Source: an uncultured Acidimicrobiaceae bacterium
GTDB taxonomy: Bacteria; Actinomycetota; Acidimicrobiia; Acidimicrobiales; RAAP-2
Assembly: GCA_963791995.1 (NCBI GenBank)
Contig: CAWBUQ010000016.1
Coordinates: forward strand, 39,535 to 103,534
DNA: 64,000 bases
Reading direction: 5' to 3'
Each line of letters opens with the position of its first letter. Positions within the stretch are counted from its first letter, which is position 1. Positions 1 through 64,000 of this stretch are shown one piece after another. A model generated the notes under the pieces. That model searched no databases, was not told where the DNA came from, and was given only the letters and a program-made list of their open reading frames with translations. Position numbers and translations under genes: made by a program.

Positions 1-1241
<1,241 letters not shown>

Positions 1242-1447
1242 GGGCGTCCTTTTGTAATGCCGTAATGGAAAACAACCTCTGACTGGTCAACCATATGGGT
1301 GCGGGGCTGATTCCCGTTCAGGGTCCCCGGCCCCCGGACGAGGCCCGGCGGCCGGGCGGGGCAGCCATGACCTGGGAGTTTGCGTGGCCGACGGAGGGAC
1401 GCGGGGGCGGGGCTGCCGCGACGGGGCCGGGCTGTCTACGCTGGCGG

Positions 1448-1774
1448 GATGGGTGTGAAGGCCAGCACCGAGGGAGCGCCCGAGCCAGGAGCGGCGGGAT
1501 CGACGACGCTGGCGCCGGCCCGGCCCAGCCCGACCTCGATGACGGCGACCACGACCGCATGGCCCACATCGTGCTGGAGGGCTACACGCCCAAGGAGGGC
1601 GACGAGTTCGTCTCGACCGGGCCGAGCGTGGTCGAGGGCATCGTGACGGGAACGGCGGTGCGGGCCCTGTGCGGCAAGGAGTGGGTGCCTGGACGCAATC
1701 CCTCGCGCTACGGCCTGTGCCCCACCTGCAAGGAGATCGCCGAGGGAATGGGGTGGAAGATCCCGACCTCGTGA
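1448..1774 (+). CDS. DUF3039-family small protein (start uncertain, probably one frameshift near the N-terminus)
   Basis: C-terminal DDGDHDRMAHIV..VRALCGKEWVPGRNPSRYGLCPTCKEI matches the DUF3039 pattern as I remember it. The conserved core is 1556-1774. The N-terminus is in another frame. Confidence 0.6.
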   Translation, partial: DGCEGQHRGSARARSGGIDDAGAGPAQPDLDDGDHDRMAHIVLEGYTPKEGDEFVSTGPSVVEGIVTGTAVRALCGKEWVPGRNPSRYGLCPTCKEIAEGMGWKIPTS

Positions 1775-1984
1775 ATGGGCCACGCGCCGGCGTGCGGCGG
1801 CCGATGCACCTGAACCGGGGCTGAGCCCGAGCAGGCGCCCCGAGCACGCGTCCCAGATGGAGTGGGCGGCGGCGTGGCGCCCCGCTACCGTGCGGCCCAT
1901 CGCCTGTCGGCGCAGCGACGCCGGCGGGCGGCGCAACGATTGAGCGAGGCCTGCGCCCGGCGCCGGCCGATCGAAGGGAGCACG

Positions 1985-3118
<1,134 letters not shown>

Positions 3119-3140
<22 letters not shown>

Positions 3141-4051
3141 GCGGCCGCGGCCACGCCGCCCCGCTGGGTCCAGAGGCGGCGGCAGCGGCGGCAGCGGGAG
3201 GCCACGGCCTGCGACAGCGCCCTCACGGCGCAAGGAGGCCGGCGCTGGCCTATCTCCTGCTCCTCCCGGCCATGGTGCTCTTCGGCGTCTTCTCCTTCTA
3301 TCCCTTCTTCCGCAACTTCAAGCTGATGCTGTACCAGACGCCCCCGGTGCCCGGGCTCCCGTCGCACTACGTCGGGCTGCACCAGATCATGCCCGACCAT
3401 CACCTCGACGCAGTTCACCCAGAGCCTGGTGACGACCCTCATCTTCGTCGTGCTGGTGGTCCCGATCTCGCTCATCGCGGGCCTCGCGCTGGCCGTGGCC
3501 GCGCACCGCAAGCTCAAGGGCATGAGCGTCTACCGGATGATCTTCTCCTCCACGGTGGTGAGCTCGGTCGCCGTGGCCTCGGTCGTCTTCGGCACCCTGC
3601 TCAATCCCGTGGTCGGCCTCCTGCCCTGGCTCGGCATCAACCCGACCCCGCCCGCGCTCGAGAGCTCGACGTGGGCCCTGCCCGCGGTGGCGCTGATCAC
3701 CGATCTGGCAGTTCCTCGGACTGTCCTTCATCATCATGTCGGCCGGTCTGTCCGTCGGTACCCGACGAACTGCTCGAGGCGGCGCGCATCGACGGCGCCG
3801 GCGCCTGGACGCGGTTCTGGCGCATGACGGTGCCGCTGCTCTCCCCCACCATCTTCTTCGCCGTGGTGGTGAGCACCATCTACGCCTTCCAGGCCTTCGG
3901 CGCCATCGACATCCTCATCGGTGACACCAACGCCGTGCGCCTGCACACCAACGTGCTCATCTACAACATCGTCACCACGCTGCAGATCGAGAACAACCCC
4001 GGCGCGGCCGCCATCATGGCGACGGTCCTCTTCCTCATCATGCTGGGCTGA
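3119..4051 (+). CDS. Sugar ABC transporter permease (MalF/UgpA-like), frameshifted as assembled
   Basis: LAYLLLLPAMVLFGVFSFYPF.., EAA-loop region ..DELLEAARIDGAGAWTRFWRMTVPLL.. Fragments lie in ORFs 2909-4051 and 3429-3827. Confidence 0.8.
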
Positions 4052-4090
4052 CCCTGCTGCAGATGCGCTTCTTCGAACGGCGGGTGAGCT

Positions 4091-5004
4091 ATGCCCGCTG
4101 AGGCCGCCGCCGTGCATGGCGACGAGGCAGGCCACGACCACGAGCGCCGTCGAGGACGTCAGCGACGCCGCGTACCACCGGCCGCGCGGCGGCTGCGCAC
4201 CATCGGCAGCTACGCGCTGCTGACCGCGGGGGCCATCATCGTGCTGTTCCCCATCTACGTGACGATCGTCAACTCGCTGCTCGTGCCCGACCAGCTGGTC
4301 CAGCAGACCGCCGCCCCTCTTCCCGACCGACCCGCAGTGGCACAACTACGTCACGGCCTGGACGTCGGGCTCCATGTCCAAGTACATGGCGACCTCGGCC
4401 ATCATGACCGTCGCCATCGTGGCGGGGCAGCTCGTGACGTCCATCCTGGCCGCCTACGCCTTCGCCTTCCTGCGCTTCCCCTTCAAGCGCACGCTGTTCG
4501 TCGTCTGCCTGGCCACGCTGATGATCCCGCTCGAGGTCACGTTCATCACCAACCTCGACACCGTCACGCACCTTGCACTGGTTCAACACCTACGAGGGAC
4601 TGGCCGTCCCCTTCCTGGCCACCGGCTTCGGCATCTTCCTGCTGCGCCAGGCGTTCCTGCAGATCCCGCGCGACCTCCAGGAGGCGGCCCAGCTCGACGG
4701 CTACGGGCATCTGCGCTTCATGACCCGGGTGGCGGTGCCCCTGGCCCGCCCGTCGCTGGCCGCCCTCGGCGTGTTCTCCTTCCTCGCCGCCTGGAACCAG
4801 TACCTGTGGCCCCTCGTCTCGACCGGCGGCCAGGCGCCGCTCAACACGGTCCAGATCGGCCTCAAGCAACTCCTCGGGACCCAGGTCTCGCAGATCCCCG
4901 TCTCGCTCGCCGGTGCGGTCATCGCGTTCGTGCCGCTGGTGATCCTGCTCCTGGTCTTCCAGAAGCAGCTGGTGCGCAGCCTGACCGCCGGCGCGGTCAA
5001 GTAG
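4091..5004 (+). CDS. Sugar ABC transporter permease (MalG/UgpE-like), frameshifted as assembled
   Basis: ..LLTAGAIIVLFPIYVTIVNSL.., ..LQEAAQLDGYGHLRFMTRVAVPLARPSL.. Fragments lie in ORFs 4091-4723, 4374-.. and 4573-5004. Confidence 0.8.
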
Positions 5005-5084
5005 GCGCCGTCGAGGTCACGCGCCCGCACGAGCGGGCCGGGGCGGTGCGCGGCGGCGGCGTGCCGGGTGCTAGGCAATGGAGC

Positions 5085-6493
5085 ATGCGGACCACTCGCT
5101 TCACCCGACTCGTCGCCGCGGCCTCTGGTCGTGACCTCGGCCAGCGACCGCCACCGCGGCCGCGGTGGCCACGGCCGGCGCACCGGCGGCCGGCGCCGCC
5201 AGCCTCCCGAGCTGCAACCTCAAGGCGCTGCCGAGCCACAAGGGCGTGGTGAAGATCACCTTCTGGAACTCCATGGTGCAGGCGAACGGGCAGACGCTGG
5301 CCGCCATCACCAACGCCTTCAACTCGTCGCAGACCAAGGTGCACGTGACGCTGGTCAACCAGGCCAGCTACGACGACACCTGGCAGAAGTACGAGGCCGG
5401 CCTGACCAACGGGCAGCTGCCCGACGCCGTGCAGCTCGAGGACCAGCGCACCCAGGCCGCCATCGACACCCAGTCGTTCCTGCCCGTGCAGTCGTGCATG
5501 AACGCGGCCAAGTACTCGACCAGCGACTACCTGGCCCGGCCGCTCAACTACTGGAAGGTGAACGGCGTCGCAGTGGGCCCTCCCCTTCGCCGTCTCGGCG
5601 CCGATCGTCTATTACAACGAGAACGCCTTCACCAAGGCCGGCCTCAACCCGACCGACCCGCCGGCCACGCTCCCCCAGATGGTGAGCGACGCCAAGGCGC
5701 TCAAGGCCTCGGGCAGCGGCATGGGGCTCGTCCTCGACCCGTGGCACCTCGAGACCTGGCTGGCCTCGGCCAACACGCTCTTCGTGAACAACAAGAACGG
5801 CCGCAAGAGCCGGGCCACCAAGGGCGTGTTCAACAACAAGACGTCCGTGTCGATCTTCAGCCAGCTCAGCCAGCTCGTGCGCTCGGGCGACGCCACGACC
5901 AACCCGTCGCACGGGCCCGGACGAGTACGACAACCTGCTCGGCATCGGAAGCGGCAAGTACGGCATGACGATCGAGACGTCGGCCGCGCTGGGCACGGTG
6001 ACCAAGCTGCTGGCGGGCGGCCAGTACGCCAACGTGAAGCTGGGCATCGGGCCGTTCCCGGTCTACAGCTCTTCGGTCAAGGGCGGGATCGAGCCGGGCG
6101 GCTCCGGGCGTGTACATCTCGAACAAGGTGCCCGCCATCGAGCAGGCCGCCGCCTGGACGTACCTCTCCTACATCTGCAACACCCAGAGCCAGGCCACCT
6201 GGGCCGCCGGCACCGGCTACATCCCGGTGCGCAAGTCCTCGGCGCAGACGGCGACGGTGCAGCACCTCTGGACCACCGACCCGGGCTACAAGGTGGCCTA
6301 CAACGAGATCAACAACGGCGCGAACGACCCCGCGACCCAGGGCTCGGTCATCGGCCCCTACGCCGACGTGCGCACCGACGTGGTGAACGCCGAGATCTCC
6401 ATGTACACCCAGGGCGTGTCGCCGTCCAAGGCGGTGTCGACGGCGCAGAACAACGTCAACCAGACGCTCTCGAACTACAACAGCCGGCTCTGA
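5085..6493 (+). CDS. Sugar ABC transporter substrate-binding lipoprotein (family 1 SBP), about 5 frameshifts as assembled
   Basis: MRTTRFTRLVAAAS.. signal with a possible lipobox (SLPSC), then KITFWNSMVQANGQTL.. to ..NNVNQTLSNYNSRL*. Pieces lie in ORFs 5165-, 5679-, 5965- and 6110-6493. Confidence 0.8.
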
Positions 6494-6496
6494 GCG

Positions 6497-6553
6497 GGCG
6501 AGGGCCGGCTCCTTGGCCGGCTCCTCGGCCGGCTCCCCGGCCGGCCCTCGCCG
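6497..6553 (+). repeat. 12-bp tandem repeat (GGCCGGCTCCNN, about 3.5 copies) enclosed by a 13-bp inverted repeat. Possible terminator or REP-like element.
   Basis: ggcgagggccggc (about 6498-6510) pairs with gccggccctcgcc (about 6541-6553). Between them: ggccggctcctt ggccggctcctc ggccggctcccc ggccgg. It lies directly after the SBP stop at 6493. Confidence 0.45.
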
Positions 6554-6716
6554 GCCTCGCACACGGCCACGCCTGAGCAGGCGGCGCGACGTGCGGCCCG
6601 CAAGGGCCGAAAGTCACACCACCCGGGGATACCGCCATTGCCGGCGACGCGGTTGGGTACGATCGCTACACGGGCTTGGTCCTTACCGTGCCGGTCGGGG
6701 CACGACGTGGAGGGAA

Positions 6717-7753
6717 ATGGCATTGGCGATGGATGACCTGAACGGTACTGGCAGCGTCACCGCGTCATGTTCGAGCACGCGACCGAGGGCATGCTCTTCG
6801 CGGCCCCCGACGGGCACGATCACGGCGGCCAACCCTGCGGCCTGCGCCATGCTCGCCATGACGGACGAGGAGCATCTGCCTGCCTCGGCTGTGACGGCCT
6901 GATCGACCAGGAGGACCCGCGCTGGCAGATCGCCGTGGCCGAGCGGGACCGCAGCGGGTCCGCGGTGGCGCTGAGCCGGCTTCGTCGCGGGCGACGGCCG
7001 CTACGTCGAGCTCGAGACCACGACGCGGCTCTTCGTCAGCGGCGGACGGCGATCGTCCTGCGTCTTCAACATGCTGCGCGACGTCAGCAGCCGCATCGAG
7101 ATCGAGCGCGAGATGGAGGAGGTCAGCGCCCGCCTGCTGGCGATCTCCCGCACCGACGAGCTGACCGGCTTCCAGAACCGGCGCGGGCTCGCTGGCCGCC
7201 GGGACGAAGTTGCTCCAGATCGCCGACAGCCAGTCGAGCCGACGTCGACGCGCTCTTCGTCGACGTCGGGCAACGTCAAGGAGCTCAACGACACGCTCGG
7301 CCATCAGGCCGGCGACGCCGCGCTCCAGGCCGTCGCCCGCGCGCTCGCCGTGGCCTTCCGCAAGGTGGACGTGCTCGCCCGCATCGGGGGCACGACGTTC
7401 CTGGCGCTGGCGCCCAATCTCGGTGAGACCGAGCGCGACGTCGTGACCGGCCGCATCCTCGAGCACCTGGCGGCGCCCGGCACGACCGAGTTCGTCGGCG
7501 CCCCGATCGAGCGTGTCCTTCGGGTGGACCACCCGTCCGGCCGGGGACCGCTGTCACGCTCGAGGAGCTGGTGGCCCGCTCCGACCGGGCCATGCTCGAG
7601 GCCCGCGACGCCCGGCGGGCGGCTGTCGCGGCCCACTTCTCCGGCTTCTCCGGCCACGCCGCCGCGGCTGAGCTCGCCCACCCGGCGACCCGCCGTCGGA
7701 GGCCCTTTGCGCAGGTCAGCCCCGTCTGCGACCCTCTGGGATCCTATTCCTGA
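6717..7753 (+). CDS. PAS-GGDEF domain protein with degenerate GGTTF active-site motif, frameshifted as assembled
   Basis: GGAGG 5 nt before ATG 6717. PAS-like FEHATEGMLFAAPDG..; GGDEF domain LFVDVGNVKELNDTLGHQAGD..FRKVDVLARIGGTTFLAL. Confidence 0.75.
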
Positions 7754-7798
7754 CTAATTCGACTGGATTTAGCAATCCGCGTGTATTAGGTTAGCCGG

Positions 7799-8844
7799 AT
7801 GCACCGAACGAACACTCACCTCTCCGCGCCCCGGCGCACCCGCGCACGTGCGCTCCGGTCGCCGCGTCGTCGCCGTCGGGACCGTGACGCTGGCCGGCCT
7901 GGCCTTCAGCGCCCTGCCCGCCGGCGCCTCAGGGCGGCACCGTCAGCCTGGTCGCCTACTCGACGCCCAAGCCGGCCTACACCGTGCTGGCCGCCGACTT
8001 CGCCAAGACCAAGGCCGGGGCGGGCGTGACCGTCTCGCCCTCCTTCGGGCCCTCGGGCACCCAGGCCACCTCGGTGGTCGACGGGCTGCCGGCCGACGTC
8101 GTCAACTTCTCGCTCGAGCCCGACATGGGCAAGGTCGTCAAGGCCGGCCTGGTCTCGAGCAGCTGGGCCACGAGACGCCGACCAAGGGCATGGTCACCGA
8201 CTCCATCGTGTCCTTCGTCGTGCGCCCCGGGAACCCCAAGCACATCACCACCTGGGCCGACCTGGTGAAGTCCGGCGTGTGCGGTCGTCACGCCCAACGT
8301 GTTCAGCTCGGGCAGCGCGAAGTGGAACATCATGGCGGCCTACGGGGCCGAGCTGAAGCAGGGCAAGACACCCGCCCAGGCGCAGGCCTACCTGGCCAAG
8401 CTGCTGCACCACACGGTCGCCCAGCCGACCAGCGCCAGCGCCGCCCTGCAGACGTTCCTCTCGGGCCAGGGCGACGTCCTGCTCGACTACGAGGACGACG
8501 CGCTCTACGCCAAGAAGCAGGGTGAGGCGGTCCAGGTCGTCACGCCACCGCAGACGATCCTGATCCAGAACCCGATCGCGGTGACCAAGACCGCCAGCCC
8601 GGCGGCCAAGGCGTTCGTCTCCTACCTGCTCTCCCCCGCCGGCCAGACGGTGTGGGGCCAGCAGGGCTACCGCCCGGTCCTGCCCTCGGTGGCGGCGAAG
8701 TTCAACTTCCCCAAGCCGAAGACCCTCTTCACCATCGACAGCCTGGGCGGCTGGACGGCGGTGAACACGAAGTTCTTCGACCCCGAGACTGGCATCGTGG
8801 CCAAGGTCGAGCAGTCGCTTGGCGTCTCCACGTCGAGCGGGTAG
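7799..8844 (+). CDS. Sulfate/thiosulfate ABC transporter substrate-binding protein, frameshifted as assembled
   Basis: ..VSLVAYSTPKPAYTVLAADFAKTKAGAGVTV..SFGPSG.., ..SGSAKWNIMAAYGAE.., ..IQNPIAVTKTASPAAKAFVSYLLSPAGQ.. Alternative GTG start at 7848. Confidence 0.8.
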
Positions 8845-8871
8845 CGGGTCCGAACGGACTCGGTGGGCAGC

Positions 8872-9784
8872 GTGAGCGCATCGGTCGCCGACCTGGGTCT
8901 CCCGGGCGGCGAGCCACGTCCGCGCCCACGGCCGGCCGGGCCGGCGGCGGGGGTGCGCCGTCCCCCCTCGGCGCGCCCCCCGCCCTGACGCGGCGGGCGC
9001 CGTCGCCACCGCGGCGGCCCGGCGCTGGCCGTCACCTACCTGTCGCTGCTCGTCCTCCTGCCGCTCGCCGCCCTCCTCACCAACGCCTTCAGCAGCGGCT
9101 GGAGCGCCTTCTGGACCGCGGTCACCCACCCGAGGCGGTGGCCGCCCTCGAACTGACGCTGGCCGTGTCGGCCATCGTGGCGGTCGTCAACTCCATTGCC
9201 GGCCTGGCCATCGCCTTCGTGCTCGTGCGCGACGACTTCCGGGGCAAGGCGCTGGTCGAGCGCCGTCATCGACCTGCCCTTCGCGCTGCCGACCATCGTG
9301 GCCGGCCTCACCCTGCTCGCGCTCTACGGCGTCGAACAGTCCGTTCCACGTCAACCTGGCCGGCACCCAGCTCGGCATCGGCGCCGCGTTGCTCTTCGTG
9401 ACCCTGCCCTTCTGCGTCCGCAGCGTCCAACCGGTGCTGGCCGAGCTCGACGCGGAGATCGAGGAGGCCGCCGCCTCCCTCGGCGCCAGCCCGCGCCAGG
9501 TGCTCTGCGCCGGGTCGTGCTGCCGAGCATCCTCCCCGCGGTCCTCGCCGGCGCCGGCCTGGCCTTCGCCCGTGCCGTGGGCGAGTTCGGCTCGGTCGTG
9601 CTGATCTCGGGCAACCTGCCCTTCAAGACCGAGGTCGCGTCCTCCTAGATCTACAGCCTCTTCCAGAGCGGCGACCTCCCGGCGGCGAGCGCCGTCTCCG
9701 TCGTGCTGGTCGCCATCTCGCTGCTCGTGCTCCTCGGCATCGGCTGGGCCCGCCGCCGCTTCGACATCTCCGGAGTCGGTGTGA
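8872..9784 (+). CDS. cysT: Sulfate ABC transporter permease CysT (several frameshifts and an in-frame TAG at 9646-9648). Both ends approximate.
   Basis: ..[19 protein letters not shown].., ..[21 protein letters not shown].., ..[13 protein letters not shown].., ..[32 protein letters not shown].. Confidence 0.65.
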
Positions 9785-10604
9785 AGCGCTCCCGCTGGCG
9801 CCTGCCGCTGCGCTACGCCGTGCTCGTCTACCTGGCCCTGCTGGTCGTCCTGCCCGTCGGGACGGTGTTCTACCGCGCCTTCCAGCACGGGCTCGGCACG
9901 GCGTGGGATGCGCTCACCGCGCCGGACGCCCTGCACGCGCTGTGGCTCACGCTGCTCGTCGCCGCTCATCGCCGTCCCGCTCAACACCGCCTTCGGCGTC
10001 GGGGTCTCGCTCATCCTGGCCCGCCACCGCTTCCCCGGCGCCTGGCTGCTCGACGCGCTCGTCGACATCCCCCTCGCCATCTCGCCCGTCGTCATCGGGC
10101 TCGGGTCTGATCCTCGTCTACGGCAAGACGGGCTGGTTCGGCAACTGGCTGGCCGCCCGGGGCATCACGGTCATCTTCTCGTTGCCCGGCATCATCATGG
10201 CCTCGGCCGCGGTGTCGCTCCCCTACGTGGTGCGCGAGGTGCTGCCGGTGCTCCAGGAGATCGGCACCGAGCAGGAGCAGGCGGCGCGCACGCTCGGCGC
10301 CCGGCCGCTGGCCGTGTTCTGCCGCATCACCCTCCCCAACATCCGCCGCGGCCTGGCCTACGGGATCACGCTGACCACCGCCCGGGTCCTCGGCGAGTTC
10401 GGCGCGGTGGCCATCGTCTCGGGCGACATCGCCGGCAAGACCCAGACGCTGACCCTGTTCATCTCCAACAGCATCGAGAACCTCGAGCCCGAGAGCGCCT
10501 ACGTCGGCGCGGTGGCCCTGTGCGTCGCCGCCCTCCTGGTGCTCACGATGCTGACCGTGACCGACCGCCGACGGGCCGACTGGCACACCAGGGCCACGCC
10601 GTGA
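9781..10604 (+). CDS. cysW: Sulfate ABC transporter permease CysW (2 frameshifts as assembled)
   Basis: GTG 9781. ..[14 protein letters not shown].., ..[50 protein letters not shown].. Stop 10602-10604 overlaps the cysA start (GTGA). Confidence 0.8.
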
Positions 10605-11665
10605 GCATCCGCGTCGAAGGCATCACCAAGCACTTCGGGGACGCGGTCGCGCTCGACGACGTCTCGCTCGAGGTGGAGTCCGGCTCGCTCACCGCCCTGC
10701 TCGGGCCGAGCGGCGGCGGCAAGTCGACCTTGCTGCGCATCATCGCCGGGCTCGACACGCCCGATACCGGCACGGTGCGCATCGAAGGCGAGGACCTGAC
10801 CGGCACGCCGGCGCGCAGTCGCGGCGTGGGCTTCTGCTTCCAGCACTACGCGCCGTTCCGCCATCTGACGGTGCGCCGCAACGTGGCCTTCGGCCTCGAG
10901 ATCCGGCGGCGGCCCAAGGCCGAGATCAAGGCCCGGGTCGACGAGCTGCTCGAGCTGGTCGGGCTGGCGCATCTCGGCGACCGCTACCCCTCACAGCTCT
11001 CGGGCGGCCAGCGCCAGCGCATGGCGCTGGCCCGAGCGCTGGCCATCGAGCCCAAGGTGCTCCTGCTCGACGAGCCCTTCGGCGCGCTCGACGCACAGGT
11101 GCGCACGCAGCTGCGCCAGTGGCTGCGCGACCTGCACGACACGCTGCACGTGACGACGGTGTTGGTGACCCACGACCAGGAGGAGGCCATGGAGGTGGCC
11201 GACCGGCTGGCGATCATCAATCACGGCCGCCTCGAGCAGGTGGGCACGCCCGCCGACATGTACGACCACCCGGCCAACGAGTTCGTGCTGACCTTCCTCG
11301 GCCCGGCGACGCGACTCGGCGGGCAGTGGGTGCGCCCGCACGACCTGGCACTGCATCGCGACGAGGGCGGCCGGCCCGAGCCCGGCGCCGTGCCCGGCAC
11401 GATCACGCGGGTGACGCATCTCGGTTTCGAGGTCAAGGTCGACGTCGCCCTCGACGACGGTGCGTGCTGGGTGCAGCTCAGCCGCGGCACGGCGGCCGAC
11501 CTGGGCCTCGCAGCGGGCCAGCGGGTCTGGGTGGTGCGGACCGACACGCCGGCGCCCGCGGAGGCGGCAGAGGCGCCGGCAGGAGAACTCGAAGTCCTGG
11601 CGACCCCGGCGCCGGTCGACGGCGGACGCGTGACGTCGGGCGCGGCGGGGTCCGGGTCCGCCTGA
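10601..11665 (+). CDS. cysA: Sulfate ABC transporter ATP-binding protein CysA (intact)
   Basis: [14 protein letters not shown].., Walker [10 protein letters not shown], signature [14 protein letters not shown], Walker [13 protein letters not shown]-terminal TOBE-like domain. Confidence 0.9.
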
Positions 11666-11675
11666 GCCCTCGGGC

Positions 11676-13790
11676 TCAGCCCGTCTGGGGGTGCGTCGGC
11701 GTCGAGCCGTCCGCGTTCACGATGTCGAAGCCGTCGGGGATGGTGAGCTGCCCCGGACCCGTGCCCGCCACGTCGGGCGTGCCGTACTGCCAGACCAGGG
11801 CCTGGGTCGTGGGATCGATGGCCGCCATGCGGTTGCGGTAGTCGTCGTTGGCCATGAAGACGCCGCTCGGGAGGCGCTCGACGAGCGAGGGCTGGTTGAG
11901 CCGGTTGATGCCGCGTCGGGGCCCGGTACTGGTAGAGGATCTGGCCCGCCCGGTTGAACTCGACGATCCCGCCCGGGTTCTCGTAGTCCGCACACAGGTA
12001 GAGGTCAGGCCCGAGCTGCTGGGGGTCAGACGGGTAGCCGATGGCGAGGTGGGTCGTCCACACCAGCGAGCCGGTCGGCGTGTACTCGCTGATGTAGGAG
12101 CCGCTGGTCTCGGACACCAAGAAGTTCCCGTCGGCGAGCGGCGTGTCGCCGTTGGGGCCGCCGATGGATGTCGGCGGGTTGTGCACGCACGACCCCGTCG
12201 TCCCGATCTGGTGCACGATCGACCCGCCCGGGCTGATGACGAGGATCCGGCAGTTGTCGGCGTCGGCCACCGTCACGTCGCCGTTCTTCAACAGGTAGGC
12301 GTCGTCGGGCTCGTGGAGGTACCCGGGTGACGAACCAGGCTGGCCGGCGTGCCCGTAGCTCCACAGCAGCTTGCCGCTCGGGTAGCGCGATCTTGACGAT
12401 GGTCTCGTTCTCCTCCTGGTTCGAGATGATGGCGGTGCCGTGGTCGACGAAGAAGGCGTCGTCGGGGAAGTAGAAGCCACCGGGTCCCGGCGGCGGCGGC
12501 ATGGACGGCGGGTTCGGATACGTCCATACGACGGTGCCGGTGTCGTCGAGCGAGCAGCAGCCGGTTGTTGCCGCGGTCGGCGATGAGCAGCTTCTCACCG
12601 AAGTACGGCGAACCCGCGCCCGGCGCACCCGCGGTGCCGAACGTGATGTTGGGCGGCAGCATCTGCACCGACGCCGCCGGCGTGGCGCCGCTCTCGCCGC
12701 CGAGCGAGCCAGGCCGTGTCCCCCACGACGGCGATGGCCGCGTTGGAGACCGGTGCCAGCAGGTGCCCGGCCACCAGCATCCGGTCCGAGTGCGGGTCGA
12801 AGGCGTAGATGGTGGCGCTGTCGGCCGACCCGCTGGTGCCGCCGGCGACGTAGATCACGCCACCGAGCGTCACGGCCGACGCCCCGAGCAGCGGCTGGGG
12901 CAGGTGGCCGATCAGCGTGATCCGTCCCGTAACGGTGTCGACCCGCTGGATCGCGTTGACCGCGCCCGCCCCCGCCGCCGACCTGCTCGCCGCCGAAGAC
13001 GTAGATGACCCGGCCGAGCGCGGCCACGGCCGGGTAGCGCACCGGCACCGGCAGCGCGCCGACGTCGCGGAACCTGCGCGCCGTCGGTCGTGGCGAGCAC
13101 CTCGGGGTCAGCGCGGGTCCCGTCGTACCCGCCGATCACGTAGGCCGTGCCCCCGATCGTGACCGCCGCGGCGTCCGAGCGCGGTTGCGGCAGCTGCCCC
13201 GCGACGCTCGCCGCCACGGACGCGCCGCCCGAGACCAGCGGTCCGAGGGGGAGGGACTGCACGGCGCCGACCGTCGTCGCCGCACCGCCGCCGAAGAGGA
13301 GCACGCGGCTGCCCACCACTGTGCCGGCCGCATCGTGGGTGGCCGTGACCAGGGAGCCGGCCGGTGCGGACGTGCCCCCCGGGACCCCGACGCTGACGAC
13401 GCTCGCGCTCGACGAGAGTGCGGATGTCAGCCCGCCCAGGGCGACGACCTTGCCCCCGCCGGGCGCAGCGACCGCCACCGCACGGCTCGTTGGTTGCGCC
13501 AACTGCCACGGGAGGAGGCCCGACTCGATCGCGGCCGCGGCCGCCGTCGCCGCGGGGGTATGCGCCGACGCCGTACGCGGGTGCCCCCGCGGGTCCGAGG
13601 TCGATGCGCCATTGGCGTCGTGGGCAGGGGGATGCCCGGCGGGAGAAGACCCGCGGCTCACGACGGCGACGACGACGCCGGCGACCACCACGATGGCGAG
13701 GCCCGCGGTGAGGACGCTGCGTCGGCGTCGCTGCTCCGTTCGGCTCCGGCGAGCGGACGTGGCCTGGCTCGGGCCGGGGGGAATGCTCAC
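11676..13790 (-). CDS. Membrane-anchored Kelch-repeat plus arylsulfotransferase-like beta-propeller protein, multiple frameshifts as assembled
   Basis: N-terminal TM VLTAGLAIVVVAGVVVAVV. Kelch-like GGKVVALGG / VLLFGGG / AYVIGGYDG / IYVFGGE / IYVAGGTSG. Then NNRLLLLDDTGTVVWTYP.., ..VSETSGSYISEYTPTGSLVWT.., ..AIDPTTQALVWQYG. Confidence 0.65.
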
Positions 13791-13892
13791 AGCAGAAGGA
13801 AACTCTGCTCGGGCGCCGGGTCTCCGGCAACCGCCTCAGGTCTAGTGCGACGACGCCTGCTCCATCCCAAGGTCGGATTGACCAGGCTGGAC

Positions 13893-15631
13893 TCAGGCAG
13901 GGTTACGGTGTGCTGGGAGGAGCCGCTTGGCGTCGCGCTCGGCGTCGAGCACGCTGTCGAGTCGGGAGAGCTCGCCGGGCGCGTCCGCCACACGGTTGTG
14001 CCGCTCTTCGGGGTCCAGCGTCAGGTTGTGCAACTCGAATACTGGTTCGGCCGCCGGCCCCAGCATGGGGTTCGCGGCGATGCCGTGCGCGGCGTGCCAG
14101 TCGTCGAGGCGCTCGTAGTAGTGGTTCAGCTTCCACAACTCGGCTGACCCGTCCGCGCCGCTCGGGAGCTCGGCGATCACCGACTCGACGCGGCGACGGG
14201 TTCGACACGGCTTCGAACGCTTCGCCGTTGAAGAGCCCGTTCTGGGTCAGGCCCCGCGAGACGTCGTCCTCGGTCATGAAGTAGATCGGTGCGGATGCCG
14301 CTTCGGCCGGCGTCGATCCCCCGATCACCGCGCTGAGGTCCCGACCGGGCAGCGGTCGCGCCTCGTCGTGGTGCACGGACACGCCCGCGCTCGCCCGCTC
14401 CACGTCGATCCCGGCCAAGCCGAGCAGGGTCGGGACGAGGTCGACGTGGCTCGTGGGGAAGGTGACCCCGCCGTCGATACGGGCGACGCCGGGTCCCTTG
14501 ACGATGAGGGGCACGCGGATCGCCTCGTCGAACGCGTTGTACCACTTCTGCACCATCCCGCCGTGGGCGCCGCCCAGGTCGCCGTGGTCCGAGGTGAACA
14601 CGATGACGGTGTCGTCCGCCATGCCCGACGCCTCGAGCGCCTCGAGCACGCGGGCGATGGCGCGGTCGACCAATGTGTGCAAGTAGTAGTAGAGGCGGCG
14701 GTACGCCAGGTCGGGCGGCTGGTCGTAGAGGATCTTCGGCCACACCGCTTTCCACTGCTCCTGACACGCGGGGCGACCCGCGAACGAGTCGCGCTGCGAG
14801 GGCGCCTCCTCGACGTCTGGCACGCTGTCGTCGGGCGGCGGCGGCATCGACAACAGGTACTCCCAGCCGAAGCCGGCGAACGCGATGTCGTGCGGGTTCA
14901 CGAAGGAGGCCACCGTCAGCCACGGCCCGTCGGCACGCGCCGCGGCCAGCTCGTCGAAGAGCTCGACCACCTGCGTGGCGAAGACGCCGTCACGCACCAC
15001 ACCCGCATCGGCGCGTGCCGCGCCGTGCGGCTCGCGCCCGATCCACCCCGCGAACCCGTAGGGATCGAGGCGGTCCGCTCTACGGTACGCGTCGACGTTC
15101 GCCGGGACAGGGTTGCCGTCCGCGTCCGACGTCATCAACGACTCGTGGGTACCCGGAATCGTCAGGTCGGCGTGCGAGATGTGCCACTTGCCGCGGTAGT
15201 GCGTGCGGTAGCCGCCGGCGCGGAACCAGTCCCCGAGGGTGGGGACCGAGTCGGGGTCGAGCCAGTGCATGCCCGAATCGGTGGCCTGCTTGGCCAGGCC
15301 GTCGGTCTGCGACGACCCGTGCAGGGACGGGTACTGCCCGGTGAACAGCGTCGCCCGGCTCGGCAGACAGGCGGTGGACCCGGCGTAGTGACGGTGGAAC
15401 TCGAGGCCTCCGCTGCGGAGGGCCTGCGCGCGCGCCGAGGTGGTCGCGACGGAAACCGGCCACCGAGTCGGACTCGTAGGGGGGCGGGTAGCGCTCCTCG
15501 TCGGTCATGATCACAAGGACGTTCGGACTGTCCACTCGGGTCTTCCACTCCTCCGGGTCGCGCTCGGGCGAATGCGGGAGGCAGAACCTAGGAGATCGCC
15601 TCCATCGTCGCACGTCACCCGGTCCGCCCAT
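13893..15631 (-). CDS. Cys-type sulfatase (formylglycine-dependent), 2 frameshifts as assembled
   Basis: NVLVIMTDEE.., FGly motif C-L-P-S-R-ATLFTG (15355-15369), ..VIVFTSDHGDLGGAHG.. A possible longer Tat-like start (MGLRRVAARRRF, 15787) needs further frame corrections. Confidence 0.8.
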
Positions 15632-16197
15632 TCGGCCCTGGCCCAGGTCGGGCCGGTCGCCGGCGGCAACAGGGAATGCCCGCCGGTCGTCCGTCCCGCC
15701 TGCGACGACAACACAGACACAACCTGGTCCTGCACGCGCCCTCTCGGTCCGAAAACGACGGCGCGCCGCCACGCGCCGCAGGCCCATCGTGACCCGTTCT
15801 CCCAGCCCAGAGTGCATCTTTGGCGACTGTCTCGACCGTCTCCTGACCGTCCAGGGCAGACCCCTCACCGGGGCCGCCAGGGCGAGACATGCACTACACA
15901 CGCATGGGACAGGGAATCCCTAGCGTGTGCAGGCGATGAACCAGGCGGACCGCACTGTCGCGGGAACGACGAGGGCACTGCCCCGGCACGTCCCCACGGC
16001 GCGTCGCGCCTGCACCCTGGTCCCGCCCACCCCCTCCCTCGCCCCCCACCGGCGAGGCCGGCCGTGACCGACATCGCCTCCGACCCGGCCGCCGCCGCGG
16101 CAGCCGAGCTGCAGAACGCAGCAGCCTCGACGGCACCGACACCGCCCAGGGCGACACGTCCACGGCGGGCGCCGGCGGCGCGATCCAGAAGCGGGCG

Positions 16198-17591
16198 ATG
16201 CGCGGCGCCTCGTTCCTCTTCGGACGCGAGGCCATCGGATCGGTCGTGCGCCTCATCGGCGTGATCATCACCGTCCGCATGATCGGCCCGAGCAACTACG
16301 GCGTGTTCACCGCGGCGGCCGCCTACGTCGCGGTCATCGTGACCATCTGCCAGATGGGGTCAGAGGTCTTCCTCATCCGTGCCCACGAACAGCCCACCAA
16401 GCGGCTGAACAACGAGATCTTCACGTTGCTGCTGGTGACCTCGGTCGCATTGAGCGTCGTCGCGCTCGGCTTGACGTTCGTGCTGGCGCCTCTCATCAAG
16501 CCCGCGGGCACCCTCGTGCCGCTACGCGTGTTGCTCCTCTGCGTGCCGATCAACGCGCTGTGGGCACCAGCCCAGGCGCACATCGAGCGTGCCTTCGACT
16601 ACAAGAAGATGGGCATCCTCGAGCTCGGTGGCGACATCGTCCTCTACGCCGTCGCCGTGCCGTTGGCCCTCTTGCACTTCGGCGCCTGGTCGCTCGTCGC
16701 CGGCTATTTCGCCTGGCAGACCTTCCTGCTCGTCGGAAGCCTGCTCCTGTCGGGCCTGCGGCCGCGCCTGGCGTGGTCGACCAAGACGGCCAAGGACGTC
16801 ATCCGCCACGGCACCTCGTATTCGACCTCCATGCTGTTCGTCAACCTCGTCTTCGTGGTCCCCCCGATCGTCGTCGGGACGTTCGTCGGTGCGGCCGGCG
16901 TCGGCTACGTGTCGTTCGGGCGCAACCTCGTCAACACGGTCGGGTTCGCCAAGCGCGCCGCGTACCGCCTGGGCATCGTCACCATGGCCCAGATCAACCG
17001 CGACGACCCCAAGCTGTTCCGTCAGGGCCTCGAGCGCGGCGCCTTCTTGCTCACGCTGGCGCTGGGCGTGTCCCTTCGCCATCTTCGGACTGGGCGCGCA
17101 CTGGATCGTCCCCGCCCTCTTCGGACACGAATGGGCCGCCGCACTGCCGATCTTCTGCCTCCTCGCGCTGGGCTGGGTGCTCAACTCCATCGGGTCGGTC
17201 GAAGCCTCCCTCTTCTATGCGCTCGGGAAGAACACGGTGGTGGCGGTCGGACAGGGCCTCCAGGTGCTCTTCTTGTTCGTGCTCTCGATCCCGCTGGTCA
17301 AGTACTGGGGCGTCAACGGCTTCGGCGTCGCCTCGCTGCTCGCCATGGTTGCCTTCGTCTACCCGGATCGGACAGCTGCGCAAGCTCGCCACCTACTCCA
17401 TGGCCGCGACGATCGCGGTCTCGCTGATCCTCGCCCCCTCCATGTTCCTGCCGATCTTCCCGCCCTGGATCGGCCTGGTCCTCTTGCTGCCCTGGGTGCT
17501 GCTCTTCGTGGTCAAGTCGCTCCGGGAGCAGATCTTCGGGGTGCTCGACTCCCTCCGCTCGTCACTCCGGCGCAAGGTCGCAGTGGCATGA
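16198..17591 (+). CDS. Wzx/MOP-superfamily polysaccharide flippase (2 internal frameshifts as assembled)
   Basis: MRGASFLFGREAIGSVVRLIGVIITVRMIGPSNYGVF.. and about 12 predicted TM segments, pieced from ORFs 16198-, 16589- and 16560-17591. Possible upstream GTG at 16064. Confidence 0.75.
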
Positions 17592-18082
17592 CAGACGTCG
17601 TGACACCCCCTTCCTGCCGGGTCGGCGTGGACCTCGCCACCGTCGCCGACGTCGAGTCGGCCCTGGCTGCGCACGGGGAGCGCTACCTCCGGCGGGTCTT
17701 CACCCCCCATGAGCTGGACTGTTGTCGCAGGTCCGGCGGCTGGTCGGCCGAATCGCTCGCCGCCCGCTTCGCCGCCAAGGAGGCCACCATCAAGGTGCTC
17801 CAGCCCAGGGCCAACCAACCCGATTGGAACAGTATGGAAGTGCGGCGCCGCTCTGACGGCTCCTGCACCATGACCCTTTCGCGCACTGCGGCCGAGATGG
17901 CCGAGGCGGCCGGCATCACCGCGCTGTCGCTCAGCATGAGCCACGAGGGCGAGCAGGCCGCGGCGGTTGTGTTCGCCTTGTGCGGCCCGCCGCCCGGGAC
18001 CGCCCTCAGCCTCTCCGGCGGCGTCACGCCGGGACGAATCGAATTCGCAGCATGGAAAGAAAGGAAACCAGCAGATGCCTGA
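17588..18082 (+). CDS. 4'-phosphopantetheinyl transferase, AcpS type
   Basis: ATG overlaps the flippase stop (ATGA). VGVDLATVADVE..RVFTPHE..LAARFAAKEATIKVL..SLSMSHEGEQAAAVV is the holo-ACP synthase pattern. Confidence 0.8.
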   Translation: MTDVVTPPSCRVGVDLATVADVESALAAHGERYLRRVFTPHELDCCRRSGGWSAESLAARFAAKEATIKVLQPRANQPDWNSMEVRRRSDGSCTMTLSRTAAEMAEAAGITALSLSMSHEGEQAAAVVFALCGPPPGTALSLSGGVTPGRIEFAAWKERKPADA

Positions 18083-18347
18083 GCCCGCGCACCCCAACGA
18101 GGCGCGAGTCCGTTCCACGTTGGTCGAGCACGCCCGCCTGCCCGTGGACGTCGAGACGCTCCAGGTCTATGACGACTTGTTTCAAGCCGGGATGACCTCG
18201 CACGCCAGCGTCAACGTGATGCTTGCCCTCGAAGAGGAGTTCGACATCGAATTCCCCGAGGAGATGCTCCAGAAGTCGACCTTCGAGTCGATCGAAGCGA
18301 TCTGCTCGTCGATCGCCAGCCTCAGCACGATTGGAGACCCAGTATGA
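18075..18347 (+). CDS. Small carrier protein (ACP/PCP-like, 90 aa)
   Basis: ATG 18075 overlaps the PPTase end by 8 nt. DDLFQAGMTSHASVNVMLALEEEFDIEFPEE has a carrier-protein helix II with candidate Ppant Ser42 (18198-18200). Confidence 0.75.
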   Translation: MPEPAHPNEARVRSTLVEHARLPVDVETLQVYDDLFQAGMTSHASVNVMLALEEEFDIEFPEEMLQKSTFESIEAICSSIASLSTIGDPV

Positions 18348-19506
18348 GCTCGACAAAACTGCACGGCCACGAGGCCGCGGCGCGAGCGGCGACGATCGCC
18401 GCCGAGGTGACGGCGCCAGCGGCCGACGACGTCGACACCCGCTCTCGATTCCCCTTCGAGACCTTCGAGGCGCTCCAGGCCGACGGCCTCCTGGCCACGC
18501 TGGTCCCGATCGAGTTCGGGGGCATCGGCGCCACGCTGTCCGAGGCGGGTGACACCGTGACCGAGCTCGCCAAGGCCTGCTCCTCGAGCGGGATGATCCT
18601 GGCCATGCACCACCTCCAGGTGGCCTGCGTGGTCCGCCACGGGCAGAACGAAGCACTCCGGCAATTCCTGGCTGAGATCGCCAACGAGCAGTTGCTGCTG
18701 GCCTCGGCCACCACCGAGGTGGGCGTAGGCGGCAACACGCGCGAGAGCATCTGCGCCATTCAGCCGCACGAGCAGGGTTTCGAGCTGCAAAAGGCGGCGG
18801 GCGTCATCTCCTACGGCTCCTACGCCGACGCGGTGCTGGCGACAGCTCGGCGCAACGAGGACGCGCCGGCCAGCGACCAGGTGCTGGTCGTGTGTCGCGC
18901 CCCCGGCCTCAGCCTCGAGCAGACGGGCCAGTGGAACACGCTCGGCATGCGCGGCACCTGCAGCCCCGGCTTCGCACTGCGGGCCACGGGGTCCATGGAC
19001 ATGATCCTGCCGGTCGGCTTCGGCGAGGTCTCCGAGCGGACCATGCTCCCGGTGTCGCACATCCTGTGGGCCTGTGTCTGGCAGCGGCATCGCGTCGGCG
19101 GCCGTCGAGCGCGCCCGATCCATGGTCCGGGCCGAAGCCCGCAAGAACGTCGACGTGCTGCCCAAGGGCGCCCCGGCGCTGGCCGAGCTCCTGCTCCAGC
19201 AGCGCCAGCTCGAGGCCTTGGTCCAGGACGCCCTCGACGAATTCGACCGGCTCGATGCCTCGCCGCGTGCCGGCGTGCCCATGTCGTTCACCATCGCCAT
19301 GAACACGCTGAAGGTCGCGGCATCGCGCCTCGTCGTCGAGATCGTCTCGGGCGCTCTCATGCTCTGCGGAATGGCCGGCTACTCCCACGGCACGCCGTAC
19401 AGCCTGGGACGCCAGCTCCGCGACTCCTACAGCGCCGACGGTGATGATCAACAACACGCGGATCCTCGCCGACAACGCCCACATGCTCACGATCTCAAAG
19501 GGGTAG
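18344..19506 (+). CDS. Acyl-CoA dehydrogenase-family flavoprotein (2 frameshifts as assembled)
   Basis: ATGA overlap with the carrier gene. ..FPFETFEALQADGLL..ELAKACSSSGMILAMHH..ATTEVGVGGN..NTLGMRGTCSPGF..GYSHGTPYSLGRQLRDSYSA.. Confidence 0.8.
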
Positions 19507-19509
19507 ACG

Positions 19510-20412
19510 ATGACTGACACCACTGCTTTCGGCTCGGCTCTCGTCGAAAAGGGCCTGCTGTTCCCGACCGGGATCCTCGGCGTGCTGGGCCGCTCCCAGC
19601 AGTACGCGGACATCGCGGCCGGGCTCAACTCGATCGTCGACGCCTGGGGCGTCGAGCTTGGCGCGACGGGCATCCAGTTCCCGCCCATCGTGAACAAGGC
19701 GACGTTCGAGGAGACCAACTACGTCCAGTCCTTCCCCGACCTCATGGGGGCGATCCACGTCTTCACCGGCGGCAACAAGGAGCACGCGGAGCTCCTGCGG
19801 CGTTCGGAGTCGGGCAAGGACTGGTCGGACATGCTCGAGATGGCCGACGTGTTCCTGGCCTCTGCGGCCTGCCACCCGGTGTACCCGATGTGCACGGGCA
19901 CGCTGCCTGAGTCCGGGCGCTACTTCAACGTGTCGAGCTACTGCTTCCGTCACGAGCCGAGCGAGGACCCGGCGCGCATGCAGTCGTTCCAGATGCACGA
20001 GATCGTCTTCGTCGGCGACCCCGATGCGGCGCAGCAGCACCGCGACGCCGGGCTCGAGGTCGGCATCGACATCCTGCGCCGGCTCGGGCTCGAGATGGAC
20101 GTGATCGAAGCCAACGATCCCTTCTTCGGCCGCCTGGGCACCGCCATGGCCAAGGGCCAGAAGGAAGAGATCCTGAAACTCGAGGGCACGACGCCCATCG
20201 GGAGCCCCGACCACCCCGTGGCCATCATTTCGGGCAACTGCCACCGCGACCACTTCGGCACCCCGTTCTCGATCGAGACGGGGGATGGTGCGGTGGCCCA
20301 CAGCGCCTGTGTCGCCTTCGGCGTCGACCGGATCACGCTCGCCCTCTTGTACCATCACGGGCTCGACGTGAGCAGCTGGCCGGCCGAGGTCAAGGAGGCA
20401 TTGCGCTTGTGA
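19510..20412 (+). CDS. Truncated class-II aaRS homologue: amino acid:[carrier-protein] ligase type (SerRS-like catalytic core only)
   Basis: 300 aa with no tRNA-binding domain. Motif 2 YCFRHEPS (19945-19956), motif 3 ACVAFGVDRITLAL. Candidate Zn ligands C121 / E164 / C267, as in methanogen-type SerRS. Confidence 0.75.
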   Translation: MTDTTAFGSALVEKGLLFPTGILGVLGRSQQYADIAAGLNSIVDAWGVELGATGIQFPPIVNKATFEETNYVQSFPDLMGAIHVFTGGNKEHAELLRRSESGKDWSDMLEMADVFLASAACHPVYPMCTGTLPESGRYFNVSSYCFRHEPSEDPARMQSFQMHEIVFVGDPDAAQQHRDAGLEVGIDILRRLGLEMDVIEANDPFFGRLGTAMAKGQKEEILKLEGTTPIGSPDHPVAIISGNCHRDHFGTPFSIETGDGAVAHSACVAFGVDRITLALLYHHGLDVSSWPAEVKEALRL

Positions 20413-21407
20413 GGGTCCAGGTGCTCAATCTGGATCCGAGCACGTACGTCTCCCATCTCGTCCACGGCGACGAGCGGATGTGGCTCGAGTCGAACTGCGC
20501 GGCCGACCTCTGGATCGAGGTCCTGCACGGCGTCGGCCTCGAACCGCTCGCTGCCATGGGGTTCTTGCTCAGCGCCGGGTTCGACGGCGAGCAGTGGCGC
20601 ATGTTCAAGTTCTCCATGGAGGACGTGTGGCGGCTCTACGGGATCGACTGCTACGAGGTGAACCTCTGGCGCACCCTCCCGAACCACCTCGAGGACCACA
20701 TCGCCCTCGGCCGGATGATCACCATCGACGTCGACGCCTGGTGGCTACCCGACACCGAGGGGCTCACCTACAAGACCGCCCACCAGAAGACGACGGTGGC
20801 GGTCCAGATGATCGACGTGGAGGCCGGCCGCATCGGCTACTTCCACAACGGCGGCTACTACGAGCTCGGCGGCGAGGAGTACGAGCGGCTGATCGCTGAC
20901 GAGGCCGTGGCGGTCATCCCGCCCTACGCCGAGGCGATCGACCTCGAGCACCTCCGACGCGACGAGGACCTGCGGCCGCTGGCCCTCGAGCTCGCCCGTG
21001 AGCATTTCGCCCGCCGGCCCACGGCCAACCCGGTCAGCGAGATGCGCAAGCGTCTGGAGGGCGACCTCCCCTGGCTCGTCAGGGACGGGATCGACACATT
21101 CCACCGCTACGCCTTCGGGTCGATCCGCCAGTGCGGATCCAACGCGGAGCTGGCCGTGGACTACGTGCGCTGGCTGGCCGCCGGCCCGGGCGCTCCCGAG
21201 ACGAGCACCGCGTCCGAGCAGAGCTCCAGGAACGGCGACGCCGCCGCCGAGGCCTTTCTCACCGTCTCCAAGAAGGCGAAGGCGCTGGAGTTCCAACTCG
21301 CCCGCGTGCTGCGGGGCAAGCAGATCGCACTGGCGGAGGTGATGTCGGAGATGGAGTCCGCCTGGGAGGATGCCATCGAGGCCACAGCCGCCTTGCTCTA
21401 TGGCTGA
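20409..21407 (+). CDS. Conserved protein of unknown function (resembles DUF1839; family name from memory only)
   Basis: Intact 332-aa ORF. GTGA overlap with the ligase stop and an 8-nt overlap with the next gene. N-terminal ..WLESNCAADLWIEVLHG.. has a Cys/His pair. Confidence 0.6.
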   Translation: MRVQVLNLDPSTYVSHLVHGDERMWLESNCAADLWIEVLHGVGLEPLAAMGFLLSAGFDGEQWRMFKFSMEDVWRLYGIDCYEVNLWRTLPNHLEDHIALGRMITIDVDAWWLPDTEGLTYKTAHQKTTVAVQMIDVEAGRIGYFHNGGYYELGGEEYERLIADEAVAVIPPYAEAIDLEHLRRDEDLRPLALELAREHFARRPTANPVSEMRKRLEGDLPWLVRDGIDTFHRYAFGSIRQCGSNAELAVDYVRWLAAGPGAPETSTASEQSSRNGDAAAEAFLTVSKKAKALEFQLARVLRGKQIALAEVMSEMESAWEDAIEATAALLYG

Positions 21408-23892
21408 CCTGCTCGAGCACGCGGCCTGGTCGTGTGCTCGCACATCGCCGGGCCTCCTCGACGGGGCGGACCCTTCTGCGCTCGACGCGCTCGACTGGAT
21501 GCCCGCGTCCGTCCCGGGCACTGCGGCCGAGGCCCTCGCCGCCGTCGGCGCCCCCGACGTGGCGGACCATGACTACGACGCGGAGGACTGGTGGTTCCGC
21601 TGCCGCTTCCCCGGTGGGCCCGGGACCTGGCAGCTGCAGCTGCACGGCATCGCCACCCTGGCCGACGTCTGGGTCAACGGGTCCCAGGTGGCCCGGACCG
21701 AGAACATGTTCGTGCGCACCTCGGTCACGCTCGAGGGGCTGGGGGACGACAACGAGCTCGTCATCCGCTGCGAAGCGCTGTCCCCCGCCCTGGCGGTCAA
21801 ACGGCCCCGGCCGCGTTGGCGGACCACCCAGGTCGAGAACCAGGCGCTGCGCTGGTTCCGCACCACCCTCTTGGGCCGGATCCCCGGCTGGGCGCACACC
21901 CCCCGCACCGTCGGGCCGTGGCGGCCCGTTGCCGTCACCCAGGACAACGGCCCGCTGAACGGTGCCCTCGACACCTTCGTCCATGCGTCGTGCGATGGCG
22001 AGAGCGGCCGCGTCGACGTCGCCCTGCGCTTCGCGGGCGTGCCCGGCTGGGCCGAGGAGTCCGGCGACGGGGCGCCCGTGCTGGTCTGCCTGGGCCGCGA
22101 GGCCACCTTCGAGGTGGAGCACGAGGGCTCCGATGTGACGCTGCGCGCGTCGCTGCCCGTCACCGGGTTCGAACGGTGGTGGCCCCATACCCACGGCTCC
22201 CAGCCGCTCTACGAAGTCGGGCTGCGATTGGGCGGCGTGGTCCATCCCCTCGGGCGCGTCGGGTTCCGCACGGTGGAGGTCGACCGCTCCGACGGCGGCT
22301 TCACCTTCGTCGTCAACGGCGTCCCGATCTTCGTCAGAGGCGCGAATTGGTTCCCGCCCGATCCCGTCAGCCGGCACGCCGGCGACGACGAGGTGCGGCG
22401 GCGCCTGGGGCTCGCCCGCGAGGCCAACCTCAACATGGTGCGCATCCCGGGCACCACGGCCTACGCCGACCGATCGGTCCTCGACGCCTGCGACGAGCTC
22501 GGCCTGTTGCTCTGGCACGACTGCATGTTCGCCTTCATGGACTACCCCGACGACGAGGGGTTCGTCGCCGGCGTCCGCCAGGAGTTGCGCCAGGCCTTCG
22601 CCGACCTGTCCGGGCATCCGGCGCTGGCCATCGTGTGCGGGAACCAAGAAGTCGCCGAGATCGCCGCCATGAACGGTGGCGGCCAGACCGGCTTCGAGTC
22701 CGAGCTCTTCGACACCGTCATCCCCGCGCTGACCGCCGCGTTGCTGCCCGGCGTCGAGTTCGTGGCGTCGAACCCGGGGGGCGGCGACCCCGTCTACCGG
22801 CCCGACACCGGCGTGAGCCAGTACTTCGGTCTCGGGGGCTACCTGCGCCCGCTCAACGCGCTGCGCCGTGACGACGTGCGCTTCGCGGCGGAGTGCCTCT
22901 GTTACGCCACACCACCCGAACCAGAGGCCGTCACCCGGCTGGGCGGCGCCAACATCGCCGTGCACGACCCCACGTGGAAGGTGGGCATCCACCACGACCC
23001 GGGCCGGTCCTGGGACATGGACGACGTCCGCGCCTTCTACATGCGGGAGGTCTTCGGGGTCGACCCGCTGTGGGAGCGCTACTCCGATGCCGAGCGCGCG
23101 CTCGATCTGGGCCGGGCCACCAACGCCTTCTTGATGCAGTACGTCTTCACCGAGTGGCGCTGCAACGAGCGGGCCGGTGGCGGCCTGGTGCTCGGCCTCC
23201 ACGACCTGGCGCCGGGGGCGGGCTGGGGCCTATTGGACGTGACGGGCCAACCCAAGGCACCGTGGTACGCCATGCGACGAGTCTCGGAGCCGATCTGCGT
23301 CCTCCTCGTCGACGAAGGCCTGAACGGGCTGTGCGCCCACGTGTGCAACGACTCGGCAGAGGCCTTCAGCGGTGAGCTCGCCGTCGATCTCTACACCAAC
23401 GGCGAGACCCTGAGCACGCAGGCCGTCCGCCCGGTGAGCGTCAAGGCCCGGGGCGCCGAGATCGTCAATCTTTACAACCTCTTCGACGAATTCACCGACC
23501 TCAACTACGCCTACCGCTTCGGGCCGCCCACATATGACGTCATCGCGGTGACCCTCAAGGACACCGCGGCTTCGGTGGTCTCCGACTCCGTCCTGCTGCC
23601 TCTCGGCCAGGCCCGTCCACTCGAGGCCGACATCGGCCTGCGTGCCGTCGTGCACTCGGACGACTCGACCGGGGGTCCGCCCCAGGTGCACGTCACGACC
23701 CGTCGCTTCGCCCAGTGGGTCTCGGTGAACGCGCCGGGCTTCCGACCGTCGGACTCCTGGTTCCATCTGCCGCCCGGGTCCGAGCGCGTCGTCACGCTGC
23801 ACGACTGCGAACCGTCGCGCCCCGCGCGGGGCCGGGTGCGGGCGCTCAACTCCACGGTGGCGGCGGTGATACGACCCGAGGAGGACTCGTGA
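21400..23892 (+). CDS. GH2-family beta-mannosidase-like protein, no signal peptide
   Basis: Intact 830 aa. ..GIATLADVWVNG..VRGANWFP.., LLLWHDCMFAFMDYP, ALAIVCGNQEVAE (acid/base region) are GH2 beta-mannosidase/exo-glucosaminidase-like patterns. Confidence 0.8.
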   Translation: MADLLEHAAWSCARTSPGLLDGADPSALDALDWMPASVPGTAAEALAAVGAPDVADHDYDAEDWWFRCRFPGGPGTWQLQLHGIATLADVWVNGSQVARTENMFVRTSVTLEGLGDDNELVIRCEALSPALAVKRPRPRWRTTQVENQALRWFRTTLLGRIPGWAHTPRTVGPWRPVAVTQDNGPLNGALDTFVHASCDGESGRVDVALRFAGVPGWAEESGDGAPVLVCLGREATFEVEHEGSDVTLRASLPVTGFERWWPHTHGSQPLYEVGLRLGGVVHPLGRVGFRTVEVDRSDGGFTFVVNGVPIFVRGANWFPPDPVSRHAGDDEVRRRLGLAREANLNMVRIPGTTAYADRSVLDACDELGLLLWHDCMFAFMDYPDDEGFVAGVRQELRQAFADLSGHPALAIVCGNQEVAEIAAMNGGGQTGFESELFDTVIPALTAALLPGVEFVASNPGGGDPVYRPDTGVSQYFGLGGYLRPLNALRRDDVRFAAECLCYATPPEPEAVTRLGGANIAVHDPTWKVGIHHDPGRSWDMDDVRAFYMREVFGVDPLWERYSDAERALDLGRATNAFLMQYVFTEWRCNERAGGGLVLGLHDLAPGAGWGLLDVTGQPKAPWYAMRRVSEPICVLLVDEGLNGLCAHVCNDSAEAFSGELAVDLYTNGETLSTQAVRPVSVKARGAEIVNLYNLFDEFTDLNYAYRFGPPTYDVIAVTLKDTAASVVSDSVLLPLGQARPLEADIGLRAVVHSDDSTGGPPQVHVTTRRFAQWVSVNAPGFRPSDSWFHLPPGSERVVTLHDCEPSRPARGRVRALNSTVAAVIRPEEDS

Positions 23893-25707
23893 TGACCGGT
23901 GCGCCCGTCCCGACGGACCCCGCCACTGCGGCTGCTCCTGCCACCCCGACCACCCCGGCCAGCGTGCGGGCGACGCCGGTCTACTTCGGTCCACAGGAAA
24001 GGCCGCTCTTCGGCTGGGTCCACCAACCGGCCGACGGGCTCTCCCGCGGCACGGTCATCATGTGCGAGCCCCTGCTGCGCGAGTACATCAGTGCGCACTA
24101 CACCTTTCGTGTCCTGGCCGAGGCCCTGGCCGCTCGAGGCATCACGGCCATCCGCTTCGACTACGACGGCACCGGCGACTCGGCGGGCGACGACTCCGAT
24201 CCGGGTCGGATCGACGCCGCGGTGGCCTCCATCGGGCACGCCGTCGATCTGGCGCGGAGCCTGGGCCCGACTCGGCTCGCCCTCATCGGCATGCGCCTCG
24301 GCGCGTTGCTGGCGTCCAAGGCCGTCGAACACGACACGTCGATCTCCGAGCTCGTGCTCTGGGATCCCTGCGGCTCGGGACGCGACTTCCTGCGGGCGCA
24401 GTCAGCCCTCTTCCGGATGCGCTACGGGAAGGCAAAACGAGAAGACGGCAGCACGGAAGTTCCCGGTTTCGTGCTCTCGACCCAGACCGTCGAAGAACTG
24501 TCGGCGCTGGCGGCACCCACCTCGCTCCCTTCGATCGAGCACGCGCTGATCCTCGATCGCTCCGACCGCCCCGCGTCAGGGACCTTCGGCGTCGACGAGA
24601 GCCGGATCGAACGCCTCGAGGCGACCGGTCAAGCCGGGCTCATGGACATCGAGCCTTTCTTCAACACAGTGCCGTCCACGGCGATCGAGAGCATCGCCGA
24701 CTGGTTCGACGGGGTCTTTCCGACCGAGCGTGCCGCGCGAGTCGCAACCGGCAACCGACGCCATTACGGTGCGAGCCAAAGACGGATCCCGGGTCAGCGA
24801 GCGCGTCGTCACGCTCGGGCCGCACGACTTGTTCGGGATCCTGGCGACCGGCGATGCCGAGCCGACCGGCCCACCGGTTCTGTTCCTCAACAGCGGGAGG
24901 GATCCCCACACGGGCCCCAACCGGATGTGGGTCGACCTCAGCCGGGAATGGGCCGCGTTGGGCTTCCCCTGTTACCGCTTCGACCTCAGTGGCCTCGGGG
25001 ACAGTCCGGTCCGCCCCGGGCAGGTACCCAACCGCGTCCGGGTGGCCGAGGCGTTCGACGACGTGGTCGATGCCGTGGCCGACGTGGTGGGTGGCCCGTC
25101 GAACGGCCGGCCCGACGGCGCGTCGGACGGCGCGTCGGACGGCGAGGTCGCACCCGTCGTGCTGGCCGGGCTGTGCGCCGGTGCCTACCAGGTGCTCGAG
25201 AGTGCGATCGATCTGCGCCCGCGGTCGGTCCTCTCGGTCAACCCGATCCTGCGGTTCCAGCCGTGGGAGGTCGATCTGGGCGGGCCGATGGACCCGCGAC
25301 GACGGTTCTGCAAGCCCGCCGGCAGCCTGCGCCAGACCTACCGGGCGCTGCCGTCGTGGAAGATCCTGCGACTGGCCCGCGCTCGCTACCTCACCTTCGC
25401 CGGCAGGCTCTCACGTCAGCGCACATCGATCGACTGGCTCGAGGAGGCAGCCGCGCAGGGGACTGACATTCTGTGCATCTGTGGAGAAGAAGAGGCGGTG
25501 CCCTTCTTCGAAGGCGTGTCGGCCGATCGCACGACGGTGGAAGACGAGCGCTGCCGGCTCCAGGTGATCCCTGGTCTCGACCATGGGCTCATGATGGCCG
25601 GGGACCGCGTGCAGGTCGCCTCCCTCCTCACCGCGCACATCTCATCGCTGTTCCCTCACGGCGCGACAACGGCTCGGACCGACACGTCGCAGCCGTCGAA
25701 CTCGTAG
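23889..25707 (+). CDS. Tandem (two-domain) alpha/beta-hydrolase-fold protein, 1 frameshift near 24760
   Basis: GTGA overlap with the GH2 stop. Domain 1: RFDYDGTGDSAGD.. with box G-M-R-L-G (24288-24302, no nucleophile). Domain 2: RFDLSGLGDSP.. with box G-L-C-A-G (25168-25182). Confidence 0.7.
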
Positions 25708-25756
25708 TCGCGCCCGCGATCGGAATGCTCAGACACCGAAGCGCGTTGTTCTGTAG

Positions 25757-26326
25757 GTGGACTACCGGCTCCTCCTGATTTCGGGCAGCCTGCGTGAAGG
25801 CTCGACCAATACGGCCGCGCTGCGATCGATCCAAGCGGCGCCGCCGCGTGGCGTGCACGCCTCCTTCTACGACGAGCTGGCCGGCCTGCCCGCCTTCAAC
25901 CCCGATCTCGACACCGGCGCACCGCCACCCGAGGTCGACCGCCTGCGAACCCGCATCCATCGTTCGGACGCGCTCGTGTTCTCGACACCAGAATACGCAG
26001 GAGCCCTCCCGGGGTCGTTGAAGAACCTGCTCGATTGGACCATCGGCGATGAAGACGCCGACTCCGTCTACGAGAAACCAGTTGCATGGCTGAACGCCTC
26101 GCCACGAGGTGCCGCGGGCGCGCACGCGGAGCTGCGAACCGTCCTCGGGTACGCGGACGCCACCATCGTCGAAGCGGCGTGCATGACAGTGCCGGTGACG
26201 CAGGCCATGCTGGGCACCGACGGCCTGGTGAAGGATCCCGCCGCCCTCGACCAGATGCACACGATGCTGCAGCGCCTGACGGCGCGACTGGCATCAGTCT
26301 CGGGCTCGGGGTCGCCTCGGCCCTAA
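25757..26326 (+). CDS. NAD(P)H-dependent FMN reductase family protein
   Basis: LLLISGSLREGSTNTA..ALVFSTPEYAGALPGSLKNLLDW is the FMN_red pattern. It starts 49 nt after the hydrolase gene on the same strand. Confidence 0.8.
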   Translation: MDYRLLLISGSLREGSTNTAALRSIQAAPPRGVHASFYDELAGLPAFNPDLDTGAPPPEVDRLRTRIHRSDALVFSTPEYAGALPGSLKNLLDWTIGDEDADSVYEKPVAWLNASPRGAAGAHAELRTVLGYADATIVEAACMTVPVTQAMLGTDGLVKDPAALDQMHTMLQRLTARLASVSGSGSPRP

Positions 26327-26934
26327 CTCGTGGCGAGCGTGCCGGGATCGCCGGGATGACCGAGCTCGCGGCCATCGAGCGCACTGAGCACACCGACAAC
26401 ACCGAGCACACCGAGGTGCTCGAGGCCCACATAGCCGGCCCACCCGTCCGTCAACTGGCCGGACTGCAGCCGCCGATGAAACTCCTCCGCTGACACGAGG
26501 ATCGCCTCACAGAACTCCTCCGAGGGGTCCAGTTCCGGTTCGCGTACCCTCCGGCAGTCCATGGCGACCGCCGCCCATTTGCGTCGCGTGATGTTGGCGC
26601 CCTGCCAGGTATGGCCGATCACCGTCAGGTCGCCCACGTATCCGGTCTCTTCTGCCAATTCCCGACGCGCCGCTTCGAGCGGTGACTCGCCGTCACCGAG
26701 CTCCCCTCCGGGCAATTCGTCGAGCATGCAGGCGGGACCCGGACGGAACTGGCGCGCCAGGATCATCTGTCCGTCCTCGGTGACGGCGACCACCGCGACG
26801 GCATCGCGCGTCGTCATGACGTCCCAGTCGACGTCGGCGCCGTCGGGCATGCGGTAGGTCTTGGTCACGACCTCGATCCATCCGTTCGGACCACGTCGCT
26901 GCCCGATCAATTTCCAGGGTTGCGCTTCGGACAT
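26323..26934 (-). CDS. NUDIX hydrolase
   Basis: Nudix box GGELGDGESPLEAARRELAEETGY. Start taken at MSEAQPWKL (26934). Confidence 0.8.
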   Translation of the reverse strand: MSEAQPWKLIGQRRGPNGWIEVVTKTYRMPDGADVDWDVMTTRDAVAVVAVTEDGQMILARQFRPGPACMLDELPGGELGDGESPLEAARRELAEETGYVGDLTVIGHTWQGANITRRKWAAVAMDCRRVREPELDPSEEFCEAILVSAEEFHRRLQSGQLTDGWAGYVGLEHLGVLGVVGVLSALDGRELGHPGDPGTLATS

Positions 26935-27137
26935 CTGACCCTTTCGCGAGGTACTGCACGGCAGACCATCAGTCTCCTGGGTGCCGCCGGACATGACAAA
27001 ACGAGCGAGGCTTTCGCTCGAGCGGCGACACGACCACGACGCCGTCGTCCGCCTCGCCCTGCGGGAACGAAGCAGCGCGCGGCCGCGTGCGGGCGTGTGC
27101 GAGGATGTCGGGGTCCGGCGATGCAGAGGGGGCTGGA

Positions 27138-28865
27138 ATGGCATCGATTCGATTCGTTCGCGTGCTGTGCAGTGTCGCGCTGCTGGCGGGCCTGTTCACC
27201 GTTGTGACCGCTGCCGTGACGCCTGTTCTCGCCTCGGGCGGGACCCCCGTCCCTGGCGCTCCGAACTGCCCGATGTTCCCCGCCGACAACGTGTGGAACA
27301 CGCCCATCACCAACTTGCCGGTCGATTCGCATTCCGCCGCGTGGCTGGCCAGCATGGACGCCGGCTCGACCAACCTGCACCCCGACTTCGGGCCGTCGGG
27401 TGATCCTGCAAATCCCTATGGCATGCCGTACACGGTTGTCGCACCTAACCAACCCTTCGTCAGCGTGGCGTTCCAGTACGGGAGCGAGAGCGACCCCGGG
27501 CCGTACCCGCTCGGGGCGAACACGCCGATCGAAGGAGGGCAGAGTTCGACCGGTGATCGCCACGCCCTCATGGTGGACCCGAGCACCTGCACGCTCTACG
27601 AGCTCTACGACGCGCACTACAACGCCTCGGGATCGACGGCCGGGTCTGGCGCCATCTGGAACCTCAACTCCAACGCCCTGCGCCCGGCGGGGTGGACCTC
27701 TGCTGACGCGGCGGGTCTGCCCATCCTGCCCGGACTGGTCCGCTACGACGAGGTCGAGTCGGGCAGCATCACGCACGCCATCAGGATGACCGCGGAGACG
27801 ACCGACACCAGCTACGTCTGGCCGGCGCGGCACGAGGCGGGATCGAGCTCGAACTCCAACCTGCCGCCGATGGGAGCCCGATTCCGGCTGAAGGCCAGCT
27901 TCAACATCAGCGGGTTCTCGCCCCAGGCCCAAGTGGTGCTCCGGGCGATGCAGCAGTACGGACTGATCCTCGCCGACAACGGCAGCAACTGGTACTTCGG
28001 CGGTACCGCCGACCCGGCATGGCCACAATCGCTCGTCGACGAGTTGAAGGAGGTCCCGGCCAGCGAGTTCGAGGCGGTCGACGAATCGTCGCTCATGGTG
28101 AACCCGGACTCGGGCCAGGCTCGCAGCTTCCCTGGCCCGGTGACGGGCATCGCAGCACCGCCGTCGGGATCGGGGTACTGGCTCTCGGACGCCGAGGGTG
28201 CGGTCTCGGCGCACAACGTGGCGAGTGACGGCTCCATGGCGGGTACGCCGTTGAATGCGCCCATCGCCCACATCGTCTCGACTCCTGACGGCGGTGGTTA
28301 CTGGCTCGTGGCGGCCGACGGCGGCACGTTCGCTTTCGGCGATGCGGGATTCTTCGGTTCCATGGGCGGCACACATCTCAATGCGCCCGTCGTGAACATG
28401 GCCCCGACCCCGGACGGCCGTGGCTATTGGCTGGTGGCCAAAGACGGCGGCGTCTTCGCCTTTGGCGATGCGCCTTATTTCGGGTCCATGGGTGGCAGGC
28501 ACCTCAATGCGCCGATCGTGGGCATCGCCGCAGACCCACAGACGGGCGGATATTGGCTGGTGGCGTCCGACGGCGGGATCTTCGCCTACAACGCACCCTT
28601 CTATGGATCGACTGGCAACATCCACCTCCAGCAACCGGTGAACGGCATGACCACGGCATCCGGTGGGGGCGGGTACTGGATGGTGGCGTCTGACGGCGGG
28701 ATCTTCGCCTTCGGCCTCGCTCCATTCTGGGGCAGCACCGGGGCTATCCGCCTCAACGCGCCCGTGATGGGCATGGCCGAGGACGTGGCATCAGGGGGCT
28801 ACTGGATGGTCGGCTCCGACGGGGGCGTCTTCTCCTTCAACGCGCCGTTTTACGGTTCCGACTGA
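27138..28865 (+). CDS. Secreted protein: conserved N-terminal domain of unknown function plus six C-terminal repeats of about 40 aa
   Basis: GAGGGGG before ATG 27138. Signal peptide MASIRFVRVLCSVALLAGLFTVVTAAV. The ORF is intact. Confidence 0.8.
   Translation: MASIRFVRVLCSVALLAGLFTVVTAAVTPVLASGGTPVPGAPNCPMFPADNVWNTPITNLPVDSHSAAWLASMDAGSTNLHPDFGPSGDPANPYGMPYTVVAPNQPFVSVAFQYGSESDPGPYPLGANTPIEGGQSSTGDRHALMVDPSTCTLYELYDAHYNASGSTAGSGAIWNLNSNALRPAGWTSADAAGLPILPGLVRYDEVESGSITHAIRMTAETTDTSYVWPARHEAGSSSNSNLPPMGARFRLKASFNISGFSPQAQVVLRAMQQYGLILADNGSNWYFGGTADPAWPQSLVDELKEVPASEFEAVDESSLMVNPDSGQARSFPGPVTGIAAPPSGSGYWLSDAEGAVSAHNVASDGSMAGTPLNAPIAHIVSTPDGGGYWLVAADGGTFAFGDAGFFGSMGGTHLNAPVVNMAPTPDGRGYWLVAKDGGVFAFGDAPYFGSMGGRHLNAPIVGIAADPQTGGYWLVASDGGIFAYNAPFYGSTGNIHLQQPVNGMTTASGGGGYWMVASDGGIFAFGLAPFWGSTGAIRLNAPVMGMAEDVASGGYWMVGSDGGVFSFNAPFYGSD
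28173..28862 (+). repeat. Six tandem coding repeats (39-42 aa): GYW[LM]V..DGG.F.FG.A.F.GS.G...LNAP..G.A
   Basis: Repeat starts are read from the translation (GYWLSDAEG.., GYWLVAADGG.., GYWLVAKDGG.., GYWLVASDGG.., GYWMVASDGG.., GYWMVGSDGG..). A beta-propeller-blade periodicity is inferred. Confidence 0.7.
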
Positions 28866-29518
28866 GCCGCCTGGACCCTTCGAGGTGAGCCCGCCGGGGT
28901 CGCAAACTTCGATCCTGGGGCCCAGCGTCGAGCAGACGCACAGCCCTCACGCGCGATCGCGCCGCCGACTGGGTGGCCAGGATCGGGGTGTTCGCCGTGG
29001 CACCTCCGATCCTCGTCTACGCCATTCCCGGCTATCCGAACACCTACTACAACGAAGGCATCAACGAGATCTTCGGGTCGGCATCCTCCTCAACGAAGCC
29101 TCGGTCATCGGCGTGCTCGTGGCGCTGGCCGGCACTCTGCTGCACACGTAGCAGGCAGACAGAGGGCGACGGGTCAGCGCCGGCGCTGTGCAATCGACCG
29201 CGCCGGTTTGACGCACGTCCGAATATGACAGCGCGTGCCAGCGCACATATCTGAATGATGGACCGTACAATATGTACGGAAATCGGAAAATGTCCCCACA
29301 CTCCAATCGATGGGTGTACCATCACCTCCATGGAGCACGTCTACGCGGAGAGCTGCCGGGCGCACCGGTACTCAGAAGGTCTCACCGGCCTTCTGATGTC
29401 GCGCGGACGCGCCATGGCCCAGACCTTGAAGGCCCAATCCTTCGGTTGGGTCTCGATCGACCCCCGGGAGGTGCCCTCAACGGCATAACTAGGACTTATA
29501 TACGTCCAGTTCGTTGAG

Positions 29519-29548
29519 GAGCCGCTTCCGAAAGGGGGCGGCTCTTTT
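29519..29548 (+). terminator. Rho-independent terminator-like hairpin
   Basis: gagccgc (29519-25) / gcggctc (29538-44), 12-nt loop, followed by tttt (29545-48). Confidence 0.5.
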
Positions 29549-29591
29549 CTATTCCTGGGCCAGATGCGGAACTGAATAGTCAAACACTCGA

Positions 29592-29663
29592 AGGGGTGTA
29601 GTCCAGCGGAACGGACAGCCGGCTCCAACCCGGCGGACCTGGGTTCTACTCCTGCCACCCCTG
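29592..29663 (+). tRNA. tRNA-Trp(CCA), non-canonical T arm
   Basis: Acceptor AGGGGTG/CACCCCT, D arm GTCC/GGAC, anticodon stem GCCGG/CCGGC, loop CTCCAAC. T stem weak (CTGGG/CCTGC), T loop TTCTACT. Confidence 0.6.
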
Positions 29664-29789
29664 CAGGGCGAAGCCATGTCCTTTTTGCCTAAATGGGCAA
29701 TTGAACCACCGTACATTGACAACTAAATAGTACCCAAGATTGGGGATCGGAGCCACGTCTATTGGCGCGGCGACACCGACCGATCCCGC

Positions 29790-29873
29790 CCCGGTGACCT
29801 CTGTTGGCTAGAGGAGCGCGGCCGTAACCCGCGCGGCATTGTGCCTGCGGTCGTTCGATTCGACCCACCGGGA
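29790..29873 (+). tRNA. tRNA-Tyr(GTA), class II, C33
   Basis: Acceptor CCCGGTG/CACCGGG, anticodon stem CGCGG/CCGCG, loop CCGTAAC, long variable arm GGCA-ttg-TGCC, T arm GGTCG-TTCGATT-CGACC. Confidence 0.6.
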
Positions 29874-29877
29874 CCCT

Positions 29878-29953
29878 GGGCCCATGGCACGAGTGGTAGT
29901 GCACCTCGTTTGCAGCGAGACGCGTGCCGGTTCGAGCGCGGCCGGGTCCACCA
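29878..29953 (+). tRNA. tRNA-Ala(TGC) with G3:U70 and encoded CCA
   Basis: Acceptor GGGCCCA/CGGGTCC (G3:U70, A7.C66), D arm GCAC-GAGTGGTA-GTGC, loop TTTGCAG, T arm GCCGG-TTCGAGC-GCGGC (G53.G61), 3' ACCA. Confidence 0.65.
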
Positions 29954-30036
29954 CGCGGGCGGAAAAGGAAGACGCGCTGGGCTCAGACCCCGGTGGGCTC
30001 ACGCCCGTGAGAGTTCGACTCGCTCCGCTGGTACCA
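29950..30036 (+). tRNA. tRNA-Leu(CAG), class II, imperfect acceptor stem, encoded CCA
   Basis: D region GCGGAAAAGGAAGACGCG, anticodon stem CTGGG/CCCGG, loop CTCAGAC, variable arm GGGC-tcac-GCCC, T loop TTCGACT, 3' CGCTGGT-A-CCA. The 5' ACCACGC pairs only 4 of 7. Confidence 0.5.
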
Positions 30037-30037
30037 G

Positions 30038-30111
30038 GCGCCTCTAGCTCAGTTGGGAGAGCGATGGACTCTTAATCCATGCCGTCGGGGGGTCGAGTCC
30101 CTGGGGGCGCA
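30038..30111 (+). tRNA. tRNA-Lys(CTT), T loop lacks T54
   Basis: Acceptor GCGCCTC/GGGGCGC, D arm GCTC-AGTTGGGA-GAGC, anticodon stem ATGGA/TCCAT, loop CTCTTAA. T region GGGGG-GTCGAGT-CCCTG. Confidence 0.65.
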
Positions 30112-30199
30112 CTCGGCCGGAGTCATCCGGTCACACGCGTGGCTTCCACCCACGAGTAATGGGGGCGGTACCCATTGACCCCTCCATTCACGCAACCGC

Positions 30200-30269
30200 T
30201 CGGGAGTCGTCCAACGGCAAGACGCAAGGTTTGGTCCTTGAGATGAGGGTTCGACACCTTCCTCCCGAA
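30200..30269 (+). tRNA. tRNA-Gln(TTG)-like (or Pro TGG) with a 6-nt anticodon loop as assembled
   Basis: Acceptor TCGGGAG/CTCCCGA (U1:A72 as in bacterial tRNA-Gln), D region GTCCAACGGCAAGAC, anticodon stem CAAGG/CCTTG, loop TTTGGT, T arm GAGGG-TTCGACA-CCTTC. Confidence 0.5.
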
Positions 30270-30478
30270 CCGCCAGAAAGGAGGCGATTCAATGCGACAC
30301 AATCGGTTGAAGCTCGTCGTTCCCGACGACGCAGCAAAGAATGAGACGGAAGACGCGACCGAGTTCGTCGTAGGACCGGCGACGCCGGGTCCTTCTGCGG
30401 CGCGCCTTCGTCTCGTCGAGCGACGACGATGGACCGTTTCCGGACGGACGCGGCGTGACCAACTGTCGCTCGAGAATT

Positions 30479-30551
30479 GCCGGCCGGGCCCAACGGGATG
30501 GGCACTGGCTTTGTAACCCAGTCGATCCGGGTTCGAGTCCCGGGGCCGGCT
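30479..30551 (+). tRNA. tRNA-Thr(TGT)
   Basis: Acceptor GCCGGCC/GGCCGGC, D arm GCCC/GGGC, loop TTTGTAA (one C.C at the stem end), T arm CCGGG-TTCGAGT-CCCGG. Confidence 0.8.
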
Positions 30552-30554
30552 CGA

Positions 30555-30626
30555 GGTCATGTAGCTCAGTTGGGAGAGCGCGCGCCTGAAACCCTCGAGG
30601 CGATGGATCGAGACCACCCATGACCA
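30555..30626 (+). tRNA. tRNA-Phe(GAA)-like, poor anticodon stem and A54 T loop (possibly a pseudo-tRNA)
   Basis: Acceptor GGTCATG/CATGACC, D arm GCTC-AGTTGGGA-GAGC, loop CTGAAAC but the stem pairs 3 of 5. T region GATGG-ATCGAGA-CCACC. Confidence 0.45.
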
Positions 30627-30631
30627 CTTCG

Positions 30632-30706
30632 GGACACATAGCTCAGCGGCAGAGCGCCGGCACGACACGCCGGAGGTCGGGCTTTCGAAACGCCCTGTGT
30701 CCACCA
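30632..30706 (+). tRNA. tRNA-Val(GAC), C33, encoded CCA
   Basis: Acceptor GGACACA/TGTGTCC, D arm GCTC/GAGC, anticodon stem CCGGC/GCCGG, loop ACGACAC, T arm GGGCT-TTCGAAA-CGCCC, 3' A-CCA. Confidence 0.7.
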
Positions 30707-30715
30707 GTCATCTGA

Positions 30716-30787
30716 CGGCCCGGAGTCAGGCGGTGACGACGCCGCTCTGATACAGCGGAAGGCCTCGTTCGACACGGGGCGGGCCGA
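30716..30787 (+). tRNA. tRNA-Ile(GAT)
   Basis: Acceptor CGGCCCG/CGGGCCG, 3-bp D stem GTC/GAC, anticodon stem CCGCT/AGCGG, loop CTGATAC, T arm CCTCG-TTCGACA-CGGGG. Confidence 0.7.
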
Positions 30788-30792
30788 CCCGA

Positions 30793-30864
30793 GCATCCGT
30801 AGCTCAACGGCAGAGCGCCACGTTCACATCGTGGAAGTCGAAGGGTCAGCACCTCCCGGATGCA
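30793..30864 (+). tRNA. tRNA-Val(CAC), unusual T loop GTCAGCA
   Basis: Acceptor GCATCCG/CGGATGC, D arm GCTC-AACGGCA-GAGC, anticodon stem CCACG/CGTGG, loop TTCACAT, T region GAAGG-GTCAGCA-CCTCC. Confidence 0.65.
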
Positions 30865-30887
30865 CGTGGGCGCAGGCGTCCCCACTT

Positions 30888-30960
30888 GGTGGATGGAGCC
30901 GGATGGAGAGGCGGGTGGTCGTGGACCGCCCAGCAGGGAGTTCGATTCTCCTCATTCACC
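30888..30960 (+). tRNA. tRNA-His(GTG) with G-1:C73, C33
   Basis: G-1 (30888) plus acceptor GTGGATG/CATTCAC and discriminator C, anticodon stem GGTGG/CCGCC, loop TCGTGGA, T arm GGGAG-TTCGATT-CTCCT. Confidence 0.7.
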
Positions 30961-30984
30961 CGGGTCTTATGACCCGCAACGCAA

Positions 30985-31057
30985 CGCAGCGGGGAGGGAT
31001 GGTGACCTCACGGGTCTCATAAGCCCGAAGATCTCCGGTCAGTACGGAGCGCTGCGA
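30985..31057 (+). tRNA. tRNA-Met(CAT) (elongator Met or Ile2 type), unusual T loop GTCAGTA
   Basis: Acceptor CGCAGCG/CGCTGCG (C1:G72 paired, so not initiator-like), D arm GAGG/CCTC, anticodon stem CGGGT/GCCCG, loop CTCATAA, T arm CTCCG-GTCAGTA-CGGAG. Confidence 0.75.
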
Positions 31058-31102
31058 CTAGGGCCGGAGCACTCGTGCACTCGTGTCGCTTTGGGATACC
31101 TC

Positions 31103-31175
31103 GCCGGTGATGCTCGGGTGGCTGAGCGCCCACCTCGTACGCGGGAGCGCGAGAGTTCGACACTCTCCACCGGCT
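31103..31175 (+). tRNA. tRNA-Thr(CGT)
   Basis: Acceptor GCCGGTG/CACCGGC, D arm GCTC-GGGTGGCT-GAGC, loop CTCGTAC (stem with one A.C), T arm GAGAG-TTCGACA-CTCTC. Confidence 0.75.
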
Positions 31176-31460
31176 CTGGGCGGAGTCACCGCAAGCCCGA
31201 CTCGTGCACTTCGTGGGTGAACCCGGACCGATCTGGCGCACTGTTTGGTTGTCACTGTGAGCTGCATCGGGTCGCGAGCCCCAAGGGGGACGTCGGGACA
31301 GAACCGACTTCGTGCTGACCGAGGGTGGGACTGGGGACTCCGACGCGCAGACTTCGGATTCGATACCCGAAGGCTCTGGCAGGACCGGAGAGTGGCGAGG
31401 GCCGCGCTGTCCCGTGCTCGAACTCGTGGATCCTCGTAGGAGTGTGCCCCAGATCGGGTT

Positions 31461-33131
31461 TTGCCCCCGGTTACCATGCGGGGATGGCGCGCGGCATCGG
31501 GACCGTCTGATGCCGCGGGCCGCCCGAAGCGGCCGAGGCTGTCTCGGTGGCCCAACGCGCAGGCAACGGTCGCGGCTGGCTCGTCACGCGCTTGGCCTCA
31601 TGAGTATCAGCGCTTTCATCCTCGCGGACTGTCGCGGCTCCAAGTGGCGCGGGGACCGCGATTCACGTCCAAGAGCACCACCACGACGACGGTCCGGGCC
31701 GGCCAGCCGGTGGTCACGCCCGGCCACAGCACGACCAAAGGCCCGATCGGCACCAACCCCGCCAAGGCCCAGGGCGTCAAGCTCACCATTCTCAGTGGGT
31801 TGCTCCAAGGCGAGCCCATTTACAACGGAGACTTCGCGGACCCCTACGCCCTCTACGACGGAGACACCGTGTACACCTACGCAACCGGCACGACCGATGG
31901 TCCGGACGCGAAGGCGGCACACATCCCGGTCATCGCCATCACACGTTCGACCGGCTTCGCTGGGCACTATCTGGGCGACGCCCTCCCCACGCTGCCCAAG
32001 TGGACCGTGTCCGGCTACCAGTGGGCTCCGTCGGTGTGGGCACGGCCCGATGGGACCTTCGTCATGTACTACTCGACTCCGGCCACCAACCCGATCAATT
32101 GCATCTACAAGGTGACCAATCCGGGGTGCACCGTCACGACGAACGGACCGAATACGGCGATGTGCGTTTCCCGCGCCACCAGCACGAGCCCCTCCGGCCC
32201 GTTCGTCGACGACTCCTCCTCTCCGTTCATATGCCCCTACCAACAGGGCGGCGCGATCGATCCCAGCATCTACATTCGCTCCGACGGCACCCCGTGGCTG
32301 CTCTGGAAGAGCGATGGCGACTGCTGCAACCAGCCCACGTACATCTACTCCCAGCAGCTCTCCTCAGACGGGCTCTCCACGGTCGGACTACCCCATCTCC
32401 TCATTGGCGCCACCCAGGCGTGGGAGGGTGGCCTGGTCGAGGCACCTTCCATGATCAAGGAGGGATCTGTCTACTGGCTCTTCTACTCAGCCAACCTTTG
32501 GGGGACGCCCGACTACAGCATCGGCATCGCGGCGTGTACGTCAGTCACCGGCCCTTGCGCCAAGCCGCTCGATCGGGCGTGGCACACGAGCACCAACAAC
32601 GCGTTAGGTCAGGGGTACGGCGGGTCGGAGTTCTTCCAGACCGGAACCCTGATCTGGATGGTGCATCACGGGCTCGTCCCAGGAGAGACGGGCAACTACG
32701 CGGAGAGGCGTCTCTACGTCGACCTCGTGGTCTTCCCTCCGAGCGGGCTGCCCGAGGTGGCTGCCCGCGCACCCGCTGCTGCGATGGCCGATGCCGAGCT
32801 CTACTACGAGGACCCCAGCCTCCCGAAACAGCCCCAGAAGGCCTACACCCACCTGGTTTCAACCGTCCCGGTCCCGGGAGCGTTCGCCGGCGTCAGCGCT
32901 CAGAAGGCCATCGGCTTGGGCGAGTTGGCGTGCACCGGGCTCTCCCACCACGACGATTCATCGCAGCTCGTCGCTTCGCTCTCTGATCGCGGCCTGGACG
33001 ACTTCGAGTCCTACGTCGTGACGGAGTTCGCGGCCCAGTACCTGTGCCCGAAGGACACGCTGCAGGAATCGTCCGACATGCACCAAGCGCTTCTCACACG
33101 TCCCGGCCCCCGAGGATCAGCTAGCCGTTGA
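31461..33131 (+). CDS. GH43-family glycoside hydrolase with a C-terminal Cys-pair (DUF732-like) extension. Start uncertain.
   Basis: GDFADPYALYDGDTVYTY.., YQWAPSVWARPDGTFVMYYS, GGAIDPSIYIRSDGTPWLLWKSDG, VEAPSMIKEGSVYWLFYSANLW are five-bladed propeller GH43 patterns. No clear signal peptide in frame. Confidence 0.8.
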   Translation: MPPVTMRGWRAASGPSDAAGRPKRPRLSRWPNAQATVAAGSSRAWPHEYQRFHPRGLSRLQVARGPRFTSKSTTTTTVRAGQPVVTPGHSTTKGPIGTNPAKAQGVKLTILSGLLQGEPIYNGDFADPYALYDGDTVYTYATGTTDGPDAKAAHIPVIAITRSTGFAGHYLGDALPTLPKWTVSGYQWAPSVWARPDGTFVMYYSTPATNPINCIYKVTNPGCTVTTNGPNTAMCVSRATSTSPSGPFVDDSSSPFICPYQQGGAIDPSIYIRSDGTPWLLWKSDGDCCNQPTYIYSQQLSSDGLSTVGLPHLLIGATQAWEGGLVEAPSMIKEGSVYWLFYSANLWGTPDYSIGIAACTSVTGPCAKPLDRAWHTSTNNALGQGYGGSEFFQTGTLIWMVHHGLVPGETGNYAERRLYVDLVVFPPSGLPEVAARAPAAAMADAELYYEDPSLPKQPQKAYTHLVSTVPVPGAFAGVSAQKAIGLGELACTGLSHHDDSSQLVASLSDRGLDDFESYVVTEFAAQYLCPKDTLQESSDMHQALLTRPGPRGSASR

Positions 33132-35174
33132 CAGCCTCGCTCGGCCGTTGCGGCTCGGGGGCCGCCAACGTGCCCGTCTGCAGACGCCCGCTCGACTGAA
33201 GCCGAGCGCGGGTTGCCACCACATGGCAGTACTCGACGAGAGCGGTGCGATCAGCATCTGTGCCGCGGCGTCACGGTCCCGCCGACTCGCCAACGGTTGG
33301 ACGCCACTCGATCGGCTACGACATTCCGTCACCATCAGCATGAGGTGCGTCGACTGCGTACGGCCATCGACGAGGGGCAAATCGAGACTCAGCTCGGCCT
33401 GGGACCCGCGCTCGATGGCGACCGGGCTCACCAGGCCGACACCGCCCGTCGTGAGGTCCACCACTCTCACGATGCGGTCGCCGACCACGCCGGCGAGACT
33501 CCCCGGAGCCCGGTACTGGTGGCGAAGTTGCCGGCGCTCACTGACCTTCGCCAGCGCGGTCGCCGTCAACCCCAGCTCCCAGAGCCCCAGCGCCAGACCG
33601 ATCACGAGCGGGGCGGTGCCGAGTGTGGGCAGCGGGACGAGACCCGCCACGGCGAGTCCCCGCAGGACCAGGGCGGCGGCCAGCACAACAGCGATCCCCA
33701 TGACGAGCCGGAGCTGGCTCAGCGCCCGCCATCCTCCGTCGTCGATACCGTCTTTCGGGGTCACCTTGAAGGTAGAGGACGTCGGGCCGAACAGCGACAA
33801 CGCGGCCAAGGCGAAGATCTCCATCGTCAACAGCATCGTGTAGGTGCCGTCCCACAGGCTGGCGCGCCCTCGACAGAGCAGGGCCGAGGCCGCCATGTCG
33901 AGGGCGATCCACGGCAGCCAGAACATGAGGAACCCGCTGAGCGTTGCGTGCATCGGCAGCTGCCCACTGATCAACATGATCGTCAGAACGGCCAGAAGAC
34001 CTAACCGTTGAAGGGGGACGAAATACGCCAGCAGCGACGAGAGGTAACTGACCCGCTGGGACGGCGACAGGTGGCGCGCCACCAGTGGATTCTCGGGAGT
34101 CTTGAAGACCGCCAGATTGCCGCGTGCCCAGCGGTCTCTCTGCAAGAGATAGGACGACAGGTCGTGGGGCGCCAGACCCTGTACGAGGGTCTCGTTGTGA
34201 AAGCGCGTCTTCCATCCGCGCCCGTGCATCTTGATGGTGGTGTGGAAGTCCTCCGCGATGGTCTGTGTCGCCACTCCCCCCACCTCGACGAGCGCGGCGC
34301 GCCGGATCACCGCCGCAGAGCCGCACCAGAAGACGCCGTTGTGTCGATCCTTCCCGGGCAAGATCACCTCGAAGAACATGCTCTGGTCGTGCTTGCCGGT
34401 GGCAAAATGCTGGAACGAGTCCTGGTTGCTGAAATCATGCGGGGTCTGGACGACGGCCACGTCGGAGTCGTCGAAGTAGCCCACGGTCGCGTCGAGGATG
34501 TCGGGCTGAGGCACGTGGTCGGCATCGAGCACGAGGAGCAGGTCGCCGTTGAGGACCTTCAAGGCGTGGTTGATGTTGCCGGCCTTGGCGTGTGTGTTGT
34601 CGGGCCGGGTGACGTAGCGCGCCCCGAATCGATTCGCCAGCTGACGCACCGTCTCACGACGACCGTCGTCGAGGATCCAGGTCACATGTGGGTACGTGAT
34701 GCGGGCACACCCGAGCAGAGTGGCTTCGAGCACGTCCATGCCCTCGTCGTAGGTGCAGACGACGACGTCCACGCTGTGAGACTGCTCGATCTGGGGCCGC
34801 GTGGACTTCGGAATGCGCCACGACAAGAAGCAGAAGCTGGCCAGCATCAACCAGCCGAACAACTCGCAGGCGAACAGCAGCACGAAGAGAGCCGGTTCCG
34901 TGTGCTCCCACGTGTCGATGACCCGCCATCCCAGGTACACGCCGCCCCAGAGGACTGCGAACAAGGCAACGACACGGATGAAGATCTCGTTCCTCAACCA
35001 CTTAGGTGCGACGGGGGCACGGGGTGCTGCATGTCTCACATCCAATGAATCGACAACGGGGGTGAGGGAATTGAGGCCCAGTTGCGCAGTTGGTTCCTGG
35101 GCTCGGACTGTTGTGAACCAGTTGACCGTTTCTTGTTGATTGTGCGTTGTTCGAGCGCTTATCAGCCGCGTCAT
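33117..35174 (-). CDS. Cellulose-synthase-like processive GT2 (BcsA-like) with C-terminal PilZ domain
   Basis: VVVCTYDE, ILDDGRR, LVLDADH, VFWCGSAAV, TIAEDFHT, LLQRDRWARG (QxxRW), multiple TMs. PilZ motifs RRQLR and DLTTGG. Confidence 0.85.
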   Translation of the reverse strand: MTRLISARTTHNQQETVNWFTTVRAQEPTAQLGLNSLTPVVDSLDVRHAAPRAPVAPKWLRNEIFIRVVALFAVLWGGVYLGWRVIDTWEHTEPALFVLLFACELFGWLMLASFCFLSWRIPKSTRPQIEQSHSVDVVVCTYDEGMDVLEATLLGCARITYPHVTWILDDGRRETVRQLANRFGARYVTRPDNTHAKAGNINHALKVLNGDLLLVLDADHVPQPDILDATVGYFDDSDVAVVQTPHDFSNQDSFQHFATGKHDQSMFFEVILPGKDRHNGVFWCGSAAVIRRAALVEVGGVATQTIAEDFHTTIKMHGRGWKTRFHNETLVQGLAPHDLSSYLLQRDRWARGNLAVFKTPENPLVARHLSPSQRVSYLSSLLAYFVPLQRLGLLAVLTIMLISGQLPMHATLSGFLMFWLPWIALDMAASALLCRGRASLWDGTYTMLLTMEIFALAALSLFGPTSSTFKVTPKDGIDDGGWRALSQLRLVMGIAVVLAAALVLRGLAVAGLVPLPTLGTAPLVIGLALGLWELGLTATALAKVSERRQLRHQYRAPGSLAGVVGDRIVRVVDLTTGGVGLVSPVAIERGSQAELSLDLPLVDGRTQSTHLMLMVTECRSRSSGVQPLASRRDRDAAAQMLIAPLSSSTAMWWQPALGFSRAGVCRRARWRPPSRNGRARLSTAS

Positions 35175-35604
35175 TCACGAACCCGGCGGCCGTTGCCTCC
35201 TCACCCAGCTCCAGGGCACGAACGTTGTGCGCGACGTCGCCTCTTCTTCGTCGGTCGACACCGCCGTTGAGTGGTTCGCAGGCACGCGGTGGATCCATAG
35301 AGCGAGATCCCGTGCATCGGCAGCGCCCGTTCCCGTGCACCGCCCTCAAGACCGTCTTGACCAGTGACGAAAGTCATAGGTGCCCCCCGTTGAGCAGCCG
35401 CTACGCCGCACGACGACACACGGTCCGCACCGAGGCCATCCAGAAGATCGCTGGGCTCCGCGAAGCGTTGACTCGAGTCGTCCGCTCACGGGGTGGGATG
35501 CCGGCGGTGGTGGCTTCGGCGCGCCGCCTCTCGACACCCATTCCGATGGGCCGACCGACTCAACGGAGCCCGTTGCGGCGCGGCCCAAGACGCGGTGGAC
35601 GTGG

Positions 35605-36210
35605 ATGATCGGGCTGCTGACGTTCACCACCTTCGCCGTCGGCGGCGTCTTCGGTGCGCAAGCCGCGTTCTCGTCGCCGAATGGCACCATGCAGTCGCAT
35701 GGCACCGCTCACCTGGCACGGTTCGTCACACCGACTTCCGTCACGACCTCGACGACCACTTCGAGTACGACCACCACAACAACGACCGCGCCCGCACCGG
35801 TTCAGGCCGCGCCACCAACGACTGCTCCGGCACCTCCCCCAGCGCCAGCTCCAGCACCGACGGCCGCCGTCGTGCCGGCGGCACCGCCTGCGGTACCGGC
35901 CTTCGGCCAGGCGACGGCGTGGGGGTGCCCGGCGGCCCTTGCGTACCTGCAGGCGTACGCAGCACCAGGCTTCGCCTTGTCATGCCCCGGTTACGCCCTT
36001 GGCCACGAGGCAATGACGTGCGTGCACAGCACGCCGCAGTACCCGAACGCCTGTCCCAACGGTCCGACGATCGACATCTCCGACGCCTGCCCGCAGGCCT
36101 ACATGAACGAGACGGCGAACTCGTGGTATCTGACCGGCCAGCTCGCCACCGAGCAGCAGAAGTACGGGGTGTCCTACGCCTCCATCGACCCCTTCGGAGC
36201 GTGCCCCTAA
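35605..36210 (+). CDS. Secreted/anchored protein: TM or signal, Thr/Pro-rich linker, 8-Cys C-terminal domain (unknown function)
   Basis: MIGLLTFTTFAVGGVFGAQA.., TTSTTTSSTTTTTTTAPAPVQAAPPTTAPAPPPAPAPAP.., then ..WGCPAAL..LSCPGY..MTCVH..NACPN..DACPQ..FGACP*. The start could be further upstream. Confidence 0.6.
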   Translation: MIGLLTFTTFAVGGVFGAQAAFSSPNGTMQSHGTAHLARFVTPTSVTTSTTTSSTTTTTTTAPAPVQAAPPTTAPAPPPAPAPAPTAAVVPAAPPAVPAFGQATAWGCPAALAYLQAYAAPGFALSCPGYALGHEAMTCVHSTPQYPNACPNGPTIDISDACPQAYMNETANSWYLTGQLATEQQKYGVSYASIDPFGACP

Positions 36211-36334
36211 GGGTTCCGAAACAGCGGCTTCTTGAACTTCGGCCTCCATGGAGAGGTTTCTCCGGAGACCTTTGACCTCTCGAACCAGCAAGAGAGCGGC
36301 TTGCGAGATACAACCGTCCGAGACATCGCTCAGA

Positions 36335-38114
36335 TCACTCGGCCGGTAGGCGCCACCCCACGAGTGCAGCACGCAGACGCTTCAGAGGTGCCTTGGGAGT
36401 TCTGTCCATGCGCACCAAGCCGTTGGTCTCTTGAAACGTGTCGGTGAGTTGCGTCCAGCAGTATCCCGAAATCACCGGGCTGTACAAGACCGCTCGACAA
36501 ATGTCGCAGACTTGCTCGAGCCACGATTCGATCGTGGGGGCATTGCCGTAGCCATAGGCGTCAGGTGCTTCCTCGGCGAGCATGATGCCACCGCATTCCG
36601 ACAGGACGATTGCCCGCGACTCGGCGTCGAACTCGTCAAGGGCCAACGTCCGTATTTCAGGGCCCAGGCCATCGAATAACTCGCCGACACTCTGAGCAGA
36701 CGCGTACCGCGAGGTGAGCGCCGCCGCATCCTGCATGTAGTCGTGAATACCGATCACGTTTCCACCCCACGTCTCCCAGCCGTCGTTTGCGCTGATGAGA
36801 CGGTGCGGGTCGAGTGCCATCGTCAGATTCGTGAGCCCTCGCAAGGCCGCACGGTGTTGCTCGTTGTGAGTGAGATCTGGAAACCCCCACGATTCATTGA
36901 CTGGAACCCACGCGATGATCGACGGATGGTTGCAATCTCGAGAGATGACGCGCATCCACTCGGTCGTCAAGGCGACGACCGTACTGCGGCGAGAACTCGT
37001 GGGCACTGGGGAGTTCTTCCCAGACGAGAACCCCAAGTTCATCGCAGAAAGCAAGCCAGCGCGGATCCTCGATCTTCTGATGTTTGCGAACACCATTGAG
37101 GCCCAGCTCCTTGACCAATTCGACATCTCGGCGCAGTGCCGCCACGTCGGGAGCAGTGAGTCCGCTGTCAGGCCAGTATCCCTGGTCAAGAGCCATCCGA
37201 AGGGTGAGCAGCTCACCATTCAGCCATATGCGTCCACGCTCAACCGCGACGGAGCGGATCCCCACATAGCTTTCGACCGCGTCGGTCTCACTTCCGGTGA
37301 CGTACTCGATGGAGGCATCAATCAGAGTGGGCCGATCGGGGCTCCAGAGAAGGCCCGCCGGATCCTCTGTCGCGGCGGATTGCAGGTTGAATGTTCGGGC
37401 TACTTGGACGCTCTGGTCGCGCACGCCCTTCACAGCGATCTGGTCGTCGATCAATGGCCTCGTGCCCTGAAACAGCCGCACTCGCATGAAATCCCCAGGG
37501 CGTGGATCTCCTTGAATTTCTGCTCTCAGTGATACGGACGGCCCATCGATATCTGATGTCCAGTCGAGCTGCGCGATGTAGGTCCTCGGAGTCCATTCCA
37601 GCCACACCGACTGCCAAATCCCAGTGGTGCGGCTGTACCAGATCTCGTGCGGCTTCGATGTCCAATCCTGCTTCCCGCGTGGAAGACCTTTCCTCCTCGG
37701 GAAGTCATCCGCCCGCACCACAATTTCGAGCTCATCTGCCTCAGACACAGCGTGACTGATGTCGACAGCAAATGGAGTGTGTCCTCCCTCGTGGGAGCCA
37801 ACCATCTCCCCGTTGACCCAAACCCAGGACGCCCAATCGATCGCTCCGAAGTGAAGGATGACCCTCTTCTCAGATGGATGATCGACCGGCGGCCGCCACA
37901 TCCGGCGGTACCAACACCGGCTCAGATCTCCAGTGAACTTGACGCCACTGAGCACCGTTTCGGGACAGAAGGGCACCAGGATGCGTGCGTCGAAGTCCAC
38001 ATCAGAGGGGTGCTGCCACCCGCTGTCGGGATCCACTGCAAAATCCCACGACCCGTCGAGGCTCTCCCACGTGGAGCGCCGAAGAAGGGGACGCGGAAAT
38101 TGTTCGTCTCGCAT
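36335..38114 (-). CDS. GH2-family glycoside hydrolase (beta-galactosidase/glucuronidase-like), 1 frameshift near 36960
   Basis: ..VILHFGAIDWASWVWVNGEMVGSHEGGHTPF..; ..GLNGVRKHQKIEDPRWLAFCDELGVLVWEE..; ..NHPSIIAWVPVNESWG..; ..SECGGI.. (ORFs 36894-38114 and 36335-37219). Confidence 0.8.
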
Positions 38115-38589
38115 TCGGAGGTCCCATCGTGTTGGTGGATGTTTCCCCTAAGCTTGCCCGTGCCAGAAGGGAGCGGGTAATGCCCCTGGTCACAGGCTCG
38201 AACCCTCAAGCAAGCTGGCCCGCTCTGGGCAGCGCGTCATGCAGGGTCTCGCATATCCACCTGCCCGGATCTTGGGTCTGGGTCTGCCGTGAAGGGCTGA
38301 ACGTGAGCGTCTTCGCGCCATGGGCAAGGGCGGGGAGATTCGCCGACCGCATCCTGGACGCGGGAGGCCGATAACGACGCCGGCCTTTTGGCCGAATGAA
38401 CCCAGAACTTTTCCAATTCGGCAGCACACGCCTAGCCATCGGGCGGCTGATTGAAACCATGGTTGGATTCTCCGGGACGGGGTAAAGACAACCAAAGCGC
38501 AACGGAAGCCATAGAGGCGTGTCTACAAGGATCGCTCCCGCCGCGCGGATGACCGGCAACTACTGCCGTAAAGGATGGTATGAGACGCC

Positions 38590-39219
38590 ATGTGGCGAGG
38601 TGTCTACGCGCCAGTCTCGGCGCTACTTCTCGTGGTCACTTTGGGCACATTCGGGGTTCCCGCCGGTGCCAAAAGCGCCCAGAGCGATCTTCAGGCGAAG
38701 GCGCTGTCCATTTCCGATATGCCGAGCGGGTGGACCAAGGACAGGTCGCCCCAAGCTGCCAACCTTTCGAGTCTCGGGGGCTGCCTCAAGGAATTGGCCG
38801 ACCCCAAGAAGCCCGCTGGCCTTTTCCAGGTGGCTGTGGCATTCGGCCTTCATTCCCTGCCCGCACTCGAGGAGGTTCTCGACACAGGCAAGACGGCGCA
38901 AACCCGCTACGACAAGTCCATTGAGGTACTGAGCAACTGCACCACGGTGCGCATCACGAGGAACGGAAAGACGTTCACTTGCTCAGTGGACGCGATGACC
39001 TTTCCAGCGATTGCCGATTCGTCCTCGGCGTACAGCATTTCCCTCACGGCCGAGGGTGTCTCCATCGACATCGACATCATCTACTTCCGTCTTGGAAACA
39101 TTTACGGCAGCTTGAGCTACGAGAACTTCTCACCCGCCGAGGGCACGGTCGAAGACTTCGTCGATGAGGCCGTGAGCAAGGTTGAAGGCAGCCCCATCAA
39201 GACAGCGGTGAGCAGTTGA
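38590..39219 (+). CDS. Secreted hypothetical protein
   Basis: Signal-like N-terminus MWRGVYAPVSALLLVVTLGTFGVPAGA. Intact 209-aa ORF in an AT-richer stretch. No family recognised. Confidence 0.55.
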   Translation: MWRGVYAPVSALLLVVTLGTFGVPAGAKSAQSDLQAKALSISDMPSGWTKDRSPQAANLSSLGGCLKELADPKKPAGLFQVAVAFGLHSLPALEEVLDTGKTAQTRYDKSIEVLSNCTTVRITRNGKTFTCSVDAMTFPAIADSSSAYSISLTAEGVSIDIDIIYFRLGNIYGSLSYENFSPAEGTVEDFVDEAVSKVEGSPIKTAVSS

Positions 39220-39370
39220 GTCGGCCGAGGGCGAAGACGCGAGTTAGCCGGCACGATCCCTCTTCAGACTGACAACGTCTGCCACAAACGGACGCATTCA
39301 CTGGCACTGGACCCGCGCAGCTGGAAGACAATCTTGGTTGAGCGCTGGCAGTCCGGGACCGCGTCGAAGC

Positions 39371-39697
39371 TCAGGCCTCTGGAGGCTCCTCGACAGCGCC
39401 CGGGGGCAAGGTGCCGGTGGCGGCCTCCCAGCCGATAGCGGCGAGGCGGGCAGTCATCACCTTGGTGATGCCGAGGCCGATGCCCGCTGCGGCAGCCCAC
39501 AGCAGTGCGTCGGGCCACGAGAATCGAGCGTCGGTGAGGTCAAACGGCGTAGCCGGGGCAGTGTCCTTACTGACGGCCTTATACGTGGCCCGGATGAGTT
39601 TCCGAGCGAGCAGCCCACCCAACATGCCGGTGACCACCGAGACAACTTTCCACGCCCGCTCACGGCCGGCCGTGTCGGGCGCTTGATGAACGGTCAC
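39371..39697 (-). CDS. Small membrane protein, DUF4235-like
   Basis: ..AWKVVSVVTGMLGGLLARKLIRATYKAV.. and a C-terminal TM ALLWAAAAGIGLGITKVM. Family name from memory. Confidence 0.55.
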   Translation of the reverse strand: MTVHQAPDTAGRERAWKVVSVVTGMLGGLLARKLIRATYKAVSKDTAPATPFDLTDARFSWPDALLWAAAAGIGLGITKVMTARLAAIGWEAATGTLPPGAVEEPPEA

Positions 39698-40094
39698 CCC
39701 AGCAATCTACTAACCGCCTGGGATTGATGCCCACGCTCGGAGTCGGCGTCTGGAAACCGATTCCATAGCCCGAGCGGCGGTCGGGTGCAGCGGGGCTCGT
39801 CTTCGCGTCGTCAGGGATGTTGGGCACCGCAGGCTGAGAGCTCCCCTTCGCCCTTCGCCCATTTCCGCGCCCGGCTCCGTAGACGCTCCCGTGAGTCCGT
39901 CGACATCGACAATCCGTTGCCGACTGCACGGGAGGACTCCAGCCAATGAATGAGCATCCATCTGAAGAGGCGAGCCGAGATGCCGGTTACCGATGCGGAC
40001 CGCCGCTTCAGGTTCCGATGGCCCAGGGAATGCCGGCAGCTCTCAGATGGAAACGGCGGGGTCATCGGGCTACTACCGCCGGTGAGAGCGAAAA

Positions 40095-40170
<76 letters not shown>

Positions 40171-40361
40171 CCCCGGAATGTGAAGCAAAGGGTCCAAGAA
40201 CAGCCCCCGAACGTTAGCAGCGAGCCAATGGGCTGACGGCTCCCGAAGCGCCTCAGAGAACGCCCCTGAGGAGGGCTCTTGGAGACGGCGGCCCGCCCGT
40301 CTGGCGCTTCCAGCCGGCGCAGACCGGGCAGACCGAAGCGTCATTCCCGTAACCTTCGACC

Positions 40362-41844
40362 ATGACGATCAACACCGCCGTACCCATCCGCCACGCCGAC
40401 CGCTTCTTCATCGGCGGGAAGTGGGTCGAGCCCTCGTCCTCCGACGTCATCGAGGTCATCGACTCGTCGACCGAGGAGCCCTACTTCAGCGTCGCCGAGG
40501 CCCGCGAGGCCGACATGGCCCGGGCGGTCGACGCCGCCCGCGAGGCCTTCGACCGCGGGCCGTGGCCCAGGATGACGCACGCCGAGCGGGCCGAGTACCT
40601 GCGGGCGATCGGCGAGGGCCTGCGGGGCAAGGCCGACGAGGTCGGCCAGCTGTGGCCCCGCGAGTCCGGCGCACTGCACCTCATCGCCCAGCACACCGCC
40701 CCCGGCATGGCCGGCGTCTTCGACTTCTACGCCGGCCTGGCCGACACCTTCCCCTTCGAGGAGCGGGCGCAGCCGACCATGGGCGGCGAGTTCGGCCTGC
40801 TGGTCCGCGAGCCGGTCGGCGTGGTCGGGGCGATCATCCCGTGGAACGCACCGCTCGGCCTCATCTCCTACAAGATCGCCCCCGCCCTGCTCGCCGGATG
40901 CACGGTCGTCCTCAAGTCCTCGCCGGAGGCTCCCGGCGCCGCCTACCTCTTCGCCGAGATCGCCGAGGACATCGGCTTGCCGCCGGGCGTGCTCAACGTC
41001 GTGACGGCGGACCGCGAGGTCTCCGAGCTCCTGGTGCGCAACCCCGGCGTCGACAAGATCACCTTCACCGGCTCCACCGCGGCCGGCCGTCGCATCGCCT
41101 CGCTCTGCGGTGAGCGGATCGCCCGCTGCACGCTCGAGCTCGGCGGCAAGTCGGCCGCGGTGATCCTCGACGACATGGACCTGCAGGCAGGCCGCCAGCG
41201 CCATCTCGGGCGCCGAGTGCTTCCTCTCGGGGCAGGTCTGCTCCTCGCTGACCCGGCTCATCGTCAGCCGCTCCCGCCACGACGAGTTCGTCGAGGCGCT
41301 GGCCGGCACCTTCTCCCAGGTCAAGGTCGGCGACCCCTTCGACGCGCAGACCCAGATGGGGCCCGCTCGCCATGGACCGCCAGCGCGACCGGGTCGAGGG
41401 CTACATCGCCAAGGGTGTGGCCGAGGGAGCGAAGCTGGCGACGGGCGGTGGCCGCCCCAAGGACCTCGAGCGTGGCTACTACATCGAGCCGACCGTCTTC
41501 GGCAACGTCGACAACCACTCGACCATCGCCCAAGAGGAGATCTTCGGTCCGGTCCTCAGCGTGATTCCCGGCCGACGACGAGGAGCACGCCGTCGACCCT
41601 CGCCAACGACACGATCTACGGCCTCAACGCCTCGGTCTTCACCAACGACGTCGACCGGGCGCGCCAGGTCGCCGGCCAGCTGCGCTCGGGCACCGTCGGC
41701 CACAACGCCTTCCGCACCGACTTCGGCATGGCGTTCGGCGGCTTCAAGCAGTCGGGCATCGGCCGAGAGGGTGGGACCGAGGGTCTGCTGCCGTTCCTCG
41801 AGACCAAGACCGTGATCCTCAACGGCGAGCCCAGCGGCTCCTAG
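40362..41844 (+). CDS. NAD(P)-dependent aldehyde dehydrogenase, 3 frameshifts as assembled
   Basis: ..[11 protein letters not shown].., ..[11 protein letters not shown].., ..[11 protein letters not shown].., ..[10 protein letters not shown].., ..NASVFTND.. are spread over ORFs 40362-, 41372- and 41356-41844. Confidence 0.85.
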
Positions 41845-41849
41845 AGAGC

Positions 41850-41867
41850 GCCGCCAGCCCCGGCGGC
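41850..41867. terminator. GC hairpin between convergent ALDH and rpoD genes
   Basis: gccgcc (41850-55) / ggcggc (41862-67), 6-nt loop. No T-tract. Confidence 0.3.
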
Positions 41868-41878
41868 ACGTCCGCGGA

Positions 41879-43321
41879 CTAGGACTCTTCGAGGTAGTCC
41901 CGCAGTAGGTGCGCGGCGTCGGGGCGGCGCAGCTTGGCCAGGGTCTTGGACTCGATCTGGCGCACCCGCTCGCGGGTGACGCCGAACTCCTTGCCCACTT
42001 CTTCGAGGGTGCGGATCTTGCCGTCGTCGAGCCCGAAGCGCAGACGGACGACGTCCTGCTCGCGCTCGGAGAGGTGACCGAGCGCCTCGCGCACCGCGGC
42101 GTCGAGCAGTGAGCGCGTCGCCGCGTCGTCGGGCACGACCGCGCCGCGGTCCTCGATCAGATCGGACAGGTTGAAATCGTCCTCGTCGCCGACCGGCTGC
42201 TCGAGCGACACCGTGTCCTGGTTGATGCGCAGGATCTCGCGCACCCGTTCGATCGGCAGTTCGACGCGCAGCGCGACCTCTTCGATCGTCGGCTCGCGCC
42301 CGAGCTCTTGGAGGAGCTGACGCTGCGCCCACACGACCTTGTTGATGGTCTCGACCATGTGCACGGGGATCCGGATGGTGCGCGCCTGGTCGGCGATGGC
42401 CCGCGTGATGGCCTGACGGATCCACCACGTCGCGTAGGTCGAGAACTTGAAGCCCTTGGTGTGGTCGAACTTGTCGACCGCGCGCATCAGGCCGAGGTTC
42501 CCCTCCTGAATCAGGTCGAGGAACGCCAGCCCGCGGTTGCGGTAGCGCTTGGCGATCGAGACCACGAGGCGGAGGTTGGCCTCGATCAGCTCGTCCTTGG
42601 CCTTGAGGCCCTTGCGCATGAGGCGCCGGTTGCGCGTCTGCTCCTCGGGGCTGAGGAGGTCCGAGGCCGGTCCGCCCTCTTCCTCGGCCAGCTCGTGGGC
42701 GGCCAGCCGGCCCGCGGCGAGGTTCCCCGCCTCGATCGTCTGGGCGATCTCCACCTCGAGCTCGGCGTTGAGCAAGCGGGACCCGGCCGATCTCCTTGAG
42801 ATAGGTGTGGACGGGGTCCTCTGCGCTGCCCCCGGACTCGCTCGAACTGGCCCGCCGGCCGCTGGCGTCGCGCCGGGCGGGCGCCCGGGCGCTCCCGTTG
42901 GTGCTGCCGTTCGTTCGATTGCCCGCGCGTGCTCGAGGGTTCCTTGTGCGGCACCACCTCGACGATCGGGATCCTCTTCTTCGTCTTCGACGAGCGCGAC
43001 ACCTTCAGCCGTCACGCAGTCGATCAGCGCGGTGAGGACCTCGGGCGTGAGCTCGACGGTGTGGAGCGCCTCGATCAGCTCCGCCTGCGTCAGCTGTCCT
43101 TTGACGCGCCCGGCCGCGAGCACCGCTTCGAACTCGAGCTGCGAGATGCCGGGTGGCAGCGCGCCGAGACCGATCGGCGTCACCGACGCGTCAGTCGACG
43201 GCACACCACCGGGAGCAAACGCAGACGAGGGTGACGTGCGCGCATCGGTCGGCGACACATCAGACGCGGGACGCGCATCCAGATTCTCGTCGTCGATCAC
43301 GCTTGCCGTCTCTTCGCTCAC
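41879..43321 (-). CDS. rpoD: Primary RNA polymerase sigma factor (sigma-70 group 1), at least 1 frameshift near 42790
   Basis: ..[84 protein letters not shown].. GTG 43321 overlaps the dnaG stop (GTGA). Confidence 0.9.
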
Positions 43322-45243
43322 TCTCGCACGTCCAACTCGGTCTCCCCTCGATCCCTGCTGACTAACCAAGCTACCAACCGATCGGCCGCGTCGTGTCCGG
43401 CGTCGGATTCGTCGAGTTGGTCCAGCCAGAGGCGCACTTGTGCGGTCTCGTGCCGCGCGTGGACTGCCACGTGTCGGCGCCGGCCCGCGACTCCGACCTC
43501 GATCTCGGTCATGGCGCGACGGGCCGCCCCGCGCAACAGCACGGCAACCACCGAGTCCACCGGGTCCCCCAAATTCGGGGTCGCCCGACATCGGCTCTTC
43601 GACTATGACGCGTCGCAACAGGCTGGCCACCTCCGGTGACGCGGACTCCACCGCTTCGTGCACGCTGTCACTCTCCAGCAGCGCCGCAAACGCCTGGCGT
43701 TGCAGCGCATCGGCGAAGAGCACGACATGCACTCGATCTGCTACTTCTTCGGGCCGGTGCACCGCCAGCTTGAGCGCCTCGAGCCCAGGCCCAGGTCGCA
43801 GGGCTGCAGCCTGGGCCATTCCCGCTGCCGAGTCGTCGGGGCCGTAGCTGTCGCCGTCGTCCTCGGGGTACTCCGACGGCGGTGGTTCGTCGCCGCGCGA
43901 GGACCGCTTGCGGCGTCCCGGTGCGCTCTCGACGGGAGGGTGCGCGCGGAGATACTCGAGTCGCTCGCGCAGCTTCGCCGCGTCGACCCGGCAGCGATCG
44001 GCCAGCTGCATGACGTACTGGTCGCGCACCAGATCGTCGGGGTGCTCGGCAACCGCGGTGAGCGCGGCCTCGGCCGCCCGGGCCCGCCCCTCGGCCGTCG
44101 TGAGGTTGCCGGTCCCGAGCATGCGGTCGACGCGGAACTGGAGGAAGGGCCGGGCCTCGCGGATCGCCGTGGCCAGCGCGCCGGGGTCGCGTCCGGGCCA
44201 GGTCACCGGGGTCGCTCCCGCCGGGCAGGTCCGCCACCACGACGTCGACCTCGTGCTTGCGCTCCCACTCGTAGACGCGCGACGTCGCGCTCTGGCCGGC
44301 CGCGTCGGCGTCGTAGGCGAGCACGATGCGCTTGGCGAAGTTGCGCAACAGCGTGAAGTGCTCCTCGGCCAGCGCGGTCCCGCACGTCGCCACCGCCCAC
44401 GGCGCGCCGGCCTGGAAGCACCCGATGACGTCGGTGTAGCCCTCGCACACGACGACCTCGCCCTGCGCGATGATGCCGCTGCTTGGCCCAGTTGAGCGCG
44501 TAGAGCGTGCGCCGCTTCGAGTAGATCGGCGACTCCTGTGAGTTCTTGTACTTCGGCTCCGGCCGCTCCGGCGGTGCCGCCCCGGGTCGCGCCGGGAGGA
44601 TGCGCCCGCCCAACGCGACGGGTCGTCCCGACGGATCGCAGATGGGGAACAGGATGCGCCCGCGGAAGAAGTCCTGTTGCCGGCCGCGCCGGTTGACGAA
44701 GCCGAGCCCGGAGTCCGAGAGCACCTTTTCGGGCAATTTCAGGGCTTTGGCCAAGGCGTCCCAGTCGTCGGGAGCCCAGCCGAGACGGAACTGGCGCACC
44801 ACGGCGCCGTCGTAGCCACGCGAGCGCAGGTAGTCGCGCGCCGGGCCGGCGTCGGGCGCGGAGAGCAGGCGGTCGTGGTACCACGTCACGGCGCGCTCCA
44901 TGGCGTCGAGCAGTTCGGAACGCCGCTTGTGGTCGCGCCCCATCTCGGCGTCTTCGTGCAGCGTGATCCCCGCCCGGTCGGCGAGGAAGCGCACCGCGTC
45001 GACGAAGTCGAGGTGGTCCATGGCGCGCACGAAGCTGATGGCGTCGCCCGAGGCGTGGCAGCCGAAGCAGTAGTAGAAGCCCTCTTCCGCATTGACACTG
45101 AAGGAGGGCGTCTTCTCGGTGTGGAAGGGACACAGGCCGCTCCAGCGCCGACCCACCTTCTTCAGTGCGGCGTGCTCGCTGATCAGGCCGACGATGTCGG
45201 TGGCCGCCCGGACCTGCGCGACCTCCTCGTCCGGTATCCCCAC
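43318..45243 (-). CDS. dnaG: DNA primase DnaG, about 4 frameshifts as assembled
   Basis: [23 protein letters not shown].., zinc finger [30 protein letters not shown] ..[20 protein letters not shown].. Alternative ATG at 45285. Confidence 0.85.
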
Positions 45244-45298
45244 ACCCCGACGGTACCGCGGCGTTGTCGCCGGCCCGGCCGGCACCTACGTTCTGGCG

Positions 45299-45529
45299 AT
45301 GGCTGTCACCATCTACGGCGTCTGCGCCCTGACCTTCATGATGGGCATGTACGCCCTCGAGGCGCGCGGCCGGGCGTTCATCTTGGCCTTCGCGCTCGGG
45401 TGCGCCCTGTCGAGCTCCTACGGCTTCTTGTCCGGGGCCTGGCCTTTCGGCGTGGTCGAGGCCGTCTGGACCCTCATCGCGCTCCGGCGCTACGTCCTCG
45501 CCGGACGCCCGCAACAGTCGGCGCCCTGA
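45299..45529 (+). CDS. Small two-TM membrane protein
   Basis: [62 protein letters not shown].. Only the 3' part of ORF 45092-45529 looks coding; the rest is antisense to dnaG. Confidence 0.5.
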
Positions 45530-45641
45530 GTGCCCGGAGTGCGGAGTGCCCTGAGGCTTCTGGTCGGGACCGGGTGCGGATGCCGGGACCGGGTGCGGAT
45601 GCCGGGACCGGGGTCTCCTCCCCGAGCTCCCCGCTCCCCCG

Positions 45642-48321
<2,680 letters not shown>

Positions 48322-48408
48322 CGGGCCTCCTTGCCCTGGACGGCCGGCCGCGCGTGGTCGCGGCACTGCGCTCATCACCCGTCCCGACCTGGGACGAGCC
48401 AAGCCAGC

Positions 48409-48942
48409 CTACTTTCCCTGCGGCTTTCCCTCGGGCGGCTCATCCCCGGTTTTCGACGGGTCGGCGCCCCTGTCCCACTCGTCACCGATGCCGCGCACCT
48501 GGTGCTGGAAGACCTCCTTGGCCTGGCGCATGTAGTCACGCACGATCGCCAGCTCCTCGAGCGCGAAGCGCTGCGAGACCCGGCGCATCTCGTCTGCAAC
48601 AGGGCGCTGCAGATCGGAGAGCCTGTCCTGCGCCTCGGGCACGATCTCGACCCACACCCGGCGGCGGTCCTCGGTGTCGCGCCGCCGGGTCACCATGCCC
48701 GCCGCCTCGAGCCGGTCCAGAATGAAGGTCACCGCGCCGGTGGTCAGGGCCGCCTCCTCGGCGAGGTGGCCCGCGGTGATCGGCCCCAGTCGGCCAATAA
48801 GGTCGAGACAGCGCATGTCGGTCCGACTCAGCTTCAGCGTCTTGGCCAGGCCACCCTCGAACTCGCTCGCCGCGCCCAGGTACCCCATGATCTCGCTGCG
48901 CAGCTGCTGGCCCAGCTCCGACCGCGACCATTGTCTTGACAC
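48409..48942 (-). CDS. MarR-family transcriptional regulator (start uncertain)
   Basis: Winged HTH ..LSRTDMRCLDLIGRLGPITAGHLAEEAALTTGAVTFILDRLEAAGMVTRRRDTEDRRRVWVEI.. Confidence 0.8.
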   Translation of the reverse strand: MSRQWSRSELGQQLRSEIMGYLGAASEFEGGLAKTLKLSRTDMRCLDLIGRLGPITAGHLAEEAALTTGAVTFILDRLEAAGMVTRRRDTEDRRRVWVEIVPEAQDRLSDLQRPVADEMRRVSQRFALEELAIVRDYMRQAKEVFQHQVRGIGDEWDRGADPSKTGDEPPEGKPQGK

Positions 48943-48949
48943 GTAAATA

Positions 48950-48964
48950 ACTTTAGCACTAAGT
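48950..48964. promoter_or_regulatory. Imperfect palindrome in the AT-rich MarR/ABC divergent intergenic region (candidate operator)
   Basis: ACTTTAG-ca-CTAAGT within acgtaaataactttagcactaagtttctttgtta, the only AT-rich stretch locally. Confidence 0.3.
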
Positions 48965-48974
48965 TTCTTTGTTA

Positions 48975-50036
48975 ATGGCAATTTCTCCGACAGCTTCTCT
49001 GGCCGTGGAGGCCCACGATCTGGTCAAGGTCTTCCCCCGCGGCAACGTGCGGGCGCTCGACGAGGTCTCCATCGCCGTCGAGACCGGGACCGTGCTCGGC
49101 CTCTTGGGCCCGAACGGCGCCGGCAAGACGACGGCGGTGCGCATCCTCTCGACCATCCTCGAGCCCGACTCTGGCACCGCCACCATCTTGGGCCACGACG
49201 TCGTCAAGGAGCCCGAGGTGGTGCGGCGCCTCATCGGACTGGCCGGCCAGTACGCCACCGTCGACGAGAACCTGACCGGTCGCGAGAACATCTACATGGT
49301 CGGACGGCTCACCCACCTCAGCCGCAAGACCTCGACCATGCGGGCCGTCGAGCTCTTGGAGGTCTTCGGCCTCTCCGACGCCGGCGACCGCGTCCTCAAG
49401 ACCTACTCGGGCGGGATGCGGCGCCGCCTCGACCTGGCCGCCGCCCTCGTCGCCAGTCCCCCGGTCCTCTTCTTGGACGAGCCGACCACCGGCCTCGATC
49501 CCCAGAGCCGCCAGGACCTGTGGGGCGTGATCGAGGAGCTGGTGCGCGAAGGCACGACGGTCCTGCTCACCACCCAGTACCTCGAGGAGGCCGACCGCCT
49601 CGCCCGGGACATCGTGGTGATCGATCACGGCCACGTGATCGCCGAAGGCACGCCGGCCGAGCTCAAGGCCGACCTCGGCACCTCGGTGGTCTCGGTGACG
49701 CTCGGCACTCGTGAGATCGTGGCGACCGCGCTGAGCTTGCTCGCCCCCCTCACCGCCAAGGAGCCCGTCGTCGACAACGCCACGGTGGAGCTGACGGTCG
49801 AGAACGGTCCTGCGGTCGGCGCCGAGGTCCTGCGCGCCCTCGACGCCGCCCAGATCCCCGTCAGCGGGTTGGCGCTGCGCGAGCCCAGCCTCGACGACGT
49901 CTTCTTGAGCCTCACCGGACACAAGACCGAAGCCGAGACCGACGACGAGCGGACGGCCCGCAAGAGCGCAGGGCGCCGACGCGCCGCCGCCGCCGCCGAC
50001 AGCGACGGCACGACTGACGGAAAGGACGCCGCATGA
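48975..50036 (+). CDS. ABC transporter ATP-binding protein (DrrA/ABC-2 exporter type)
   Basis: Walker A GPNGAGKTT, signature YSGGMRRRLDLAAAL, Walker B LFLDEPTTGLD, C-terminal DrrA-like domain. Intact. Confidence 0.85.
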   Translation: MAISPTASLAVEAHDLVKVFPRGNVRALDEVSIAVETGTVLGLLGPNGAGKTTAVRILSTILEPDSGTATILGHDVVKEPEVVRRLIGLAGQYATVDENLTGRENIYMVGRLTHLSRKTSTMRAVELLEVFGLSDAGDRVLKTYSGGMRRRLDLAAALVASPPVLFLDEPTTGLDPQSRQDLWGVIEELVREGTTVLLTTQYLEEADRLARDIVVIDHGHVIAEGTPAELKADLGTSVVSVTLGTREIVATALSLLAPLTAKEPVVDNATVELTVENGPAVGAEVLRALDAAQIPVSGLALREPSLDDVFLSLTGHKTEAETDDERTARKSAGRRRAAAAADSDGTTDGKDAA

Positions 50037-50854
50037 CGACGGTCGCACTCCCCCAGCTCAAAGAGCAGACGGCGATGGCCGGCGGCGGCCGGCTGAGCTG
50101 GGCCCTGCAGGACACGTTGACGGTCACGTGGCGGAACCTCAAGGCGCTGATGCGGACCCAGGAGCAGGTGTTCTTCGCGGCGGTGCAGCCGATCATGTTC
50201 ACGCTGCTCTTCGTCTACGTCTTCGGCGGCGCCATCCACACCTCGGTCCCCTACGTCGACTACCTCATCCCGGGCATTTACGTGCAGACCGTCGCTTTCG
50301 GCGCGGTGACCACCGCCGTCGGCCTCTCCGAGGATTTGTCCAAGGGACTGATCGAGCGCTTCCGGGCGCTGCCGATGGCCCGCTCGGCCGTGCTCGGGGG
50401 ACGCACGACGGCGGACCTGGTGCGCAACGTCTTCGTGGTCCTCCTCATCACCGCGGTCGGCTTCGCCGTCGGCTTTCGCATCTCGACCAACTTCGGCCTC
50501 TTCCTCCTGGGCGCGCTGATCGTGTTGCTCTTCAGCTACACGCTCTGCTGGGGCTTCGCCACGGTCGGACTCTCGGCGCCCAATGCCGAGACGGCGCAGA
50601 CGATGGTGTTCCCGATCCTCTTCCCCTTCATCTTCGCCTCGTCGGCCTTCGTCCCGGTGAGCGCCATGCCGGGCTGGCTCCAGGCGTTCGCCCAACACCA
50701 ACCGGTGACCCAGGTGGTCGACGCCGCCCGCTCGCTCATGGTGGGCGGGACGCTGCAGGACACGCGCGCCGTGTGGGCGGCCCTGGCATGGTGCTTCGGA
50801 CTCCTGATCGTCCTGGCGCCGCTGGCGGTCCGCAAGTACCGCAAGGTCGCCTGA
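50033..50854 (+). CDS. ABC-2 type transporter permease (DrrB-like)
   Basis: ATGA overlap with the upstream ATPase gene. Six TM segments, ..GLIERFRALPMARSAVLGGRT.. Confidence 0.85.
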   Translation: MTTVALPQLKEQTAMAGGGRLSWALQDTLTVTWRNLKALMRTQEQVFFAAVQPIMFTLLFVYVFGGAIHTSVPYVDYLIPGIYVQTVAFGAVTTAVGLSEDLSKGLIERFRALPMARSAVLGGRTTADLVRNVFVVLLITAVGFAVGFRISTNFGLFLLGALIVLLFSYTLCWGFATVGLSAPNAETAQTMVFPILFPFIFASSAFVPVSAMPGWLQAFAQHQPVTQVVDAARSLMVGGTLQDTRAVWAALAWCFGLLIVLAPLAVRKYRKVA

Positions 50855-50889
50855 GCGACCGCCCCCGCTCCCGCCACTCCTCGCCCGGT

Positions 50890-52237
50890 CTACGCCTCGC
50901 CGGTGCGGCGGCGCAGTTCGGCCACCAGTCCGTCGATGGGCACGCGCACCTGCTCGGTCGTGTCGCGGTCACGCACCGTCACCGCGTTGTCCTCGAGCGA
51001 GTCGAAGTCGACGGTCACGCACCACGGCGTGCCCACTTCGTCCTGGCGGCGGTAGCGCTTGCCGATGCCCTGCGTCACGTCGTAGTCGCACATGAAGTGG
51101 GGCTGGAGGGCCTTGAGGACCTAACGGGCCAGCGGGCTCGAGCGTGTCCTTCTTCGACAGCGGCAGGACCGCCACTTGATAGGGCGCCAGGCTCCAGTGC
51201 AGGCGCAGCACCGTGCGCGGCTCTCCCCCGACCTCGTCCTCGGTGTAGGCCGCGAGCAAGAAGGCCATCATGGTGCGGGTGGCGCCGGCCGCCGGCTCAA
51301 TCACATAGGGCGTGTAGCGCTCGTTCGCCTGTGTGTCGTAGTAATCGAGCTTCTCCCCCGATGCCTTGGCGTGCGCCGTCAGGTCGTAGTCGCCGCGGTT
51401 GGCGATCCCCTCGAGCTCGTCCCAGCCCCAGGGGAAGAGGAACTCGACGTCGGCCGTGCCGAGTGAGTAGTGCGACAGCTCGCTCTGCTCGTGGTGGCGC
51501 AGCCGCAACTGGTCGGCCGGGATGCCAAGGCGCAGGTACCAGTCCATGCGCTCCTTGAGCCAGTACTCGAACCACGTCGGCGCCTCGTCGGGCGGGACGA
51601 AGTACTCGAGCTCCATCTGCTCGAACTCGCGGGTGCGGAAGACGAAGTTCTGCGGCGTGATCTCGTTGCGGAAGGACTTGCCGACCTGGGCGATGCCGAA
51701 CGGCGGCTTCTTGCGCGTCGTGCCGAGCACGTTGGCGAAGTTGGTGAACATGCCCTGGGCGGTCTCGGGCCGCAGGTAGGCGATGTGGCCCTCGTCCTCG
51801 ACCGGACCGGCATGGGTCTTGAACATCAGGTTGAAGGCCCGGGCCTCGGTCAGGTCGTGCGAGCCGCAGTTGGGGCAGACGCCCTGAATCTTGTCGGCTC
51901 GCCAGCGCTCGTGGCAGTTCTTGCAGTCGACCAGGGGGTCGGTGAAGGTGGCCAGGTGGCCCGAGGCCTCCCAGACGGCCGGCGGGCCGAGGATGGCCGC
52001 GTCGAGCCCGACCACGTCGTCGCGCTCTTGGACCATGGCGCGCCACCACGCGTTCTTGACGTTGCGCAGCATGTTGACCCCGAGCGGGCCGTAGTCGTAG
52101 GTGGAGCGGAAGCCGCCGTAGATCTCGGCCGACGGGAAGATGAAGCCCCGGTGGCGGCAGAGGCGCACCACCTTCTCCATCAGGTCGTCGGGGGCATCTT
52201 CGCTCGGCCCGGCGCCGGCCGTGTCGGTCTCTGTCAT
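50890..52237 (-). CDS. glyQS: Glycine--tRNA ligase (alpha2 GlyQS type), 1 frameshift near 51100
   Basis: ..[20 protein letters not shown].., ..[12 protein letters not shown].., ..[10 protein letters not shown].., ..[11 protein letters not shown].., C-terminal anticodon-binding ..[19 protein letters not shown].. Confidence 0.9.
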
Positions 52238-53323
52238 CGGTGCAGGTTACCGGAGCCGATTCTGGCGCTGACCTCGTTGGCCAGGAGGCGACCCCGCACC
52301 GTGAGCACGGCCCGGTCCCCCTCGCGCCGCACCAGTCCCTCGAGCCCGGACGGATCGTCCAACGCGTCCCCATGGCACCCCACGGCGCGTGCGCAGCGCG
52401 AGGGTGAGCGCCTCGAACTCGCGCTGATCCGCCGTGAGCTCCTCGCGTCCGGCCTCGGGCGAACGACCAGCGGCCACCGCGTCGATGTAGCGGTCCGGCG
52501 TGCGGACGTTCCACCAGCGGACGCCGTCGCCGTGCGAGTGCGCCGCCGACCCGATGCCCACGTAGTCGCCCTGCTCCCAGTAGAGGTGGTTGTGCGCGCA
52601 CTCGTGGCCGGGCCGGGCCCAGTTGGAGATCTCCTCCCACTCGTACCCGGCGGCGCCGAGAAGAGCGTCGGCCAGCTCGTAGCGGCGGGCCTCGGTGTCG
52701 TCGTCGGGGTGGCGCGTCGCGTCGCGGGCGAGCGGCGTCCCCGGCTCGACCGTCAAGCCGTACGCACTGAGGTGCGGCGGCGGGTGCTCGAGGGAGAGGA
52801 CGCTCTCGAGGGTGGCCACCCAGTCGGCGTCGCTCTCGGTGGCGGCACCGAAGATGAGGTCGAGGTTCCACGTTGCGAAGCCGGCCGCGGCGACCGCGCC
52901 GGCAATGCGCTCGGCGGCGTCCGGGACCACACGCCGGCCGAGACCGACGAGGACGTGGTCGTGCGTCGACTGCAGCCCGAAGGAGACGCGGGTGACCCCG
53001 GCGCGCCGGTAGGCGCCGAGGTGCGCGTCGTCGGCGTCCTCGGGATTGCACTCGACGGTGACCTCCGCCTCGGGCGCGCGCGGGATGGCCTCGAGGATGC
53101 GGCACAAGGTATCGGGATGGAGGCGGGACGGCGTCCCCCCTCCGAAGAAGACCGAGGTCGGCAGCGCGAGGTCGGCTTCCCCGAAGACGCGCTGCACATC
53201 GAGGACGCACGCGTCGGCGTAGCGCTCCATGAGATGGTCGCGGTCGGTGTAGGTGGCGAAGGCGCAGTAGTCGCAGCGCTCCCGGCAGAACGGGACGTGG
53301 ACGTAGACGCCGAACGCGCTCAA
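52234..53323 (-). CDS. hemW: Radical SAM heme chaperone HemW / HemN-like, 1 frameshift (extra C in cccc 52368-52371)
   Basis: TTG start. YVHVPFCRERCDYCAF (CxxxCxxC), ..FFGGGTPS.. Removing one C restores ..PWDALDDPSGLEGLV..RGRLLANEV..* ending in ATGA with the glyQS start. Confidence 0.8.
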
Positions 53324-54054
53324 AGGCCGGCGGAGGAACGCACCGAGCGGAGGCGGCGGTCGAGGTGGACCTCCATCGCCTCGGTGGCCAGCTCGGCGAC
53401 CTCGTCGGCGCCGGGCGGCGGCGGCGGGCGCAGCACCGAGGCCAGGTCGCCGCCGAGGATGCGGCGCAGCAGGCCCAGCGCGGCCGGGCTCATGGGACGC
53501 CCGCTGCGGTGGGCGCGGCAGAGCGTGCCCCCCGCCACGAGGTCGAACGCCACCAGCTCGACGGTGCCGTCGGGCTCGCCGCAGGCGGCGCACTCGCTCA
53601 GCACGGGGCCCGCACCTTCGAGGACGAGCGCCTTCAAGAAGAACGCCGGTGCGAGGAGGGTCGAGTCGGACGCGTCGTCGGCCAGCGCGCGCAGCGCGCC
53701 GACCAGCATGGAGTACAGGCGCGGGTCGGGGTGGCGCTCCTGGGCCATCTGGTCGGTCACCTCGAGCAGCGACATGCCGCGCGCGATGCGCGCCAGGTCC
53801 TCGCGCACCGTGCGGAAGGCGTCGACCACCTCGACCTGGTTGACGATGTCGAGGTCGCCCCTCCCCTGCCACAGCAACAGGTCGACGTGTGTCAACGGCT
53901 CGAGCCGCGCCCCGAACTTCGACGTGGTCTTGCGCACGCCCTTGGCCACGGCGCGCACCTTGCCGTGTCGCTCGGTGAGGAAGACGATGATCTTGTCGGC
54001 CTCGCCGAGGCGGTAGGTGCGCAGGACGACACCCTTGTCGCGAAAGAGGCTCAT
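53320..54054 (-). CDS. recO: DNA repair protein RecO
   Basis: MSLFRDKGVVLRTYRLGEADKIIVFLTERHGKVRAVAKGVRK.., Zn motif ..CAACGE....LCRAH.. Intact. Confidence 0.85.
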   Translation of the reverse strand: MSLFRDKGVVLRTYRLGEADKIIVFLTERHGKVRAVAKGVRKTTSKFGARLEPLTHVDLLLWQGRGDLDIVNQVEVVDAFRTVREDLARIARGMSLLEVTDQMAQERHPDPRLYSMLVGALRALADDASDSTLLAPAFFLKALVLEGAGPVLSECAACGEPDGTVELVAFDLVAGGTLCRAHRSGRPMSPAALGLLRRILGGDLASVLRPPPPPGADEVAELATEAMEVHLDRRLRSVRSSAGL

Positions 54055-54416
54055 GCGCCACCGGCGCCGGGGCTGCCTCCACTGCCGACGGAGGGTCGTT
54101 GCGACGGGCGCAGTGCAGGGTCGAGCGGGCAGTAGCGCTCGCCCTGGCGCGCCGCCTCGGCGGTGGCCCGGCGGGCGTCGGCGGCGCGGTCGGCCGCCCG
54201 GTCGTGCGCCTCTTGGGCCGGCCGGTTTCGCTCCTGTACCGCGGCGTAGTGGGAGCGCCGGCCATAGAGGAGGTTGCCCGCCCCGATCAGCGCGACGATC
54301 GCGACCACCACGATCACCACGGTGCGCAGGCCATAGGGCCCGCCCACGACGACGACGATGGCGAAGGCAGTGAGCAGGGCGATCCCGACCGCCACGGCGA
54401 TCCGGCTGAAGGTCAT
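54051..54416 (-). CDS. Small membrane protein (hypothetical)
   Basis: Two TM segments (IAVAVGIALLTAFAIVVVVGG, VVIVVVAIVALIGAGNLL). ATGA overlap with the recO start. Confidence 0.45.
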   Translation of the reverse strand: MTFSRIAVAVGIALLTAFAIVVVVGGPYGLRTVVIVVVAIVALIGAGNLLYGRRSHYAAVQERNRPAQEAHDRAADRAADARRATAEAARQGERYCPLDPALRPSQRPSVGSGGSPGAGGA

Positions 54417-54444
54417 AGGACCCCCCATTCTCGCATCCCGAGCC

Positions 54445-55203
54445 TCAGGGCGTGACGGCGCCGAAGCGGCGCACCCGCCGCTGGAACTCCATCACCGCCT
54501 CGTAGAGGTGGCGGCGCCGCATGTCGGGCCACAAGACATCGGGGAACACCAGCTCGCTGTACGCGATCTCCCAGAGCAAGAAGTTCGAGATGCGCGTCTC
54601 CCCCGACGTCCGCACCACCAGGTCGGGGTCGGGCATGTCGGGGAAGTAGAGGTGGCGTCGGATGGCCTTCTCGTCGACCTTGCTGGCCGGGACGCCCTCG
54701 GCGACCAGGGCGCGCACAGCGTCGACGATCTCGGCGCGGCCCCCGTAATTGAAGGCCATCGTCATGACCATGCGGTCGTTGTGCTTGGTCAGCTCGATCG
54801 ACTCGTCCATGCGCTTGAGCACCCGGCGAGGCACCCGCCAGTCGCGCCGGCCCGCGAAGCGGATCTGCACCCCCTTTTCGTTGAGCTCGTCGCGCCGGCG
54901 CATCAGCAGCGACTGGTTGAAGTTCATGAGGTAGCGCACCTCGTCGGGCGGGCGCCGCCAGTTCTCGGTCGAGAAGGCGTAGAGGGTGATCCACTTGATG
55001 CCGATCTCGAGAGCGCCGTTGACGACATCGAGCAGCGCGGTCTCCCCGGCGGCGTGGCCTTCGGTTCGCGGCAGCCCACGGGCGCTGGCCCAGCGACCGT
55101 TGCCGTCCATGACGCAGCCCACATGGGTGGGCACCCGGTCCAGGTCGAGCTCGGGCGGGATCGGATCCGGTGCGCCGTCGAGGTCGTGGGCCGTCGAGGT
55201 CAC
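54445..55203 (-). CDS. uppS: Isoprenyl (undecaprenyl/decaprenyl) diphosphate synthase, cis-prenyltransferase
   Basis: HVGCVMDGNGRWA.., GHAAGETALLDVV.., ITLYAFSTENWRRP.., ..RTSGETRISNFLLWE.. Confidence 0.9.
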   Translation of the reverse strand: MTSTAHDLDGAPDPIPPELDLDRVPTHVGCVMDGNGRWASARGLPRTEGHAAGETALLDVVNGALEIGIKWITLYAFSTENWRRPPDEVRYLMNFNQSLLMRRRDELNEKGVQIRFAGRRDWRVPRRVLKRMDESIELTKHNDRMVMTMAFNYGGRAEIVDAVRALVAEGVPASKVDEKAIRRHLYFPDMPDPDLVVRTSGETRISNFLLWEIAYSELVFPDVLWPDMRRRHLYEAVMEFQRRVRRFGAVTP

Positions 55204-55312
55204 ACGCCGAACCTACCCCGTCCGCCCCTTTCCCAGGTTGGTCCCAGTGCGCTCCGAGGATTTCTGGGCGACAATGGCGGCGCCGTTTTGGCGAGGGCAA
55301 GGAGGGTGCGAG

Positions 55313-55981
55313 ATGGCACAACAAGGCTCGACGGGGTTCGGGGGCGGAGAACGCCCCGACACCGGGGACATGATTTCGGTCCACAAGGCGCTGCGAGGCT
55401 CGCTGGGCAGCGGCCTGCAGCGCGTGCGCGACGTGGGCCCCGACGACGCCGAGCGGCGTGCGCTCATCGCCGACTACTACGACAACATTTTGTGGTTCCT
55501 CGACGTCCACCACAACGGCGAGGAGGAGCTGGTGTTCCCCCTTATCCGCGAGCGCTGCCCCGACAAGGCGGCCCTGGTCGACTCCATGGAGTCCCAGCAC
55601 CACGAGGTGGTGCAGTTGTTGAAGGACACCGGCGTGTCCCGGACGGCCTGGGCAGCGGGCGACACCGGCATCCAAGCCGAGCTGGCCGACCAGCTCCAGG
55701 CGCTGTACGACGCCACGGTGGCCCATCTCGACCAGGAGGAGGCCAACCTCCTCCCCCTGTGCGGCGACTACCTGACTCCCGAGGAGTGGGGTGCCCTGCC
55801 GGGGCACGCGCTCAGCCAGTATCGAGGGGACAAGGTCTGGCTCGTCCTCGGGCTGATCATGGAGCAGCGGACACCCGACGAGCAGGCGCAGATGCTGGCG
55901 TCGATGCCGCCGCCGGTCAGCGACATGTGGAAGGCCATGGGTTCCGACGCGTTCACGAAGCTGGCGGCGGAGGTGGGCTGA
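55313..55981 (+). CDS. Hemerythrin (HHE cation-binding) domain protein
   Basis: AAGGAGG before ATG 55313. ..HKALR.., ..FLDVHHNGEEELVFPLI.., ..HHEVVQLL.., ..HLDQEEANLLPL.. Confidence 0.7.
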   Translation: MAQQGSTGFGGGERPDTGDMISVHKALRGSLGSGLQRVRDVGPDDAERRALIADYYDNILWFLDVHHNGEEELVFPLIRERCPDKAALVDSMESQHHEVVQLLKDTGVSRTAWAAGDTGIQAELADQLQALYDATVAHLDQEEANLLPLCGDYLTPEEWGALPGHALSQYRGDKVWLVLGLIMEQRTPDEQAQMLASMPPPVSDMWKAMGSDAFTKLAAEVG

Positions 55982-56093
55982 GCTGGGGTCCGCTCCACCA
56001 TCGAGGCAGGCCACGGTTGCACCGGCGGGCCATCATGGTCGTGGAGGTCCGAGACCTCGCGGACACCGCTGGTGGATCGGCGGGGTCGCCTCC

Positions 56094-56624
56094 ATGGTTC
56101 TCGTGGGCTTCTACGGCCCCTGTGGGATCTCAGATGCCAGCGCTTCTTCCGCCGCTGTCGGCACGCCGAAGAACCCCCAGATCCTCACCTGTTACGAGGA
56201 AGCCACGCAGTTCACCGGCAGCCTGCCCCAGGTCGGGCCCCATGACATCGGATTCGGCGCGGGGTATTTTCCGAATGCGCGCGGGCTGGCGACGATGCAT
56301 CCGCCCAACCGGGGCCAAGAGGCCCGACTCACCGGTTACAAGCTCCCTCCGGTAGTCGACCCGGGAGCCACCGTGACCATGACGATCTCGCCTGGTGCGC
56401 GGTCCTACGTGGTGCAACAGAACTCCTGGTCGCCCCCTCGAGGGAGCGTGTCGGTCACATACCGAGCCTGTTCGCACAAGCCCGGCTTCTTTCCCCAGAG
56501 TTTCCGCTTCACCGATGGTCGGCCACGGGGCTGCGTTCCCCTCGACGTGCGGGTCGGCGGGCAGCGCAGGACGAGCCACATCGTTCTCTCGTTCTTTGCC
56601 GGACGGTGCAGAACTTCGTTCTGA
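56094..56624 (+). CDS. Hypothetical protein (weak call)
   Basis: 176-aa ORF in an AT-richer stretch. No recognisable family. The start and even its coding status are uncertain. Confidence 0.3.
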   Translation: MVLVGFYGPCGISDASASSAAVGTPKNPQILTCYEEATQFTGSLPQVGPHDIGFGAGYFPNARGLATMHPPNRGQEARLTGYKLPPVVDPGATVTMTISPGARSYVVQQNSWSPPRGSVSVTYRACSHKPGFFPQSFRFTDGRPRGCVPLDVRVGGQRRTSHIVLSFFAGRCRTSF

Positions 56625-56806
56625 ACCCGATCCGGCAGCAGTGCGTGCCCCACGGCAATCCGTGGCCGACGACGCCGCGGGACCAACCGGCGTGGACCTC
56701 CGACGCTCTTTTGAGGCACGGGAGCGGTGGCCGCGTCGCCGGGCGCCCTGAAGTCAGGACGAAGGTCCCTGCCTGCCCAGAACAAGGTCCCTAACTGCCC
56801 GAGGGA

Positions 56807-57484
56807 GTGACTCGTCACACTCATCCTTGTGACAGGTCCGCCGTCGGCACCGATGGAGGGCAGGCATCCCTTCCGCGGCGGAGCCCGACGCTCGATTTGT
56901 ATTGGATTCCCTTGGGGGCGGGCGCCCACGTGGTGCGCGCGAGCGGCAGGGCCTACGAGCGTTGGTCGGCCTTCATGCCGCTCCGATCACGACAAGACCT
57001 CTTTCACTCCGCTCTCATTGCGGTCGTCGATGGCGCGTCGGTCGTCATGGAGATGACGCCCATTCCCGATTCCCTTGGGCGGACGGAGCGAGGAGTCGTT
57101 GCCGAGGGCCCGGTCGGCTGCAGGCCCGCTGGCCACCTCCGGCTCTTCCGCTACGAGATCCGGAGCTGGAGCGGCAGTGTAATTCCCGACCTTGCCAGCG
57201 CGGTCAACAGCCCGGTTCACCTCTCATCCGACGCCGACGTCATCACGCGGGCGCTCGCCCTGGTGCCATCGGTTCCCACGCCAGTTTGGGGCCGCGACGC
57301 GCTCCCTACGGGCGAGATGTGGAACTCCAACTCGGTTGTCGCCTGGATTCTGACCCGCACCGGCCTTGTGCAGATCGCTGGCCGGCCCCCGCACCATGGG
57401 AGAGCCCGGGGTTGGGATGCGGGAGTGACGGTGGCAACGCGGCAGCTGGGCGCAGCACCGGTTGAGAGCCGAGTCGCGCCATGA
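56807..57484 (+). CDS. Conserved hypothetical protein
   Basis: ..LDLYWIPLGAGAHVVRASGRAYE..ALIAVVDG..MEMTP..NSNSVVAWILTRTGL.. ATGA overlap with the next ORF. Confidence 0.5.
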   Translation: MTRHTHPCDRSAVGTDGGQASLPRRSPTLDLYWIPLGAGAHVVRASGRAYERWSAFMPLRSRQDLFHSALIAVVDGASVVMEMTPIPDSLGRTERGVVAEGPVGCRPAGHLRLFRYEIRSWSGSVIPDLASAVNSPVHLSSDADVITRALALVPSVPTPVWGRDALPTGEMWNSNSVVAWILTRTGLVQIAGRPPHHGRARGWDAGVTVATRQLGAAPVESRVAP

Positions 57485-57913
57485 GTCGCGCGACGAGGCG
57501 CGCGCTCGCCAGGGACCATGCCCTCGTCGGCTTGGAGTGTTTCACGGGCATTACCTCCCTTGCCGGCGGGTTGATTCGGGCGGCGCGCTCGGACGGTTCG
57601 TTGTTACGGGCCACGCTGTCGGCACTGGACGGGAGTCCGTTCTCGAATTGGCGTGTGCCGGGCCGCAGAATGGCGACGACGACACTTGCCTCGTGCACGC
57701 GAACTCTCGATCTTCGCCGGAGTGGGGCTGATCGTCTTCGAGTTCACGGAGCTGGTCTGGATCGGATTTCAACCGCTCGAGGCCGTCTTCGGGATCGTCG
57801 GAGCCGCTGTCACCGTTCTCGCGCTTCGTCAGGGATCGTCCGTGCCTCAGACCTCGGACGACGCGGAGGAAGTGCGCACAATGCCGACACCCGTGAGGAG
57901 TGCGAAGCCATGA
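57481..57913 (+). CDS. Hypothetical membrane protein, frameshifted near 57660
   Basis: ..LVGLECFTGITSLAGGLI.. then, in another frame, ..SIFAGVGLIVFEFTELVWIGFQPLEAVFGIVGAAVTVLAL.. ATGA overlaps at both ends. Confidence 0.4.
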
Positions 57914-58395
57914 GCACCATGAAGGAAGCCGCCCGGGAATTCTTGACCCATAAGAGGGTCGCAGTGACAGGAGTGTCGAGAACTCCCAAGAATCACGGCA
58001 GCAACGTCGTGTACAAGCGTCTTCGTGACCGGGGTTATGAGGTGTTCGCCGTCAATCCCAACGCCCAGGAAGTCGAGGGTGACGCCTGTTACCGCGACCT
58101 GCATTCGATTCCCGGCGGCGTGGACTGGGTGGTGATCGCCACGAGACCCGAGACGGCGGAGAAGACGGTGCACGAGTGCGTCGAACTTGGCATCGACCGG
58201 GTGTGGATGCACCACGCCCTCGGAGCGGGGAGCGTGTCACCGGAGGGCGCTGAGTTCGGCCGGCAGCATGGAACGACCGTCATTGCTGGAGGCTGCCCAT
58301 GCATGTTCGACCCCACCGCGGACCCGGGACACAAGGTGATGAGAGTCATGTGCTCGCTCACGGGAGCCGTGCCGCGCCACGTCGAGACAGGCTGA
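57910..58395 (+). CDS. CoA-binding domain protein (YccU/YneT-like)
   Basis: ..KRVAVTGVSRTPKNHGSNVVYKRLRDRGYEVFAVNPN..VDWVVIATRPE..GIDRVWMH.. Confidence 0.75.
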   Translation: MSTMKEAAREFLTHKRVAVTGVSRTPKNHGSNVVYKRLRDRGYEVFAVNPNAQEVEGDACYRDLHSIPGGVDWVVIATRPETAEKTVHECVELGIDRVWMHHALGAGSVSPEGAEFGRQHGTTVIAGGCPCMFDPTADPGHKVMRVMCSLTGAVPRHVETG

Positions 58396-58425
58396 TTCGA
58401 TGGTCCTCGGTCGCGGACGTGACGC

Positions 58426-58899
58426 ATGAGCCTGAGGATCGGCAGCATCGGCTATGTAATCGCCTTTTCGTTGACCGGACTGCTCCTGTATGCCCTCCAA
58501 CTGGTGCCCAACATCATCTGGCTCGCCATGCCGCCGGCCAACGACGTACTCAAACACAACAGTTCTCCCCATGCAGGCCTCAACCTCGTCGAACAGGTCT
58601 TCGGCATCGCGACGGTCGCCCTGCTCATCATCGTGATCACCAGGTCTGGGACCGAGGGCCGCAACAGCTCCTTGTTGCTGGTCTGCGCCGCCGTCTTCTT
58701 GGCGGCGTACTACGCAGCCTGGGTTCTCTACTACCAGGGGAACGTCTCGTCCTGGCTGCTCGTGATCGGCATTGCCGCCATGCCGCCCCTCTACTTCTTG
58801 TTCGTGGCGGGCTGGATGAAGGATTACCTTGCGCTCGTCCCCTGCGTCATCTTCGGGACTGCCCACGTCGCGATCACGTGGTCGAACTACGTACGTTAG
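58426..58899 (+). CDS. Hypothetical integral membrane protein (about 5 TM)
   Basis: Intact 157-aa ORF with hydrophobic segments IGYVIAFSLTGLLLYAL, VFGIATVALLIIVI, LLLVCAAVFLAAYYAAWVLY, WLLVIGIAAMPPLYFLFVAGW. Confidence 0.55.
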   Translation: MSLRIGSIGYVIAFSLTGLLLYALQLVPNIIWLAMPPANDVLKHNSSPHAGLNLVEQVFGIATVALLIIVITRSGTEGRNSSLLLVCAAVFLAAYYAAWVLYYQGNVSSWLLVIGIAAMPPLYFLFVAGWMKDYLALVPCVIFGTAHVAITWSNYVR

Positions 58900-59051
58900 G
58901 GCTCCGCCCATCTCTCAGATGCACCCCGCGAGCACTCGAGCGTCGGGTCGACGCCGTTCCGCCGGGATGGTGCCGCGCTCTGCATGCGCCGATCGCCAAG
59001 AAGCGCCGGCTCCGAGACGCTGGACTGGGACATTTTGCGTAGACCCGCCAC

Positions 59052-61277
59052 GTGGCCGCAGGGGTCGTGGTCCGCGGGCATGATCGGTGTGTGGAGGAGA
59101 GCTGGGAGGGCCCCGAAGAATTCGACGAGCTTGACGTCTTCGAGTCCGCGGGAGGATCGGCAGAAGACGCCCGCCAGGCCGGAGACGACGCTGTCGCCGG
59201 GCTCGACAAGATCACGGCACAGATGCCGGGCGGCGAGCACCGCCCCGAGCAACAGGAGATGTGCCGCGCTGTCGCCGAAGCGGTGGCCACCCGCACCCAC
59301 CTCGTCGTCCAGGCCGGGACGGGAACCGGCAAGTCCCTCGCCTACCTCGTTCCCCTGGCTCTCGCGGGCGCCAAGACGGTCGTCGCCACGGCCACCAAGG
59401 CGCTGCAGGACCAGCTTGCCGAGAAGGACCTGCCCCAGGTCGACTCGGGCCTCGGCCTGCCCGCGCCGCTGGACTTCGCCGTGCTCAAGGGCCGCAGCAA
59501 CTACATCTGCCGCCAGCGGGTGGCCGAGGTGGGCTCGGGCGGGGTCCAGGCCGAGCTCGGCGACCAGGGTGGACGGGCCGACGAAGCGGAGACGGCGGGC
59601 GGCATGGATGGGCCCGATGCCGGGTCGGGTTCGGGGTCGGGATCCGGATCGAGGACAGGCTCGGGATCCGGGTCCGGTTCGGCCGACGAGCCCGATGCGC
59701 CGCCCGAGGGCCTGGTCGAGGAAGTGCGGGCGCTGGTCGCCTGGTCCCAAAAGACCCGGAGCGGCGACCGGGCCGACCTGAGCTTCGAACCATCCGACCG
59801 GGCCTGGAACATGGTCAGCGTCGGCCCGCGGGAGTGCCCGGGCGCCTTCAACTGCCCCGAGGGCGGGCGCTGCTTCGCCGAGGGGGCCCGCGACCGTGCC
59901 TCGGCCGCCGACATCGTCGTCGTCAACACCCACCTCTACGGCGCGCACCTGGCCAGCGGTGGGGTCGTGCTGCCCGAGCACGACGTCGTCGTCTTCGACG
60001 AGGCCCACGAGCTCGAAGAAGTCATGACGGCGAGCCTGGGCGTCGAGCTGACGCCCGGCCGGTTCCGCTCGCTCGTCACGGCGGCCCGCTCGCTGGTCGA
60101 ACAACGCGACGCCGACCAGCTCGAGGCACTGGGCGCGTACGGCGAGCAGCTGGCGGCGCTGCTGGGCGACCGGGTCGGGACCCGCGTCCTCAACGACGAG
60201 GGACGGGTGGCAGCCGAGGATCGCGAGCTGGCCGAGCTGCTGGTGCGCGCCGGCGAGCTGACCCGGCGGGTCATCGACGCGCTGCGCCGGACCGGTGCGC
60301 AGCGCTCCTTCCTGCCCGACGACGGTGCGGCCAAGGGCAGCGGTGGCGGCGGCGAGGCCGATCCAGATCGATCGAGCCGCAAGACCCGCACCCTGCAGGC
60401 GGCCGCACACCTGGCCGAGGACCTGCACCGCCTCGTCTCGCGCACCGACGGCGAGGTCGCCTGGGTCGACGGCACGCGGCGCAACGTGCGGCTGCGGCTC
60501 TCCCCCATCGACGTTGGACCCGTGCTGGCGGGGATGCTCTGGGGCGAAGTCACCTCGGTGCTGACCAGCGCGACCATCCCGCCGCGCATCGTCGAGCGGG
60601 TCGGTCTGGAGAACTTCGCCACCGAGGAGCTCAACGTCGGCAGCCCGTTCGACTACCGCTCGCATGCGCTGCTCTACGTGGCCCGCCATCTTCCCGATCG
60701 GCGGGCGCCCGGCGCCGAAGAGGCGCTGCACGAGGAGCTGGCGCTGTTACTCGAGGCGGCGGGCGGGCGCACGCTTGCCTTGTTCACCAGCCGGCGCGCC
60801 ACCGAGGCCGCCGCCGAGGCGCTCGCACCCGAGCTCCCCTACACGCTGCTCCAGCAGGGCGACCTGCCCAAGGGACGACTGCTCGAGCAGTTCGCGCAGG
60901 ACGAGACCTCGTGCCTCTTCGCCACCCTCGGTTTCTGGCAGGGCGTCGACATCCCCGGGCGCGCGCTGTCCCTCGTCACCATCGACCGGCTTCCCTTCCC
61001 GCGGCCCGACGACCCGCTGCTCCAGGCGCGGCGGGACCGGGTGGGCGGTCGCGCCTTCTCGCTCGTCGATCTCCCCCGGGCCGCAACGCTGCTGGCGCAG
61101 GGTTCGGGGCGCCTCATCCGCACGGCCGAGGACCGTGGTGTCGTCGCCGTGCTCGACCCCCGGCTGGCCACCGCCTCCTACCGCGGGGTGCTGCTGGCCA
61201 CGCTCCCCCCGATGCGGCGCTCGGTCGACCGCTCAGAGGTCGAGTCGTTCCTGCGGCGGGCCCTCGAGGATCAATAG
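59052..61277 (+). CDS. dinG: DinG/XPD-family ATP-dependent helicase with Fe-S Cys cluster and a (GS)n insert
   Basis: ..LVVQAGTGTGKSLAYL.., Cys set C..(RECPGAFNCPEGGRC), DEAH box VVFDEAHEL, C-terminal ..GSGRLIRTAEDRGVVAVLDPR.. The exact start is uncertain. Confidence 0.85.
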   Translation: MAAGVVVRGHDRCVEESWEGPEEFDELDVFESAGGSAEDARQAGDDAVAGLDKITAQMPGGEHRPEQQEMCRAVAEAVATRTHLVVQAGTGTGKSLAYLVPLALAGAKTVVATATKALQDQLAEKDLPQVDSGLGLPAPLDFAVLKGRSNYICRQRVAEVGSGGVQAELGDQGGRADEAETAGGMDGPDAGSGSGSGSGSRTGSGSGSGSADEPDAPPEGLVEEVRALVAWSQKTRSGDRADLSFEPSDRAWNMVSVGPRECPGAFNCPEGGRCFAEGARDRASAADIVVVNTHLYGAHLASGGVVLPEHDVVVFDEAHELEEVMTASLGVELTPGRFRSLVTAARSLVEQRDADQLEALGAYGEQLAALLGDRVGTRVLNDEGRVAAEDRELAELLVRAGELTRRVIDALRRTGAQRSFLPDDGAAKGSGGGGEADPDRSSRKTRTLQAAAHLAEDLHRLVSRTDGEVAWVDGTRRNVRLRLSPIDVGPVLAGMLWGEVTSVLTSATIPPRIVERVGLENFATEELNVGSPFDYRSHALLYVARHLPDRRAPGAEEALHEELALLLEAAGGRTLALFTSRRATEAAAEALAPELPYTLLQQGDLPKGRLLEQFAQDETSCLFATLGFWQGVDIPGRALSLVTIDRLPFPRPDDPLLQARRDRVGGRAFSLVDLPRAATLLAQGSGRLIRTAEDRGVVAVLDPRLATASYRGVLLATLPPMRRSVDRSEVESFLRRALEDQ

Positions 61278-62236
61278 CCGAGACGGTCGAGCATCTCGGC
61301 GCTGTTCTGCCAGCGCTTCTCCACCTTCACGTGCAGGTCGAGGTACGCCCCCTCGGGCAGCGCCTCGCGCACGGCGATGCCCACGGCCTTGAGGACCTCG
61401 CCGCTCTTGCCGATGACGATGGCCTTCTGCGAATCGCGCTCGACGATCACCTCGACCCGGATGTACGGGCCTTCCCATTCGGTGACCCGGCAGGTGATGG
61501 CGTGGGGCAATTCGTCCCGGGTCTTGGCCAGCAGCTGCTCACGGACCAGCTCGGCGACCCAGAGCGCCTCTGGTGTGTCGGTCACCACGTCGGGCGGGAA
61601 GAACGGCGGCCCCTCGGGGAGGGAGCCGATCAGGAACGAGACGAGCTCGGCAACGCCGTCGCCGGTGCGGGCCGACACCGGGAAGTACTCCACGTCTGGG
61701 AGTTCCCCGAGCGCCTCGACCGCCTTGACCGCCTCGGCCAGTCGCTCCAGCAACTGGCTCGAGCCGGAACGGTCCACCTTGTTCACGACCACGATCAGCC
61801 GGGGCGGCCGGTCGGTGTCGGGATCGTCGGGATCGTCGGGATCGTCGGGTTCGTCGGGGACGCTGGCGCCGCCGGCGCCGCTCCGGGTCTCTCGCTGCAC
61901 CTGCTGGGCCGCTCGGGCCAGCACGGTCCGGTCGCCCGGTCCGATGGCCGCCGTGGCGTCGACCAGCGCCATGATCACGTCGACGTCGTGCAGGGCGTCG
62001 GTGGCGGTCTCGTTGAGCCTGGTGCCGAGCGTGCTGCGCGGCTTGTGGATGCCCGGCGTGTCGACGAAGACGACCTGAGCGTCGGCGTCGGCGTCGTGAA
62101 GGACGCCGAGGATCCGGTGCCGGGTCGTGTTGGGCCGCGAGGAGGTGATCGCAACCTTGGTGCCGACCATGGCGTTGACGAGGGTCGACTTGCCGACGTT
62201 GGGGCGGCCCACCACCGCTACGAAACCGGAGCGCAC
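61271..62236 (-). CDS. era: GTPase Era with an acidic Pro/Asp insert
   Basis: G1 GRPNVGKST, G3 DTPG, G4 NKVD, KH domain ..QKAIVIGKSGEVLK.. Intact. Confidence 0.9.
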   Translation of the reverse strand: MRSGFVAVVGRPNVGKSTLVNAMVGTKVAITSSRPNTTRHRILGVLHDADADAQVVFVDTPGIHKPRSTLGTRLNETATDALHDVDVIMALVDATAAIGPGDRTVLARAAQQVQRETRSGAGGASVPDEPDDPDDPDDPDTDRPPRLIVVVNKVDRSGSSQLLERLAEAVKAVEALGELPDVEYFPVSARTGDGVAELVSFLIGSLPEGPPFFPPDVVTDTPEALWVAELVREQLLAKTRDELPHAITCRVTEWEGPYIRVEVIVERDSQKAIVIGKSGEVLKAVGIAVREALPEGAYLDLHVKVEKRWQNSAEMLDRLGY

Positions 62237-62241
62237 CTCGC

Positions 62242-63627
62242 TCAGCCCCCGCTTCGGGAGGCGTCGCCCGTGCGGCCGGCGCGGGCGTCGCGCCCGTTGT
62301 CGCCGGCCTCGTGCTCGTCAGCGTCGTGGCCCGAGCCTGTCCGCTCAATCCGGACCCGGCCGATGCGCCGGCCGCGCACGTCGACGGCGGTCAGGCGGAA
62401 CCCGTCGACCTCGACCGAGTCGCCGTTGTCGGGGACACGCCCGACGGCGTCGAGCATGAGGCCCCCGACGGTGTCCCAGGTACCGTGGGGCAGCTCGGCG
62501 CCGAGCAGCTCGTCGGCGTCGTCCACCGAGTAGAGCGCACTCACCTCGATCGATCCGTCCTCGTGGCGCTCCACGGTCGGCGTTTCGACGTCGAATTCGT
62601 CGACGATGTCGCCGACCAGCTCCTCGAGCAGGTCCTCGAGGGTGATCAGCCCGGCCGTGCCGCCGTACTCGTCCACGACGACCGCCATGTGGAACTTCTC
62701 CTCCTGCATCTCGCGCAAGAGGTCCGAGACCTCCTTGGACTCGGGGATGAACTTGGCCGGCCGCATGCTGTGGCGCACCGACTGGCCGGCCTTCCCGACG
62801 CGCTCGGCCCGCACCAGGTCCTTGGCGTAGGCGATGCCGATGATGTCGTCGATCCCGTTCTCCTCCACCGGGATGCGGCTGTAGCCCGCGCCGAGCGCCG
62901 CCTCCAGCGCGTCGCGCACAGTGGCGTCGTGCTCGACCGTCACCATGTCGGGCCGCGGCGTCATGACCTCGCGCGCCACGGTGTCGCCGAAGTCGATGAT
63001 GGAGTGGATGAAGGTGCGCTCGTCCTTCTCGATCACGTTCTCCTCGTGGGCGACGTCGGCCATGGCTTTGAGCTCGGAGTCGGTGATGTAGGAGTGGTGC
63101 ATGTTCTCCTGATCGTCGCCGCCCACCCCGATGATCAGGTTGGCCAGGCCGATGAGGACAGCCGAGAGCCAGCGGATCGGCGGGAAGCGGATCAGCGTGC
63201 TGACGATCGGCGCGCTCAGCAGCGCGGCGCGCTCGGAGTGTTGCACCGCCCAGTTCTTCGGGACCGCCTCGAAGAACACGAAGATCACCACGACTTCGAA
63301 CACGATGCCGAGCACGACGCCGAGCCCGCCGAAGAGATGTTCGGCCACGATGCCCACGAGCGTGGCCGACACCAGCTGGCAGATCAGGACCAGCAGCAAA
63401 ATGGGGTTGAGGAACCGGGCCGGGCTGTCGACCAGCCGGGCCAGCTGGCGGGCGCCGCGCTTCTTCTCGTCGACCAGTGACTTGGCCTTGATCCGGGTCA
63501 TCCGCACCAGGCTCGTCTCGGCCATGGCCAAGACACCCGAGCCGGCCAGCAGCACGGCGATCACGATGATGAGGATGACGTCCTCGGCGTGGAAGCCGGA
63601 CGCAGCCAGTAAGGCGGAGTCGCTCAC
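62242..63627 (-). CDS. Hemolysin-family / CNNM (DUF21)-CBS pair-CorC_HlyC transporter-associated protein
   Basis: N-terminal 4-TM DUF21, CBS pair ..VAREVMTPRPDMVTV.., C-terminal ..FRLTAVDVRGRRIGRVRIE.. Intact. Confidence 0.9.
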   Translation of the reverse strand: MSDSALLAASGFHAEDVILIIVIAVLLAGSGVLAMAETSLVRMTRIKAKSLVDEKKRGARQLARLVDSPARFLNPILLLVLICQLVSATLVGIVAEHLFGGLGVVLGIVFEVVVIFVFFEAVPKNWAVQHSERAALLSAPIVSTLIRFPPIRWLSAVLIGLANLIIGVGGDDQENMHHSYITDSELKAMADVAHEENVIEKDERTFIHSIIDFGDTVAREVMTPRPDMVTVEHDATVRDALEAALGAGYSRIPVEENGIDDIIGIAYAKDLVRAERVGKAGQSVRHSMRPAKFIPESKEVSDLLREMQEEKFHMAVVVDEYGGTAGLITLEDLLEELVGDIVDEFDVETPTVERHEDGSIEVSALYSVDDADELLGAELPHGTWDTVGGLMLDAVGRVPDNGDSVEVDGFRLTAVDVRGRRIGRVRIERTGSGHDADEHEAGDNGRDARAGRTGDASRSGG

Positions 63628-64000
63628 GTCTCCTGGCCCACCCGGTAGAAGCGCCGCAGCAGCTGCTGCTCCAACACCTCCATCCGTTCGGCCTCGGCGT
63701 CGTTCTGGTGGTCCATCCCGAGCAGGTGGAGGAGACCGTGCACGACCAGAAGCGCCACCTCGTCGTCCAGGCTCACCTCGTGCTCCACTGCGTTGCGGGC
63801 GGCGACCGTCGGGCAGATGACGACGTCGCCCAGCAGCGAGAGGGTGCCCTCCTCGGGCGAGGTCCCCGGGCCGCTCCCGCCGAGGTCGGGCGAGCGCCCC
63901 GAGGGTCCGGGCTCGTCCTCTATGGGAAAGGACAGCACGTCGGTGGGACCGCTCTTGCCGAGGAACTGCTCGTTGAGGGCGGCGATCGCCGCCTCGTCGA
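63624..64000 (-). CDS. ybeY: rRNA maturation RNase YbeY (5' end beyond the window)
   Basis: Metal motif HGLLHLLGMDH. Upstream ..DVLSFPIEDEP.. The frame stays open to position 64000. Confidence 0.85.
   Translation of the reverse strand, partial: DEAAIAALNEQFLGKSGPTDVLSFPIEDEPGPSGRSPDLGGSGPGTSPEEGTLSLLGDVVICPTVAARNAVEHEVSLDDEVALLVVHGLLHLLGMDHQNDAEAERMEVLEQQLLRRFYRVGQET

What the first reader, a model, noticed from the sequence alone, without database searches (positions are those of the whole stretch)
29790..30960. C33 instead of the near-universal U33 in three array tRNAs (Tyr, Val-GAC, His)
With the only sensible 5-bp anticodon stems, the 7-nt loops read CCGTAAC (Tyr, 29822-29828), ACGACAC (Val, 30662-30668) and TCGTGGA (His, 30919-30925). 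Position 33 is therefore C in all three.

Established knowledge: U33 forms the U-turn and is almost invariant in elongator tRNAs. As I recall, anticodon-loop substitutions have been proposed for phage tRNAs as a way to escape anticodon nucleases.

These are substitutions rather than homopolymer length changes, so they do not resemble the indel artefacts seen elsewhere in this assembly.
Basis: partly seen in the sequence, partly recalled or inferred. Interest (0 to 1): 0.6.

Follow-up and report, generated by a model that had tools for sequence, protein, structure and literature searches.

The report
C33 tRNAs in spare tRNA array
Three intact tRNA genes in a bacterium's spare tRNA cluster really do carry C instead of the near-universal U before the anticodon; the change is inherited and shared by related soil bacteria, not a sequencing error, but whether it protects against tRNA-cutting enzymes is untested.

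Summary
Observation confirmed. tRNA-Tyr(GTA), tRNA-Val(GAC) and tRNA-His(GTG) of the array at 29592-31175 have C33; none of 41 credible tRNAs elsewhere in the genome does.

The host is an Acidimicrobiales soil MAG, not a phage. Its array is a cut-down copy of a 23-30-gene long tRNA array (L-array). In about 19 of 21 related arrays the RNA-repair ligase gene rtcB follows directly; this genome has none.

Across the 21 arrays, 97 of 428 tRNAs have C33. It is fixed in some isoacceptors (Val-GAC, Glu-UUC, nearly His, Asn, Leu-CAA), mixed in Tyr and absent from twelve others. It goes with U or A at position 35. Only pyrimidines occur at 33.

The genes are under purifying selection: 95% identity against 76% for spacers, and 98.7% of stem pairs intact. 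Positions 32, 33, 37 and 38 change 3-5 times faster than the tRNA body.

New here: C33 is also common in ordinary single-copy tRNA-Val(GAC) genes of many phyla, whereas housekeeping Tyr and His keep U33.

Nuclease escape stays unproven. No PIN, PrrC-type or colicin E5/D domain was found, and published U33C substrates are still cut by colicin E5 and gamma-toxin.

This scan has already reported C33 in RtcB-linked arrays of at least eight other genomes.

The parts
29592..31175 (+). Same-strand tRNA array of 13-14 genes. It is a truncated member of an Acidimicrobiales L-array family that normally has 23-30 tRNAs followed by rtcB.
   Evidence: ARAGORN, Rfam, homologous arrays at 79-94% identity, RtcB after the relatives' arrays
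29790..29875 (+). tRNA-Tyr(GTA), class II, loop CCGTAAC, C33 at 29823. It has no stem mismatch. The first pair is C1:G72, where the chromosomal copy has G1:C72.
   Evidence: C33 is shared by 8 of 17 orthologues. Housekeeping Tyr in 68 Actinomycetota genomes is all U33.
30632..30706 (+). tRNA-Val(GAC), loop ACGACAC, C33 at 30663. It has the best Rfam score of the array.
   Evidence: C33 is in all 16 orthologues. The identical anticodon arm occurs in arrays of other phyla. C33 also occurs in housekeeping Val(GAC).
30888..30961 (+). tRNA-His(GTG) including the encoded G-1 at 30888 and C73. Loop TCGTGGA, C33 at 30920. It has no stem mismatch.
   Evidence: C33 is in 16 of 18 orthologues. G-1 and C73 are kept in 17 of 18; G019 has T at the aligned position 73. 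No C33 housekeeping His was found in 250 Actinomycetota genomes.
30200..30271 (+). Array tRNA with a 6-nt loop (TTTGGT). It is most likely tRNA-Gln(TTG) with a T-run called one base short.
   Evidence: Orthologues read TTTTGGT. Illumina contigs insert a T after 30229.
29954..30037 (+). Remnant of tRNA-Leu(CAG), which ARAGORN does not call here. It is intact at this slot in the relatives.
   Evidence: Leu-CAG lies between Ala and Lys in the other arrays. Other contigs carry 5 extra bases after 29957.
29515..29550 (+). GC-rich hairpin followed by a T run, terminator-like, just upstream of the array.
   Evidence: sequence. The about 50-nt element recurs at other loci in genomes of the genus.

Best explanation
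The three C33 bases are genuine, inherited states of working or recently working spare tRNAs. They lie in a truncated long tRNA array (L-array) of an Acidimicrobiales soil bacterium.

Shown:
- The array family is under purifying selection for cloverleaf, anticodon and identity elements.
- C33 is specific to certain isoacceptors and is shared across species.
- Only pyrimidines occur at position 33.
- C33 is concentrated in tRNAs with U or A at position 35.
- The loop flanks 32, 33, 37 and 38 evolve at about the rate of the spacers.
- C33 is also a common state of ordinary housekeeping tRNA-Val(GAC).

Inferred: a pyrimidine at 33 is enough for a usable anticodon loop, as in eukaryotic initiator tRNAs and yeast tRNA-Leu(GAG). 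In supernumerary tRNAs, which are probably used only under translational stress together with RtcB, U-to-C transitions at 33 would then be nearly neutral in the permissive isoacceptors. In GC-rich genomes they would drift to fixation. On this view Val C33 is an old alternative state of that isoacceptor, while Tyr and His C33 reflect the relaxed constraint of array copies. No specific benefit of C33 needs to be assumed.
For: - C33 is shared by orthologues in up to 21 arrays, including Illumina assemblies.
- tRNA identity is 95.0% against 76.1% for spacers. Stem cells are 98.7% canonical, with 94 compensatory pairs.
- 17 of 18 array His genes keep G-1 and C73.
- Position 33 is T in 328, C in 97, A in 3 and G in 0.
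- Parsimony changes per column: 0.81 at position 33 and 1.15 at position 38, against 0.233 for the tRNA body. Spacers diverge about 4.8 times more than the tRNA body.
- C33 frequency by position 35: 44% with U35, 26% with A35, 7% with G35 and 2% with C35.
- The AT-rich Anabaena L-array is 24/24 U33.
- Other 'universal' positions are also relaxed in the arrays: U8 66%, T54 77%, A58 86%.
- Housekeeping Val(GAC) has C33 in three species of the same genus and in 80 of 80 fetched loci from many phyla, 72 of them solitary. In a 250-genome Actinomycetota sample it has C33 in 20 genomes against 56 with U33. Without the unpublished genomes G085, G132 and G171 the count is 18 against 55.
- Yeast tRNA-Leu(GAG) carries a natural C33 with little functional cost (PMC13492127).
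Against: - Pure drift does not easily explain why C33 is fixed in some isoacceptors and absent from twelve others under the same mutation pressure.
- Array-type Val(GAC) genes that are only about 70% identical overall keep an identical anticodon arm including A32 and C33 (although they were ascertained by that very sequence).
- The array family is physically tied to an RNA-repair ligase, which points to RNA-damage conflicts.
- Expression and aminoacylation were not shown here. Metatranscriptome contigs covering the array may be DNA carry-over.
- The G000 copy shows signs of decay: half the genes and rtcB are lost, Leu-CAG is broken, and it has the highest stem-mismatch load.
Confidence: 0.55

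Rival explanations
1. Adaptive evasion. C33, together with the variable 32, 37 and 38 flanks, makes the spare tRNAs poor substrates for an enzyme that reads the anticodon loop, such as an anticodon nuclease of a competitor, a phage-defence system or a toxin. The array plus RtcB would then restore translation after tRNA damage.
For: - rtcB lies directly downstream on the same strand in about 19 of 21 arrays, and RlaP lies nearby in at least two arrays.
- The loop flanks are the fastest-evolving sites.
- C33 is concentrated in U35 tRNAs (Tyr, His, Asn, Asp, Glu, Gln). From my own knowledge, these are the usual targets of known anticodon nucleases.
- Tyr and His C33 were not found in housekeeping genes.
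- C33 Val(GAC) occurs in two phage tRNA sets.
- The hypothesis is published for phage tRNAs (PMC10264068), and a sponge idea is published for L-arrays (PMC8421152).
- Tyr position 33 changed about 5 times on the array tree.
Against: - No PIN, PrrC/RloC-type or colicin E5/D domain was found in G000. There is only one weak MazF hit.
- U33C leaves colicin E5 and gamma-toxin cleavage unchanged.
- C33 is common in housekeeping Val(GAC).
- The rate at position 33 is no higher than the spacer rate, so positive selection is not needed.
- The Anabaena L-array, the only one studied experimentally, has no C33.
Confidence: 0.27
2. Decay. The array in this genome is a dying remnant, and the C33 genes are pseudogenes accumulating GC-biased mutations.
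For: - G000 lost about half the array and rtcB.
- Leu-CAG is broken.
- Phe, Ala, Trp, Lys and Val-CAC carry G000-specific stem mismatches: 2.0 per tRNA against 0.4-1.4 in most others (only the 7-gene fragment L079 is as high).
- G000 sits on a long terminal branch.
Against: - The three C33 states are not G000-specific. They are shared with intact arrays.
- Tyr and His have no stem mismatch, and Val has the same count as its orthologues.
- Purines are excluded at position 33.
- The family as a whole is under purifying selection.
Confidence: 0.1
3. C33 is corrected after transcription: C-to-U or C-to-pseudouridine editing restores a canonical U-turn. A precedent from my own knowledge is C32 editing in Vibrio tRNA-Tyr.
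For: None directly. Only pyrimidines occur at 33, which is what an editing substrate would require.
Against: No deaminase is linked to the arrays in the flanks examined. RNA-library contigs list no T at 30663 or 30920, although these contigs may come from precursor RNA or from DNA.
Confidence: 0.05
4. Assembly or base-calling error in a long-read MAG.
For: The assembly has indel errors: a frameshifted GH2 gene and a truncated aldehyde dehydrogenase, and a T run called one base short at 30230.
Against: These are substitutions. They are shared by many species and by Illumina-only assemblies, and independent contigs agree at 30663 and 30920.
Confidence: 0.02

Closest known systems
[quoted passage not shown] 2021, PMC8421152) and tRNA array units (Tran et al. 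2016, PMC4758250; Mycobacterium arrays, PMC5966550 and PMC12803027)
   Same: - Dense same-strand operon-like cluster of supernumerary tRNAs that covers most amino acids in the full-length relatives.
- Patchy distribution within the genus, non-syntenic flanks and IS insertions.
- rtcB in the neighbourhood.
- Members deviate from canonical tRNA features.
   Different: - The G000 copy has only 13-14 genes and no rtcB.
- The family sits in Acidimicrobiales soil MAGs.
- About 23% of its tRNAs have C33 in an isoacceptor-specific pattern. None of these papers mentions this in the text I could search.
- The Anabaena array has no C33.
Nuclease-insensitive phage tRNAs (van den Berg et al. 2023, PMC10264068)
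   Same: Extra tRNA copies with anticodon-loop substitutions relative to the host copies. A link to tRNA damage is plausible.
   Different: - The array is not on a phage.
- No cognate nuclease was identified.
- Position 33 is not discussed in that paper.
- U33C does not protect against the two nucleases tested in the literature.
Natural C33 tRNAs: eukaryotic initiator tRNA-Met (Grosjean and Westhof 2016, PMC5041475) and yeast tRNA-Leu(GAG) (PMC13492127)
   Same: C replaces the U-turn uridine in tRNAs that still function.
   Different: Those are eukaryotic. Here the tRNAs are bacterial elongators: array copies of Tyr, His and others, plus housekeeping Val(GAC) in many phyla.

Membership tests
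tRNA array unit / L-array | At least 20 tRNA genes at 2 or more per kb (Tran et al. 2016 definition, abstract) | tested here: not met
   G000 has 13-14 genes in 1.58 kb. The density criterion is met and the number is not. Orthologous arrays have 23-30 genes, so G000 holds a truncated derivative.
tRNA array unit / L-array | Genes in one orientation and close enough to be co-transcribed | tested here: met
   All genes are on the + strand. Spacers are 2-210 nt. A 2-kb contig from an RNA library spans most of the array, which is weak evidence.
tRNA array unit / L-array | Supernumerary: the array duplicates isoacceptors of the housekeeping set | tested here: met
   Trp, Tyr, Ala-TGC, Thr-TGT, Phe, Ile, Val-CAC, His and Met also exist elsewhere in G000.
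tRNA array unit / L-array | Patchy distribution and horizontal spread | tested here: met
   Homologous arrays occur in about 8 of 36 genomes of the genus. Flanks are not syntenic. IS elements lie inside two arrays. The same Val arm occurs in arrays of Chloroflexales and of an alphaproteobacterium.
tRNA array unit / L-array | Induced under translational stress, with tRNAs aminoacylated in vivo (Anabaena, PMC8421152) | not testable with these tools
   Only indirect evidence: purifying selection and retained His identity elements.
Nuclease-insensitive phage tRNAs | Encoded by a phage | tested here: not met
   No phage match. The neighbours are GH43, a BcsA-like GT2, GH2 and a secreted repeat protein.
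Nuclease-insensitive phage tRNAs | The host or a competitor encodes an anticodon nuclease aimed at the cognate tRNA | tested here: inconclusive
   PIN, AAA_13 (PrrC/RloC type) and colicin E5/D domains were not found in G000, which is 81% complete. The E5 model rang in no control genome. There is one weak MazF hit. Nucleases of competitors cannot be searched.
Nuclease-insensitive phage tRNAs | The substitution is known to block cleavage | tested here: not met
   From the literature only: U33C is cut like wild type by colicin E5 and by gamma-toxin. There are no data for other nucleases.

The most novel reading that the evidence does not exclude
C33 next to a U35 or A35 anticodon, together with the rapidly changing 32, 37 and 38 flanks, is a selected disguise. 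It would make the spare tRNAs of RtcB-linked arrays, and of some phage tRNA sets, invisible to a still unknown widespread enzyme that needs U33. Arrays plus RtcB would then form a two-part anti-ribotoxin system: resistant replacements plus repair.
Probability: 0.25. Interest if true: 0.8.

Novelty: new variant of a known kind. Interest (0 to 1): 0.5.

Why it matters
U33 is taught as invariant in elongator tRNAs. Here a whole family of bacterial spare tRNAs under purifying selection breaks that rule, in a pattern tied to isoacceptor and to position 35. Ordinary tRNA-Val(GAC) genes of many phyla break it too.

This gives a natural test set for two questions: what U33 is really needed for, and whether tRNA arrays linked to the RtcB repair ligase are counter-measures against tRNA-cutting toxins.

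For annotation, C33 should not be taken as a mark of a pseudogene.

Tried and rejected
- Phage origin: megablast of the array against 50,697 phage records found nothing. The conserved Val arm has no exact match in the phage or plasmid collections.
- Queuosine evasion: from my own knowledge, U33-G34-U35 is the TGT recognition motif. TGT was not found in G000 or in any of 31 genomes of the genus, so this cannot act in the present hosts.
- C33 as a general L-array trait: the Anabaena trn operon is 24/24 U33.
- Synteny: apart from rtcB and a recurring secreted repeat protein, the flanks differ between species.
- Discarded scans: the pattern scans were too loose or wrongly spaced, and their hits were not tRNAs.
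- 74-aa ORF inside the array (30292-30516): no Pfam hit and only 42-51% identity in relatives, so it is probably not a gene.
- Recurring 50-nt element upstream: it is a terminator-like hairpin.
- Literature: the Alamos et al. paper on the function of ICE-borne tRNAs is not held. One literature query was malformed.
Full report
**What is there**

ARAGORN finds twelve tRNA genes on the + strand between 29592 and 31058, plus a solitary tRNA-Asn at 40105-40177. Rfam adds a thirteenth array member, Thr-CGT, at 31103-31175.

- Tyr: CCGTAAC
- Val-GAC: ACGACAC
- His: TCGTGGA

C33 therefore lies at 29823, 30663 and 30920. Infernal aligns Val-GAC at 53.2 bits with C at model position 33. MFE folds give the same loops for Tyr and Val.

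Outside the array, 41 credible tRNAs of the same 4.6-Mb genome all have U33. Three of 12 against 0 of 41 gives Fisher p = 0.009.

**What organism and what element**

The window lies in a 70% GC MAG that is 81% complete, in 23 contigs. Contig titles of near relatives name Acidimicrobiales or 'Acidimicrobiaceae' soil MAGs.

The neighbours of the array are a secreted repeat protein, a GH43, a BcsA-like GT2 and a frameshifted GH2. None is a phage gene, and nothing in the phage collection matches.

BLAST of the array against relatives finds homologous arrays at 79-94% identity in seven or eight other species of the genus. Those arrays hold up to 28 tRNAs. An exact-word scan adds more, up to 30 tRNAs, some from Illumina assemblies. 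The G000 array is a reduced version of these.

In the six relatives first examined, a 400-aa RtcB RNA ligase gene starts 30-180 nt after the last tRNA, on the same strand. tblastn finds it next to about 19 of the 21 distinct arrays, at 86-95% protein identity. An RlaP-type nucleotidyltransferase lies near at least two arrays.

G000 has no RtcB anywhere in its assembled genome. IS transposases interrupt two arrays. The remaining flanks are not syntenic.

This matches the published class of long tRNA arrays. Those arrays spread horizontally, add redundant tRNAs, and in cyanobacteria are co-regulated with rtcB under translational stress. In Anabaena, 23 of 26 array tRNAs are charged in vivo (PMC8421152).

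**C33 across the family**

In 21 distinct arrays, 97 of 428 tRNAs with 7-nt loops have C33, 328 have T, 3 have A and none has G.

| Isoacceptor | C33 / total |
|---|---|
| Val-GAC | 16/16 (6/6 in the arrays found by BLAST; the rest were ascertained by a word containing C33) |
| Glu-TTC | 8/8 |
| His | 16/18 |
| Asn | 13/15 |
| Leu-CAA | 10/11 |
| Tyr | 8/17 |
| Glu-CTC | 6/13 |
| Thr-GGT | 4/13 |
| Asp | 3/13 |

C33 never occurs in Met, Trp, Ile, Pro, Cys, Thr-TGT, Thr-CGT, Val-CAC, Leu-CAG, Arg-ACG, Arg-CCT or Ser-GCT.

C33 frequency follows the middle anticodon base: 44% with U35, 26% with A35, 7% with G35 and 2% with C35. In the BLAST-ascertained arrays this is 37/103 for U or A against 2/80 for G or C. 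Related genomes are not independent, so the p-values overstate the effect.

**Are these working genes?**

- Orthologous tRNAs are 95.0% identical on average, while the spacers between them are 76.1% identical.
- 98.7% of stem cells are canonical pairs, and 94 pairs show compensatory change. One caveat is that ARAGORN only reports sequences that fold.
- 17 of 18 array tRNA-His genes keep the encoded G-1 and C73.
- Within orthologous groups, nucleotide diversity is 0.023 in stems and 0.039 in T loops. It is 0.092, 0.117, 0.083 and 0.172 at positions 32, 33, 37 and 38.
- On a tree built from the tRNA bodies, position 33 changes 21 times in 26 families (0.81 per column). The tRNA body changes 0.233 times per column. 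Tyr alone changes five times.
- This rate is close to that of the spacers, so the data fit weak constraint within 'pyrimidine only'. They do not demand positive selection.
- Other 'universal' bases are also relaxed in the arrays: U8 66%, T54 77% and A58 86%, against 100, 95 and 100% in the chromosomal set.

**The G000 copy**

The G000 copy looks partly degraded:
- Half of the genes and rtcB are gone.
- Leu-CAG lacks five bases that other contigs have after 29957.
- The stem-mismatch load is the joint highest of all arrays.

The three C33 genes, however, are intact, and their C33 is shared with intact arrays. It therefore predates the decay.

**Sequencing support**

Independent Illumina soil metagenome contigs and metatranscriptome contigs cover the array at 90-99% identity. 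They list no alternative base at 30663 or 30920. The difference list was truncated, so 29823 could not be checked.

Tyr C33 is nevertheless present in seven other arrays, one of them from an Illumina-only assembly.

**Comparison with housekeeping genes**

This part separates the three cases.

*Val(GAC).* Solitary, fully canonical tRNA-Val(GAC) genes in the same genus come in two forms. Six species have ATGACAC. Three species have TCGACAC, which is C33.

All 80 fetched loci hold a canonical tRNA-Val(GAC) with C33: 68 with UCGACAC and 12 with CCGACAC. Seventy-two of the 80 are solitary. They come from Planctomycetota, Chloroflexota, Patescibacteria, Actinomycetota, Desulfobacterota, Aquificota, Acidobacteriota and other phyla.

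In a sample of 250 Actinomycetota genomes, 20 have C33 and 56 have U33 in pattern-matching Val(GAC). One family is 10/10 C33. Three genomes in that sample are flagged as unpublished (G085 and G132 with C33, G171 with U33). Without them the count is 18 against 55.

Two phages also carry a C33 Val(GAC).

*Tyr and His.* All 73 housekeeping Tyr matches in 68 of 100 Actinomycetota genomes have U33; two of these matches are from the unpublished G132 and G171. A C33 His pattern found nothing in 250 genomes, while the U33 control matched 15 of 40.

So Val C33 is an ordinary, if little-noticed, state of that isoacceptor. Tyr and His C33 are specific to the array copies.

*Array-type Val(GAC).* Array-type Val(GAC) genes from other phyla are only about 70% identical to the G000 gene. 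They still share an identical anticodon arm with A32 and C33. They were found through that arm, so this shows constraint only loosely.

**Nuclease escape**

For:
- the RtcB linkage;
- the fast-changing loop flanks;
- the bias towards U35 tRNAs;
- the array-specific C33 of Tyr and His;
- the published proposals (PMC10264068; the sponge idea in PMC8421152).

Against:
- G000 shows no PIN, PrrC/RloC-type or colicin E5/D domain, and only one weak MazF hit.
- Colicin E5 needs only a pyrimidine before GU and cuts a U-to-C substrate equally well (PMC1635277).
- Gamma-toxin is unaffected by U33C (PMC2275089).
- The only experimentally studied L-array has no C33.

Evasion of queuosine insertion is excluded for the present hosts, because TGT was not found in 31 genomes of the genus.

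**Verdict**

The element is a truncated L-array, not a phage tRNA set.

The most economical reading is tolerated pyrimidine-33 variation in spare tRNAs, with Val(GAC) as a general exception to the U33 rule. I give this 0.55.

Adaptive escape from an enzyme that reads the loop remains possible, at about 0.27. It is directly testable.

After I had reached the L-array and RtcB reading, I looked up earlier notes of this scan. C33 in RtcB-linked arrays or phage tRNA clusters had already been reported in at least eight other genomes. This finding is therefore a further instance. What it adds is the contrast between housekeeping Val(GAC) and housekeeping Tyr and His.

Noticed in passing
L083:176-1504 (+), L085:264-1475 (+), L087:216-1427 (+), L080:7662-8870 (-), L090:8202-9374 (-): An RtcB RNA ligase gene lies directly after the last tRNA of the homologous arrays, on the same strand, in about 19 of 21 arrays. 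G000 has no RtcB at all in its assembled genome. An RlaP-type nucleotidyltransferase lies upstream in G025 (L082:7921-8697) and in L068.
   Followed up: yes
L238-L317; L110, L111, L112: Ordinary single-copy tRNA-Val(GAC) genes with C33 (UCGACAC or CCGACAC) are widespread in many bacterial phyla. They make up roughly a quarter of pattern-matching Val(GAC) genes in an Actinomycetota sample. U33 is thus far from invariant for this isoacceptor.
   Followed up: partly
window 30200-30271: The 6-nt anticodon loop TTTGGT is probably a T run called one base short. Orthologues read TTTTGGT, and Illumina contigs insert a T after 30229. The gene is therefore tRNA-Gln(TTG).
   Followed up: yes
window 29954-30037: The tRNA-Leu(CAG) slot is not called as a tRNA here. 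Other contigs carry five extra bases (GGCGT) after 29957, so the G000 copy is broken or misassembled.
   Followed up: partly
window 29790-29875 and orthologues: All array tRNA-Tyr genes start with C1:G72, the archaeal and eukaryal type. The chromosomal tRNA-Tyr has the bacterial G1:C72. Whether the bacterial TyrRS charges the array form is open.
   Followed up: no
array family (21 arrays): Array tRNAs often lack other 'universal' bases: U8 in only 66%, T54 in 77% and A58 in 86%. Stems stay intact. Array-type Val(GAC) genes have very varied T loops.
   Followed up: partly
genus-wide (31 genomes): No tRNA-guanine transglycosylase (TGT) was found in any searched genome of the genus. These bacteria probably lack queuosine.
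   Followed up: partly
L051:3203-4462 (-), L056:962-1945 (+): Transposases are inserted inside two arrays: a Mutator-family one in G032 and a DDE_Tnp_1 one in G030.
   Followed up: partly
array slot after Val-GAC or Ile in G010, L068, G017, G025, G019: The same array slot carries different anticodons in different species: Ile-GAT or Ser-GCT in one slot, and Glu-CTC or Lys-TTT in another. This suggests anticodon switching or gene replacement within arrays.
   Followed up: no
window 30292-30516: A 74-codon ORF with a strong Shine-Dalgarno sequence lies between Gln and Thr-TGT. It has no Pfam hit and is only 42-51% identical in relatives, so it is probably not a gene.
   Followed up: partly
window 36335-38114 (-), 40362-41564 (+): A GH2 gene is split into two frames, and an aldehyde dehydrogenase matches only the first half of its family model. 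Both are consistent with indel errors in a long-read assembly.
   Followed up: no
window 29560-31200 in runs X9 and X16: Metatranscriptome assemblies from wetland and rhizosphere samples contain contigs of up to 2 kb that span most of a closely related array. This may be polycistronic transcription or DNA carry-over.
   Followed up: partly
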